A stretch of DNA of 64,000 nt, taken from assembly GCA_002104905.1 (NCBI GenBank), contig MCFE01000389.1, forward strand, positions 19,024 to 83,023, in the 5' to 3' direction. Origin of the DNA: Basidiobolus meristosporus CBS 931.73 (lineage: Eukaryota > Fungi > Basidiobolomycota). Numbering within the stretch: the stretch's first letter is position 1; every line of letters starts with the position of its first letter. Shown here one piece after another: positions 1-64,000 of the stretch. A program made the translations under genes and the position numbers. Below the pieces are notes generated by a model. The model was not told the origin of the DNA and did no database searches. It saw nothing but the letters and a program-made list of their open reading frames with translations.

Positions 1-2680
1 ATGTTATTATTGCCATATATCAGTGCTCTACAACTATTTTAAGCGGATCCAACCAGTCAGGACATCCATTTGCCTTATATGGAAAGAAACTTGGTGTTAT
101 TGCAATGGTCTCACAGCAAGACTCTGATGGCATTACATTGACCTTATGACAGCCTACCACTGGTTCTGTATAATGCTACCATACCAATTTACTAAATGGT
201 ATTTCCTTTTTCTACTTCCCCTTGTGTGATTCCTATATTCCACTGTAGAATTACCCATCTTTATTTGCTCACCCACTACTACCCAGGGTTTTCCACATAT
301 AGTTTGAATCAAAAAGAACTATTGCCTCCTGCTTATTAGCCTTAACAACACACACACCTGCTGCAATTGACATACTTCTATCACCTCCACTTTGCAGCTT
401 TTTGGTGTGATACTTGCAAGGTTGCCATATACCTTGTACTAGTGGTAACATATACATCTTGCAAACATATGGTTGTTAGCTGCCACTTCCGCAATGAATA
501 CCTCATGAATATCTGCAAAGAACTTCTTTGCATTTAGCCAGTATATTCCTTCTTGCTGCTTGATTCTAGTCCCCCTCAAAGCTGCTCTCTGACTTTTGTT
601 TGTGTGAATTCCATATTGAATGATGTAGAAGTTGGCTTGTCACCATGAGAAATCCAGCACACCTTGATAGAGTTTTCCTAAAAACAATTAGTTCCTTGCT
701 GCACACAACCCAACTTTGCATTAATTACATGATTACCCACACATTGGGGCTTCTTAGCTTGTTAATGCCATTAGCATAAATGTCTCCATGTGCACATTTG
801 TCCTCAATACTTTCCAACTTGTCCTGGCTGTCCTCCATGTGCCAACTCATCACATCTACAACAGACTTGAAGGTAATACTCTTGATGAGATTGAAATATG
901 ATAGTACCTGCCACTTGACTTGTCTTCCTATCTCCCCATACATCCACTCTATAGGAAATTCCCAAAAGGTGAAGCAAGGCCCAGTTTTCTCTACACACCA
1001 AGCAAGATGGAGTAGAGAATAGACAGTAGCAGCAGAGATCTACACATTCAGCTTTATGTGCGTAGTATAGCCACTCAAATCCCATTACACACTCCTCACA
1101 CAACAGCTGTAGATGCGTCAAGTTGGCATTGGTCAACCGCTTCTGGATAAATATTCCTACAATGTTCACAAATGACTCCCAATGCTTTCAATGTACTCTT
1201 GGTAGGAATGGGCTCAGAGCACCACATGAATAAATACATATCCAGTTCATCCAGTGTTTGCATTTGTATTATTGCATATGCATATGACTATTAAGTGGAG
1301 CCCATGAGAAGTACCTAGTGTAGCAGATACTCTGTAAGATCTTGCCAATTCTTTCAAATTTTTCCAATATCTTCAAGGGCTTTTTTAGCTTAAAGTGCCC
1401 CATGTACAATTTGGTCATCAGTACAGGGATATTGATGAGAAGCAAATGCTTTGCTCCCAGTGGAAAGCTTTACGCCAACAGATACCCTCTATCTTAAGTA
1501 TCTCAGGTTTCCAATTGATTCCATATTCTGTCCAATGGCTTATAGCTTGCCAATTTTGCTGCAATTGCATGCTGACTTCTGTTGGTTCTCTCTGTGTAAT
1601 GATGATGTTCTTAGTGCTGGTGCGTAGGTACTAATAATGTGTGTGAGTTATGGGTAAATACCTTGGATCTCACACATTCATCAACAATACTGTCCATTGT
1701 GCCTGGAAAAACCTGCTATCTTGCTGATGGCTAGGGTATCTCCAATGCAGATGATAATATGCGCTTTTACATGGCAGCCATTGACTGTTATCCTGCTGGA
1801 ATGCATACAGAACTCATCCATCAATGGATACAGGTAGCTATCCAGGTTTGATGGTGATTTACACCCAGATACTGGTGAGACTACCACCAGATTATTGCTC
1901 TGAAACCATAAGATGGGTACCAGATTCAGATTGATGAGAATTAGTGGCCACAGGATTTGCTAGTAGAGTACTTTTTTAATGAGAATCCATCAAGTGCCAA
2001 AGCAAAAGCATGGTCATACATACCTTCAGAGTAGCCCTGGCTTCTTAGCTGTTTACAATGATTGCCTTCAAATATATCAGATATGTTTGCGCTTGATTGA
2101 TACTGATTGTGGTACTACAGCTGCAATATTTGTCAGACTCCATCAGCTTCCTCAGATGGTGTATATCTGTGCCACCAAAAAAAAGGTAAAGTCATCTGGT
2201 TCCCAATAAAACCCCACTGCTGACAGCAACAGAGGAAAGGATGGATAGTAGCTTGCTTTGACATTCAGTGCAACAAGCAGGGCTACATCCAAAAAAGGCC
2301 CTGTGGACAGTGTGCTCATTTCAGGTAATAATGCAGACTCCTCAGGCTCTCAGTCAAGTAGGCAAATGAGAACCTGTGCTGAGCCTCAAGCTGACCGTTA
2401 TGCTCAGGCAGACAAGAAGGTAGCAAATGCAGTACCCTCAGGTGAAGACCAGCAGGTGGACATCATAACATCACCACCACCAACATTAGCAAGTATGCTG
2501 TCAGCTTGTACCAGAGCATCAATGAAGTAATTAGGTGCAGTGGTGGATTGGATAGATGCAATGGCCCAGAGAAATCAGAAAATAGTCCAGAAACAGGATG
2601 AGTGGATAATACATGTAGAGCAATCAATATCCCAGGTAGAGAAAGCAGTATCCTTGCTACAAAGAAGGAACTCAAGTAGT
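1..2680 (-). mobile_element. Degenerate CACTA/En-Spm-like (Transposase_21/Tnp2-type) DNA transposon relic; left end runs out of the window
   Basis: Broken frames carry CACTA transposase motifs: KSPSNLDSYLYPLMDEF...AHIIICIGDTLAISKIAGF (1681-1887) and HLQLLCEECVMGFEWLYY/W-FP-E-MYGEIG (725-1169). It is an inverted homologue of 17243-19245. Confidence 0.75.
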
Positions 2681-2988
2681 TCTACAAAAGATTATTGAGA
2701 TGATCCTGCCAAAAGGCCATCACAAAGTTAAAGTCCCATGACTAAGTGGTTTTAATCCTGTCAGGAAACCATCCAGAGACTGTTGAAAAATAATTGCACC
2801 CCAGATTTCACAATAAGCTTGTTCCATCATTCCAGCTGATCATAGTGCCCAATAGTGCCATTGCATACCAGATGGTGCCTGATCATGCCACAGAGTGCCA
2901 GATGGTGCCATACAGTGCCAATTTGGGATCAAAATTGACATGCATATGACCCTAAAATATCAAATTAATAACCAAATATACAGCACTC

Positions 2989-3337
2989 TGTTGAAATAAT
3001 TAGGAGTCCACCTAATTATTAATATATTATGAACTAGCACTTAGTGAAATGATATATTTCAGATTATCAACATGAGAATTAGTTTGTAAGATATTTACTA
3101 ATTATTAGGAATTAGAGAAGTACAGAATTTTAGGAAAATCTGAAACTTGTCCAAATGAGCCGAAACTTGGCACATGTACTCCTGAGACTCCCCTAATAAT
3201 GACCAAATAGTTGCATTTACGTAGTTCTGCAATAAGTATAAATACTGTGTTGCAACTCAATAAAACATCAAGTGAATATCATGTAAATCTTCTAATTCTC
3301 CAATTCACTTCCAATATATCTCTCTAATATTTCAACA
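2989..3337 (+). repeat. 5' LTR of Copia family A element
   Basis: Direct repeat of 5941-6289; one mismatch seen (catgaGaa vs catgaAaa). Confidence 0.95.
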
Positions 3338-5940
3338 GGCTATGAGCCCCGAGCTTGCTTTATCTTAGTTATCCACTTTGCTCTAGTGCTGTGTCTTTAT
3401 TCTGGAGAAAGACTGCCTGGTCTACCTGAAGTTACAAAAGACAGAAAAAGTACTACCGCTGCAAAGAACTGCTAGATGGGATATATTGTTTTGGAGAAAG
3501 AGGCCTTTGCCCTTTAAGAAGACACTAAGCAAAGAAAAAGGTCATATGTCAAGGAGGTCATGTTGGACAGTTTTCAAATTATGAAATCTGCAGAAGGATG
3601 AAGCTTTGAGAAAATGCGTAATCCCAGCAAGGAGTCCAGATCAATAAGGGGCATATTACATGATATATGTATTAGTGCTATGATCCTTATTATCACAACA
3701 TAAAGGAGCTATGTTGATGATCCACATATACCTGGGTTTGCATTAGACTATTTCAGTCAATGAGGTGCCCACATTGCTGCAGTGAATTTACATAAGTCTG
3801 TAGCCACTTGAAATGAAATGATGCGCAAATACTTTGATGCCACCTGCTGCCCTAGTTTGGAGTTGGATATGCAGACAAATATATGGATCAGCTTGCCCAA
3901 ACTCTGAGGATCAAAATGATATATAATACCTATATATTTGGCCGAAGATCAGTGATCTCAGACATGCCAACCTGGGAGTGGTACGCATGATATATCAATG
4001 GTACTATTTCCAGTACCAATGATCCTGAGGCCCTGTGAGACACTTATTAGACGAGCTACATGTCTACATCAAGTATCAGGAACAGTGGGAGGAGATATAT
4101 CCATATATGTTGAAGCATGGAATTTCTACCGCCATCAAGAAAAGTGCTACCGGAGACCTTGACCAAAGTATATGCTTATAGTCTCTGTATACACTAGAGA
4201 ATATGCATGAAGTACTATCAAGGAGTGTACTAGTTGCCCTACGCTAGTACATATATCACATACATACAGTGATGAAGGATCATTTATATTAACATGGATC
4301 AGATGTTAATCATGCTATTATGATCAGATCAAGTTACTTGCAGCTCCCAGCTACGGGCCAAACTGCAATGATGATATCTGCCACCAAGATGCTGAGAGAA
4401 ATGGCTTTTTAAGGAAGCTTATTTGATCAAATTTGATCAAGCCTGTGAAAAGTTATGCCAGATCCAAATGGATGACCGATTTGGTTGAAACATCTCAGAA
4501 TAGATATGTTTTGAAGACAGGAGGTTCCTGAACACTCTGGGAGATCTAACAAACCGTGGATATGCTACCTGCATGGTCCAGATCTAGATCAATAAGGAAA
4601 TTCCAGCAACCAGCATCTTTAAGACCAGATATGGAACAAAAACCTACCGCCAATAAGTTGTCAGTTTCTAAATGGAGTTAGGTGACACCTAAGCAAGATT
4701 TGGACTATCTAGCACACTAGATTTGATCCAGTTATCCTACCACACAAGGATAGTGGAGTATTGTTGCTAAGGAAAGCAGCAAAGCAGTCCAAGAGAACCT
4801 ACGTACTCAGAGGCAACATCACAATTACGGTGAGCAATGAAGTCAACTTACTTACAGTTGGAGCTAGAGAAGTGGTACCAAGGGCCAACCTAAGGGTTAT
4901 AATGGGTCCAGAAGATCATGGACTTGTCTATTTGCACTGTCAACCGAGCTCTATGCTGGAAAATTCTACCAGAAGTAACAGTGACTTATCAGAGCTGTTA
5001 TGGTAGATTTACGCAATTAGAAAGTGCCAGATCAGGTTGTACTGTTTAAAGCGCAACAGTACATATGAGACCATATCTATCCTGTTTAGGATGAAACCTC
5101 TATGAATAGCTGCCAATCAGGCTGTGGTATCTTGTGATACCAAATCAAGCCTATCAAGATGTAAAGGGAAGATCTCAATACTGTAACTGCAATATCAGTC
5201 CAAGAAAGTTATGCCTAGATCAGAAGGATATATATGATCTATCTGAGTCAATTTTAGAAGGCAGGAAGCACCAGAAGATGTAGCTTCAGTGGGAGTACAA
5301 TATCCCAGATCAGGAATGAAGAAAAGCTAAGCTAGATACTATTGAAGGCACTAGTCCGGAAGAGGAAATACTTTGTCAACCGGTGAAGAATAAGGCCACT
5401 ACAATGCTGACCAATTGTTGGTCTCAGCAGATCATATATGGAGTATATGAGGAAAATTACTATCCAGATCCAGTTATGGATATATGGAGGATAGTCTAAG
5501 TGAATTAGACTATAGACCGGAACTGTGGATGATCCAGATCTACTGGAGCAAAGAACACATCCTAACTTCGCCAATTATTGACCAATTTTACTCAAATAAG
5601 AAACAGCAGATAGCCTGAGAACGCAGCTCTCTGATGATACATACTATGCCAGGATTCAATTAGTATATGAAAAGTTTTACTCCGATCAAATGGATGATAC
5701 TCATTCATAGATATTTGTGATGAAATCAGAATTCAGACTCAAAGCAATTTGATCTGAAGTATGTAATTAACAGTATGAACTTATACTTAGTTATTACAGA
5801 TAATATGCAATCCTTAACATATATTGGAGAATACATTAGTCCAATAGGTTAGATGGTTAATTGCAGGTTTAATTTCAACCGCAAGATACACAACACCACA
5901 GCAAGTTCATAAGTATATGAATATATTATGTGAGTGGGAG

Positions 5941-6289
5941 TGTTGAAATAATTAGGAGTCCACCTAATTATTAATATATTATGAACTAGCACTTAGTGAA
6001 ATGATATATTTCAGATTATCAACATGAAAATTAGTTTGTAAGATATTTACTAATTATTAGGAATTAGAGAAGTACAGAATTTTAGGAAAATCTGAAACTT
6101 GTCCAAATGAGCCGAAACTTGGCACATGTACTCCTGAGACTCCCCTAATAATGACCAAATAGTTGCATTTACGTAGTTCTGCAATAAGTATAAATACTGT
6201 GTTGCAACTCAATAAAACATCAAGTGAATATCATGTAAATCTTCTAATTCTCCAATTCACTTCCAATATATCTCTCTAATATTTCAACA
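5941..6289 (+). repeat. 3' LTR of Copia family A element
   Basis: Direct repeat of 2989-3337, preceded by a purine tract. Confidence 0.95.
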
Positions 6290-6329
6290 CACTCTCTACT
6301 ACTATGATCAATGGCACAATGGAACAAGT

Positions 6330-8050
6330 CTAATACCTTAATCTAAATTTTCATCACAACAATGTTGAAGTGGCTTTTGATTGGTTCCCGGCCAATTTGC
6401 TCACTTTCTGATTGCTGATACTCTATTGCCTCCTACATTTGTGTGCATTGATTAGCTTTTGCCTCTTTTTCACACTCCTTACTTCCTGACTCAACTGTTT
6501 CTCTTATTTTTCATGTGTGCAAACAGATTTATTTCTGTTGAAACTTCAGTTGTACCTCAACTGCCAGCTGTAGTGACCTATACAAGTCCCTATGCACTAC
6601 ATTATTACTAAGCCCAACCTCACACTCAACAAATTACTTCATTAAAAGCAACCACTCAATAAGTATTTTGCTGTAGGGCTCTGGTTCCACAACTTTGGTG
6701 GGAGCCCAAGGGCTTTATGCCACTGTTCATTCACTGGTTCCTGCATGTCCTGGTCTTCAGCCAGTACTGCAAGGTTTAGCACCTCATCTGCTAGTGTTTA
6801 CAATAAATCCTTGCAATATTTCAGTGTGCTTTCTTGAGCACTGCTCTTGAAGAAGTGCTGCAACCTCTTGGTGTGCCTATTAATGTTCCAAAATTTCACT
6901 GAAGGCATTGTGGTAGTCTTTTGAGCACATGACATTGTAGCCTTGTCTGTCAGTGGGATATCCACTCTGTCAACAATGGAGGATGTGGAGGCTGTGGTAT
7001 ACAAATTGCCATTTTCAGCATACTCATCTACCTTGCTGGAGTTTAGCTCAACTGGCTGGGCTTCCAACTCTTATGAAAGCAGCTTATTCAGTCAGGTCTG
7101 GGCTTGCGGCATTAATTTGTTAGAACTGCAGTTCTTTTGCATGCCTCCCTGTCTCAGGCTAGGTAGAGATTTTTCACAAGAGTTGGAAGCACAGCCAGTT
7201 GAGCTACACTCCAGCAAGGTAGATGAGTTCACTGAAAAAGGCAATTTGTATACCACAGCCTCTACATCCTCCATTGTTGACAGAGTGGATATCCCACTGA
7301 CAGACAAGGCTACAATGTCATGTGCTCAAAAGACTACCACAATGCCTTCAGTGAAATTTTGGAACATTAATAGGCACACCAAAAGGTTGCAGCACTTCTT
7401 CAAGAGCAGTGCTCAAGAAAGCACACTGAAATATTGCAAGGATTTATTGTAAACACTAGCAGATGAGGTGCTAAACCTTGCAGTACTGGCTGAAGACCAG
7501 GACATGTGGGAACCAGTGAATGAGCAGTAGCATAGAGCCATTAGACTTCTGCAAAGGTTACAGAACCAGTGCATAGAGCAGAAATACTTATTGAGTGATG
7601 GACTTTAATAGAGTTCCTTGTTTAGTGTGGGGTTGGGCTTAATGTAAGTGTAATGTATAGGGACTTATATAGGTCACCACAATGGGCAATTGAGGTACAA
7701 CTGAAGCTTCAATGGAAATAAATCAATTTGTACAGATGAAAACTAAGAGAAACAGTTGAGTCAGGAAGTAAGGAGTGTGTAAAAGAGGCAATAGCCAATC
7801 AATGCACACAAATGTTGGATCCAATAGAGCATCTGGGTTCAGAAAGTGAGCAAGTTGGCTGGGAACCAATCAAAAGCCACTTGTACATTGTTGTGACAAA
7901 TATCTTGACCAAGTTATTGTGAAATCTGGGGTGCAACTATTTTTTAACAGTCTCTAGATGGTGTCCTCATGGGATCAATACCTCTTAGTCACAGGACTTT
8001 AACTTTGTGATGGGTTTTTGACAGGATCATCTCAATAATTTTTCATAGGG
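6330..8050. repeat. Large inverted repeat made of two head-to-head copies of the CACTA-associated repeat (family C)
   Basis: About 6360-7075 is the reverse complement of about 7180-7900. The ORF track shows mirror peptides (6798-7067 minus; the end of 6943-7452 plus). A third diverged copy lies at about 15560-16390, and a terminus-like TTTCATAGGG ends at 8050. Confidence 0.9.
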
Positions 8051-8569
8051 TTATGTGGGCCTTGTCTCTGGATATTATTTCCATACTTCAGAGACTGTAT
8101 GGTGTTCTTCTACTTTTACATCAGGAAATGGCTTAACCCTTGATTATGAAATTAAGCTTCTTTAGCTCCTACCTTGCACAAAAGATACTGCATTCTCAGC
8201 ATGGGATGTTGACTACTCTGCATGCATTATCCACTCATCCTATCTCTAGAATATTCCCTGATTTCTCCAGGCCATTGTATCTATAGCATCAGCCACTCTA
8301 CCTAATTACCTCATTAATACTCTGGTATGAGCTGACAGATACTTGCAAGTACTGGTGGTGGTGATATTGGAATGATCATTTGTTGAATCTCTACTGGAGG
8401 TAATGCATTTAATACATCCTCATCAGACTGAGCATGATTGGCAGTTTGCAGCTCTGCAAAGGTTAATTCACTACTAGTGTGAGAGCCCAAGGAGTCAGTT
8501 TCATTACCTTCTATGGGCATAATGTCAACATTGTTCTTTTGGATGTAGTCTTGCTTGTTGTACAAAATG

Positions 8570-9253
8570 CCATGCAAATTGCTACCTAACTATACTTCTG
8601 CAGAGTTGTGTGGAGGGCTCAGTTGGGAACTAAATACCTTGATTTTATTTTTTGTGGGGACATAAATGAAAGTGAATCAAGCCAATAGGGATATTGTGCT
8701 CTATATACATATGTATGTGGTGAGGTTGTATATATGTCCATGGGAGAGATATGTTCAATATTTCTCAATTGTTTTGTGTACTGGGTGTTCATCAGGTGCA
8801 ATAACCTCTGTCAAATATTTGCTAGAAATTCTTAGGTCTTTTCTCTACTTTAATGTGAAGGGGAATAAAGTCACAAGCTTGTCAGGAGAAAAGTATTGAG
8901 CTACAATGCCCAACTTAATAGGGGTTGTATCAGAAGTATGTGCTCAGCTTAGCATCCTCTGAAACAGCAATATACTAAAGCTCCCAAAGTCAAAGCAACT
9001 ATAGACTCCACCTGCAGAGACTTGATAAGAATGAATCTACAATCAATAGTTACAAGGTGAGAAAAGCATCTTTGCCTGGACAAGAACAAACTTGGATAAG
9101 AATCAAATGTACTCAAAGATATCTACCTTGAGTGTTCCTCACAGGTAGTGACTTCAAGGTAAATTGGCTGTCTGCAAGGTTTCCTAGGAGTGTCCTGTGG
9201 TCTGGGACTGGACATTTAGTTGGCAATAGATAGCAATGATCACACTAATCAAC
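8570..9253 (-). mobile_element. Degenerate dispersed repeat (family D), possibly a Gypsy-like retroelement remnant, interrupted by the Copia at 9254
   Basis: Clear nucleotide similarity to about 25900-26460 and 28880-29200. A matching family D end resumes at about 13810-13910. There is no convincing protein motif, so the class is tentative. Confidence 0.45.
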
Positions 9254-12200
9254 TGTTTTAAGAGTCTTGGAGATATTGGAAGTGATTAGGAGAAAAAGTA
9301 GATTATATGCTTTTCACTTAGTGATTTATTGAGTGTAAAAGTAGCATTTATACTTTTACATGGTCTTAGCACTACAAACATGTAGAATAGGTTACAAAAG
9401 GTCCCAACAAGACATGTACAAAGTTGGGGCTGTTTGGACAACTTTGAGAATCTTCATGTTCTGGCAACCTGGTATTTTGTGAAAATATTTCAAGTAAATC
9501 CCAACAAGGAATTTGGTTAGTATTCCCTAGGATTTGAAGGTAATGATCTAAGTGACCATGTTAGGTGAGTGTTTAGGTGGAATTCCAAATTTTTACAACA
9601 CTCCCACACAGCTAAATGCTCATACTGACTAGTCCCAATCTTGACCTAAGATACTCAAATTTGTCTTTATCTCACGGTCTTGTAAATATGGCTGCAATCA
9701 TTTTATCCAAAGGACAGTAAACTAAGCTGACTAGCCTATTCTCTGTAGCTTCACCTATGGAATGATGCTTAATATCTATGTGCCTATTCCTATCATGAGA
9801 AGCTGGATTTCTACCTAATTGTGTACATCCTTAGTCATCTTGAAATTAAGTAAGAGGCATTTTTGACATAGGCCTAAATCTTTAAAAGGTTTCCTTAACC
9901 ACATTGCTTCTTTTGCAGATTCACGGACTGCCATATACTCTGACTCTATAGTGAAGAGTGCTACAATTGGTTGCTTTCTTGAATTCCATGATATTGCTCC
10001 ATCATAGTAAAGGATGGTGTATCCTGTAATGGATCTTCTGTCTTCTGAATTTTGTACCCAATGAGCATCAGAGTGTCTCACAAGTTGCTGTTCTGAGCTC
10101 TTACAAGTGTATCTTAAGCCAATATCAGCAGCTCCTTCTAGGAATCTTAAAATCTGCTCAACTGCTGCAACATGATCAGATCCATGGTTCTGATTGTGTT
10201 GGCTGACAACTCCTACTGAATATCAGATATTTGGACATGTGCAAGCATGATATACATTAAACTACCAACTTTAGATTGATAAGGAAAGTCAGGACTTTCA
10301 GATGGTACTAAGCTCTCTAAATTTGATTGAGTTTTGACCAAGCTGAGGTTTGTCTCCATTGGGGTAGCTGCCAGGTTACAGTCTTCCATTTGGTACTTCT
10401 TTGGAATATCTTGAATATACCTGGATTGGCTTAGGATGATAGTCTGGGTAATTCTGTCTTTGGAGAACTTTATCCCTAATTAGTAACTGAGTTCTCCTAG
10501 ATTGGACATCTTGAACTCCTTAGATAGGCTGGATTTAGTGTCTTCGGTTATTGCAAGGATATTAGAGGCTATAGTAATGTCATCCACATATAGTGCTAAT
10601 AGAACTGGATTTGCTCTATTTGGCTCATAGTAAGTGCTATAGTCAGCATTGCTGCTTTGAAACTCAAAGATTCCAAATAAAATCTATTTTGCAATTCCAG
10701 GTTCTTGGTGATTGTTTGAGACCACATAGGGATTTTTTAAGCGTACAGACCAAGTGGGGGTTTTCTTAGCCAGCAAACCCATCAGGCTGGTCCATTTACA
10801 TGCCCTCTTCAAGTTCTCCATTCAAAATGCAGTTTCACATCCACTTGATGAATAAGAAATTTGTATTTGGCTGCAATAGCCAATATTGATCTGATGGACT
10901 TAAACTTGGCTAATGGTGCAAAGGTCTCAGTATAGTCCAGTTCTTTTGCTTGAGAGTATCCTTAAGCCACAATTCTTACTTTACATCTTTTGATTCTACC
11001 ATCAGCCTTGTATTTGGTCTGAAAGACCCATCTCCATCCAAATGATTTTTGGTTGATTGGTAATTTGACTAAGTCCCAAGTTTGATTTTCCATTAGGGCC
11101 TGATATTCCTCAGTCATTGCAGATCTCCAAAACTTTGTCTGAAGGCTATTTAGCACTTCTTTACAGTTGGGGGCTCATCAATATGGACTGAATAGGGATG
11201 GGCCAAATCTGTGCTGTCATTGATATAGTTATTTGGGCTTTTTCTTATCCATGTAGATCTCTGGGCATTTGATACTGGAAAGTTCATGGCTGGAATATTC
11301 CTGGACACTGATTCAGGCTGAACTACAGTTTTAGTGTCCTCTGGAGTGAAAATCCTTCATTGTTTTGCTCTGATTCAATCTTGACAATTGGTGTACCTGA
11401 GATCAAATTCTTGTCATCATCTGATGTCATTTTTTGTAAAAATTTTGAACTTTCATCAAACAACACATACCTGGACTTGCTTAGCTACTTTGCTTTGGTA
11501 TTTTAGAGTGTGTATGCTCTACTATCATTGCAGTAGCTCAATTATATGCACATTACACTTTTTAGCTTAAATTTTAACTGATCTCTAGGCTGCTTCAGGG
11601 TATATGCTGTACACCCTAGTATTCTTAGATGTTCTGCACTTAGTCTGTATCCATACTACGCATCAAATGAAGTGTAATCACAAAGTATTCTGCTATAACC
11701 CCTACTTCTAAGGTATACAGCTGTGGCAACTGATTGCACCCAAAAATCACAGGATAATCTTTCATCATGGATCAAAAATCTTGCCATATCAATTATTGAT
11801 CTGTTGGCACATTCTGCAACTCCATTTTGCTGTGGGGAGTATGGCACAGTAGTCTCTTGCTTTATCCAATGAGTTTTGCAGAAGTGGATGAAGAGTTTTA
11901 AGGTATATTCTCCACCATTGTCAGAGCGTATTTTCTTGATTTTTTCACCAGTTTCCCTCTCCACCATTGCTTTAAGCTCCCTGAGCATAGACACAGCTTC
12001 TTCCTTTCTCTTCATGAAGTAGACCAATCTGTATCTTGTATTGTCATCTACAAAAGTGATTAATTACTTCATCCTGCCCATGGATAAATTTTGCATGAGT
12101 CCCCACAGATATGAGTGAACTAATTCTAATTTTTTCTTTGTATTGCTTAGCCAGAGCTCTTGAATGGTTCCCTGCCATGTTTTCTGTATATGCTGGCTTC

Positions 12201-13800
12201 ACAGTACTCCAAATTATCTGGGGATTGGTTCTTGCTCTGGAAATTTGCTAATTTTTCATCCTTTGCATAAATAATCAAAATTGATTTGTCCAAATCTCCT
12301 ATACCCAAGAATTAGTGTTTCTTCTTTTAAATTACTTACATTGGCTTCCACAAGTGAAAAAATATAAGTCAGCTTATACAGATTCTGAGCTCTGAGACCT
12401 GAAGCAATATAAGCGCCATTTTGATCAGTGATCCTGCATCCAGAGTTGTCAATGCTAAAACTGGGTCTTTCTGCCATGGCCTTGCTTACAGATGGTAGGT
12501 ACTTGACTATTTCTGGTACATAGCTTAGTGATTGAAAGGTCAGTTTATAGCTTCCTTCACTGCTACTAAGGTTTAGTTGGAGAGTTCCTTCCCCCACTGC
12601 AACCCATGTTCTATTATCACCCATAAAACCTTGTTAATTAGAATATCTTGATATTGGGTAAAAAGTTGTATTTGCTGTATAAAGTGTTGAGATGCTCCAG
12701 AATCAGTGTATCTCATCTGCAAATCCTTGTTTGTGGTCACATTTAGTGCAGATATGAAAAGTCCGTCATCAGTTGTTGCAGCATTTTGATATTCAGGCTG
12801 CCTTTGGTTATTATCTCTCTTTTTGAGACACAGGTTGGACATGTGTCCTTTCCTTTTGCTATAGCGGCAAAGCAGGTTGTTGCTGTCATTTTAGGGTCTT
12901 AGGTACCTTCTTTGTAGGTTATCATAGCTTATTAAAGCATTTTCTTCTTCCTTTGTATTGGCGCTCAATTTTCATAATTTTTCCTCTAGGAGCCTTCCAC
13001 ATATTGATATAAGCTCAAATCTTCAGTTCTGGACTCTAGTGCCAATACAGAGCCCTGAAGCCTGTCTGTCAGGCTATTCAGAATGGTTGCTATCACATCC
13101 TCATTGGTAGTTGGTACACACACAGATTCCATCTCATCCACCAGCAGGGTAACTTGATTAAACAGATATATTATTTCTTCTCCTGGCTGCATCTTTGTAG
13201 CAAGAAATTTTTGCCTCATATACATTTTCTTAGAAGCCAAGCATGACTAGTAGGTGTCTTCTAATGCCTTCCAGGCATTCTTAGCCATTTTTGCTCTTGA
13301 TCATTAAATTAGCAATCTGTCCTTAATATTAAGGCAAATGCAATTAAAGGCACCTTGTTATTTCTTCTGGTACTTTTAGGCTCCCTCTCCCATGTTCTTA
13401 GGAGAAATTTCTTCTCCCATGACAATATCCCAAAGGCCTCTTTCTTGTAACAGCATCTTCCTCTTCACCTTCCACACTTAGTAGTCAGATCTATCCAACT
13501 TTTCAGCAGAGGGAAAAACCCCAGTTATAGCAGTTGTAGACATTGCTGAGTGACAGCTTGGGGCTCATAGCCTTTTGTAAGAATCTTGGATATATTGCAA
13601 GTGATTGGGAGAACAAGTAGATCTTGTGGCTTTTACTTAATGATTTATTGAATGCAAAAGTAGTACTTGTACTTTTGCATGGTCTTGGTATTATTAGCAT
13701 GTAGAATAAGCTAAGGAAGGTCCCAAGAGCATGTGTGCAAGGTTGAGGGCTGCTTAGACAACTTTGAGAATTTTCATGTTATTGGTAGATGGTTTTTTGG
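9254..13800 (-). mobile_element. Decayed Ty1/Copia retrotransposon (family B, copy 1) with a truncated 5' LTR
   Basis: 3' LTR 9254-9600, PPT, then fragments of RNase H (DRRSITGY...ISWNSRKQ), RT (TWDLVKLP...WVFQTKYKADG), integrase (KIRSDNGGEY...PYSPQQNGVAE), protease and gag. PBS at 13561-13572 and partial LTR 13573-13800. Many stops and frameshifts. Confidence 0.93.
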
Positions 13801-14789
13801 TAAAAAAACACATGGAATAAAACTAAAATATAGGTGGAAGAAAACATAGCAGTCAAAAGTATGGAAATGAGAACATCTGTCAGTAAGTATCTCCATGACC
13901 CCACTGCTGTGGTGCAACAACTTTATTTACAATGATTACCTTAGGGTGTCATCATTGAATCTTACATTCCTGTAGGTTCAATGTTTCATATACAGGACTA
14001 TCTGCAACTTATCAGAATATTGACAAAAAAGTGATAACATTGCATTACATTATTTAGTATCACACTGATTACCCCATGCAAAGGACTACTTTGATTCAGT
14101 TCAGAAAGAAAAGTGAAAATGACCATGTGGCTTTTGTAATAATGCTCTCAGTCATGCAGCATGCAGATAGTATAAGAAGTATAACAAGGATCAAGGCCTA
14201 TGCTTTGCCACACAAGTCATATTTGGCCATTGATCAATCACTAAAGTACTACCTAATATTTTGCAAGCCATTTGGTACTTCTTCAACAGTACCTGGCTGT
14301 ACTTGCCACCTTGTACAAACTGAGTCAGGTGAGCTTTTAACATCTTCTAGCTAACCTCAAACTTTTAAATAAGACCTGTAGAGTGTTAGCACTACTGAAG
14401 AAGGCACACTGATGTGTTGTGAGACTATCTCCCATCAAAGTGGTACCCTGCATATTCTCAGCAAAATCCCAATATCCAAAGAGAAAACAAACATGTAGAA
14501 ATGCCAAGGATTCCTTACAGAACTAGTTAAGGACAAAAGTACTCTTATTGACAAATGATGTGCTGTTGTGGCTGCAGAACAGTGTGTCTCCACCAATATT
14601 TAACAGTGACTTGAGGATTTATTGATACTTTTTGCAAGAATCATTACAGGATGTAACTTCCACATAGATAGTACAAATGGACAACTGACATGCAGCTAGC
14701 AATAAGTGACCAGACACTTTCCTGATAACATCATGTGTCAATAGTTATGTAGCATTCATATTGAATAATGACAACACTGCAGGTGTCTA

Positions 14790-15340
14790 ACTTGTCCAGA
14801 ACCAAAAATTAGTACCTCTTAGTCACGGGACATTAACTTTGTGATGGCCTTTTGATGGGATCATCTCAATGATTTTTCACAGGGTACCTCCAACATTTAT
14901 GAGTGTTAGTAGCCTAATGCCTCTTTTTCACACTGTTTACTCTCCAACTCAACTGGTGTGCATACTTATGGTGTACACAAACTGCTTGTTTCTGAAGAAT
15001 GATAAGTTGAAACTCAATTGTAAACTGTACTGACCTATACAAGTTCCTTTACCCAACACTAATATTTAGCTCATCCATATACTAAATAAGTAACTTTGTT
15101 AAAGTCCATTGTTTATTAAATATTTCTGCTTTAACACCCTTTTCCATGACTTTGGTGGAAACCTTATGGTTTTATGCCATTGCTCATTCACTGGCTCTCA
15201 TATAAACTGGTTTTGAGCCAGCACCGCAAGGTATATGGCCTCATCTGCCAGTCCTTCTATTATCTCCTTGCAATATTCAGTTGTCTATCCTTAAGCATTG
15301 CTCTTGATGAAGATTTAGTTGGTTCTAGATAGATGGCATC
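14790..15340. repeat. Family C terminal and internal fragments
   Basis: 14813-14884 matches the terminus seen at 7980-8050 and 2690-2760; 14910-15340 matches 6460-6850 and 15650-16050. Confidence 0.6.
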
Positions 15341-18300
15341 AGTTAGTGAGAACTGCAACCTTTTTCTTACACTTCTCTGTCACTGTGTAGATACCTATGA
15401 GAAATTATTGAGGTCATCCCATCAAAAAGCTTTCACAAAGTTAAAATCACATGACTAAGAGGTACTGATCTTGTCATGACACTGTGCAGACGCCATTAAA
15501 AAATAATCACACTCCAGATTGCACAAAAAACTTAGTCAAATTGTTTCATCACCACAATATATACGTGGCTTTTGATTGGTTCCCTGTCAATTTGCTTGCT
15601 TTCTGATCCCAGACACTCTATTGCCTCCAACATTTGTGTGCATTGATTGGCTATTGCCTCTTTTTCACACTCCTTACTTCCTGACTCAACTGTTTCTCTT
15701 ACTTTTCAAGTGTACAAATTGATTTGTTTCTGTTGAAGCCTCAGTTGTACATTGATTGCCAATTGTAGTGACCTATACAAGTCCCTATACTTTACACTAA
15801 CATTAAGTTCAACCCCACACTCAACAAATAACTCCATTAAAATCCACCACCCAATAAGTATTTTTGCAGTAACACTCTGGTTCCATAACTTTGGTGGGAA
15901 CCCAACAGCTTTATGCCACTGTCATTCACTGGTTCCCACATGTTGCGGTCTTCAGCCAGCACTGCAAGGTCTAGCACCTCTTCTGCCAGTCTTTGCTATA
16001 AGTCCTTGCAATAATCCAGTGCATCTTCTTGAGCACTGCTCTTGGAGAAGTGCTGCAACCTCTTGGTGTGCCCATTAATGTTCCAAAACTCCACTGAAGG
16101 CAATGTGATAGTCTTTCAAGCTCTTGACATTGTAGCTGTGTCTGTCAGTGGGATCTCCACTGTGTCAACAATGGAGGCTGTGGTAGAAAAATTACCTTTT
16201 CAGCAAACTCATCTGCCTTACTGGAATGTAGCTCAACTGGCTGCACTTCCAACTCATGTAAAAACAGCTGTTTTCTTGTTGGTAATTCTTCTTGGCTATG
16301 ATCAGATTCTGTCTATTCCAGGCTTGCGGTGCTAATTGGTGAGAACTGCAGTTTTTTTGCATGCCTCCCTGTCTCATGCCTGGGTAGACATTTTTCCTTT
16401 TCCCTTTTCCTTTATTGCTGCCAGTGCTTTCACTGCTGCTTTGTCTGAGTGCTTCTTGTAACAAACTACATTTTATCCTGGATAAATTCTGCTTCAACAC
16501 ATCCATTTTGGCCTGCTTTTCCCTTCCTAGCACTCTTCTGTCAACCTGATGTTTCTTCACCACTTGTTTTGAGCTCTCAACCATAGCTGTCACAGGCTCC
16601 TGTAAAAGAGGCTGGTTTTTTTCTTTGATGAAGAAGGTTCACTGATGGATTTTGTGTCTATCTCCCCTAACAACAGTACCACATATAAGCCTGGTCAAAT
16701 TACTATATGCAATGAGACAACACCCATTTAAACAAATGCCAAGGATACTTTATGCAGCCAAGTGAGCCCAGTAATCCATTTACTTGCAAGTGATGTAATG
16801 TTGTGGTTACAGAAGTGGCACATTTCTGCAAATATTAGTAATGGGGGCTTTAAGGATTTATTACTACTTCTAGCCAAAATCATACTGGGATGCAACTTAC
16901 CATGTATATGGTACAAGTAGACAACCCTCATGCGGCTGGCAACATATGATCCAGCAACTGTCCTGATTCCAGCATGTGACAACAGTTGCATAGCACTCAC
17001 ATCCAAAAATGCTACCATTGCAACAAGTCCAAATTGTCAGGAACCCACCACTATTGAGGAAAAGCATTCTTCACACTCCCGATATATTCCTGTAATACCC
17101 TGTTTGAGGAAGCCTATGCTGTCCAACAAGTATTGCAAAGCTATACAGTATTGCACTCAGTATCAATATAAGCACAAACATATCCAACACGTTTGATAGC
17201 AAACATTACAAACAGCCAAGAAGCAAGGGCTACTTTAAAGGTATGTATGACCATGCCTTTGCTTTGGCACTTGATGGATTCTCATTAAACAAGTACCCTA
17301 CCAGCAAATCCTGCTGGCCACTAATTCTCATCAATTTGAATCTGCAGCCCATCCTGCAGTATCAGAGTAATAATCTGATGAAAATCTCACTAGTATCTTG
17401 GCCTAAATCACCATCCAACCTGGATAGCTACCTGTATCCATTGCTGGATGAATTTTGTATGCTCTCCAGCAGAATAACAGTAAATGGTTATCATGTAAAA
17501 GCGCATATTATTATCTGCATTGGAGGTACCTCAGCCATCAGCAAGATAGCAGGTTTTGCTGGGCACCATGGAATGTATTGCTGTTAAATGTGTGAGATCC
17601 AGGGGATTTACTGCACAACTTAAACACATTATTATTACCAAAACACCAGCACTAAGAGCATTATCTTTCCACAGAGAGAATGTACAGAAGTAAGTATGCA
17701 ATTGCAGCAAAGTTGGCTAGCCATAAGCCATTGACCAGAATATGGAATCAATTGGAAGCCAGAGATACTTAAGATAGTGGGTATTTGTTGGAGCAAAAGC
17801 TTTTCACTGGGTGCAAGGCATTTGCTTTTCAACAATATTCCTATACTGATGACCAAGTTGTACATGGTGCATATCAAGTTAAATGAACCCTTTGAGATAC
17901 AGTAGAAATTTGAAAGAATTGGCAAGATATTTCAGAGTATCCCCTACCCTAGGTACTTCTCATAGGTTCCAATTAATATTCATACGCATATTCAACAATA
18001 CAAATGCAATGACTGGATGAACTTAACATGTATTTTTTCAAGTGGTGTTCTAAAGCCATTCTGACCAAGAGTACATTTGAAGCATTGGGAGTCTTATATT
18101 TACACTGTAGGAATATTTATCCAGAAGCAGACCACCAATGCCAACTTGACACATCTACAGTTGTTGTGGGAGGAGTTTGTGACAGGATTTGAGCTGCTAT
18201 CCTACAAACATAAAGCTGAGCACATAGATCTCTGCCACTACTGTATCCATTCTCTACTCCATATAGCACTACGTGTGGAGAATATTGAGCCTTGCTTCAC

Positions 18301-19250
18301 CTTTTGGGAGTTTCCTATGGAGCAGATGTGTGGGGAGATAGGAACACAAGTCAAGTTGCAGGTTCTACCATATCCCAATCTCAACAAGACTATTACCTTC
18401 AAGTCTGTCATGGATGTGATGAGTTGGCACATGGAGGACAGCCAGGAAGAGTTGGAAAATAATGAGGACAAATGTGCACATGGAGACACCTATGCCTATT
18501 ACATTAAGAAGCTAAGTAGCTTCAATGCATGGGTAATCAGGTAAGTAATGCAAAGTAGGGTTGGGGGCAACAAGCAACTAATTTTTATCAGGAAAGTTCT
18601 ACCAAGGTATGCCAGATTTCTCATGGTAACAAGTCAACTCTGCACCATTCAATATGGAATTTACACAAACAAAAGCCAGAGCACACCTCTAAGGGTTACT
18701 AGAATCCAGCTGGGAGAAGGAATTTATTGGCTAAATACCAAGATGTTCTTTGTGGATATTTAGGAGGTATTTATGGCAGAAGTGGTAACAACTAAGTATA
18801 AGTATGCAAGATGTATATGTAACCAGCAGTACAAGATATATGGCAACTTTGCAAGTATTGCACTAAAAAGCTGTAAAGTTGAGATGATAGAAGTATGTCA
18901 ATAGTGGCAGGTGTGCATGTTTGTGGAGGTTAGTAAGCAGGAGGCCATATTTTTTTTGATTTGAACTGTATGTGGAATACCCAAGGTAGTAGTGGGAAAG
19001 CAAATAAAGACAGGTAATTCTACAGTGGAATATATGAATTGCCCAAGGGGAGGTAGAAAAAGGAAATACCATTTGGTAAATTGATACAGTGGCATTATAC
19101 AGAACCAGCAGTAGGCCATCACCATGCCAATATAATGCCATCAGAGTCTTGCTGTGAGACCATCAAAGTACTGTCAAGTTTCTTGCCAAATGCGGCAAAT
19201 GGATGTCCTGGCCAATTGGATACACTTAAAATAGCTATAGAGCACCAAAA

Positions 19251-22200
19251 TGTTGTAAGAGTCTTGGAGGTATTGGAGGTGATTAGGAGAAGTAGATCAT
19301 GTCGTTTCACTTAATGTTTCTTTGAATATAAAAGTAGCATATATACTTTTACATGGTCTTGGCATAAAAAATATGTAGAATAGGTTAAGAAAGGTCCCAT
19401 GAATATGTGTGCAAAGTTTGGGGCTGTTTGGTCAACTTCGAGAATTTTCATGTTCTGGGTGCCCATATTTTGGTGAAAATATTCCAAGTAAATCCCAACA
19501 AGGAATTTGGTCAGTATTCTCTAGGATTTGGATTTAATGATCTAAGTGACTAAGTTAGGTGAATATTTAGGTGGAATTCCAAACTTTTACAACACTCCCA
19601 CTCAGCTAAATGTTCATACTGACTAGTCCTAATTTTGTCCTAAGATATTCAAACTTGTCTCTAGGCAATGGTTTGGTAAATAGACTTGTTGCATTGGATA
19701 GTGCCACATTGAGCTATGAGTGCCAAATGATGCCACAGTATGCCAGAGAGGCCAAGTGAACCTATACTTGGCCACAGAGTGTTAAACATAGCTCTGCATC
19801 TTCATTCAAAGCAGCCCCTGTGTTTCATCTATGATACAGGAGAAAATGCATTTTTTGGCGTTTTTTTGTGGATCAATGTTGTGCAGGATGTGTAAGAGCA
19901 CAGAAGGACTGACAACATACATCAGGTACTCAATACCAATGGCAATCTGAATCTAGCTCTTATGTCTTTTAACATGCAACAAAAATGCATGGCACTATCT
20001 TGGTCCACTGGTACTATCTGGCACTATATTCAATTATCAGCACTAAAGTAAGATCTATACAAAGCACTTATAGTGCCAGATAGTACCAGTGGACCAAGAT
20101 AGTGCCATGCATTTTTGTTGCATGTTGAAAGACACAAGCGCTAGAGTCAGATTGCCATGGGTATTGAGTACCTGATGTATGTTGTCAGTCCTTCTGTGCT
20201 CTTACACATCCTGCACAACATTGATCCACAAAAAAATGCCAAAAAACGGATTTTCTCCTGCATCATAGGTGAAACACAGGGGCTGCTTTAAATGAAGATG
20301 CAGAGCTATGTTTCACACTCTGTTGCCAAGTATAGACTCACTTGGCCTCCCTGGCGCACTATGGCAGCATTTGGCACTCATAGCTCAATGTGGCACCATC
20401 CAATGGAACAAGTCTAGTATGTCTGCAATCATTTCATCTGTAGGACAGTAAGCTCATCTAACTAGTTTATTCTGTATAATGTCATGTATGAAATGATGTC
20501 TAATATCTATGTGCTTGGCTCTAGCATGATAAGTTGGACTTCTACCTAATTTTATACATTGTTGATTATCTTGAAATAAAGTAAAAGGCATTTTCTAACA
20601 TAGGCCTAAATCTGTAGAAAGCTTTTTTAACCACATTGCTTCTTTTGTAGCTTCACAGGCTGCCATGTACTCTGCCTCTGTGGTAGAAAGTGCTATGGTT
20701 GGTTGCTTCCTTGAATTCCATGAAATTGCTCCTTTACAGTAAAGAACAGTGTATCCTGTGGTGGATCTTCTGTCTTCCAAATTTTGTCCCCAATCAGCAT
20801 CAGAGTATCCCACAAGATCCTGTTCTGAATCCTTATAAGTGTATCTTAAGCAGATATCAGCAGTTCCTTTTAGGTATCTAAAAGTCCACTTAACTGCTGC
20901 AATATGATCAGAACCATAGTTCTGATTATGTTGGCTGACAATTCCTACTGAATATGAGATATCTGGACGTGTTTCAAGAATGATATACATCAGACTGCCA
21001 ATTATATATTGATAAGGAAAGTCAGGACTTACAGATGGCACCAAGCTCTCTTGATTTGGTTGAGTTTTGACCAAGTCTAGGCTTGTCTCCATTGGGGTAG
21101 CTGCCGGTTTACAGTCTTCCATTTGGTACTTCTTTGTTATATCTCAAATATACTTGGATTGGCTTAGGGTGATAGTCTGGGTACTTGTGACTATGAAGAA
21201 CTTAATCCCTAATAGTAACTGAGTTCTCCTAGATCAGACATCTTGAACTCCTTAGATAGGCTGGATTTAGTCTCTTCCAATGTTTCTAGGCTATTGGAAG
21301 CTACAACAAGATCATCCACATATAGAGCTAATAGAACTGTATTTGCTCTATCTGGCTCATAGTATATACTATAATCAGCATTACTCCTTTTGAAACTCTA
21401 CAATTCCAAATAAGAATCTATCTTGCAATTCCAGGCTCTTGGTGATTGTTCAAGACCAGATAGTGACTTTTAGGCTTGCAGACTAAATGGAGGTTATCTT
21501 GGCCAGCAAACCCATTAGGCTGGTCCATAGACACGTCCTCATCAAGTTCTCTATTCAAAAATGCCATTTTTACATCCATTTGATGAATAAAAAGCTTATA
21601 TTTGGCTGCAGTACCCAATATTAATCTAATGGAATTAAACTTTGCTACTGGTGCAAAGGTCTCAATATAGTCAAGTCCTTTTCTTTGAGAGTATTCTTTG
21701 GCCACAAGTCTTGCATTGTATCTTTCAATTTTACCATTGACCTTATATTTTGTCTTGAAGACCCATCTGCATCCATAAATTTTTGGTTGATTGGTAATTT
21801 GACTAAGTCCCAAGTTTGATTTTCAATCAAAGCCTATATTCCTTGGTATTGCTGATCTCCAAAACTTTGGGATATTTGTTTGCAGATCTCCAAAACTTTG
21901 TCTGAGGGCTACTTAGGGCCTCTTTTACAGTCTGCAGCTCATCAACATGGACTGAATAGGCATAGGCTAAGTTTGTACCCTCATTGATATAATAATTTTG
22001 GCTATTTCTTGTCCAATTGGATCTCTGGGCATTTGATACTAGAATGATCACTTCTGGGATATCCCTAGACACTGATTTAGGCTTAGCAACAGTTGTAGAG
22101 TCCTCTGGAGTGAAAAAAGTCTCATTGTTTTGCTCTGATTCAGTCCTGACAATTGGTGGACTTGAGATCAGATTTTGTCATCATCAAATGTCATGTTTAT

Positions 22201-24688
22201 GAAAATTTCAGTCTTCATCAAACAACACATCCCTGGACTTGATTAGCTTCATTGCTTTGGTATTGTAGAGGCTGTATGCTTTATTCTCATTGCAGTAGCC
22301 CAAAAAAATGCATTTTACACCTTTTGGCTCATGTATTGACTGATTTCTGGGCAGTTTCTTAGCATATGCTGTACACTCAAGTATTCTTAGATGTTCTGCA
22401 CTTGATCTGTATCCATACTGTGCATCAAATGGAATATACTCACAAAGTATTCTGCTATAACTCCTACTTTTAAGGTATACAGCTGTGGCAACTGATTCCG
22501 CTCAAAAAGCATAGGATAATTCTTGATCATGGATCACATATCTTGCCATGTCCATTATTGATCTGTTAGCACATTCTGCTACTCCTTTTTTGCTGTGGGC
22601 AGTATGGTACAGTAGTCTGTTGCTTTATCCCATGAGTTTTGCAGAAATGGGTGCAGAGTTTTGATGTATATTCTCCACCATTGTCAGAGAGTATTTCTTG
22701 ATTTTTCACCAGTTTCCCTCTCCACCATGGCTTTAAACTCCCTGAGCGTAGACAGAGCTTCTTCCTTTCTCACCATGAAGTAGACCCATGTGTATCTTGT
22801 ATAATCATCAATAAAAGTGATTAAATGCATCAACCTGCCTAAGGATAAATATTGCATAGGTCCACACAGATCTGAGTGAATTAGATCTAATTTTTCTTAG
22901 TTGTGATTAACCTAGAGCTCCTGAAAAGCTGTCTTGCTTGTTTTCCATATATGTAGGCTTTAAAGTGCTCCAAACTAGCTGGGGGATCAGTTTTTATTCC
23001 AGAAATTAGTTGATCTTGGATCATTTTGCGCAAATAATTAGAATTGATGTGCCCAAATCTCCTGTGCCAAAGCATTGGTGTTTCTTCATTTAAGTAACTT
23101 ATATTGGCTTCCAAATATGATGTAATATAAGTAAACCTGTATAGATTCTGATCTCTGATTCCCATAGCAATATGGGCACCATTTTGATTGGTGATCTTGC
23201 ATCCAGAAATGTCAAAGCTGAAACTGAGTCCTTCTGCAGTGGCCTTGCTTACAGATAGTTGGTTCTTGACTATTTCTGGTACATAGAGTACTTCCTTAAA
23301 GGTCAGTGTATGGCTTCTGTCGCTGCTTCTTAGGTTTACTTGGATAGTTCCTTCTCCAACTGCATTAAGTGTTCCATTGACACCCATGAAAACCTACTTA
23401 ATTGGATTTTCTTGATATTGGGCAAAAAGTTCTTTTTGGTGTATATAGTGTTGAGATGCTCCAGAGTCAATGTACCATGTCTGAGAATCCTTGTTTGTGG
23501 TCATATTTAGTGCAGATATGAATAGTCTATCTTCAGTTGTTGTGGCATTTCCCTATTCAGGCTTCTTTTGATGATTATCTCTCTTTTTGAGACACTGGTC
23601 TGATGTGTGTCCTTTCCTTTTGTAGTAGTTGCAAAACAAATTGCTGTTGCCTTTGTAGAGTCTTGGGTACCTCCTTTGTTGGTTATCATTGCTTATTAAA
23701 GCACTTGCTTCTTCCTTCTTATTGGTGCTTGATTTTCTTAATTCTTCATCAAGGAGCCTTATATAATTGTAATTCAAGGTCAAATCTTCAGTTCTGGACT
23801 CTAGGGCCAATACAAGGCCCTGAAGCTTGTCTGTCAGGCTATTCAGGATGGTAGCTATTACATCCTCATCAGTAGTTGGTATGCCCAGAACTTCCATTTC
23901 ATCTGCCAGCAAGGTAATTCTGTTAATCAGATTTTTGATTCCTTCTCCTGGTAGCATCTTTGTACTAAAGAATTTTTGTTTCAGATACATTTTCTTAGCA
24001 GCTGAACATGACTGCTAGGTGCCTTCTAATGCCTTCCAGGCATTCTTTGCTGTTTTTGCTCTTGAGCATTGAATTAGCAATTTGTCCTTAACATTAAGGC
24101 AAATGCAGTTAAAGGCACTTTGTCCTTTCTTCTGGTACTTTAAGAATTACTCTCCTACATTTTTGGGAGGGCATTTTTCTCCCATGACAATATCCCAAAG
24201 GCCTCTTTCTTGTAGCAGCATCTTCATCTTCCCCTTCCACAATCGGTTGTTAGATCCATCCAACTTTTTGGCAGAGGGAAAAATTCCAGAAATAGCAGTG
24301 GTAGACATTACAGAGAGGGACAGCTTGAGGCTCATTGCCTGTTGTAAGAGTCTTGGAGATATTGGAAGTGATTGGGAGAACAAGTAGATTATATGGTTTT
24401 CACTTAATGTATTATTGAATATAAAAGTAGTATTTATACTTTTACATGGTCTTGGCACAACAAACGCTTAGGATGGGCTAAGGAAGGTCCCAAGACTATG
24501 TGTGCAAGGTTTAGGGCTGTTTGGACAACTTTGAGAATTTTTAGGTTCTGGGTACCTGGTATTTTGATGAAAATATTCCAAGTAAATTCCAACAAGAAAT
24601 TTGGTGTGTATTCTTTAGGATTTGAAGGTAATGATCTAAGTTACTAAGTTGGGTGAGTATTTAAGTGGAATTCCAAATTTTTACATAA
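19251..24688 (-). mobile_element. Decayed full-length Ty1/Copia retrotransposon (family B, copy 2)
   Basis: LTRs at 19251-19594 and 24340-24688 (clearly diverged). PBS at 24328-24339, PPT at 19595. Candidate TSD CAAAA/TAAAA. Fragments of gag (KKLDGSNNRLWKGKMKMLL), protease, integrase, RT (LDYIETFAPVAKFNSIR...HQMDVKMAFLN) and RNase H (GYSDADWG...RRSTTGY). Confidence 0.93.
19681..20416. mobile_element. Foldback/MITE-like element (348-bp inverted arms, 40-bp spacer) inserted into Copia pol
   Basis: 19681-20028 is the reverse complement of 20069-20416, with termini TAGACTTGTT...AACAAGTCTA. Removing it restores the Copia IADIFTKPLPRDKF motif. No ORF. Confidence 0.88.
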
Positions 24689-24974
24689 TAAAAGACCACA
24701 ACAATACCATGCAAATATTGTCACAGCATCTTTAAAAATTGTTAAGTCTTATGCATGTATTAGGTTGTAAGATTAGGAAAACACTGTCACAATCCCATCA
24801 TAAGATTGTTGGCAGGGTCACTAATTCCAAGCTGCTGGTATTATAACAGTCTCTAAATGGGATCTTGATGGCAGATCTGAATTGGATCCACCTGCATGAC
24901 CAAATTATCTTTCATAGGGGAAATACTTCTTACAGCATGGGAGGGAGGGACTGTGCTTGGAATAAACACAAGGC

Positions 24975-25322
24975 TGTTGTCAAATTTGTAATTCCACCTG
25001 AATATTCACCTAACTTAGTCACTTGGATAATTTCCCACAAGTCTCAGAGAATAGTGTCCAAACTCCTTGTCAATATTTACTTCAAATATTCTCACCCAAA
25101 TATCAGGTACCCAAAGCATGAAGATTCTGAGAGTTGGCCAAACAGCCTTAAACTTTGCACACTTATTTTTGGGACCTTTCTAAGCCTGTTCTACATGTTT
25201 GTGATGCCAAGATTATGTAAAAGCATAATTACTACCTTTACATTGAATAAATCATTAAGTGAGAACCACATGATTTACTTGTTCTTGCAATCACTTCCAG
25301 TATCTCCAAGACTCTTGCAATA
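24975..25322 (+). mobile_element. Solo LTR of Copia family B with AAGGC target-site duplication
   Basis: Reverse-complement homologue of 24340-24688; AAGGC lies at 24970-24974 and 25323-25327. Confidence 0.85.
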
Positions 25323-25699
25323 AAGGCAGGAGAGTAGAGCTATGCAAGGCAGGACCAGGAAAGGACTGAGGTGTGGATTAGCAATGAAAGGTGAATTCAA
25401 AGGCATGGCCATTTATTCAAGAACTGTGTTTATCAGACTGATGAATACATAAGGGGGATAAGACTATATATACTTCTTAGCAATATGGATGCCAAGGAAT
25501 ATTGGCTAATAATGATAGGGTTCTGGGGTGAGGCATGGTAAGTGTGCCAAGATAGAGACCTACCAATAAACAGACTAGAATATCACATGGGGATATGCCA
25601 GGGGTCATCTGATCATGTGACTAGGTTGTGTGAGGTGCAAATAACAAATTTTGTATTGAACTACATAAATTTCAATGGGAAGCTTTTGTAGAGTATTCC

Positions 25700-26986
25700 A
25701 TTGTGTAACATTGACTTAGAGCTTTCAAGAACTGCTAGAATTTAGTGGAACTTTGTAGAAGGAGCTGGGACCTCTCCACCAACTTGATTTGGCTGGACCA
25801 TGAATGGCCACAGGTATCATGTGATCATGACTCTGTGTTTCACCCATTGGGCTGGAGAAAATCCATTTTCTGACCTTTTTTTTGGGATCAATGCTGAGAC
25901 CCACATGTGGGAGCACTGTGGTGGTGTATAGGTCCAAGGGAGAGATACGTCCAATACTTCTCAAGTGTTTTGTGTGTGGGGTGCTCACTGGGTGCAATAA
26001 CCTCTGGCAAAAGCTTGCTGGGAATACTTGGGTTCTGTCACTAATCTAATGTGAAGGGGAATAAAGCCACAAGCTTGTCAAGGGAAAACTATTGAGCTAC
26101 AATCCCCAACTTAGTTGGCATCTTAACAAAAGTATGTGCTGGGTTCAGTGTCCTTTGGGATGACAATGTACTAAAGCTTCCAAAGTCAAAACAACTGTAA
26201 ACTCCACCAGCAGGGACTTGATAAGAATGCAGCTGTGGTCAATAGTTACAAAGACAGAAAAGTATCTTTGCCTGTACAAGAACAAACTTGGGAAAGAATC
26301 AAATATAGTAAAAGATACCTACTCTGAGTATTTGTCACAAGTAGTACCTCCAAGGTCAGTTGGCTGTCAGCATGGTTTCCTGGGAGTGTCCTGTGGCCTA
26401 GGGTTGGAAGTTCAGCTAGCAGCAGGTAGCAGTGATCACACTAATCAACAAGTTGGTATATTGATAAAAGGGATGATGATTTATTGTTGAGGGATAGCCT
26501 CCCTTATATACTTTTCTTACTGGCCAAGTGATTATTAATCATGGTGTTCCAGAAGGTTCCGGATATCAATAGAAATCTTAATGACATCAGAATGACCTAA
26601 GAATGTTCTAAGTAGGTGCCGGAAGGTTCTAAGAGGCACAGCACATCCAACCAATCAGGAATCAGTATTCTGAAGCCTGTGTAACATGGGGATACCATAT
26701 ATGGTATGGAAATGGTAGGGATGATGACACAGGTTGATCATGTGTCACAGGTACTGGCACAGGTACTTGCCTAATATAGAAGTACTTATAGCTAGTAATC
26801 TTACATAAAGTGAGGGGTAACTTATGCAATAAGGTAAGCAGGTGTAATAGTCAACCGGCTTATGGGATAGTACTGATTGGGTAAGACAAATGGGATAAAA
26901 CTAAAATAAGTGTAGTAGAGATATAGGAAAGTAGAAAATAAGGGAATGAGCACATCTGTCAGTGGGTGTCACTGTCACCCCACTAC
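25700..26986 (-). mobile_element. Family D remnant (LTR-like segment plus internal sequence), possibly Gypsy-like
   Basis: Homology to 8570-9253, 13810-13910 and 28880-29200. There is an LTR-like tract with TATA/AATAAA-like motifs on the minus strand. No intact domain. Confidence 0.4.
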
Positions 26987-26994
26987 AGCGCCAA

Positions 26995-27257
26995 GGAATT
27001 GAAGACATGCATTTGATGCTCAATACCTGTGGCACTCTGAATTTAGCACATTGTGAACAACATTGATCCCAAAAAAAAAGGTCATGTAATGGATTCCCAT
27101 TAGCACTATGGGAAAACAAAGGGGCACTATGCATGACAATGTATAACTATATTTCTCATTGTGTGGCCAAGTATAAGTAAACTTGTCTCTCTGGCACACT
27201 ATGGCATTATTTGGTACTCATGGTGCCAAGTGGCACTATCTAACAGAACAAGTCTCA
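26995..27257 (+). repeat. Single diverged copy of the foldback-element arm
   Basis: CATTGATCCCAAAAAAA...GGCACTATCTAACAGAACAAGTCT matches the right arm at 20219-20416. Confidence 0.7.
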
Positions 27258-27259
27258 AA

Positions 27260-28640
27260 ATAATAACCCATGTGAGTTATGAAGTATGTCAACTAGATCA
27301 CACCCATTGAACAGAGTACCAATTATTGCTTATGGAAAAGCCAGCTATCTTGCTAAATGCTGGGGCATCTCCAATGCAGATAATACTATGCCTTGTGACA
27401 TTAATGCCACTTACCAGTATCCCACTGGATAGTAAATAGAGCTTATCCTGCAATAGATGATGATAACCAATGAGGTTGAAAAGTGACTTAGGCTTAGGTA
27501 TCAGTTAAGACTGCATCAGATTTCTGTTGTGATATTATAAGATTAGTGACAGATTTAGGTTTATAAGAATAAGTGGCAAGCAGGATTTACTGGTAGAGTA
27601 CTTCTTCAATGATGATCAATCTAGTGCAAAGTCAATGGTATGGCCATAGATATCTTCACAGCAGGCCTTGCTTCCTAGTTGCCTGTAATGTTTACCATCA
27701 AAGTATCAGATATGTTTGCACTTGATGAGTACTGAGTACAGTACTTTATAGCCTTACAATATTTGCCAGACTGTATGAGCTTCTTTGGACATGATATTGG
27801 AGGAATTAATCCAGAATGGGAACAATACTCTTCTCCTATGATGGTGGACTCCTGACAAGGTAGACACCTTGCAATGATGACATGCTCTGATGCAAATGCC
27901 ATACAGCCTTTTACATATGCTGGTAGCAGGATAGTTTTGGTGTCATATGTCAATAGCAGCATGATGATTGCCCAATTGCACTATGTACATAGTATGTTGC
28001 ATTCCAGACTGATTTTGTCCAGAAGCAGCAGCAAATCTCCCATGCCACCATTACTGATACTGGTTAGCATGCCACTTCTCTAGCCTCAAAATATCATCAT
28101 TCACTAATTGATGGATTAATTGGCTCACCTGGCTCCATAAAGCATCCTTGAGATTTTTTCCCATTGATGTTGTCTCATTGCATATAAAAATATGTTGTTC
28201 ACCTGCCAAAGGTTATTATGGTGGAGACACTTATTGAATGGCAGATTTAAATGGAATTACTTGTCATGTGTGAGGTTGGGCTTAATATTTGCTTTAGGTA
28301 TAGGGACTTGTGTAGGTCAGTACAATCTATATTTCAGTTACAACTGAAGTTTTAACAGAAGTAAATCAATGAATATGCTTGAAGAGTAAGAGCATTGGCT
28401 GAGTCATCAAGTAAGGAGTGTGAGAAAGAGGCAGTAGCTAGTCAATATGCACAAGTGCAAGATATAATAGAGTGTTTGAGATCAGAAGGCCAGAAAAAGG
28501 TAGAAAACTAATCAACAGCAACTTGGTGCTTGTTATGGTGAGTAATTTTGATCACATTTTTGGTGGGATCTGCAATGTAATTTTTTCTCAAATGATTTTT
28601 ACACAGTGGCCTAACTGCATCACTACCTCTTAGTCACAGG
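27260..28640 (-). mobile_element. Internally deleted CACTA-like/family C relic
   Basis: 27300-28080 matches the transposase regions at 1690-2150 and 16730-17600; 28230-28640 matches the family C 5' region. Confidence 0.65.
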
Positions 28641-28879
28641 CCTTTCACAAGGTCCTGCAAATTGCTGATCTTTAGCTGGGTAACTTGCTCTGTTTCCCAC
28701 TGACTGAAGTTGGGAGCTAAATTCCACTATTGATAATAACCAGCTAATTTTAGATGTCAGATTGCATATTGCTAGTCAATGCATCTTCTCCCACTCTCAT
28801 ATTCATTTCTGGAATATTTTCTTGTTGCTTTCCAGTATTATGTATGTGTAATTAAAAGATACAAGCTGGGCTCAGCATT

Positions 28880-29860
28880 CATTGAGATGACTATGTCCTG
28901 AGCTTCCAGAGTCAGAATAACTGTAAGACTCACCAGCAGGCTTGAGACAGGAATGCAACTTGCTCAACAGCTGCAAAGACAAAAAGCTTCTTTGCCCTTA
29001 CAAAAGTAAATTGGGAAAGAATCAAATAAATAAGAGATATATGGTCTGAATGATCCTCACAGGTGGTGCTTTCCAGGTCAGTTGGCTGTCCACATGATTT
29101 CCTGGGGGTCTCCTCTGGTGTTGGACTGGAAGCTTAGTTAGAATCCAGTGGAAGTGATAACACTAATCAACCAGCTGCAATATTGAAACAGGGATGATGA
29201 TTTTTTGTCTCCCTTCAATACATCTCTCAGTGGCCAAGTGATTACTGGTGATAGTGCTCCAGAAGGCACTGGATAATAGTAGAAGTTGTAATGTCATCAT
29301 GAAGTTCTTTTAGAAGCATCACTTAAACATCTTGTAAATCCACCTGACAACTAACTTGACATAGTAACCAAGATCAGAGTTTACACATTTGAAAAATTTC
29401 TGCAGATTTTTTGTTAGGACTTAGTTGGAGTATTTTGCCCAAGACATATGGTAACTGGGACATGACTTTACATGGTCCAGGTAAACCACACACTGAATAT
29501 GCTTAGGAGGGCCTTAGATGCATATAAGTGTGAGCTCATTGGACAGCTTTGAGACTTCTTCATATCATGGGCACCCAGTGTTTGGTGAAATATTCCAGGT
29601 AAGTCCTTACCAGGAACTTGGGTAGAATACAGTAGGATTTGTAGGCTGTGTTCAAAGTTATTGAATTAAGTGGGTACCAAGGTGTAATTGCAAAATTTCC
29701 AACACTGGGACCTTCCCATGAGTATTGTGTGCTTGTTCTGCTAAGACCATGCAAAAGTATAATTATCATCTTCACATTCAATAGATCAAGAGGTGAGAGC
29801 CACACAATCTACTTGTTCTCCTGGACACTGATGATATCTCCCAGGCTTACCCAGAAGCAT
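28880..29860. repeat. Family D fragment followed by two oppositely oriented degenerate Copia-B-like LTR fragments
   Basis: 28880-29200 resembles 26200-26470; about 29440-29700 and 29704-29855 resemble the family B LTR in opposite orientations. Confidence 0.5.
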
Positions 29861-30534
29861 GAGCACCTGGTGAAAGTCCATATTATTCAGCATCTATAGC
29901 TGGGAGAATATACAAAACCAATATACCATCTGGCCCAAGCAGTTGCCAACAATACCTGTGAGAAATACCAAACTTGGTTATAGTATTGCCAGTATTTTGT
30001 GGGGATTTTTTGGTCAGATTTCAGGTGGAAATATCTTGGGAGTAAGTCAGCTGACTGTCATCATATTTGGTAGGAGTACCGCTCAGTTAAGGCGTTGATA
30101 ACTTTATTTGGGGGGGTTGTCATGATTGCCATGAGGTTGTATTGACTACTCCCATGGCCACAATGTTAGCGGGGTTTAGGGTGATGATGGTGATGGTGAT
30201 ACATCATCCTGTTCAATAATTGACTTGCTGGATTCCCCGATCATCATGTGACTCCGGCCTACCCAGATCACTGGGATCGGAGATGAGTAACACCCAATTT
30301 CAAGTCACCCTCCAGCTTAGGGGTAGGGGTAGGAACCTACCCATCTGATAGGGTCATGGTCTGGCAGGAGTACCGATACAAAACCAACCAACCAGATAGC
30401 AGCTTTTGGAGAATCAAGGAACACAAGCAGCATCTACGATCTACACCCCCCCCCTCCACGACATCTTCATCGCGGGATCGTAATGGCGTCACGTCCAGTA
30501 GTCATCACTTATATAAAAGGGGATATAGCGAGCG

Positions 30535-32460
30535 ATGGTGAATTCCATCATGTTGCACTCCACACCAACTAGACGTTCGGTAATCATTTGCCTGTTCCGG
30601 CATGATCTACGAATCCGAGATAACCCCATATTGCATTACGCGAATTCCCATCCTACGGCCACCCACATGCTCCCCGTCTACTGCTTTGACCCACGCCAAG
30701 TCAACCTAACCAGAGCCCGGGGGAAAGACTATGCGGAGCCGAAGAGCCGGCTGTTCAACCTGCCGCGAAGCAGCAAGCTGAGAACCAGGTAGGCCTCTCC
30801 AGTAGCTTAACCTTAACCTCTTGCCACTGGTCAACCGATCGAATCAAATCGTCACCGTCAGGTTTCTCGTCGAGTCGGTGCTGAATTTAAAGACCAATCT
30901 GAAGAAATTGGGAAGCGAACTGCTTATCGCGCTGGAGCCACCCGAGGAGTTCCTACCAAGAGTAGCCGACGAACTACTCCCGGAGTATGACGTCGAGGCT
31001 GTTTACCTGCAGGAAGAAGTAAGTTCAACCCGCTTTTCATCCATCCTGTTGGCCACCCATTTACACCCTAGCTACAGGTAACCGACGAGGAGATTCGCGT
31101 CCAACAAAAGCTTATCCACCGGATGAATGCTCCGGTTGAGTCTTTCCACGGTGCCACCCTGGTACATCCTGAGGATCTTCCGTTCCCAATGGAAGACCTA
31201 CCAGACGTGTATACTAAATTTCGTAAGGCGGTAGAATCTATGGATACACCGTTCAGGCCTGTCCTACCTACCCCAAAGAAGCTCAAACCCCTCCCCGGGA
31301 ATGATCTGTTAGACCAGATGCTCACCGTGGATGCGGACCATCTGCTTCCGTCCATGGGAGTGGTCGATACCGCCCCAGATTTGCGGACAGTATTCCCTTT
31401 CGGGGGAGGCGAAGATCAGGCCATCGAGCGATTAACCGACTGGGTATGGAACACGAAGAGCATCTCCACCTACAAGGAAACGCGTAACGGCCTGCTGGGC
31501 ACCGATTACTCCAGCAAACTATCCCCCTGGTTAGCCCTGGGCTGCTTGTCACCCCGAGAGATCCTGAAGCAGGTGGAGGCGTACGAGGATAGTAATGAGG
31601 CGAACGTCTCCACCTATTGGATCCGGTTCGAGTTACTCTGGAGGGATTACTTCTGGTTTGTGGGCGGGAAGTACGGGAACGGGATCTTCCACCGGGATGG
31701 AGTGTTGGCCAACCGGTCAGACGACCAGCCGTCCTGGAAGGTCGACCCCAACCTGATGAAGGCGTGGATCCACGGAGAAACCGGGATCCCGTGGGTCGAT
31801 GCGAACATGCGGGAGCTGCGAAATACCGGGTAAGCAACCCAACGGGGGGAGACTTGATTTGTGAACGGAATTAACCTGAGATCCACCTAGCTACATGAGC
31901 AATCGGGGTAGACAGAACGTGGCAAGTTTCCTGGCGAAGGATCTGCGGGTCGATTGGAGGTTCGGTGGGGAATGGTTCGAGACCCATCTGCTGGATTACG
32001 ACCCGTGCTCGAACTACGGGAATTGGCAATACGGTAAGTGGGACAGGGATCAGCGCGTAACCTGGGCACTTGTACTGATCAAGGGTGGTTTTCAGTGGCC
32101 GGAGTCGGAAACGACCCCCGAGAGAACCGACACTTCAACATGATCAAACAAGCCAAGGATTACGACCCGGAGGGAAAGTATGTCGCGATGTGGTGTCCGG
32201 AGCTTCGAGACGTCCCTGTCGAGCATATCCACACTCCGTGGAAGATGCCCCACGATGTCCAGCAGAAGGCGAATTGTGTTATTGGCCGGGATTACCCCGA
32301 GCCGATCGTTCTCCAGGAGGTTTGGGAAAAGCATGTCGCCAGACCGCCCAAGGACACGAAAAAATCCTCCGGGAATCCCAACGAACGAGTTTCCAAGAAG
32401 GACTCACGTCGACGCCAGCGTCGAAAAGCCAAGGCCTCGAAACCCCACTCCCACAGATAG
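30535..32460 (+). CDS. cryD: Cryptochrome DASH (photolyase/cryptochrome family), 5 exons; alternative start at 30550
   Basis: N-terminal [14 protein letters not shown]-binding region [75 protein letters not shown]-type [13 protein letters not shown]...[14 protein letters not shown] introns at 30789-30861, 31019-31077, 31830-31890 and 32034-32095. Confidence 0.95.
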
Positions 32461-32561
32461 CTAGAATGGTCTACATTCAAACCAAGGAAATTTTATTAAA
32501 GCGGGCATATCAAAACAAGCGAGGACGGGGAATGGTAGTTAAATGGGGGGGTCGTCGGGTA

Positions 32562-34823
32562 TTAGTAGAACAAAAGCTCGGTACTCTTCGGGAGGGCCCA
32601 ATGCTTGTCAGCCACCGCTTCCTCCAGTTTGTTGGTTCGGGTGGTGATTTTCTCCATGAGGGGGAGGAGGTTTTTGCAGGCTTTCTTGGCCTGTTCGTGC
32701 TCATCCGACTCCACATCTTTAACCGCCTCGGTAAGTTCAGCTATCAGTTCGTGGAAGCCGGAGAGCGTTTCTGATAGGTCGGTTAGAAGGGAGGTTTCAG
32801 CAGAAGCGTCTACGCCAATATCCGACATACACTTGGCCCCGAGCGCAAGCTCCTTTCTGTACTCGTAAGTGCTCGGTAGGATTTGTTGCTGGACCAAGGT
32901 TTTCAGCGTGTTGGCCTCCACGATCAAATCCTTGGCATACCGCTCCTTCATAATGTGGTATCTGGAGTTGAGTTCGGACTCGGTGAACACCCCGGTCTCC
33001 TCGACCAGCATCTTCTTCGATTCAGCAGTCATCAGCTGCTCAAATGCATCTGGAGAGTTCCTGAGGTTGGGAAGTCCGCGGCGTTCGGCCTCCTGCACCC
33101 ACTCATCGGAGTAGTTGTCCCGCTCGAAGCGGATGGGCTTGGTGGAGGCGATGTACTTCTTGATGACGTTGAGTTTGTCAGCGTCCGAGACCATCGGCTT
33201 GTCACCCTTCTCCTTGATCAGTTCCTCGGTGATCTCGTTGAGGGCAGAGGCCACAGCCGCGTTGAGTACGGTGACTGGGAACGAGGGGGACTGTTTGGAT
33301 CCAACCGCACGGAACTCGAACTTGTTCCCGGTGAAGGCGAATGGAGATGTACGATTACGATCGGTCAGATCACGGGTGATGCTGGGAAGTGAGGCAACCT
33401 TGACGTCGAGACTAGTGCCTCCAAGCTTCACCGATTGGATATGGGGTCGGGAGAAAGTCTTGATAGGGCGGGCCTCCTCCACCGCATCAAGGACCTCGCT
33501 CAACTGCTCGCCCAGGAAGGCGGACACGATTCCAGGCGGCGCTTCAGCCGCTCCAAGGCGATGATCGTTCGACGCACTGGAAATGGTGGTGCGCAGAAGA
33601 CCACCATGCTTGTGCACCGCGTGAAGTACGGCAACAAGGAACAGAAGGAATTGGTAGTTGGTCTCTGGCTTGACCGTGGGGTCAAGCAGGTTCTCCCCGC
33701 GGTCCGTGGAGAGCGACCAGTTGCAGTGCTTGCCAGATCCATTGATTCCCTTGAACGGCTTCTCGTGGAATAGGACCTTCAGGTTGTGTCTGTGCGCCAC
33801 CTTGTGGAGCACCTCCATGGTGATCAAGTTGTGATCAACCGCGATCGAGGCCTCCTCGAAGATTGGCGCCATCTCAAACTGCGATGGGGCAACCTCGTTG
33901 TGTCTGGTCTTGATTGGGACCCCGAGTTTGTAACTCTCCAGCTCAGTCTCGCTCAAGGTGGCGATCACTCTGCTTGGCATCTGGCCAAAGTAGTGGTCCT
34001 CCATCTGTTGGTGCTTCGGCGGAAGGTTACCGAAGAGAGCGCGACCACAGATCTTGAGATCTGGACGAAGAGCATATAATGCACGGTCAATCAGGAAGAA
34101 CTCCTGCTCCGTTCCGAGCGTGGAGTACACGCGCTGGACATATGGTGGCACGCCGGCTGGGACAGGCTTGATGAGGTTCAAGAGGCGGCAGGCGGCCTTG
34201 GACACGGCCTCACTGGACCTGAGCAGCACTGTCTTCTCATCCAAGGCATCTCCGTTGTATGAGATGAACACCGAGGGAATGTACAGGATTGAGGTGTTGT
34301 GGGGACCGGGCTGGATGAACATGGGACTGGTGGTGTCCCACACTGTGTAACCTCTGGCCTCGAATGTGGTTCTCATTCCCCCGGATGGGAAGCTTGAGGC
34401 ATCGGGCTCCGCTTGGAGCAGCTGGGTTCCTGAAAATGAATCAATAGCATGGACATCCTCACCATTAGGTCCATGTGTAGATTTGAGCGTAAGGAAGCAG
34501 TCGTGCTTTTCAGCAGTTGTTCCAGTTTGAGGCTGGAACCAGTGAGTGAAGTGGGTGGCACCGCGCTCAGTGGCCCAGATACGAACAGCATGAGCAATAG
34601 CATCGGCGGTAGCTTTGTCCAAAGTTTGACGACCCTTGACCTGCCTGATGAATTGGGCGAAGACAGGCTTCGGCAGCGCTTTGGACATGGACTTGAGATT
34701 GAACACGTTCTCACCAAAGATCTCGGCAACGGAAATCGCCTTTCCATGAGTAGTGGGGAAATCGATCTTGCGAGGATTTCGTTTCACCCCTTCCAGGATT
34801 GCGTTGGTTCGTGCTTGATTCAT
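32562..34823 (-). CDS. glnN: Glutamine synthetase type III (copy 1), intronless, 753 aa
   Basis: GSIII motifs TAEKHD, EPDASSFPSGG-R-TFEARGYT-WD-TSP, GTEQEFFLID, EDHYFG, RHNEVAP-QFE, HEKPF-G-NGSGKH-NWS, NDHRLGA-EAPP and DRNRTSPFAFTGNKFEFRAVGS. Confidence 0.96.
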   Translation of the reverse strand: MNQARTNAILEGVKRNPRKIDFPTTHGKAISVAEIFGENVFNLKSMSKALPKPVFAQFIRQVKGRQTLDKATADAIAHAVRIWATERGATHFTHWFQPQTGTTAEKHDCFLTLKSTHGPNGEDVHAIDSFSGTQLLQAEPDASSFPSGGMRTTFEARGYTVWDTTSPMFIQPGPHNTSILYIPSVFISYNGDALDEKTVLLRSSEAVSKAACRLLNLIKPVPAGVPPYVQRVYSTLGTEQEFFLIDRALYALRPDLKICGRALFGNLPPKHQQMEDHYFGQMPSRVIATLSETELESYKLGVPIKTRHNEVAPSQFEMAPIFEEASIAVDHNLITMEVLHKVAHRHNLKVLFHEKPFKGINGSGKHCNWSLSTDRGENLLDPTVKPETNYQFLLFLVAVLHAVHKHGGLLRTTISSASNDHRLGAAEAPPGIVSAFLGEQLSEVLDAVEEARPIKTFSRPHIQSVKLGGTSLDVKVASLPSITRDLTDRNRTSPFAFTGNKFEFRAVGSKQSPSFPVTVLNAAVASALNEITEELIKEKGDKPMVSDADKLNVIKKYIASTKPIRFERDNYSDEWVQEAERRGLPNLRNSPDAFEQLMTAESKKMLVEETGVFTESELNSRYHIMKERYAKDLIVEANTLKTLVQQQILPSTYEYRKELALGAKCMSDIGVDASAETSLLTDLSETLSGFHELIAELTEAVKDVESDEHEQAKKACKNLLPLMEKITTRTNKLEEAVADKHWALPKSTELLFY

Positions 34824-35067
34824 TCTATTCTTAGGATTGATATGGAAAAAAGAGATTGGATTGCTGAAGGGGTTTATTGATGTTATTTATTGGCAACGAC
34901 GCACATTTATATGAAACAAACGGCCAGAAATAGAAAGCTTCTTAAATTCACAGTTGGCACTTCAGTGTTTCTTATGGGCATATGATTACCGTAAAAAATC
35001 GATGGTCAGATGGGCTGCTGTGTAAGTTCAACATAGACCCGTGTCTGAGGTGATTACGGCCCATTCC

Positions 35068-35453
35068 CTATCTTACCTAATCTCTGGCAGTACGGAAATC
35101 TGGGGATGGGACTGTCATGGTTGATAGGGAAATATCGCCCAATTGATAGGTAACAGAGTCTCTTATCTATGTTACTGTCCCCATATCACATTACCAAAGA
35201 GTTGGGCATGATTGCAATCGACCATTGCACAACGTGTGATTATAGGTTGAAGTCATATGATTCATTAAAGTAGGCTGGCTATTTCCAGAGTCAATCACAA
35301 TGGATGATCGATCATCACCGATACGAGCGATTAATTGGTTGATCGATCTGTCCAGGAGGCTTAGCAAACGTCGAAACCAAGGAAAGGGTGGACAGGAAAG
35401 CCTGGATTTACACATATAATGAGTATAGGACTTGGCTGGGGTCTTATCTATCA
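35068..35453. promoter_or_regulatory. Cluster of six HGATAR boxes in the bidirectional GSIII promoter
   Basis: AGATAG (rc 35068-73), TGATAG (35122-27 and 35144-49), AGATAA (rc 35163-68 and 35444-49) and TGATAG (rc 35448-53). TATA-like elements lie near 34905-34912 (minus) and 35757-35764 (plus). Confidence 0.5.
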
Positions 35454-35852
35454 GACGCGCAACCAAGGGGCACCATCCATGAAATCGACCGAGTACCATA
35501 TTCAGAAATATCGAGGGTTTAAGGGTTCACCAACTAGATCATTTCTGGAAAAAGCAGTATAAACATGGGATTCTCTAATTCAGGGAAAGAATATGAACTC
35601 ATGCTTCGCCCCTCCCCCTAGTGGACAACCCATTTGACCATATGTAATGAATTCGTAGTCAATGGGTTCTTCACAACTAATCACAATTGTAACCAATCAG
35701 TGGGCCAAAGTGCAGTTGCGCAAAGGTCTATCATGGAATCGCCGTCCACTAAAATACTATAAAAGTATACCTGACAAGTATGCTACCACACGCATCAATC
35801 CCCTTTGTCTCTATTTCAGAAGGCCACTTTTCTATTCTGATCTGCTTTTGTA

Positions 35853-38123
35853 ATGAGTAGTCCACGCGTAGTTGCACTTCTTGATAACGTTAAGAGGCCA
35901 ACAAGAAAGATCGACTTCCCAACCACCGGAGTCAGCAAGAAGTCTATCAGCGTATCTGAGATTTACGGGGAGAATGTGTTTACCCTGAAGTCCATGTCCA
36001 AGGCGTTACCCAAGCCAATCTTTGCTCAGTTCATTAAGCAGGTGAAGGGTCGCCAAACTTTGGACAAAGCTACCGCCGATGCTATTGCTCATGCTGTTCG
36101 TATCTGGGCCACTGAGCGCGGCGCCACCCACTTCACTCACTGGTTCCAGCCTCAAACTGGAACAACTGCTGAAAAGCACGACTCCTTCCTCACTTTAAGA
36201 TCTATTCATGGTCCCACAGGTGAAGAAGTCCACGCTATGGACTCGTTTTCAGGAACCCAGCTGCTCCAAGCGGAGCCCGATGCCTCAAGCTTCCCATCCG
36301 GGGGAATGAGAACCACATTCGAGGCCAGAGGCTACACAGTGTGGGACACCACCAGTCCCATGTTCATCCAGCCCGGTCCCCACAACACCTCAATCCTGTA
36401 CATTCCCTCGGTGTTCATCTCATACAACGGAGATGCCTTGGATGAGAAGACAGTGCTGCTCAGGTCCAGTGAGGCCGTGTCCAAGGCCGCCTGCCGCCTC
36501 TTGAACCTCATCAAGCCTGTCCCAGCCGGCGTGCCACCATATGTCCAGCGCGTGTACTCCACGCTCGGAACGGAGCAGGAGTTCTTCCTGATTGACCGTG
36601 CATTATATGCTCTTCGTCCAGATCTCAAGATCTGTGGTCGCGCTCTCTTCGGTAACCTTCCGCCGAAGCACCAACAGATGGAGGACCACTACTTTGGCCA
36701 GATGCCAAGCAGAGTGATCGCCACCTTGAGCGAGACTGAGCTGGAGAGTTACAAACTCGGGGTCCCAATCAAGACCAGACACAACGAGGTTGCCCCATCG
36801 CAGTTTGAGATGGCGCCAATCTTCGAGGAGGCCTCGATCGCGGTTGATCACAACTTGATCACCATGGAGGTGCTCCACAAGGTGGCGCACAGACACAACC
36901 TGAAGGTCCTATTCCACGAGAAGCCGTTCAAGGGAATCAATGGATCTGGCAAGCACTGCAACTGGTCGCTCTCCACGGACCGCGGGGAGAACCTGCTTGA
37001 CCCCACGGTCAAGCCAGAGACCAACTACCAATTCCTTCTGTTCCTTGTTGCCGTACTTCACGCGGTGCACAAGCATGGTGGTCTTCTGCGCACCACCATT
37101 TCCAGTGCGTCGAACGATCATCGCCTTGGAGCGGCTGAAGCGCCGCCTGGAATCGTGTCCGCCTTCCTGGGCGAGCAGTTGAGCGAGGTCCTTGATGCGG
37201 TGGAGGAGGCCCGCCCTATCAAGACTTTCTCCCGACCCCATATCCAATCGGTGAAGCTTGGAGGCACTAGTCTCGACGTCAAGGTTGCCTCACTTCCCAG
37301 CATCACCCGTGATCTGACCGATCGTAATCGTACATCTCCATTCGCCTTCACCGGGAACAAGTTCGAGTTCCGTGCGGTTGGATCCAAACAGTCCCCCTCG
37401 TTCCCAGTCACTGTACTCAACGCGGCTGTGGCCTCTGCCCTCAACGAGATCACCGAGGAACTGATCAAGGAGAAGGGTGACAAGCCGATGGTCTCGGACG
37501 CTGACAAACTCAACGTCATCAAGAAGTACATCGCCTCCACCAAGCCCATCCGCTTCGAGCGGGACAACTACTCCGATGAGTGGGTGCAGGAGGCCGAACG
37601 CCGCGGACTTCCCAACCTCAGGAACTCTCCAGATGCATTCGAGCAGCTGATGACTGCTGAATCGAAGAAGATGCTGGTCGAGGAGACCGGGGTGTTCACC
37701 GAGTCTGAACTCAACTCCAGATACCATATTTTGAACGAACGGTATGCCAAGGATTTGATTGTGGAGGCCAACACGCTGAAAACCTTGGTCCAGCAACAAA
37801 TCTTACCCAGCGCCTATGAGTACAGAAAAGATCTCGCTCTGTCGGCCTCGGCGCTGGATAACTTGGGTATCGATGCGGCAGCAGAAAAGAAGCTTCTCAC
37901 GCAGATGAGCTCGATCGTAAATGAGCTCCAGGATAAGACCGAGGAGTTGGTCAAATCCGTCGATACTGTCGAACAAAGCGACCATCACGACCAAGCACAC
38001 GGGGCATGCAAGCAGATCCTTCCCACCATGGGCATCGTACGCTCCCTTGCGGATAAGTTGGAAGAGTTGGTGGCCGACAAGTTCTGGAGCTTGCCAAAGA
38101 ATACGGAATTACTATTTTACTGA
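35853..38123 (+). CDS. glnN: Glutamine synthetase type III (copy 2), intronless, 756 aa
   Basis: Same GSIII motif set as copy 1; uninterrupted ORF. Confidence 0.96.
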   Translation: MSSPRVVALLDNVKRPTRKIDFPTTGVSKKSISVSEIYGENVFTLKSMSKALPKPIFAQFIKQVKGRQTLDKATADAIAHAVRIWATERGATHFTHWFQPQTGTTAEKHDSFLTLRSIHGPTGEEVHAMDSFSGTQLLQAEPDASSFPSGGMRTTFEARGYTVWDTTSPMFIQPGPHNTSILYIPSVFISYNGDALDEKTVLLRSSEAVSKAACRLLNLIKPVPAGVPPYVQRVYSTLGTEQEFFLIDRALYALRPDLKICGRALFGNLPPKHQQMEDHYFGQMPSRVIATLSETELESYKLGVPIKTRHNEVAPSQFEMAPIFEEASIAVDHNLITMEVLHKVAHRHNLKVLFHEKPFKGINGSGKHCNWSLSTDRGENLLDPTVKPETNYQFLLFLVAVLHAVHKHGGLLRTTISSASNDHRLGAAEAPPGIVSAFLGEQLSEVLDAVEEARPIKTFSRPHIQSVKLGGTSLDVKVASLPSITRDLTDRNRTSPFAFTGNKFEFRAVGSKQSPSFPVTVLNAAVASALNEITEELIKEKGDKPMVSDADKLNVIKKYIASTKPIRFERDNYSDEWVQEAERRGLPNLRNSPDAFEQLMTAESKKMLVEETGVFTESELNSRYHILNERYAKDLIVEANTLKTLVQQQILPSAYEYRKDLALSASALDNLGIDAAAEKKLLTQMSSIVNELQDKTEELVKSVDTVEQSDHHDQAHGACKQILPTMGIVRSLADKLEELVADKFWSLPKNTELLFY

Positions 38124-38479
38124 GACCCCCTAATGGATGAAATATGTACCAACAAATATGCCGCAAATCGCACACTATCCACACTGCTCATCTGCAGTTT
38201 CCCAAAAAAATCCCTTGTAAAGTCCCATGTGTGATATCGGTGATCTCTAAAGATCACCATCTGGGAACTGTAATATCTTAATCCAAATGAAAATAAATCA
38301 TGACAGATACGCGTCAGGTAAAGCCCATAATATAACCCAAAAAAATGACGTCCATTCTGGATTGTCAGCAATATCTGGAAAAATCACCAACAATTCGGGG
38401 AATTTTCACAATCACTTAAACAACTCTGTTGAATACTCTCTTGCAGTTACCAACTTTGAAGTGACCTCCTTAAAGCAGA

Positions 38480-39329
38480 ATGTACCTTTTTCTTTTTTCC
38501 AACCCATTCAAAGGCAAACCTTACTAAATCGTGCACTTTTCCCCCTTAAGGTCTAGCTACTGGGTTTCGAACCAGAAATTCTGGTGTAAGTACTGTAAGA
38601 TCTATATAACAGACAACAAACCGGTATGTGTTGAAACGACCCCTTTCACGATGGACTCGGGAACATGGAACACTAAGCATAGTAATATTCTCGACACCAT
38701 AGAGTAGGCAAATCCACGATAATGGCAAGAAGCACAAGGATAATGTCAAGTATTATCTTAGGGAAGTGGATAAGAAATCCGAGGAAAACCGTAGGGAGCA
38801 AGACATGATGAAGATGGAATTGCGACGCATTGAAAGAGTAAGCTGGTCAGAGGACAAACCATTCACCTTGCTTGATGCTGATCTCTTTGTGACTCTTTAG
38901 GCGGCATACAAACAATACGCTCAAGACATTATTGATGGTGCCCCACCTCCAGCAATTCCTGTCAAAAGACCACCACCTCCACCTATTCCTCAATCTTCTG
39001 CATATTCGGCACCAGTACCACCACCCGAAGAGGAGAACCCCGCTGCAGACGAAGGCCCGCAAATCGGTCCATGGGTTCCAGTAGTAAAGCCCAAGCCGAC
39101 GAATATCGTCAAACCTAAAGAAACTTCGGATGTTCCATATGTCGAAGACGACGAGGATGATGGTGAGGATTTGAGTGGCTTCAAAATCGTGGAAAAGACA
39201 CACCCCGTTGATACGGAAGAACCTGCGGACGAAAAGGAGGAGCCCACTACCTCGCTTTTCAAAAAGAGGAAGAGCGACTCGGCCGGTAAGAAGAGAAATA
39301 TCAGGAAAAAATCAGGCACGGCTGAGTAA
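38480..39329 (+). CDS. U1-type zinc-finger protein (WBP4/FBP21-like N-terminus), 4 exons; not in the ORF track
   Basis: Spliced translation MSSYWVSNQKFWCKYCKIYITDNKP|SRQIHDNGKKHKDNV...RRIER|AAYKQYAQDI with a Pro-rich and acidic/basic tail. Introns at 38482-38550, 38624-38702 and 38838-38900. Confidence 0.85.
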
Positions 39330-39476
39330 AGCGCTAGCCCTTTCCATCAGTCACGCATAGCCACCACAATAAATCGTGTATATATACTTCGATAGACAAA
39401 CAGCTCACATAGAAGATGGAATCCATTTCGACAATAAAGAACGGTTATTTTATTGGAATGATACTGGTTAGGTCGC

Positions 39477-40109
39477 TTATTTCTTGACCTTTTGGGCTTC
39501 CTCTTCAGCCTTAAGCTTGGCACGCTTCTCACGGATACCGCGGTAACGTTGCTCGGAGCGAACGTTACGAAGGGTGGCGTAGGCAGAAGCATTCTTCTCC
39601 TCGTCAGTAACCTTGCGAGCCTTCTCCTTCTTGAAGACTTGGGTAACAGGCATGACGGAGCCAGAGAGTTGCTTGGCCTCAGCGAGCTCAGCAGCCTCGC
39701 TGTCACCCTTCTTGGGCTTGCCAGCCTTCTTGGGGAAGACAATAAGCTTAGCCTTGTAGGCCTTGAGACGTTGGACGTTCAAGCTGAGGGATTCCTCAGA
39801 CTTGTTGCGACGACGGTGGTCGACGGAGATACCGATGGTCAAAGCTTCCTTGCGTCTGATACCAGCTACCTTGAGTTCTTCCAAGGTGAAACCCTTACCA
39901 GCTCTCAACTTGGTGTTGTACTTGATGGTAGGGCATCTGACGGCAGGTCTGAGGAGACCGTCGACGGGACGGGGGGCAATACGAGCAGCCTTTTGGACGC
40001 GATTGAGTCTTCTGCGCTTCTTGCGACCGGCTTGGTCGAACCAGGTCTTGACACGCAATTGCCAGTCCTTACGGAAGTGGTTGTTCGGCAACTGATTGTT
40101 GTGCTTCAT
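39477..40109 (-). CDS. RPL13: 60S ribosomal protein L13 (eL13)
   Basis: [33 protein letters not shown]...[26 protein letters not shown]...ISVDHRRRN. Confidence 0.97.
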
Positions 40110-40675
40110 TTCCTAGGAACGAATGGTTAAGGATGACATGTGTGTGGTGGCATCACTGGAGATGGATGCCAGCGAAGGTCTATTGATTTCATTCATATAA
40201 CATCATATAAAAGGATACGGTTGTTTCAGAACAACAAGGACTTGAAGGAAAGAGAAGGAACGGCTGTACCTCACGAGAACTATTTTATAAAGCGACCAGT
40301 TAAAATCCGTGACCATTCACTTTTTATTGGTGTATTCTAGGCAAAAATTCTCTGGGATTTTTGTTACGGCGGATCGGGGAAAATTTTTCCAATCTTTCAA
40401 TCATGGCGACTGCGTGGAAATCGGGTGGAATCTGGCCAAATGTCCATCAAGTTTCCCATAGATTTGGCATTTGGTTGCTCTCGAGCATCGACAACAAACA
40501 TTCACTCATATATATGCTAGCAGCGTTTGTAGCACCGTGCGCTATAAACCCATATCCACCTGCACTCATCACAATCACAACCCAATTAAGCAAACATGAT
40601 TTGGTCACAATGAAGATTCGTTTCTCCAAAAGTTTATTGGTATTCACAAGGGATAAAGTAAAGTGCGTACACACT

Positions 40676-41074
40676 CTAGTTCTCTTGGGTGCGAAGTCTG
40701 GCGTTAGCGTTGGTAACCTTGACATTCAATTGTTGGGCGCGCTCAACAATGGAGATGCGGTTCTTGGAGCTGACGTTGTGAGCAATCTCGGCAGCGTAGG
40801 TACGGTTTTGCATCAACAAAACTTCCAATTCCTTAACACTGGAGACGACGAACTTCTTGAAGCCATTGGGCATAAGGTGACGGGTCTTCTGGTTGGAGCC
40901 ATAACCGATCTTGGGCATGGGGATTTGGCCCTTGAATCTACGACGGACACGGTTATCGATACCCTTGGGCTTTCTCCAAGACTCCTTGACGGTCTTGTAG
41001 CGGTCAGATTGATGACGCTTGAAGGGCTTAGTGCGCTTCTTGACAATAGAGACTTTGTTAACGGAAGAGACCAT
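40676..41074 (-). CDS. RPL32: 60S ribosomal protein L32 (eL32)
   Basis: [17 protein letters not shown]...[18 protein letters not shown]...MPKIGYGSN...[12 protein letters not shown]...VTNANARLR. Confidence 0.97.
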
Positions 41075-41518
41075 CTTTTACTACATACAATGCAACGTTA
41101 GTACGGGTCGTCGCAGATAGATGGCTGTTGATCGCTGAATGGATGCGAAATTACCTTGCTCACGCAGCCAAATGGATAGGGGAAGAGGAAGAACTTGGCT
41201 CGCCTATCTGAATTGTTTTAAAACTTCCCTTGGGTGCTGGAAAAAAATCAATACATCACCCCGCGATCGATCACATGACGAGGAAGGGGCCAACCACTGG
41301 CTGATGCAGTTTACCCAACTCTCGCTCCCAAACGCGTAACTTAACCCAGAAATGTTGATCAGGCTTGAGTGTGAAACGAGTCCAATGATCCATTGCTCCC
41401 ACTCGAAATGTTGGCTAGTATCGCGTGGTGGTGGGGAAATTTTCTTACCTGCGCACTCGTCATACCAAACGCACCTTTACTCCCCGCAACCACCTAACCC
41501 CCTTCTATTTCACACCTG

Positions 41519-43049
41519 ATGGATCCAGAGGCCAGACGTGCCGCCAACCTTAATGTGCTGCAGCGACTCGACAGGAGAATCTCCGAAATCTTAGATAGTT
41601 CTAGCCACGTCGTGGTCTACAAGTTCGATAATGATACACAATCTTGGGTACGGTATTTCCCTTGATGAGTGACTTTAGCGCCGGAATATTCACCCCAATG
41701 TTACTTCCCGCCTCTAGACCAAGAAGAACGTGGAAGGGACCATGTTTCTATTCAAGCGGTACCACTCCACCTTCACCTCAACCCCTTGTTCCCCACCCAA
41801 TGCCTGACCAGCGCTTCTTTTTCCTAGAGAGGTGTCCCCCAAATACGGCTTCTTTGTAATGAACCGACTGAGTATCGATAACTTCATCGTTTACCTCAAT
41901 GGAAACATGGATCTTCAGATAACCACCGATTTCATCATTTACAGAACTGGTGAAGGTAGTTCTACGGCCTTGCTAATCCCTCTCTCCCCAAATTAACCTC
42001 CTCTGTTTACCAGAGGATATCCACGGAATCTGGATGTACGAAACTGCCGATCGCGAGCGTGTAGGACGTGAACTTGTCGAGTACGTACCCCGATGGAGCC
42101 TTTTTTTGGTCCCTAACTCTGGTTTCTCCTTGCATACGCTGACGTCGTTTGTTCGTGTAGCTATTGCGAGAAGGCTAAACACGAAGACATGACACCCTCA
42201 ATAGTCAAGCCGACCAATGACGGGAAACACGACATTCTAGATATGCTCCAGAGAGCACGTGAAAAAAACACACCAACATCCCAGTCGCACGGCTCAGACC
42301 TTCAATCCCCTTCTCAGACCACGCCCGTTAACTCGAACTCAAACCCGAATCCGAGCCAGCCCGACATTCTTGGAAGCTTGTTCAAAAAAGCCAGCACCGC
42401 GTACCAACATACTTCGGGACCTCAACAAACTCCGCCAGTTCCTAGAACTACAGGCCCAGTGAGTCCAGCTACGATTTTTCCTGTCCCTCGAAAGGATTCT
42501 AATCTCTTGAAAACTAGCCAACGCCAGGGAACAGCGGTGGCACAGCTCCTGATTCTAACGTGTTGCTTAATCTTTTACAGGGTGGCCATACCAACCCCAT
42601 GGCACCTAGTCCCTCACAACTGGAAAGACCCACCATGCCCCAAATGGCACCCAACAACGTTTCCCCTCATATGCCCCTCCATATGCCACCCATCATCCCA
42701 CCAAACGTGAACCAGTTTTCACCACGTCCCCCAGTGCTGCCCAACGGCATGATTGGCATGCCTCTCTTGCACCCCGCCCAAGCGCTGGATGCATCAGTGC
42801 CTGTGATTCCACCACAGCGTGTCGGCCAGAACAGGCCTTTGTCTAGAGCCGAGTATATCGGACATTACATCTACTTGTTGCAGGTATGTGTATCCTCAAA
42901 TCATCATCGCCATAGATGGCAATACTCACTAACTCACCATTTCCACCCCCCCACCCCCGCCACAGAATGACCCGATTTTCGCGGACCTACTGTATCAAAG
43001 ATATCTGAAGCAGGGTAGTTACGAGGAGGTGTACAGGCCCAATATGTAA
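41519..43049 (+). CDS. DCP1: mRNA decapping activator Dcp1, about 7 exons
   Basis: Spliced EVH1-like N-terminus MDPEARRAANLNVLQRLD...SSSHVVVYKF...W|TKKNVEGTMFLFKR|...YGFFVMNRL...IHGIWMYE. Pro/Gln-rich middle and a C-terminal LSRAEYIGHYIYLLQ|NDPIFADLLYQRYL trimerisation-like motif. Confidence 0.9.
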
Positions 43050-44470
43050 TGCCGGCACCGGCACTCGAACGGAGCCCGGGAATTCCCCTTAGACATGATC
43101 ATTGTTTCTTGAGATACTTTGAATCAATCCAATGTTCCCCCTCGATGGCCTCCTTCGTTGACCACTTCTTATAAAATTTCCGCCGGGATTTACTTGGTGA
43201 CGTTGGGTTTTTTTCTCGTCGAGACCGTCTAGTTTAGTGGCTACCTAGAGTTGTCTAGAAATCAGGGGTGGCTTGGTAAGGAAGCCTTCAGGCTAGGATT
43301 CGGTTGGTACTGGGGTTACCCCGCTCATTGAGGGAATTTACCACCTTTTGGCATTCCATCTTGTGGATCCACCATGCCAACCTCATACTGTGAAAATCTG
43401 GACCGTTCTTGCTCGAGCATTTCAAGCTCTATTTAGGTCTATGGAGTGATCTCATGGATCACGATCGTGTATAAGATATCTTTTGTTGGTGATAGCTCAA
43501 TCAAACCCGGTCAGGGTCAAGGTTGGGGTTGGGGTTGGGACTGAATTTAGGGTTTTGTCACTCAAACATCATTTAGCAAGAGATATGGAAATTTTCGACT
43601 GGACCTAAGTTTATACCCCCTTCTTTCCGAGATTATTTCCAGCATTTCTCTGTATCTACCGTAGGTATGAATGGGTTGTTTTCACTCCGTGGGCTTGCCA
43701 GAGGAAGTCCCGCCCATCTACCAGTTTCCCTGCCTTCTCGGAAGCCACTGGCCTGACTGAGCATTGTAAACAGTCTATATGGAGCAGCTTACAAATCCAC
43801 CGTAAGCCCTTGTATGGGAAGATAAAAAATTGGAATTGGAGGCGGTACATTTTATTCCTTGAGCTGGGAAATTGCCCAGTGAAAAGAATTGAATGGCATG
43901 CAAATTCCCAACATCCAGCAAAATCGAATCCCAGGTGCTGCATCAGACCACATTTATTGATACTATTAACCGATACCCTCCGGATATTGGATCATTGATG
44001 GCAATCATTTCCACCTGCATAAAATATTCAGTGTTCTACTCGGCTTCGGTGGATTTGCATTGGCAGTCCTTGATCGTTATTCAAAAAAATCCATTTTTTT
44101 TTTCAATCTCCATCCGGTTTCGGACGGTGTGAGTGGTGCGCATTTTTACCTTGATTACACATCAATCCTACACAGCACTACCGCACAAATATGGGATGGT
44201 TGGTAAACATTATCCAGCTTTTGCAGAGTGCGAAGCGGTTCCACTCAATGGAGGAATGCACGTGCTGTCGCCAAGCCAGGAATAGCACCCACCCAAATGG
44301 GGAAATGCTCTTTAAGGTTCACCAACTCCTATATCATGGAAGACACGAAAATCCACTTGCCGTGTGAAAAGAAGCGAGTCAACCCTTGACTTTATGCAAT
44401 CCTAACAACCTGTCCATATAACGCTAATCTAGGCTCCAAATTTATGGGTGGTTTGATCCAATGGGCGAAG

Positions 44471-45010
44471 TTATCTGATCCAGTTCGCTGCACCGTTTAT
44501 CTGATGGCTGGTAAGTCCAATCAACATTCCACTTGAAGAGGAATTCCACCTGGTGGCTCAACCATTCGGGTGATGGAACTTTCCAGGTTCTGAGTCGACA
44601 TCTGGCTTGCGGTGGCCTTGGTACACTTTATCTGATTCATCCTCGCCAATGCTGTCTTGTTTTGGCAAGGTCACTAAGGTGCAGTTGCAGTGGAATTACT
44701 CCACATAGCTTGCTTGCAGTACGTCTCGGATATTCCAATACCCAAGCCCCAAGTTAGCGAGTCTAGATAGCTAGACCAGAGAGCAGGAATAATCAGGCTG
44801 ATGCGGGACAAGAGCCTGTCCAGCCTGTCTGCTCGCGTATGTTGTCACAGAGGAAGGTGGCCATCTTACGGTGTACTCATTTACAACCAGGAACCAAGTG
44901 TCCCAAGTTGAGCGTTTTAACAAGAAAGAAAAACCAGGCCTAAGCCCTGTTAGCATCCACGCGAACCGAAAAGCTGTGGCTTTCTAAAAACAGAAAAAGG
45001 GATCTGATAA
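44471..45010. promoter_or_regulatory. Four ATCWGATAA boxes (SreA/Fep1/Sre1-type iron GATA sites) upstream of the iron permease
   Basis: TTATCTGAT at 44471-79, 44497-505 and 44628-36; ATCTGATAA at 45002-10. Confidence 0.7.
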
Positions 45011-45084
45011 CTCGGGCCAGGTTTTTGTATAAATAGCTTGACCCGTCCACATGTTCAAGCCAAACACCCATCTCTTCATTGTCA

Positions 45085-46629
45085 ATGCCCGTTCAAAACC
45101 AGATCGCTGGCGGTGCTAAGGTAGGATTGAGTGAAAGAATCATCGATGGTTTCTGCTCACCTGGCAGGCAATATGGAGTCCAATCCGCCGCTCCAACTCA
45201 ATACATCGCCATCAATAAGCTGGAAGAGGTCTCGATCACTTCCACAGAAATCGCACCAGATGGAATCAGTTACAACCCTAAAACGAAGATCTCCATTGGA
45301 AGCCGATTTTTTGACACCATCACGAGATATGCTGGGTCCAGGGTCATCTTTGTGTTGACGCTGGCAGTGCTGGGCGGGTGGGCTATCATCGGGATTGTCT
45401 TGGGTGCGCCAGCCAACTGGCAGATTGCAATCCAGGATGGTGGCTCCATCCAATGCTACATTTCTGACACCCTCTTGATGCGTCAACAGCACAACCATTG
45501 CAAGAGACTATTGACTATCATTGCCCAGCTGCGGTCCAGGAGCGCAACATTCAAGCGACTCCTGGGGTATCCGCATATCGTGGCCAAGCTGGAGGCTGCG
45601 CTAGAGAAAAGCCATGGCCACCAATCTCCCGAGGATGATGTTGGTGATGGTGTGAAGCTGCCGGTGGTGAACTGGTTTGATAGATGCTGTAATTGCGTGT
45701 CGATTGCCGTGGGATCCATCTACTCCCTTGTTTTCTACTGGCTGGGCATCTTCGCGTGGATCGGTGTGGGATATCCTCTCCAGTGGAGCAACATGTGGCA
45801 ACTTTACATCAACACCGCCATTGCCGTGGAGCTTAGCTTCACCTCGATGTTCCTTCAGAATACCCGGCGTCGTCATATGGAGTATTTCGAGAAGTGCCTT
45901 GCGTCGGTGCTGAAGGCCGATCGGGATCTAGAGATTCTTCTGCGTCAGGTAACTGGTGACATCGAGCTGAACCCAGTGATTGTGGTGGAGCCTCCTAAAG
46001 TGAGCCTCGGTGTGCGTTCCATAGACTACTACGCAGATATCATCGGCTCCGGAGTAGGTGCGTTCATCTCCATCGCGGTTTTTGTTGTTTGGCTTGCTGT
46101 CGGGAATTGCATGCAGTGGAATTCGAATTGGTGGCTCATCATCGGCACTTACACCGGCCTGATCGGATACATAGATGGTTTCGTGCTGAGAAATGTGTAC
46201 TTCCGCCAAGACAAGCTCATGAACGCGCAATTCGATTTGCTGATCGACTCCGATCTGGCTCTGTTCCAGAAGCTGGGCCTGGAGCCACCGACGGGGCCTC
46301 CTTCTAGCAAACAATCCCTGATCAGTCGAGTGAGCGTGTTTTGGGGGACAGTTTGCGCCAAGCCCGAGTCTGTCCTGGGCTCAGTCCTCGTTACCATCGC
46401 TCTGTTATGTATCGCATCGGGAATGCATTGGAATGAAACTGGTCAACTGCTATGTAACACTCCAACCATGATCATCGAGGGCTTCCTGTTTGTAGTGTTG
46501 ATCCAGGCACACAATCTAGCCAACACCAAACGCCGGGTGCAATTGCACGATATATTGTTGCGCAGGCTCAAGTTGCTCCAACATGTACAAAGCATCGCAG
46601 ACACGAAAGGATTTAATGAAAAGAAGTAA
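45085..46629 (+). CDS. FET4: Low-affinity iron permease, FET4 family, intronless
   Basis: Multi-TM protein with repeated Fet4 motifs WQIAIQDGGSIQCYISDTLLMRQQ, WQLYINTAIAVE---SMFLQNTRRRH, WWLIIGTYTGLIG and TGQLLCNTPTMIIEGF. First ATG at 45085 (the track starts at TTG 45079). Confidence 0.9.
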   Translation: MPVQNQIAGGAKVGLSERIIDGFCSPGRQYGVQSAAPTQYIAINKLEEVSITSTEIAPDGISYNPKTKISIGSRFFDTITRYAGSRVIFVLTLAVLGGWAIIGIVLGAPANWQIAIQDGGSIQCYISDTLLMRQQHNHCKRLLTIIAQLRSRSATFKRLLGYPHIVAKLEAALEKSHGHQSPEDDVGDGVKLPVVNWFDRCCNCVSIAVGSIYSLVFYWLGIFAWIGVGYPLQWSNMWQLYINTAIAVELSFTSMFLQNTRRRHMEYFEKCLASVLKADRDLEILLRQVTGDIELNPVIVVEPPKVSLGVRSIDYYADIIGSGVGAFISIAVFVVWLAVGNCMQWNSNWWLIIGTYTGLIGYIDGFVLRNVYFRQDKLMNAQFDLLIDSDLALFQKLGLEPPTGPPSSKQSLISRVSVFWGTVCAKPESVLGSVLVTIALLCIASGMHWNETGQLLCNTPTMIIEGFLFVVLIQAHNLANTKRRVQLHDILLRRLKLLQHVQSIADTKGFNEKK

Positions 46630-46739
46630 CATATGTAAATAGAGCAAGAGGTCAATAAATCGTCCTTCAATGAAAGTAAACAATAGATATGGTCATATAG
46701 CGCGTGTTTTTGTTATGTACATCTCAATACTGCTGCATA

Positions 46740-47699
46740 TTAGCTCAAGGACACCGGTACCAAAAGAATAAGCAGCATCACCAATACACTCAGAAGCACG
46801 ATTTGAAAAAATGCCAGCAGCAGGATCCGCTTTTGCTCCTGGATGATTGCTGAGTTGACTACATCCACCGTTGAGTATCCTTTCTCTAAGCAGGTAGAGA
46901 TATCTGTGTTCGATAGGGGAAACGACTCGTAAGGCTTGATCTCTCTCATACGTGCGTACACTTTGGCTGCGCAGATACCTCGATATGAGCTCAACAAGTA
47001 GGAGATCCCGACAAGAATAAGAGGCGTCAGCACCAGCCGCATCCATCGGCCCTGGTGAAGCAAAATGGTCATTGAGACCCCAAGAAACGCCAAAATCATA
47101 AGAATAACCCCAAAGATGCACCTGAAGTGGATGGTGGCGGGGGAGAGGTTTTTGATGGCCTCAGATTTAAAGCGTACGAAAGAATCCCCTTCCATGAGAT
47201 GGTATGCCTCCATCGCGGCCGCATGGAATATGGATGGATGGGTGGTATATACCGCCTCTGCGAGCAGTTTTTCCCGTGTGGAAACCTCAACATTTAGCTC
47301 GCTCATGGAGTTACTGGAGAAGAATCTCTCTATAACCGCATCAATCTCATCTCGGAAAGGCTGCATCTGGTAAAGTTTTGCTTTGTATTCGTGCAGATGC
47401 TGCTCAATACCCTGGCCAATATCAGACAGGCCACTGTCTCTTCTTGTGTCTTTGGCGTCCTCCAAGTTGCATTTACCACAGAGTTTAGCATTTTCGTGGG
47501 GTATTTTACACGGTGTCAGCATTTCGATGACATCGGTTGGAAGTTGATTAAATCGTAATTGATAGCTACGATACCAAAGGTAAAAGTCGAGGTTCTCGAC
47601 ACTGTACTCAATGTACGTCAGGAACTTACGAAAGTCGTTGAGGGAAAGGGGGGGACAGGAAGTCTGGCTGATAATGTTCTCGAGTGTTACATTGTTCAT
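46740..47699 (-). CDS. Fungal RGS-domain protein with C-terminal transmembrane helices
   Basis: TLENIISQTSCPPLSLNDFRKFLTYIEYSVENLDFYLWY...FFSSNSMSELNVE...HPSIF...AYHLMEGDSFVRF followed by hydrophobic segments. The start is placed at MNNVTL; the ORF is open up to 47876. Confidence 0.82.
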   Translation of the reverse strand: MNNVTLENIISQTSCPPLSLNDFRKFLTYIEYSVENLDFYLWYRSYQLRFNQLPTDVIEMLTPCKIPHENAKLCGKCNLEDAKDTRRDSGLSDIGQGIEQHLHEYKAKLYQMQPFRDEIDAVIERFFSSNSMSELNVEVSTREKLLAEAVYTTHPSIFHAAAMEAYHLMEGDSFVRFKSEAIKNLSPATIHFRCIFGVILMILAFLGVSMTILLHQGRWMRLVLTPLILVGISYLLSSYRGICAAKVYARMREIKPYESFPLSNTDISTCLEKGYSTVDVVNSAIIQEQKRILLLAFFQIVLLSVLVMLLILLVPVSLS

Positions 47700-48384
47700 G
47701 GTAGGTAGATGCTTTACATTATGATGTATCCCCAAGAAGAAAAGTTGAAACTTCGACCGTAGCTTAAGTGGGATAATATATCTATGGAGGATGTCTGCAA
47801 AATGTATGCCCATGCATAGCCCAAGACAGGATGGAGCAGGATTGTTGTACCTGCATCTCCACATCCGTATTTCCATTGTGTTTCATGGACAATTGGTTAC
47901 CAGCGTTAACGTAGGGGCCATGGAGCCAAAGAGGGGTATATGGTCTCAACCTCAAGCATAAATCGATAATCTGAGTGCGATTGCTCGATGTAGTAGTGGA
48001 GAATGGATAGTCGTAGAGAATAAATCCCTGGTGGTACATGTTATGCAGTCCATCACTTGTTAATGCAAAGTGGATTCTGGTTTAAGTGCTATGACGATCA
48101 GCCTAACCAGCCTCCGAATAATCCCTTTTTCTTACGGGCGGCCTTGGTGATACGAGTAAGCAAGATCCGATACTATTGATCATACTATTGCATCGTATTT
48201 TTGCTGATCTATTGAAAGCCGAACATCGATGCTTCTGCCTCAGTACAGTACTTGACCAGTTGTTATGCTGCCATTTTTCAATCCAATATTTGAGAGGAGG
48301 CGCTTTTTAGACTTTATTTCATTCACTGGCATTTGTCTATAGATACTTGAAATCATATTTGGGTATACAATTTTGTAGCCAATC

Positions 48385-48885
48385 TTAATACTTGTAGAGC
48401 CCTCCTCCACTTCGTCCATGTCCACCGCTATTACCTCCGTATTCACCTCCACTGCCGCCGCCGTTTCCGCCATATCCACCACCGCCGTTTCCAACATGCT
48501 TACCTCCACCTCCACCTGCGCAACCGCTACCGTTTCCACCATATCCGCTGCCACTTGCACCACCATTTCCTCCGTACCCACTTCCACTACCATTTCCGCC
48601 ATATCCACCATATCAACCGCTGCTGCTTCCACCACTATTTCGTCCGTGTTCACCTCCACCTCCACCACTCCCTCCATATCCACCATTGCCGCCACCATTT
48701 CCTCCGTACCCGTTACCATGACCGCTTCCACCACCGTTGCCACTTCCGCCTCCAGCTCCTCCGTGAGCTACACCCCCACCTTCTTCCGAATAGTCCTTTG
48801 TGTTGTATCCGCGTTCAAGAATGGTAGCACTGGACATAGCCAAGGTTGAAGTGGCGAACAGGAATTTGACCGTGGAGAGCCTCGC
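48385..48885 (-). pseudogene. Glycine-rich, probably secreted protein with an in-frame TGA and no obvious ATG
   Basis: Signal-peptide-like RLSTVKFLFATSTLAMSSATILERGY, then GGNGGY-type repeats. TGA at 48613-15 interrupts a Gly-rich frame that continues to TAA at 48385-87. Confidence 0.6.
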
Positions 48886-50903
48886 TGCTGATCCATGGCA
48901 CAGCTTCCAGGCTTCACATTTAGCCGAAACATCGGGGAAAATCCATTAATGCGGCGACCAGGTGTGTCCCAAATTAACCAATTACCTGACCACCTGCAGG
49001 CTGGTCAAGGCTCAACTGAGACGGGAAAAATGCTTGCCCAGCTGCTCACGCATGCATTCATGATACCCCGAAAATTCCCTGGTCGCTCCTCGTCGCGGTT
49101 TGGTTGATTATCAGAAACTGTTGGCATCATTATTTAGGATTGGGGCTAGCATCTGGTAAGTTGATTTGTTAGTAGGCGCTATACTATATGAGGCTTGCAT
49201 AACTATACTCTCCACGTGATATAACAGTGGGCAAATATGGATGCAGATCCAGAGCGATATTTGGTTTTATTAATTCGATTCAGTGTGCCAAGGTATCATC
49301 CATATTGTACTCAAGCATCACATCCATATTGTACTCAAGCATCAGCGAGTGTGAAGTAATCATGATCATGTTATGCACATATGCTTCTTTATATACCAAA
49401 CTGTGACCTGTATTCAAGATAATGCCACAACGCATGGGATGAATAGTTGAGAGCTCACCATGAATTTGATAACTAGCACCTTTACTATCTCATTAATCCT
49501 TTGATTCAACCGGCGGTTACATGCCCACCACAGGCATTTGTCTTGCTAAAACCTTTTATTTACAGTGCCATAGTCCCCATCTACCGGGGGTCCATACCTA
49601 TTGCACAGGTAAACATGGTTGGTAATACATGAGTTTCTCAAGAGCTCAAAACCATAAAAGCGGCCAGTAGTGGTGCGGCAAGTTAAGTCGCAGGTGGCAT
49701 AAGTGCCAGTAACGTGAATAATGAGATCAAGGAAAAGTGGTAATGTGCATTTCAAGATTGGTGGTGGCGCAATGCCAATCACCCAATGCCTTACCTGAGG
49801 CATAATGGGATCGTATACGAATTAATGCAATGGCTGCAGGGATGAGGACGACCAGCAGTAGTACTGTTCATCATGGTACATTTTCTCAAGAGGTATGCAT
49901 GGCTAGGGAGATTATTAGTAGCTTCAAGGAGCCAAGCCTCTTGCTATTTACGGCGTTGCGGTGATTGCTTAAGGTTTTGGGAGAAGAGATCCAGGTATCC
50001 AAGCGAGGGAGGGGGTTTAAGTTATATTGCTCCCATTTCTCGATAGATTCACATCGAATCTGATGAAGACTGGTTAGTTGATCTGACGAAACCTTGCAAT
50101 AATTGAGTAAAACTGTATAATACACTGCAATATGAGTAACTGTATAGACAAGTCGGATGTTTTTCTAGAAGATTTGCATTGGTGACAATTTGAAGCCCCA
50201 GGAACCTTCCTCTGGCTTTATCAAATGGATTTCGAAGTATAGCAATGGCCCTAGTCCTCATTTGTTTAACTGTATATACAATCTGTTTTGACCATCCTGT
50301 AAGTGGCTGTTGAGTAATTTCTTCAGATCCATAACAAATCCAGTTTTTATAATATGGGTAACTATGTCTCTACTTGAACATGCTCATTGCTTGTTCTACT
50401 TATTAAGCTGGTCAAGTAGTGCGCCTTGTTGTGCTAGTTTGGTATGGTACTGGGTCCCTAGCTGAATACTTAGTGTTGTTTCAGATCGGTTGTGATACTT
50501 TCAACCTGTTACAGAATTGTTTGATTATCAAAAAACATCAGAGTTAGAAATTTCTACAAGTCAAGAATGAGTCTTTATGGAAAGTAGGCAAGGAATGATG
50601 TTCTGGTAGCCTGCTGTACTTGCTTCTTTTGTCAACCAAGTTCACTATGGTGGAACTGTAAAAAATCATGTAATGAATCAGACGAATGTACAGAGAGTTG
50701 AAAAACTATGAAATTTAATTCTTTATTGATGATATTTCAAAGGGCTTATATAGAGACAGTTTCGGAAGGAGGAGTTGCGATAACGTAGGGTAGGCTTCTG
50801 AAAGGAGTGCCCGAGATGTATTCGTGGGCTTCCGAAGCGTTCGATCGGTAATGTTTTAAGTGATCAGAAATGAGTAGTTATAAATCACATCATTGAAATA
50901 TCG

Positions 50904-50975
50904 GCCTGTTTAGCGCAGTGGTAGCGCGTCAGTCTCGTAAACTGAAGGTCGCCAGTTCAATCCTGGCAACAGGCA
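50904..50975 (+). tRNA. tRNA-Thr: tRNA-Thr (anticodon CGT), no intron
   Basis: Acceptor stem GCCTGTT/AACAGGC, D arm GCGCAGTGGTAGCGC, anticodon arm TCAGT-CTCGTAA-ACTGA and T arm GCCAG-TTCAATC-CTGGC. Confidence 0.95.
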
Positions 50976-51941
50976 TGATAATTGCTTTAAACAATTTTGC
51001 CAACCAATAAGGCAACAAATCATTCATTGATGGACTTCCTTTATCAGTTACATACCACTGTAAGTCGCCCATCTGTACACAACCTCGAACTTTTGAAAGG
51101 CACACCACCCTGCATAATCGGTTCGGAAAGACTCTCTTCACAGAGATATTTATCAACATGCTGACTACCATGAATCGCAATGTGGTACTTCAGATATGTT
51201 CCAGAAGTACACCCACTCTATCAAACAAGAACACCGACTCCTCGTCATGATCGCGGTTTCAAAAGACTGACTCTGTATGATAGCTTTGGTCACTTCTACC
51301 GTCCTCCACCCGTTTGCCTCGTCCTGATCAAAGATTTGAAATATCTGCATGGCCATAACAAACTTCCACTAGACACTTGGGTATGCACTCGTACAGTCCT
51401 TGGACGTCTGTTGCCGGGCCCTGCAGTGGAACTTGGTCGCGATTTAGGTGTTCTTAGGCTTCCCTCGAATGAATTCACGGTCATTCTCTCCCACTTTACA
51501 GTTATTAATAAGTGTACCATCTTAGATTGGTAGCACCTAAATAGGATCATGTCAGCACCACAACGAGAAGCTTTTCGGTGAACGCCCCATAACTTCCGAC
51601 AAATCTCTCGTGTCGTAGCAGTGCTCGATACATTCCCGCCACTCCAAATCCGTAAACCTAGGCTACCTCTTGCACCGGTAGCCCCTAATTCGGAGCACCC
51701 AATCTTGCTGGACCATCATCCTCAATCACTTAATTAAGCCAATTAAATCTACATTTTGGGCGCAAAGAGACCTATCCTGGCGTGTGGTGTATAGTTTAGT
51801 AAATTCTGGTTTATTCTCCTGAATGCGTGAACGATCCTGATCCCGGTCCGGATCGGGATTGAATCCGCATCCCGTGCTCACATTTCACTGATTTCGTCGT
51901 GTCTAGAGAGAGCGTGATGCAGCCCTATTGGCTAGCAAGGA

Positions 51942-53874
51942 TTAGGCTTCGAACCCAGCAGGAAGATCACACCAGCCCATCTCCTTGACGCACCAAAGTG
52001 GGGCAATGGCCGCACCCTTGACGCCACGCCCGCCCATTCTGTAACGCCACTCGTTAAGTCTTGGGAACGCGCGCTTTACCGAGCCGAATATGTCGGTGTA
52101 ATTGATCGCACTATAGCCACTCCAAAGGACCTCAGCCGCCGCGGCCGCACGGGGCCACATTTGGGACTCGAGGTTATAGGAGTCGACCTGCTCACTCCAC
52201 AGGGCAACCTCCCCACCAAGAACATGGACGCCTTCAGCCTCGGTAAGGTTGGCCCGAAGATCGTGGGAGTAAACCTTTTGCCAAGTGCGGTACTTGTCAC
52301 AAGTTGGGCAATCAACCCATCCGGGGGCGTGGCGACCGTGGCCTACATCAAGGTACCAGTAGTCGGAGCCACTCTGAATGATATCATGACCTTGCTCGAC
52401 GATCAGCTTGGTGTTCTTACTGCCAGTCCATTGTTGAACGATGAAGTGCTTGGGGATGGTAAGGTTCAGGTCCTTGTTCAATAATGCTTCCTCCCAAACA
52501 ATCGGGCGCTTTCCGGCGGCTGACACGTACTCGTCAACCTTGTCGTAGAAGTGCTGCATGGCCTCAATCATCGTGGTGTTCTTTTCTTTGAGGTTCTTTT
52601 GGAATACCTCGCTCTCTTTGTAGCAGCGCATGCCAACTTCGTCACCACCAGTATGAAGGAGTTCATCCGGGAACCAAGAGGCCACTTCCTTGATGAGATT
52701 CTGGGTGACCTCGTAGGTGATGTCCTGAGTGACGTCGAATTGCCCGCTCGGTGGCTGGTAATCAATGGCACGCCACACTGGCTGGACATTGGCACACACC
52801 AACATTCCTGGGAAGGGTAGCCCCGTGGCGTAGGCGTGTCCAGGCATTTCGATCTCAGGCACGATGCGGATACCACGCTGAATCATGGAGAAGTTAGTGA
52901 GGACGCTTGAAGCCAGATGGCCCATGATGACATACCTCAAGGGCGAATCCCACCAAGTCACGGATGTCCTCCTTGGTGTAGATCATACCAGGCTGGAATT
53001 TAGCGTAGGCCATCTCGCGGAGTTGTGGGTATACCTAATGATTGTTTAGTTCCATGTGCTGAAAAGATGATCCATCAGAAGCAGCTACATACCTCTGAGG
53101 CAAGCGAGAAGCTTTGGGCATCGGTAAGATGGAGATGGAGCACGTTGAATTTATTCCAGCTCAAGGCATCAATCTGCTTCTTTATCTCCTCGATGGAAAG
53201 AAAGTTTCGGGTGACGTCCATCATGAATCCACGGTGCTTGTATGCTGGTTTGTCCTCGATGTGCCAAGGACCATATGAGATGTACCTTCCCTAAGAGCAG
53301 GATGTTGTTAGGCGACTGAGTCGCGCAAGGGTAGAGAGTGACTTACGATATCGCTTTCATAATTTACTAATTGACTCAGGGTTTCCAAGGCACGTAGAGC
53401 TCCGAAGACCGTCTTGGATTTAATGGTGGCGGTGACCGATTTGTTGAGGTTGCAATCAACCGGAACATCAAGCGTGTACGACTCATCGGTGTTGAGGTCG
53501 AGCTTGGCGTTACCATCCTCAATCTCCAGCTCAACACGCTTAAGCCAGGTGTTGCTTTTCTTCACCGGAATCATGTTCTTTCGAGCCATCTCCTCGCCGG
53601 AGGATTCGACTGGAGTTTCGGCCCAACGAACGAATGGGGTCCAATTTTCCTTGCGTACGGATTTCTTGAAGCGATCGGCTGCCTTCCGAGCGATATCCAT
53701 GTAATTGCCTTTGCCTTGGATCTTGATGTTAAGCCCGGAAGAAACCATAATGGTGCTATCGCCTTGGGTGAATTTCTGAGGTCTTGGCCAGACATATGCG
53801 GCCTCCGAGCCTTGGCTGACAAGAATCGTGGCAGTGACCAGGAGGATGCTCAGAGAGTTTAAGAGTTTGACCAT
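51942..53874 (-). CDS. Secreted beta-N-acetylhexosaminidase (GH20), 4 exons
   Basis: Signal peptide, VWPRPQ, DESYTL, TVFGALRALETLSQL, HRGFMMDV, RGIRIVPEIEMPGHA, HTGGDEV, SDYWYLDVG, VLGGEVALWSEQVD and WPRAAAAAEVLWS. Introns at 53291-53346, 53035-53092 and 52878-52935. Confidence 0.93.
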
Positions 53875-55189
53875 GTTGAAAATGCTGTAGTTGCTGGGCA
53901 TCACTCGAACAGTTCGCCATTTAAATATTCATTAGTTACTCTTTGCGAAGAATCTTCTCTGTTTCGAAAAGACAAAAGCCACAGATGAGCTAATTCACCG
54001 TCAAGTTAGAACGGGATAAATGAATTCATGGTTACACTTCTACCTATTGGTATGTGCCAACAGGCACGGAGATGGACAGACCTTTACACTTTGTTCCGCT
54101 AGACTACCCGAGTTTCCTTAAAAATATATAGTATGCCTCAAAGTGTAAACCTGATTGGGAATTCACATCTTAAGCCGTAAGGCCGCAACGATCCCCAATG
54201 AATGACCTTTTCCTCATTTATGCATCTGTGGCAAGTACCACTTGGAATATTCAGAAATTGGATGTACGAGACCAGCTGAGAATGGTTATGGGAATCTTTT
54301 AGAGCCCCGACTCCATTGTGAGATCGAGCAAGCTGGCGTGGATGATCGACGTCGAACTGGCAAATATCCACTAGAATAAATCATGGAATTAAGCTTTGTA
54401 TCACAAAACACATCTAGAGTCTGACGCAGCGCACCTAATTGGTCATGTTGTCCCCGATTTCTTTATTATGGTTTGCACTTTTTCATTCAGTTTGGCTTTG
54501 ATCCGGAGCCAACCACGTCACCTGCTTGATGGAGTATTTGCTCATGGTGAGAGGCTTCCTGGGCTAATTCGGTCTTGACTCGGTGAAAATCAACCATTTT
54601 GTATTTATCATATTTAAACCAGTATAGTGGATCGACCAAGTGAAATACAGGAGCCAGATACAACGCATGGAATTCTAAGCAAAAGGGTGACGCGTTTTGT
54701 CTAATTTACTTAATCTATGTTGGTGTTATTCAATACTCTGGATCTTTGGGAATGTTCACTTGCTTTACAATAATCGTAGGCTTAATGGTTTGTTTACCTT
54801 GCAATGTAACTTGGTTGCATGCTTCTTGACTCGGTGCGTATTGTCCTCCATCATTTTGCTAATAAATTCTCGAGGTTAGCATCTAAATGGATGCTAGACT
54901 ACCAACTATATAAATTCAGCAATATGTTGATATTTATCCTGAAGTGCATAGTGCTATTTCCACATAATTCCAGTCACTTTAGTATCTAGCACCGTAGTAG
55001 GATTGTCTGTTTGTTCACCTGAGCACGCTGTAGGCCAATTCAGTCATTCCATACGTGTACAAATAAGTCTGTGCAGTTCCTGTCCTAGTCCCGTTCCATA
55101 GAAAACTGTACGAATCTGGTTCCACCAGAACAGAACTATGGTTTCCATGCATTCTCAGGATTAATCGACGAATAAAGGTTCCATTCCAT

Positions 55190-56070
55190 TCCAGAATATT
55201 TTCGTTTCGGAAAACTTGCTCAATTGTGTTATTGGGGATGAGGGCGATATACCAAGGGCATACATACTGACCATCCAAATCTATATCCCGAAATAGAAAA
55301 TATCTCAGTTGACCATGTACCTCAATGCAGACTGCCTATATGTTGGCGTCAATCATAAAGAGAAGTCATCATTGTAGCCTTCAGAGGGCATGATTTTATT
55401 GCTTTTATCCAAAACACTTTTATTCAACTTGCCTCCTGTTAAGAACACTCAACATTCGCAGCTGGGTTGACGACTTTGATTTCCTTCCGTTGGACTTCGC
55501 TTATCCCGGTGCTGGGGAGGGGACCATGGTTCATGGGGGATTTTTAAAAGCATTCAACAGTGTGTCAGAGGGTGTAATTACTAGGCTGAAGAAGGTTGTG
55601 AGCCAGCTTCCTAATAATCCCCATGAACATGAGCTTGAGGTGACAGGTCACTCTCTGGTAAGTGCAGAGTTCAGTTGTCATGGTCAGGAAATCCAAATTA
55701 ACCCTGGAAACACACGGTGGTGCAGTGGAGATTAAAACCATTTAATGAACCCAAGTAGTCCTCATTGTATTACTCCACCAGCCAAAATCATCAATCCCTC
55801 CAAAATCCCTGTTCGCACCTACGGGCAACCCAGAGTAGGACATCTCACCTTTGCTGAGCTAGCATACAAAACACATTCAACTCAGCCATTAGCAATAACA
55901 TCATACGTGTGACCTCCAAGAACGATCCAGTTCCTCTTCTTCAACCCGAGAATTTGGTATTTTTGCACTCTCCACATGAGGTGTATGTGCATTGGTCTAC
56001 TGGCAAAAAATGAACTGTAATGATGCTGGGATGGCTGAGGAGGATGACTGCATTCGCTGTTACCTTCCAG
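55190..56070 (+). pseudogene. Class 3 (fungal-type) lipase pseudogene
   Basis: Fragments EYFRFGKLAQLCY, YVGVNH..IIVAFRG, VHGGFLKAF, VTGHSLG, TYGQPRVG and RVTSKNDPVPLL...HSPHEVY. There are frameshifts near 55365 and 56010, and a doubtful acceptor before GGAV. Confidence 0.75.
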
Positions 56071-57090
56071 TGGATGTTATCTCTCGTACGACTTATTGGT
56101 CCATGGTGTAAAGTATTTGCTTCTTACATTTGTTTACCCCGCCTAAGTGTCGTCCACTTGATTTCATTGCTTGTGTAAGCTTAGTAAGCTTATTTGAATT
56201 AAAAGCTATCTGGAATATAAATTAGATTTAAGGGATTGAAATAGTTGCAGTGAGGCTTACTAGAGTTGAACATATATCATAAGGTGAACAACATACCTGA
56301 GCCATAGATCAATCATCTACCATAAACGATATTCTAATTGTGTACCTACAGTGAAGAGTGTAATCAGTCGATGATTACAGGCACTTTAATAAGGAATAAT
56401 CAGAGGTTGGGCCTGAACTCTCCAGATGATCATTCGAGATATAACGGAGAAAGCGTAACTGTATCCAGGAATTACCATCTACCTAGCGCCATCCATAAAA
56501 GACTCAATGAATGGACCGAACTCGACTCACAGGGGAATCCAGCATACGTCACCCATAGATCATTGCTGTAGAGGATTGAGAGAGTGCGCACGTGCTGGCA
56601 TCGAATTCTCTTCCGAGTTATGTAATGTCGACTGAGAATTCCACCTGGGGTTCAGAAGTGCATGGAAAGGGGTGTTTGTTTTAGAATATTCTGTGTGTCA
56701 GTTGCGTGCTAGCCTATAAGCATTCGGTCAGTTGGTAGATGAAACGAATTGGACGTCACCTTTGGAAAAAGAAGTGCTTCCCGATTCGGCTTAGGGTGTC
56801 AAATTAGCAGTCAGAACTGCCTTATGTGGATTAATGCATGATCCATTGTCTGGAGATCTGCACGATACCTTTAGAGATCTGCACAATACCCATATGGGGT
56901 AAATACGGAATAACCTTGGAATTCCCTGGATAGGTTTCAATAGTGATACATCAACGCAATGTAGTAATTTATCAATGTTTTCAAGCGACTTCATTGCGAT
57001 TGATTCCATGCATGAAGCCATTGCAAAGGTGTATAAAATGAACTTCTCACCCACTTATACCACAATATCCAACCATAGCCTTATTTTAAA

Positions 57091-58098
57091 ATGGAATCAT
57101 CAAGACTGAATCCTCCAAACCGGTTTGCTAGCCAAGGAGCCACCGAGCTTAGGCCACACGAAGCTACTCTGAACATTGGCGTTCCTCTATCTGCCGAGCA
57201 CATCGCCTCGCTAGAACAGCATATCACTCGTAGTCGTCAAGCTTCTCTCAACGCTATTCCTCACAGGAAGTCGCTCACTGGCCTTGCGCCACCCGAGTTT
57301 CATCCTGATGTTGTTGCTGATGAAGACCATTTGACAATGGCTCAAATGCTCGACTGGTCTGAGTTTCGTAACCCAAAAATATGGCGTTCAGGTGTTCATG
57401 AGCTTTTCCTGATGGCATTATATGTTTTGGTCTCCTGCGGTGTAACCGTTTGGGCGGTCAAAGTTGGAGGCCCTGTTGTATCTCTCGATGTTGGGTTGGG
57501 TGTGTTTGTGACTCTAACCCTGTTCATTATGGGTTCCGCCTCGGTATCCGGTGCTCATTTCAACCCTCTTATTACCTGGACTGCTGTATGGACTCGCCTC
57601 TGTTCTGTTCCCCGTGCCATTATCTATTTATTTATGCACTGCGTTGGTGCGATCCTTGGAGGTGCCCTTCTTCGTGTCGCCTGTGGTGAAGCAGTTACCA
57701 AGGCAACTAAACTTGGTTCCTGGGGTTTCAAGCCTGATGTTGTTACCGTCGGTCAGGCTTTCTGCCTGGAATTCCTCTTTAGTTGGTCATATGTATGGAT
57801 CACTTGGGGCACTGGGATTGACCCCAAGCAACAAAAGGTCTTCGGCCCCATTGTCGGGCCTATCTGTGTAGCCTTGGCTCTTGGGCTGAACATATATGTG
57901 AGCGGTGGAATTACTGATGGTTTCGGTGGGGTTGGTGCCAATCCAGCCAAGTTCTTGGGCGTGGCCGTTGCCTCTGGAAATTACCAAGAGCACTGGATCC
58001 CTTGGATTGCCCCTCTCTGCGCTAGTATTGTCCAAGGCGCCATGTACTGGATCGCACCTCCACATCACGAAGCTGAAAAGCCAAAGAAGATTGTATAA
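57091..58098 (+). CDS. Aquaporin/MIP, X intrinsic protein (XIP)-like, intronless
   Basis: SVSGAHFNPL (loop B) and GANPAKFLG (loop E); WRSGVHEL, QAFCLEFLFS and GTGIDPKQ...FGP..GP motifs resemble XIPs. Confidence 0.9.
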   Translation: MESSRLNPPNRFASQGATELRPHEATLNIGVPLSAEHIASLEQHITRSRQASLNAIPHRKSLTGLAPPEFHPDVVADEDHLTMAQMLDWSEFRNPKIWRSGVHELFLMALYVLVSCGVTVWAVKVGGPVVSLDVGLGVFVTLTLFIMGSASVSGAHFNPLITWTAVWTRLCSVPRAIIYLFMHCVGAILGGALLRVACGEAVTKATKLGSWGFKPDVVTVGQAFCLEFLFSWSYVWITWGTGIDPKQQKVFGPIVGPICVALALGLNIYVSGGITDGFGGVGANPAKFLGVAVASGNYQEHWIPWIAPLCASIVQGAMYWIAPPHHEAEKPKKIV

Positions 58099-58849
58099 GG
58101 AGTATAGGCACATACCGGCCATTTGTGAACTTCATACCTTGCACTTTGCACTCATCCCTGTACAGTTTTTATACATGTTCTGTAGATTCGACTATTAATA
58201 AAATCGAAGCCTGATATTTTTCTATTGCAGCATCGAATGTATAAGCCAGCCCGCAAAATATCATATTGCGCCACGTTGTCTCTATACAATGAGAACAAAT
58301 ATAGATAAAAGATATCATGATTATGTATTTATGTATATATACCTATATTATTGATCTCTCTCTATAGCTAGCAAAGCAGTTTCAAGTACTGCTTGCAGCA
58401 GCTTCAGGCAATAAAAGGTTACAACATGTTGGGAAATCTTTATTTCTGAACACTAGTCTATTATGCTGCAAGATAAAGAGGCCAAATCAATGCCTGTATT
58501 TCTCTCAAGAAGATAATCAAGCTGATGTTTAGTTTGTATCTTCTTTACAGGAGTGGAGCTGATCAAAGTTAATATTTAGCTTTGAAGCAAGAATGATATC
58601 CCATTGATACCCTATAAAATATATTTTGGTCCTGCAGGTGGATCTAATCCAGTTCAGCTGCCAGGAGCCTACAAAGAGACTGTTATAATATCAGCAGCTT
58701 GGAATTCTTGACCCTCCAAACAAGGTTATGATGAGATCTTGACAGTGCTCTACTGCCTAGACTTCCTATTATTGTAAAAGCATGAAAGTGTCTTGGCAGC
58801 CTTAATGCCACTTTCCAATGTAACAGTCCTATTGGGCCTGCATTATTCT

Positions 58850-59070
58850 GACTTGGCCTAACTGATTGAAATGTCTATTGCCTTATATGGTAATAGACAT
58901 GTCTGTGCTTTAGCAGCCATATGAAAGACTCCAGATGGCATTATGATGGCAATATAGTGGCCTACTGCTGCTGCTGTATCATACTACTCTGCCAATTAAT
59001 AACTGATATTTCATTTTTGCACCTCCCTTTGTGCCATTAATATATTGTACTGTAGAATTGCACCACATTG
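58850..59070 (-). mobile_element. CACTA-relic fragment
   Basis: GATGGCATTATGATGGCAATATAGTGGCCTACTGC matches the reverse complement of about 19095-19150 and the direct sequence at about 120-240. Confidence 0.55.
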
Positions 59071-59077
59071 TTGCTAT

Positions 59078-59870
59078 TGTTGTAAGCAACATAGCAATAT
59101 TGGAAGTGATTGGGAGCACAAGTTGATTTTGTGGGTGTCACTCCATAACTCATTGAATGTAAGAGTAGTCTAAGTACCTTAGTATGGTCTTGGCAAAGCA
59201 GACACATAAAATGTTGTAACAGTCTTGGAGATATTGGAAGTGATTGGGGGGGGGACAAGTAGATATGTGGTTTTCATTCAATGATTTATTAAATGTAAAA
59301 GTAGTGTTTATACTCTTACATGCTCTTGGGATAACAAGCACATGAAATAGATTCACAAAGGTCCCAAGAACATGTGTGCAAAGTTTGACACTGCTTGGAC
59401 TACTTATCTAATTTTTTGCTCTGGGTACCTGAAATTGTGATGAAAATATTTTAAGTAAATCCAAACGAGGAATGTGGTGACTATTTTCTTGGATTTGAAA
59501 GTAATTATCTAAGTGGCTAAGTTGGGTAAAAATTTAGGTGGAATTACAAACTTTTACAACACTCCCACTCAACTAAATGTTCATACTTACTAGTCCTAAT
59601 TTTGACCTAAGATATTCAAACTTGTCTTCAACTGATGGATTGAAGAATATGTCTGCAATCATTTCATCTGTAGAATAGTCAGCTACATTAGCCAAGCTAT
59701 TCTCTATAAATTCATATATGAAATGATGTTTAATTTCTATGTGCTTAGTTTTTGCATGAAAAGTTGGATTTCCACCCAGCTGTATATATCCTTGGTTATC
59801 TTGAAATAAAGTAATAGGCATCTTTTGACATAAGCCTAAGGCTTTAAAAAGCTTCCTTACCCACATTGCT
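59078..59870 (-). mobile_element. Copia family B fragments: a partial LTR (59078-59211) interrupted by a 3' LTR (59212-59561) plus the RNase H tail, truncated at the LINE junction
   Basis: LTR homology to 24340-24688, PPT, and the peptide FHAKTKHIEIKHHFI...MIADIF...DKFEYLRSKLGL. The Copia match stops at CCACATTGCT (59870). Confidence 0.88.
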
Positions 59871-59874
59871 GCTT

Positions 59875-62800
59875 AGGGGGGGAGACAGTCACCAACAGGT
59901 GAAATCTTTATTTCAGTTGAAACAAAGAAGCCAGCGCTACTGTTGTAGCTTTGATACAAGAGTGTGTAGCTGAGGGGAATTAGTAGGTAAGTTAATAAGA
60001 AGTGATGATAGTTCTTCAGTGCTCAAGACACTGTTCAGTGGGAAGGGGGGTAGCAAGAGAGGTAAGAATGACTTGTGAACAACATTAATGAGGGGAATGT
60101 GATAAGGATTGATATTCATCATAAAGGGAGTGTGCTGCTGCAGATATTGCTGCCAAAGGTCTGTCAAGTACTTCAGGTAGGCCAGCTTGGGTTTTTCTGA
60201 CTGCAGAATATAGTGAGCAAACTTCTTGACTTCAGGATCTCCAAGTATAGTTCTCCAGCAGGAGCCAGGTGTAGTGTGGTGTGTTCTCTTCCAGGCCTTA
60301 ATCAGTGGGTTGTTGCAGTTGTGAAGTCTGAGGTATAATCTGGTTCTAAGGTAGAGAAGTCTGATCTTATAGGGCATAAACCCAAAAGCACCAAGAATAG
60401 CATGTCTGTAGGGGCATTCAGGCAAATGAGGCACCAAGGAGGTTATGCACCATACTGCAAACTTGTCAAGCTTAGTGCAGTCTCTAGAAGTAAGAGAGAG
60501 AAGTGGTAAGCCAAATTCCAGGACAGGGAAGACAAACTGCTTGAGTAGAAGGAGGCAGCTGGGAGCTGAAGTTGTAGGAGGAGTAACAGCCAGTAGCTTG
60601 TGGAGTGCCTGTCTTGCCAGGATAATTCTCTTCTTCAGGTGTGCTCCAGAGTCTAGTCCAGTAGGAAGGAAAGGAAAGCCAAGATATGTAGCAGAAACCT
60701 GAGCAGGTAGAGTGGAGTTCTCCAAGTTGAAGGGAGAGCCCAAAGGTACTGTCTTTGCAATGGAAAGCTGGAGATTATTCTTCTGCAGATACTGGTGGAT
60801 GGTCTGGGAGTCTTGTTGCACATTGGAGGAGGATATTCTGATGTCATCAGCAAAGAGAGTAACCAGGCAGTCAGCTGAGAGTCTTGGGAAATCATTCAGG
60901 AAGATGGCAAACAGTATAGGACCAAGCACAGAGCCTTGAACCACTCCATTAGGAACTGAGAACACAGCTGATTGCTCACTTGGGTGCAGAATTCTTGCTT
61001 GTGGATCCAGAAACAGAGACCTGACAAGGAGGGTGAGAGAGGTACTGGAGAAGCATTGCAACTTGGACCAAAGCAGATTTCTGTCAACTGAATCAAAGGC
61101 CTTAGTAATATCAAACAGAACAGAGGGATACTTGCACTGGAGAGAGTGATCTTGGCTAAGTATGACTGCATATTCCAAGGAGAGGCCAGGAACAAAGCCA
61201 AACTGTGCAGGATGAAACTTGAGGGAGTCAGAGTAGAGCTCCTGAGCAAGCAGAAGCTCAAACACCTTTCTGCAGGTGGGCAGCAGAGATATTGGCCTGT
61301 AGGAGCTAGGATCCAGGTGCTTTCCTTGACCCTTGTACAGTGGCAGAACATTTGCAAAGGACCATTCCTCAGGAGTAGAAAGCTGGGCTGAGCATTGCTG
61401 AAACAGTGGAAGCAGAAGTGCAGACATGGCCTTGGTACTAGTCTTCAGAAGCTCATAGGAGATTGTGTCCACACCTGGAGCAGTAGAGTTGGGAAGCCTC
61501 TTGAGCACATTATGGATTCTCCTTTGATCAAGTGCAAGTGGGATGGGCAGAGTCTTGAAGTCAGGATGAAAGCCAGGAGTTGAGTACTGCTTTGTAGAGA
61601 AGAAGATGTTAGCCAGCTGTTCTGTTGAAGGTAACTTCCTGGAAGAGGGCCTCATTGCCCTGTAGAGTCTTGATACTGTTCTTGTTATAGAGTTGGAAGA
61701 TTGCAGAGGCAAAGAACTCATAATATGATCCCAGAGCTGAGTATGCAGAGTGTGGTGAATTGCCTTGGAGTGGTGTATTGCTGTCAGGAGGAGTTTCTCT
61801 GTTTTTGGGTTAGGGAAACTCAGGTAGCTTTGTTGCAGGGCTGAAACAATGGATTCCCATTTTCTTGAGGTAACAGCAGTAGTCTTGCATGGCAGTGAGA
61901 GGGAGGCAGACACCAGAATCAGATGCTTCACAAAGAGCCAGGCAAAGTTGAGATCATCAGGCAGAGAAAGTAGCAAACTGGCAAGCTTCAAGTAGTTCCC
62001 AAAGTCTTTCTTCTGATTCTTGGTAGCTTTGTGGGTGAGCACAGTAAGTTTTGCAGCTTCTTCTTCACAACTGGTTGCATAGAAAGGGACCAGGCTGGAT
62101 GGTCAGAGGCTCTCAAGGATCCTAGCTCAGCTCCAGAGAATTGCTTAACTTCATTCACAAAGTAGAGGGCAGCAGCAGAAGGGCAGATCCAGTCAACACA
62201 TCTTTTCTCAGATTGAGCACCTAGTGCTAGCAGGTGGCTTTCTCTCAGGAAGTTCAGTAGGAATGTAGACCTTGGCTTCATTCTTGCAGCCGGAGTAGTC
62301 TTGTTCTCAGGATGGGGAATGTTGAGATCTCCAAGCAAGATAACAGGTGTTGATATAGATTGTTGGTATTGCCGAACCTTCTGGCATATAACTTGCACTT
62401 CCTGAAGGGCTAGACTTGGAGGCAGATAGCAGAGCACCAGACTGATAGTTGGCAACTGGAGAGCAGCACAGTAAGGGGAGTAAAGAGGAACACAGAGCTG
62501 AGGAGTATTGATGGTAGAAGAGATGAAGCAGATAGAGGAGGTATTCTTTGTTCTAGGAGTAGAAAAGCAATATAGATTAGTCAAAAGTATAGAGGGTAGC
62601 TGGACATCAATCAAACACAGGAGGGAAAATCTTGAAAGAAGTCTCTCTAGAGTTGGTCTTGATGGCTGTATGCTGTTGCAGTTAAGCAACAGAACTTCAG
62701 GTAGTCAGGCAGAGGTTGTAGCTTCTTCAGAGGCAGCATTAACAATGTGACCTGCAGAGTCCCAGAGCTCTTCAAATGGTGCATCACTTAAGTCAGCAAG

Positions 62801-63430
62801 GAGGGAAATGGCATGGTTCTTGAGGAAGTATGCCACATCATAGGAGGGGGCTTGTCTCTTGATGGCAGCAAAGAAAGACAGAATGGCAACATGAGCTGGA
62901 GGCTTGTTGAACAGTAGAGAGTCAGAGGATTCAGATTCTTCAGGCACTATCTTGAAGTCAGTTTTCAGCCAGTTAAGGTTCTTCTCCACAAAGGCAACAA
63001 ATGGGTCAGCAATGTTTTGGTCTAGAATAACCTCCAGAATCTTCCCTTTTCTCCAGGCCAGGTTGACAATTCTTGAGAGCTGAATATTGCATGCCTTGAG
63101 TGCTTTCCTGATGTTGGAAATGGGGGTCCAGGGAACTTGCTTCAAGTACACCACAGTCCAGGTAGAAGCTGGTGGTAGGTTTGCTGGGGGCTTGTAAGTC
63201 CTTCTGTGTTGCAATGGAGCTGCAGTAGTCAGATTGGAGTCCACATTCTCAGTAGAAGGTTTTCTTGATGTGTCTTGCTGAATAGTACTGGAGCTGGATG
63301 TGCTGATAATTCTTAGGGTGTAGGTGTTATAGTAAGGGCTAGGAAAAGGTTAGAAGAACAGGGGGTCTGGGGGACGCAGTCCCCTAGAGAATAAAAAAGC
63401 AGGGGGTTTGGGGGATGCAATCCCCCATAC
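59875..63430 (-). mobile_element. Near-complete non-LTR retrotransposon (LINE; ORF1-like + APE endonuclease + RT) next to the telomere
   Basis: ORF1-like region 62705-63350; APE motifs LLLNCNS, ILLGDLN and SDH (61988-62689); RT ORF 59937-62042. Short 3' UTR with AATAAA and a hairpin; 5' boundary approximate. Confidence 0.92.
59937..62042 (-). CDS. LINE reverse transcriptase ORF (701 aa open frame)
   Basis: APGVDTI, YRPISLL, QFGF, FDITKAFDSV, GVVQGSVLGPILFAIFLND, LFADD and YLGF. Confidence 0.88.
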   Translation of the reverse strand: MLTHKATKNQKKDFGNYLKLASLLLSLPDDLNFAWLFVKHLILVSASLSLPCKTTAVTSRKWESIVSALQQSYLSFPNPKTEKLLLTAIHHSKAIHHTLHTQLWDHIMSSLPLQSSNSITRTVSRLYRAMRPSSRKLPSTEQLANIFFSTKQYSTPGFHPDFKTLPIPLALDQRRIHNVLKRLPNSTAPGVDTISYELLKTSTKAMSALLLPLFQQCSAQLSTPEEWSFANVLPLYKGQGKHLDPSSYRPISLLPTCRKVFELLLAQELYSDSLKFHPAQFGFVPGLSLEYAVILSQDHSLQCKYPSVLFDITKAFDSVDRNLLWSKLQCFSSTSLTLLVRSLFLDPQARILHPSEQSAVFSVPNGVVQGSVLGPILFAIFLNDFPRLSADCLVTLFADDIRISSSNVQQDSQTIHQYLQKNNLQLSIAKTVPLGSPFNLENSTLPAQVSATYLGFPFLPTGLDSGAHLKKRIILARQALHKLLAVTPPTTSAPSCLLLLKQFVFPVLEFGLPLLSLTSRDCTKLDKFAVWCITSLVPHLPECPYRHAILGAFGFMPYKIRLLYLRTRLYLRLHNCNNPLIKAWKRTHHTTPGSCWRTILGDPEVKKFAHYILQSEKPKLAYLKYLTDLWQQYLQQHTPFMMNINPYHIPLINVVHKSFLPLLLPPFPLNSVLSTEELSSLLINLPTNSPQLHTLVSKLQQ

Positions 63431-63755
63431 TGCTCTTATACTCTTTAAATTCCCGTTGGATTACTTTTCTCTCATTCTTGGTTCTGGTCCCTTAGGGTTA
63501 GAATTCCTCCTCCTAACCCTTATCACCCTAACCATAAATATTTTTACCCTACAATTGGCACATTGTCTGCTCATATGGTGGGCATGTCTGGGCCAATATT
63601 TGTCTCCCTATACTGTCCATATGCTCTGTATAAGTCTTGATGACTATTTAATTAATAAATTGTTATTTTTAATATATATCTAATAATTAATGGGATTCAT
63701 CCCAATCTGACCACAATCCCATATTTTGATAAGCTTTGGGCACCATAAATTGCGC

Positions 63756-64000
63756 TTAGGGTTAGGGTTAGGGTTAGGGTTAGGGTTAGGGTTAGGGTTA
63801 GGGTTAGGGTTAGGGTTAGGGTTAGGGTTAGGGTTAGGGTTAGGGTTAGGGTTAGGGTTAGGGTTAGGGTTAGGGTTAGGGTTAGGGTTAGGGTTAGGGT
63901 TAGGGTTAGGGTTAGGGTTAGGGTTAGGGTTAGGGTTAGGGTTAGGGTTAGGGTTAGGGTTAGGGTTAGGGTTAGGGTTAGGGTTAGGGTTAGGGTTAGG
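63756..64000 (+). repeat. Telomeric (TTAGGG)n array, about 41 units, to the end of the window
   Basis: Perfect TTAGGG tandem repeat, G-rich strand running 5'->3' toward the end. Confidence 0.99.

Follow-up and report, generated by a model that had tools for sequence, protein, structure and literature searches.

Partial concerted evolution of a head-to-head pair of GSIII genes in Basidiobolus meristosporus

The two GSIII genes that lie head to head in the 64,000-nucleotide stretch of contig MCFE01000389.1 (assembly GCA_002104905.1) of Basidiobolus meristosporus CBS 931.73 analysed here (the window) are a case of long-term partial concerted evolution. We hold it highly probable that the pair is a conversion mosaic on an old inverted duplication, with the ends of the genes excluded by their divergence. 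As gene conversion the case is clear but ordinary. Its value is that partial concerted evolution can be seen cleanly, and dated, in an early-diverging fungus, with separate homogenisation of the same pair in two or more species while the C-terminal helices evolve as distinct orthologues. There is also a practical side, as the core sequence will mislead on the ages of paralogues, on gene trees and on the number of copies in Basidiobolus, whose genomes are large and rich in duplicates and where short-read assemblies collapse such pairs.

Both genes are intact (Table 1), and the initial annotation had correctly described them as full-length, intronless paralogues. We required a GSIII to carry three domains in a single chain of about 730-760 aa, and each copy has them: GSIII_N (PF12437, E 3e-67), Gln-synt_C (PF00120, 2e-20) and Gln-synt_C-ter (PF18318, 1e-35). 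The unbroken frames align over their whole length to GSIII from other fungi and to PDB 3o6x; for copy B the match to 3o6x_A has an E-value of 1e-176 and pairs residues 29-755 with residues 22-727 of the chain. The catalytic Asp and Ser of the N domain, D129 and S132 in B. fragilis (bioRxiv 10.1101/2022.04.05.486999), align to D143 and S146, two residues that do not vary among 32 fungal sequences. The public gene models of both copies are wrong; that of copy A (P0001) starts at Met46 and is 708 aa long. At the DNA level the copies form an inverted repeat of 1908 nt with 96% identity (32835-34742 and 35940-37847), and the spacer between the genes occurs once in the window and is itself no palindrome. 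BLAST of the spacer against itself and the window found no similarity between its arms beyond a 14-nt palindrome, so promoter symmetry was rejected and the two promoters are unrelated. An enrichment of GATA (AreA-type) sites in the spacer was likewise rejected: the 7 HGATAR sites compare with 4.1 expected, which is not significant, and at least 7 were reached in 244 of 2000 shuffles and in about 4% of windows of the spacer's size.

Table 1. Features of the GSIII gene pair (window coordinates).
Feature	Position	Strand	Remarks	Basis
GSIII copy A	32562..34823	-	uninterrupted ORF of 753 aa with its stop at 32562-32564	ORF list and Pfam
GSIII copy B	35853..38123	+	756 aa, uninterrupted ORF	ORF list and Pfam
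Unique spacer	34824..35852	.	1029 bp, holds both divergent promoters	BLAST against self and window
Diverged 5' end of B, codons 1-64	35853..36044	+	partner in A 34638-34823	
Second converted tract in B, codons 65-112	36045..36188	+	partner in A 34494-34637; 2.1% diverged	
Unconverted 57-bp island in B, codons 113-131	36189..36245	+	partner in A 34437-34493	
Converted core in B, codons 132-625	36246..37727	+	differs from A at 5 silent sites over 1482 nt	
Converted core in A	32955..34436	-	partner of 36246-37727	codon comparison and X1/X2 contig depth
Graded 3' boundary zone in B, codons 626-665	37728..37847	+	partner in A 32835-32954	
B-type C-terminal tail, last 90 codons	37848..38123	+	diverged from A tail	
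A-type C-terminal tail	32562..32834	-	diverged from B tail	

When the copies are compared codon by codon, similarity changes abruptly along the gene. The few differences in the core all fall on silent third positions (codons 160, 520, 596, 618 and 625); the initial annotation had the core and its silence right and counted one difference too few, four. The tract of codons 65-112 differs at 3 of 144 nt, one of them non-synonymous (C/S, codon 111), and must be older than the core tract because of its greater divergence. The island that separates the two differs at 17 of 57 nt, with 5 amino-acid changes and a third-position difference of 0.68. This difference is 0.65 in codons 1-64, which also carry a 2-codon indel, and 0.71 in the last 90 codons, where amino-acid identity is 48%. 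Third positions are thus saturated (0.65-0.71) in the N-terminus, in the island and over the last 90 codons, much as the initial annotation had proposed for the first two and for the last hundred or so codons. The boundary zone of codons 626-665 is graded, being 13% diverged overall and 0.28 at third positions. Divergence is anything but uniform: the longest identical run between A and B is 1079 nt, compared with a maximum of 128 in 10,000 permutations, and up to 359 third positions in a row are identical, where permutation gave at most 70. The mosaic is real and non-random.

The age of the duplication becomes apparent when comparing the pair with its counterpart in B. ranarum, as segment-wise comparison gives opposite answers for the ends and the core. 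The B. ranarum locus is broken across at least three contigs. One of them (L004, 1868 bp) is the core on its own, collapsed into a single sequence; it matches window 35958-37822 and is 81% identical to each arm. Two others, L006 and L007, both open with the final 111 nt of L004 and then diverge, so that the locus forks at the equivalent of window 37822; L006 runs on into zf-U1, RPL13e, RPL32e and DCP1, which are the neighbours of copy B here, and L007 into photolyase, the neighbour of copy A. A search of B. ranarum for N-terminal fragments gave no candidate, and because its 5' ends and head-to-head layout were not recovered, conservation of the palindrome rests on the fork and the synteny. The tails group by side: the A-type tail is 71% identical in amino acids to the B. 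ranarum A-side tail (P0127) and the B-type tail 75% to the B-side tail (P0126), compared with 46-50% between paralogues. Tail dN is 0.17 between orthologues and 0.51-0.56 between paralogues, with dS saturated, and 16 tail sites are type-specific and none species-specific. In the tail tree the two A tails join with support of 100/99, and all four tails (98/96) are sister to paralogue 2. The core groups by species. At 281 of its sites A and B share a base not found in B. ranarum, compared with 5 at which the two copies disagree; its third-position distance is 0.83 to B. ranarum and 0.010 from A to B, a ratio of about 81. Core orthologues are 97% identical, compared with 71-75% for tail orthologues. 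For codons 626-665 pS is 0.37 within B. meristosporus, 0.24 within B. ranarum and about 1 between the species, where the Nei-Gojobori value slightly exceeds 1 on this 40-codon zone and is taken only as saturated.

Because the tails group by side and the cores by species, the duplication is older than the separation of the two species, and each lineage has afterwards homogenised its core on its own, which upholds the view of an old inverted duplication with a homogenised core and escaping ends. A further strain (X4) gave a single contig, 1847 nt long and 90.5% identical, whose ends coincide with the repeat boundaries. The 3' boundary falls within about 25-45 bp in three lineages: at 37822 in B. 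ranarum, at 37831 in X4 and at 37803-37847 here. The fork and the X4 contig show independent homogenisation in more than one lineage, with the caveat that short-read assemblers pop bubbles and the cores of B. ranarum and X4 should be read as near-identical rather than as proven identical.

Palindromes are hard to assemble, and a haplotig-like second contig (L003) begins within the core, which raises the question of whether the identical core is an artefact of assembly or polishing, either by one consensus being imposed on both copies or by a collapsed repeat that was wrongly resolved. We consider this extremely improbable. In two short-read runs of this strain (X1 and X2, probably the assembly's own sample and thus not fully independent) the contigs break exactly at the diverged segments. 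They give the core as one continuous piece (32977-34436) at a depth of 295-316, while copy-specific pieces have 133-245, and every diverged segment comes out as pieces of its own, those of the island at 133 and 154, or about half the 255-323 of shared pieces. The same fork structure is present in the unrelated assembly of B. ranarum. Additionally, an imposed consensus sits poorly with A/B differences that are all silent third positions, and position 33042 appears as a variant in the reads.

A different concern is whether the arms also cross over. In that case the middle of 1.2-1.4 kb, made up of the spacer and both 5' ends, would flip, giving an inversion polymorphism or 'flip-flop'. The arms hold 1.48 kb of 99.7% identical inverted sequence with repeat ends merely 1.2 kb apart, some crossovers usually accompany long-term conversion, and the start of L003 inside the core does indicate assembler trouble there. 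In yeast, homogenised inverted paralogues go together with recurrent re-inversion (PMC9731477). However, the assembly shows a single orientation, and the other one appears in no read, contig or joint, though short-read contigs are unable to span the core. We regard flipping as unlikely, and just as doubtful is its consequence that a flipped middle among nuclei or strains would put the promoter and N-terminus modules on either tail. If true, it would give four GSIII isoforms from two genes.

The history we favour, conversion between old inverted copies, would begin with a head-to-head duplication of GSIII in the Basidiobolus lineage, after the split from the third GSIII paralogue and before the separation of B. 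meristosporus and B. ranarum. Interlocus gene conversion, a non-reciprocal recombination from arm to arm, would then repeatedly have overwritten the highly constrained catalytic core. Tracts differing in age and extent would leave the mosaic, with the core at 0.3%, codons 65-112 at 2%, the 3' zone at 13% and the rest saturated. The fast-evolving ends, chiefly the last 90 codons, may have become too diverged to enter heteroduplex, and they evolve as ordinary orthologues under purifying selection. Both the role of divergence as a barrier and the repetition of the events are what we infer. No conversion event was directly observed. A signature of GC-biased conversion was not consistent, with core GC3 at 0.72 here and 0.44 in B. 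ranarum. The third GSIII paralogue (P0125 on L005; P0002) was rejected as donor of the diverged patches, since it is only 31% identical over the island and 35-43% over the tail.

It had been suggested that the ends escape under selection. At the island and the N-terminal patch this is not supported, as the B. ranarum core contig and the X4 contig cross both places with B-type sequence. The island is a variable loop or hairpin just ahead of Asp143/Ser146, indel-prone (it carries a 7-residue indel relative to 3o6x) and not kept in the two relatives; the catalytic residues lie 12 residues further on, inside the core. Its peptide in B matches the B. ranarum peptide at 19 of 19 residues, and its pLDDT in the AlphaFold model is low. 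The peripheral beta-hairpin clasp of O. tauri GSIII is Gly446-Asp474 (bioRxiv 10.1101/2022.04.05.486999), elsewhere in the chain, and the island was rejected as its equivalent.

Both tail types are demonstrably under purifying selection. Selection against conversion is a separate matter, as a neutral barrier of divergence accounts for the boundary just as well. Selection might remove converted tails if the tails, and perhaps the N-termini, are functionally distinct, for example in ring assembly or regulation. The conservation of both tail types across species, with their type-specific sites, low orthologue dN and saturated dS, points this way, as does the shared position of the 3' boundary in the three lineages. 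The B tail is also predicted to be a helical unit, with two long helices and a short terminal one (676-708, 714-739 and 750-755) at pLDDT 86-95, in a model of mean pLDDT 65.9 that is confident only in its C-terminal third. In bacterial GSIII the last helices line the central tunnel and quaternary contacts lie in the least conserved regions (bioRxiv 10.1101/2022.04.05.486999), and the tail here probably corresponds to those helices. Against this, no part of fungal GSIII evolves faster than the tail (identity between lineages is 24-45%, compared with 71-79% for the core), rapid neutral divergence with mismatch rejection yields the same picture, and plain orthology already predicts type-specific sites. 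We treat selection on the tails as possible, with the odds clearly against it.

Because both genes are intact, their promoters are unrelated and both tails occur in one RNA-like library, this fungus makes two forms of GSIII that share the catalytic body and differ in their helical C-termini. The library (run X3) is recorded as 'DNA?', its RNA nature being read from the coverage pattern: the A-tail piece has a depth of 5206 and the B-tail piece 3746, depth is near zero in the spacer over 34950-35750, and a contig begins at 35827, just ahead of the copy B ORF. Copies A and B are probably expressed in the same cells. The proposal of mixed GSIII oligomers is speculation, the observation being that both tails occur in that run. 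The isoforms differ almost solely in the variable C-terminal helices, for which they provide a natural experiment. To our knowledge, GSIII in fungi is almost unstudied. One functional report on a fungal GSIII concerns Paraphysoderma (PMC9224648).

The initial annotation also held that both copies keep their CpGs and are spared by a repeat defence. The CpGs are indeed kept, with observed/expected at 0.81-0.82 as in neighbouring genes. In repeats, RIP leaves C-to-T decay at CpA, TpA/ApT above about 0.89 and (CpA+TpG)/(ApC+GpT) below about 1.03. The transposon field at 1-30000 lies outside both ranges (0.82 and 1.52), with CpG observed/expected at 0.07 and a TpG/CpA excess of 1.37. The decay nearby is CpG-specific and methylation-like rather than RIP-like, and nothing shows that the fungus senses duplicates as such; that a repeat defence spares the pair is not supported.

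At the enzyme level nothing sets the pair apart from the GSIII of B. fragilis (3O6X) and O. tauri (7U6O), which have the same three Pfam domains; alignment with 3O6X is full-length and places the catalytic Asp/Ser and the metal and ATP motifs in invariant columns. As a repeat, it resembles the palindromes of sex chromosomes (PMC3403216), which are short-spacer inverted duplicates kept more than 99% identical by intrachromosomal conversion. Those are sex-limited, measure tens to thousands of kb and are identical over the whole arm, whereas here each arm is 2 kb and both gene ends escape. A fungal parallel is the flip/flop region of Saccharomyces chromosome XIV, flanked by the inverted paralogues YNL018C/YNL034W (PMC9731477), which were likewise homogenised in each species over millions of years. 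In yeast, however, the whole 4-kb repeat is homogenised and a 24-kb interval inverts recurrently; in the GSIII pair only the gene cores are homogenised, the interval is a 1-kb promoter region plus both 5' ends, and no inversion was seen. The genes also resemble pairs under long-term concerted evolution, which has lasted more than 100 My in mammals (PMC2720389) and is known among Caenorhabditis paralogues (PMC3966223). As in those, the paralogues are closer within a species over the tract, the flanks date the duplication, and the tracts are graded and patchy. Unlike them, the GSIII genes are inverted and divergently transcribed, encode a housekeeping enzyme of nitrogen assimilation in an early-diverging fungus, and have a tract confined to the catalytic body whose 3' edge lies near the same place in three lineages.

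Two head-to-head genes for type III glutamine synthetase (GSIII), here called A and B, form a mosaic of near-identical and diverged segments. The initial annotation read them as an inverted duplication whose core is homogenised by arm-to-arm conversion; the observation is real and, by codon alignment and comparison of core and tails across species, this central reading is right. The gene positions it assigned agree exactly with the ORF list. Both copies carry GSIII_N, Gln-synt_C and Gln-synt_C-ter domains and match Bacteroides fragilis GSIII (3o6x, E 1e-176) over their whole length, as they do hundreds of fungal GSIII sequences that are 745-760 aa long. Together they give an inverted repeat of 1908 nt at 96% (32835-34742 versus 35940-37847). 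The public models of both genes look wrong. That of A (P0001; GCA_002104905.1, contig MCFE01000389.1) starts at Met46 and has 708 aa. That of B (ORX90232.1, 929 aa) follows the ORF for its first 742 residues, then bypasses the stop via a predicted intron and extends to about 39329, apparently joining B to the downstream gene; in B. ranarum a separate zf-U1 gene lies at that place.

Positions of the GSIII genes in Basidiobolus
Gene	Location	Strand	Structure
GSIII copy A	32562-34823	minus	uninterrupted ORF, 753 aa
GSIII copy B	35853-38123	plus	uninterrupted ORF, 756 aa
Third GSIII paralogue	contig L005 (MCFE01000536.1) 6001-8313; contig L001 10001-12316		one intron

The spacer between A and B (1029 bp) is unique and lacks palindromic character overall, so no sequence relationship links the two promoters. 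Its sole self-complementary element is a perfect 14-nt palindrome near the middle (35303-35316). It also holds seven HGATAR (GATA-factor type) sites (35068-35163, 35444-35453 and 35728), four of them within 100 bp, which would be suggestive of a nitrogen-regulated divergent promoter, with an enrichment in the spacer that is not significant (244 of 2000 shuffles have seven or more).

Third-position differences between A and B were taken from the codon alignment segment by segment, and they bear out the described mosaic in every essential. The difference is 0.65 over codons 1-64, 0.04 over codons 65-112 (3 differences in 144 nt), 0.68 in an island of 57 bp (codons 113-131; 36189-36245 in B), 0.01 in the core (codons 132-625), 0.28 over codons 626-665 and 0.71 over the tail, the last 90 codons, where amino-acid identity is only 48%. 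The core was said to carry four silent differences; all are indeed silent, and there are five in 1482 nt. Identity is unbroken for up to 1079 nt, whereas 10,000 permutations never gave a run longer than 128. The tracts are of unequal age (0.3%, 2% and 13%), therefore several conversion events took place in the B. meristosporus lineage alone.

A cluster look-up with the model of A led to a protein of B. ranarum whose contig (L004) has just 1868 bp and is a single open frame; it matches 35958-37822 with 81% identity to both arms and thus covers just the inverted repeat. Searching with the last 131 residues of B alone returned two further fragments, P0126 and P0127, whose contigs (L006 and L007) both open with the final 111 nt of L004 and then part, the pattern left when a repeat collapses into one node with two exits in the assembly graph. 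L006 leads on to zf-U1, RPL13e, RPL32e and DCP1, the neighbours of B in B. meristosporus, and L007 to photolyase, the neighbour of A. Same-side tails are 71-75% identical between species (dN 0.17), against 46-50% for all paralogue pairs (dN 0.51-0.56). The maximum-likelihood tail tree joins the A tails of the two species (100/99) and places all four tails in one clade (98/96), sister to the third GSIII paralogue. Among tail sites 16 are type-specific and none species-specific; in the core, 281 sites have A equal to B and unlike B. ranarum, versus 5 with A unlike B, and the distance at third positions is about 81 times as large between species (0.83) as between paralogues (0.010). Because the tails group by side and the core shows the opposite pattern, the duplication is older than the species split, probably by roughly three-fold judging from tail dN, and the core is best read as homogenised separately in each lineage since then. 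An old duplication with a repeatedly homogenised core and escaping ends, as first proposed, is what these patterns show.

Both species have the third, older paralogue (P0125, P0002, P0124), which shares about 72% identity with A and B and adjoins C2-domain and GH46 genes in each. Its proteins from the two species fall in one 90%-identity cluster, with two members in B. ranarum (P0002 and P0124).

An identical core could in principle be an artefact of polishing, which is very unlikely here. Short-read contigs from two runs, X1 and X2, speak against this, with the caution that they come from the same strain, probably from the assembly's own sample, and are not fully independent. They break exactly at dense A/B differences; the island pieces of A (34407-34528, depth 133) and B (36154-36275, depth 154) are covered about half as deeply as shared pieces (255-323); and a single piece covers 32977-34436. 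In a third run, X3, depth is in the thousands on A and B and about zero over 34950-35750, an adaptor lies at 35827, and the tails specific to A (depth 5206) and to B (depth 3746) are both included. From this coverage X3 behaves like RNA, although its record reads 'DNA?', and both genes appear to be transcribed, at levels that contigs do not give. Same-strain contigs also carry A>G at 34461 (X2, partly X3), A>C at 34065 (X2) and T>C at 35592 (X2 and X3); these are not among the A/B differences and may be allelic or haplotig variation. The cluster look-up also gave a GSIII fragment on another contig of this assembly (L003, MCFE01000897.1), which begins inside the core. Positions 1-6534 of L003 correspond to 34047-27502. 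The 3' part of A is duplicated there together with the photolyase, with identity of about 99.8-100%; in the transposon field, past about 29800, L003 is diverged and rearranged, with mismatches reaching 28% over 250 nt. This contig represents a haplotig or else a segmental duplication of very recent origin.

A fourth run, X4, bears the same species label yet is 9.5% different; one contig of 1847 nt covers 35988-37831, ending again at repeat boundaries, and of the 17 distinguishing sites in its island about 14 are of B type. L004 encodes the same peptide as B in the island and at residues 36-64. Since L004 and the X4 contig both run through these two places, the A-type patches, which are saturated at synonymous sites, are old and survive only in copy A of CBS 931.73; B-to-A conversion has apparently removed them from the relatives, unless their assembly popped a bubble. 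Selection on the island finds no support here: L004 carries B-type sequence, the X4 island is mostly B-like, and the island aligns to an indel-prone loop (a 7-residue gap against 3o6x). Catalytic Asp143/Ser146 follow 12 residues after it, within the core.

The 3' edge of the homogenised tract lies within about 25-45 bp across three lineages, and each tail type is, judging from its sequences, under purifying selection. In the predicted structure a 54-residue helix ends at the boundary and the tail forms helices 676-708, 714-739 and 750-755 (pLDDT 86-95). The central tunnel of bacterial GSIII is lined by its last long helices, and it is the least conserved regions that make the quaternary contacts (bioRxiv 10.1101/2022.04.05.486999); we infer that the tails are the counterpart of those helices. 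Such a confidently predicted unit, with an edge in nearly the same place three times, would suit selection for two isoforms, but we regard that explanation as rather doubtful. The tail is the fastest-evolving part of fungal GSIII, and a passive barrier, in which rapid tail divergence would be followed by mismatch rejection, accounts for the boundary equally well.

Both copies keep their CpGs, as had been noted (observed/expected 0.81-0.82; neighbouring genes 0.72-0.87), but the claim that a repeat defence spares them is not supported. The ratio falls to 0.07 in the transposon field (1-30000, 39% GC) and 0.03 in the terminal LINE (59875-64000). This decay is CpG-specific (TpG/CpA excess 1.37, (CpA+TpG)/(ApC+GpT) 1.52, TpA/ApT 0.82), RIP indices in the transposon regions of the window lie outside the range typical of RIP, and the pattern resembles methylation-driven deamination of transposons more than RIP. 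The CpG and RIP data of the window give no sign of a duplicate-sensing system.

The process is interlocus gene conversion with long-term partial concerted evolution, and is itself well known (PMC2720389, PMC3966223; for palindromes, PMC3403216). The value of this pair lies mainly in being a well-dated example and a caution for annotation and assembly. No joints were reported among the short-read contigs of the locus, none of which can span the core. Inversion here, if it occurs, would be a more interesting matter than conversion itself. Among fungi, the closest counterpart is the Saccharomyces flip/flop region, which inverts time and again through its own homogenised inverted paralogues (PMC9731477).
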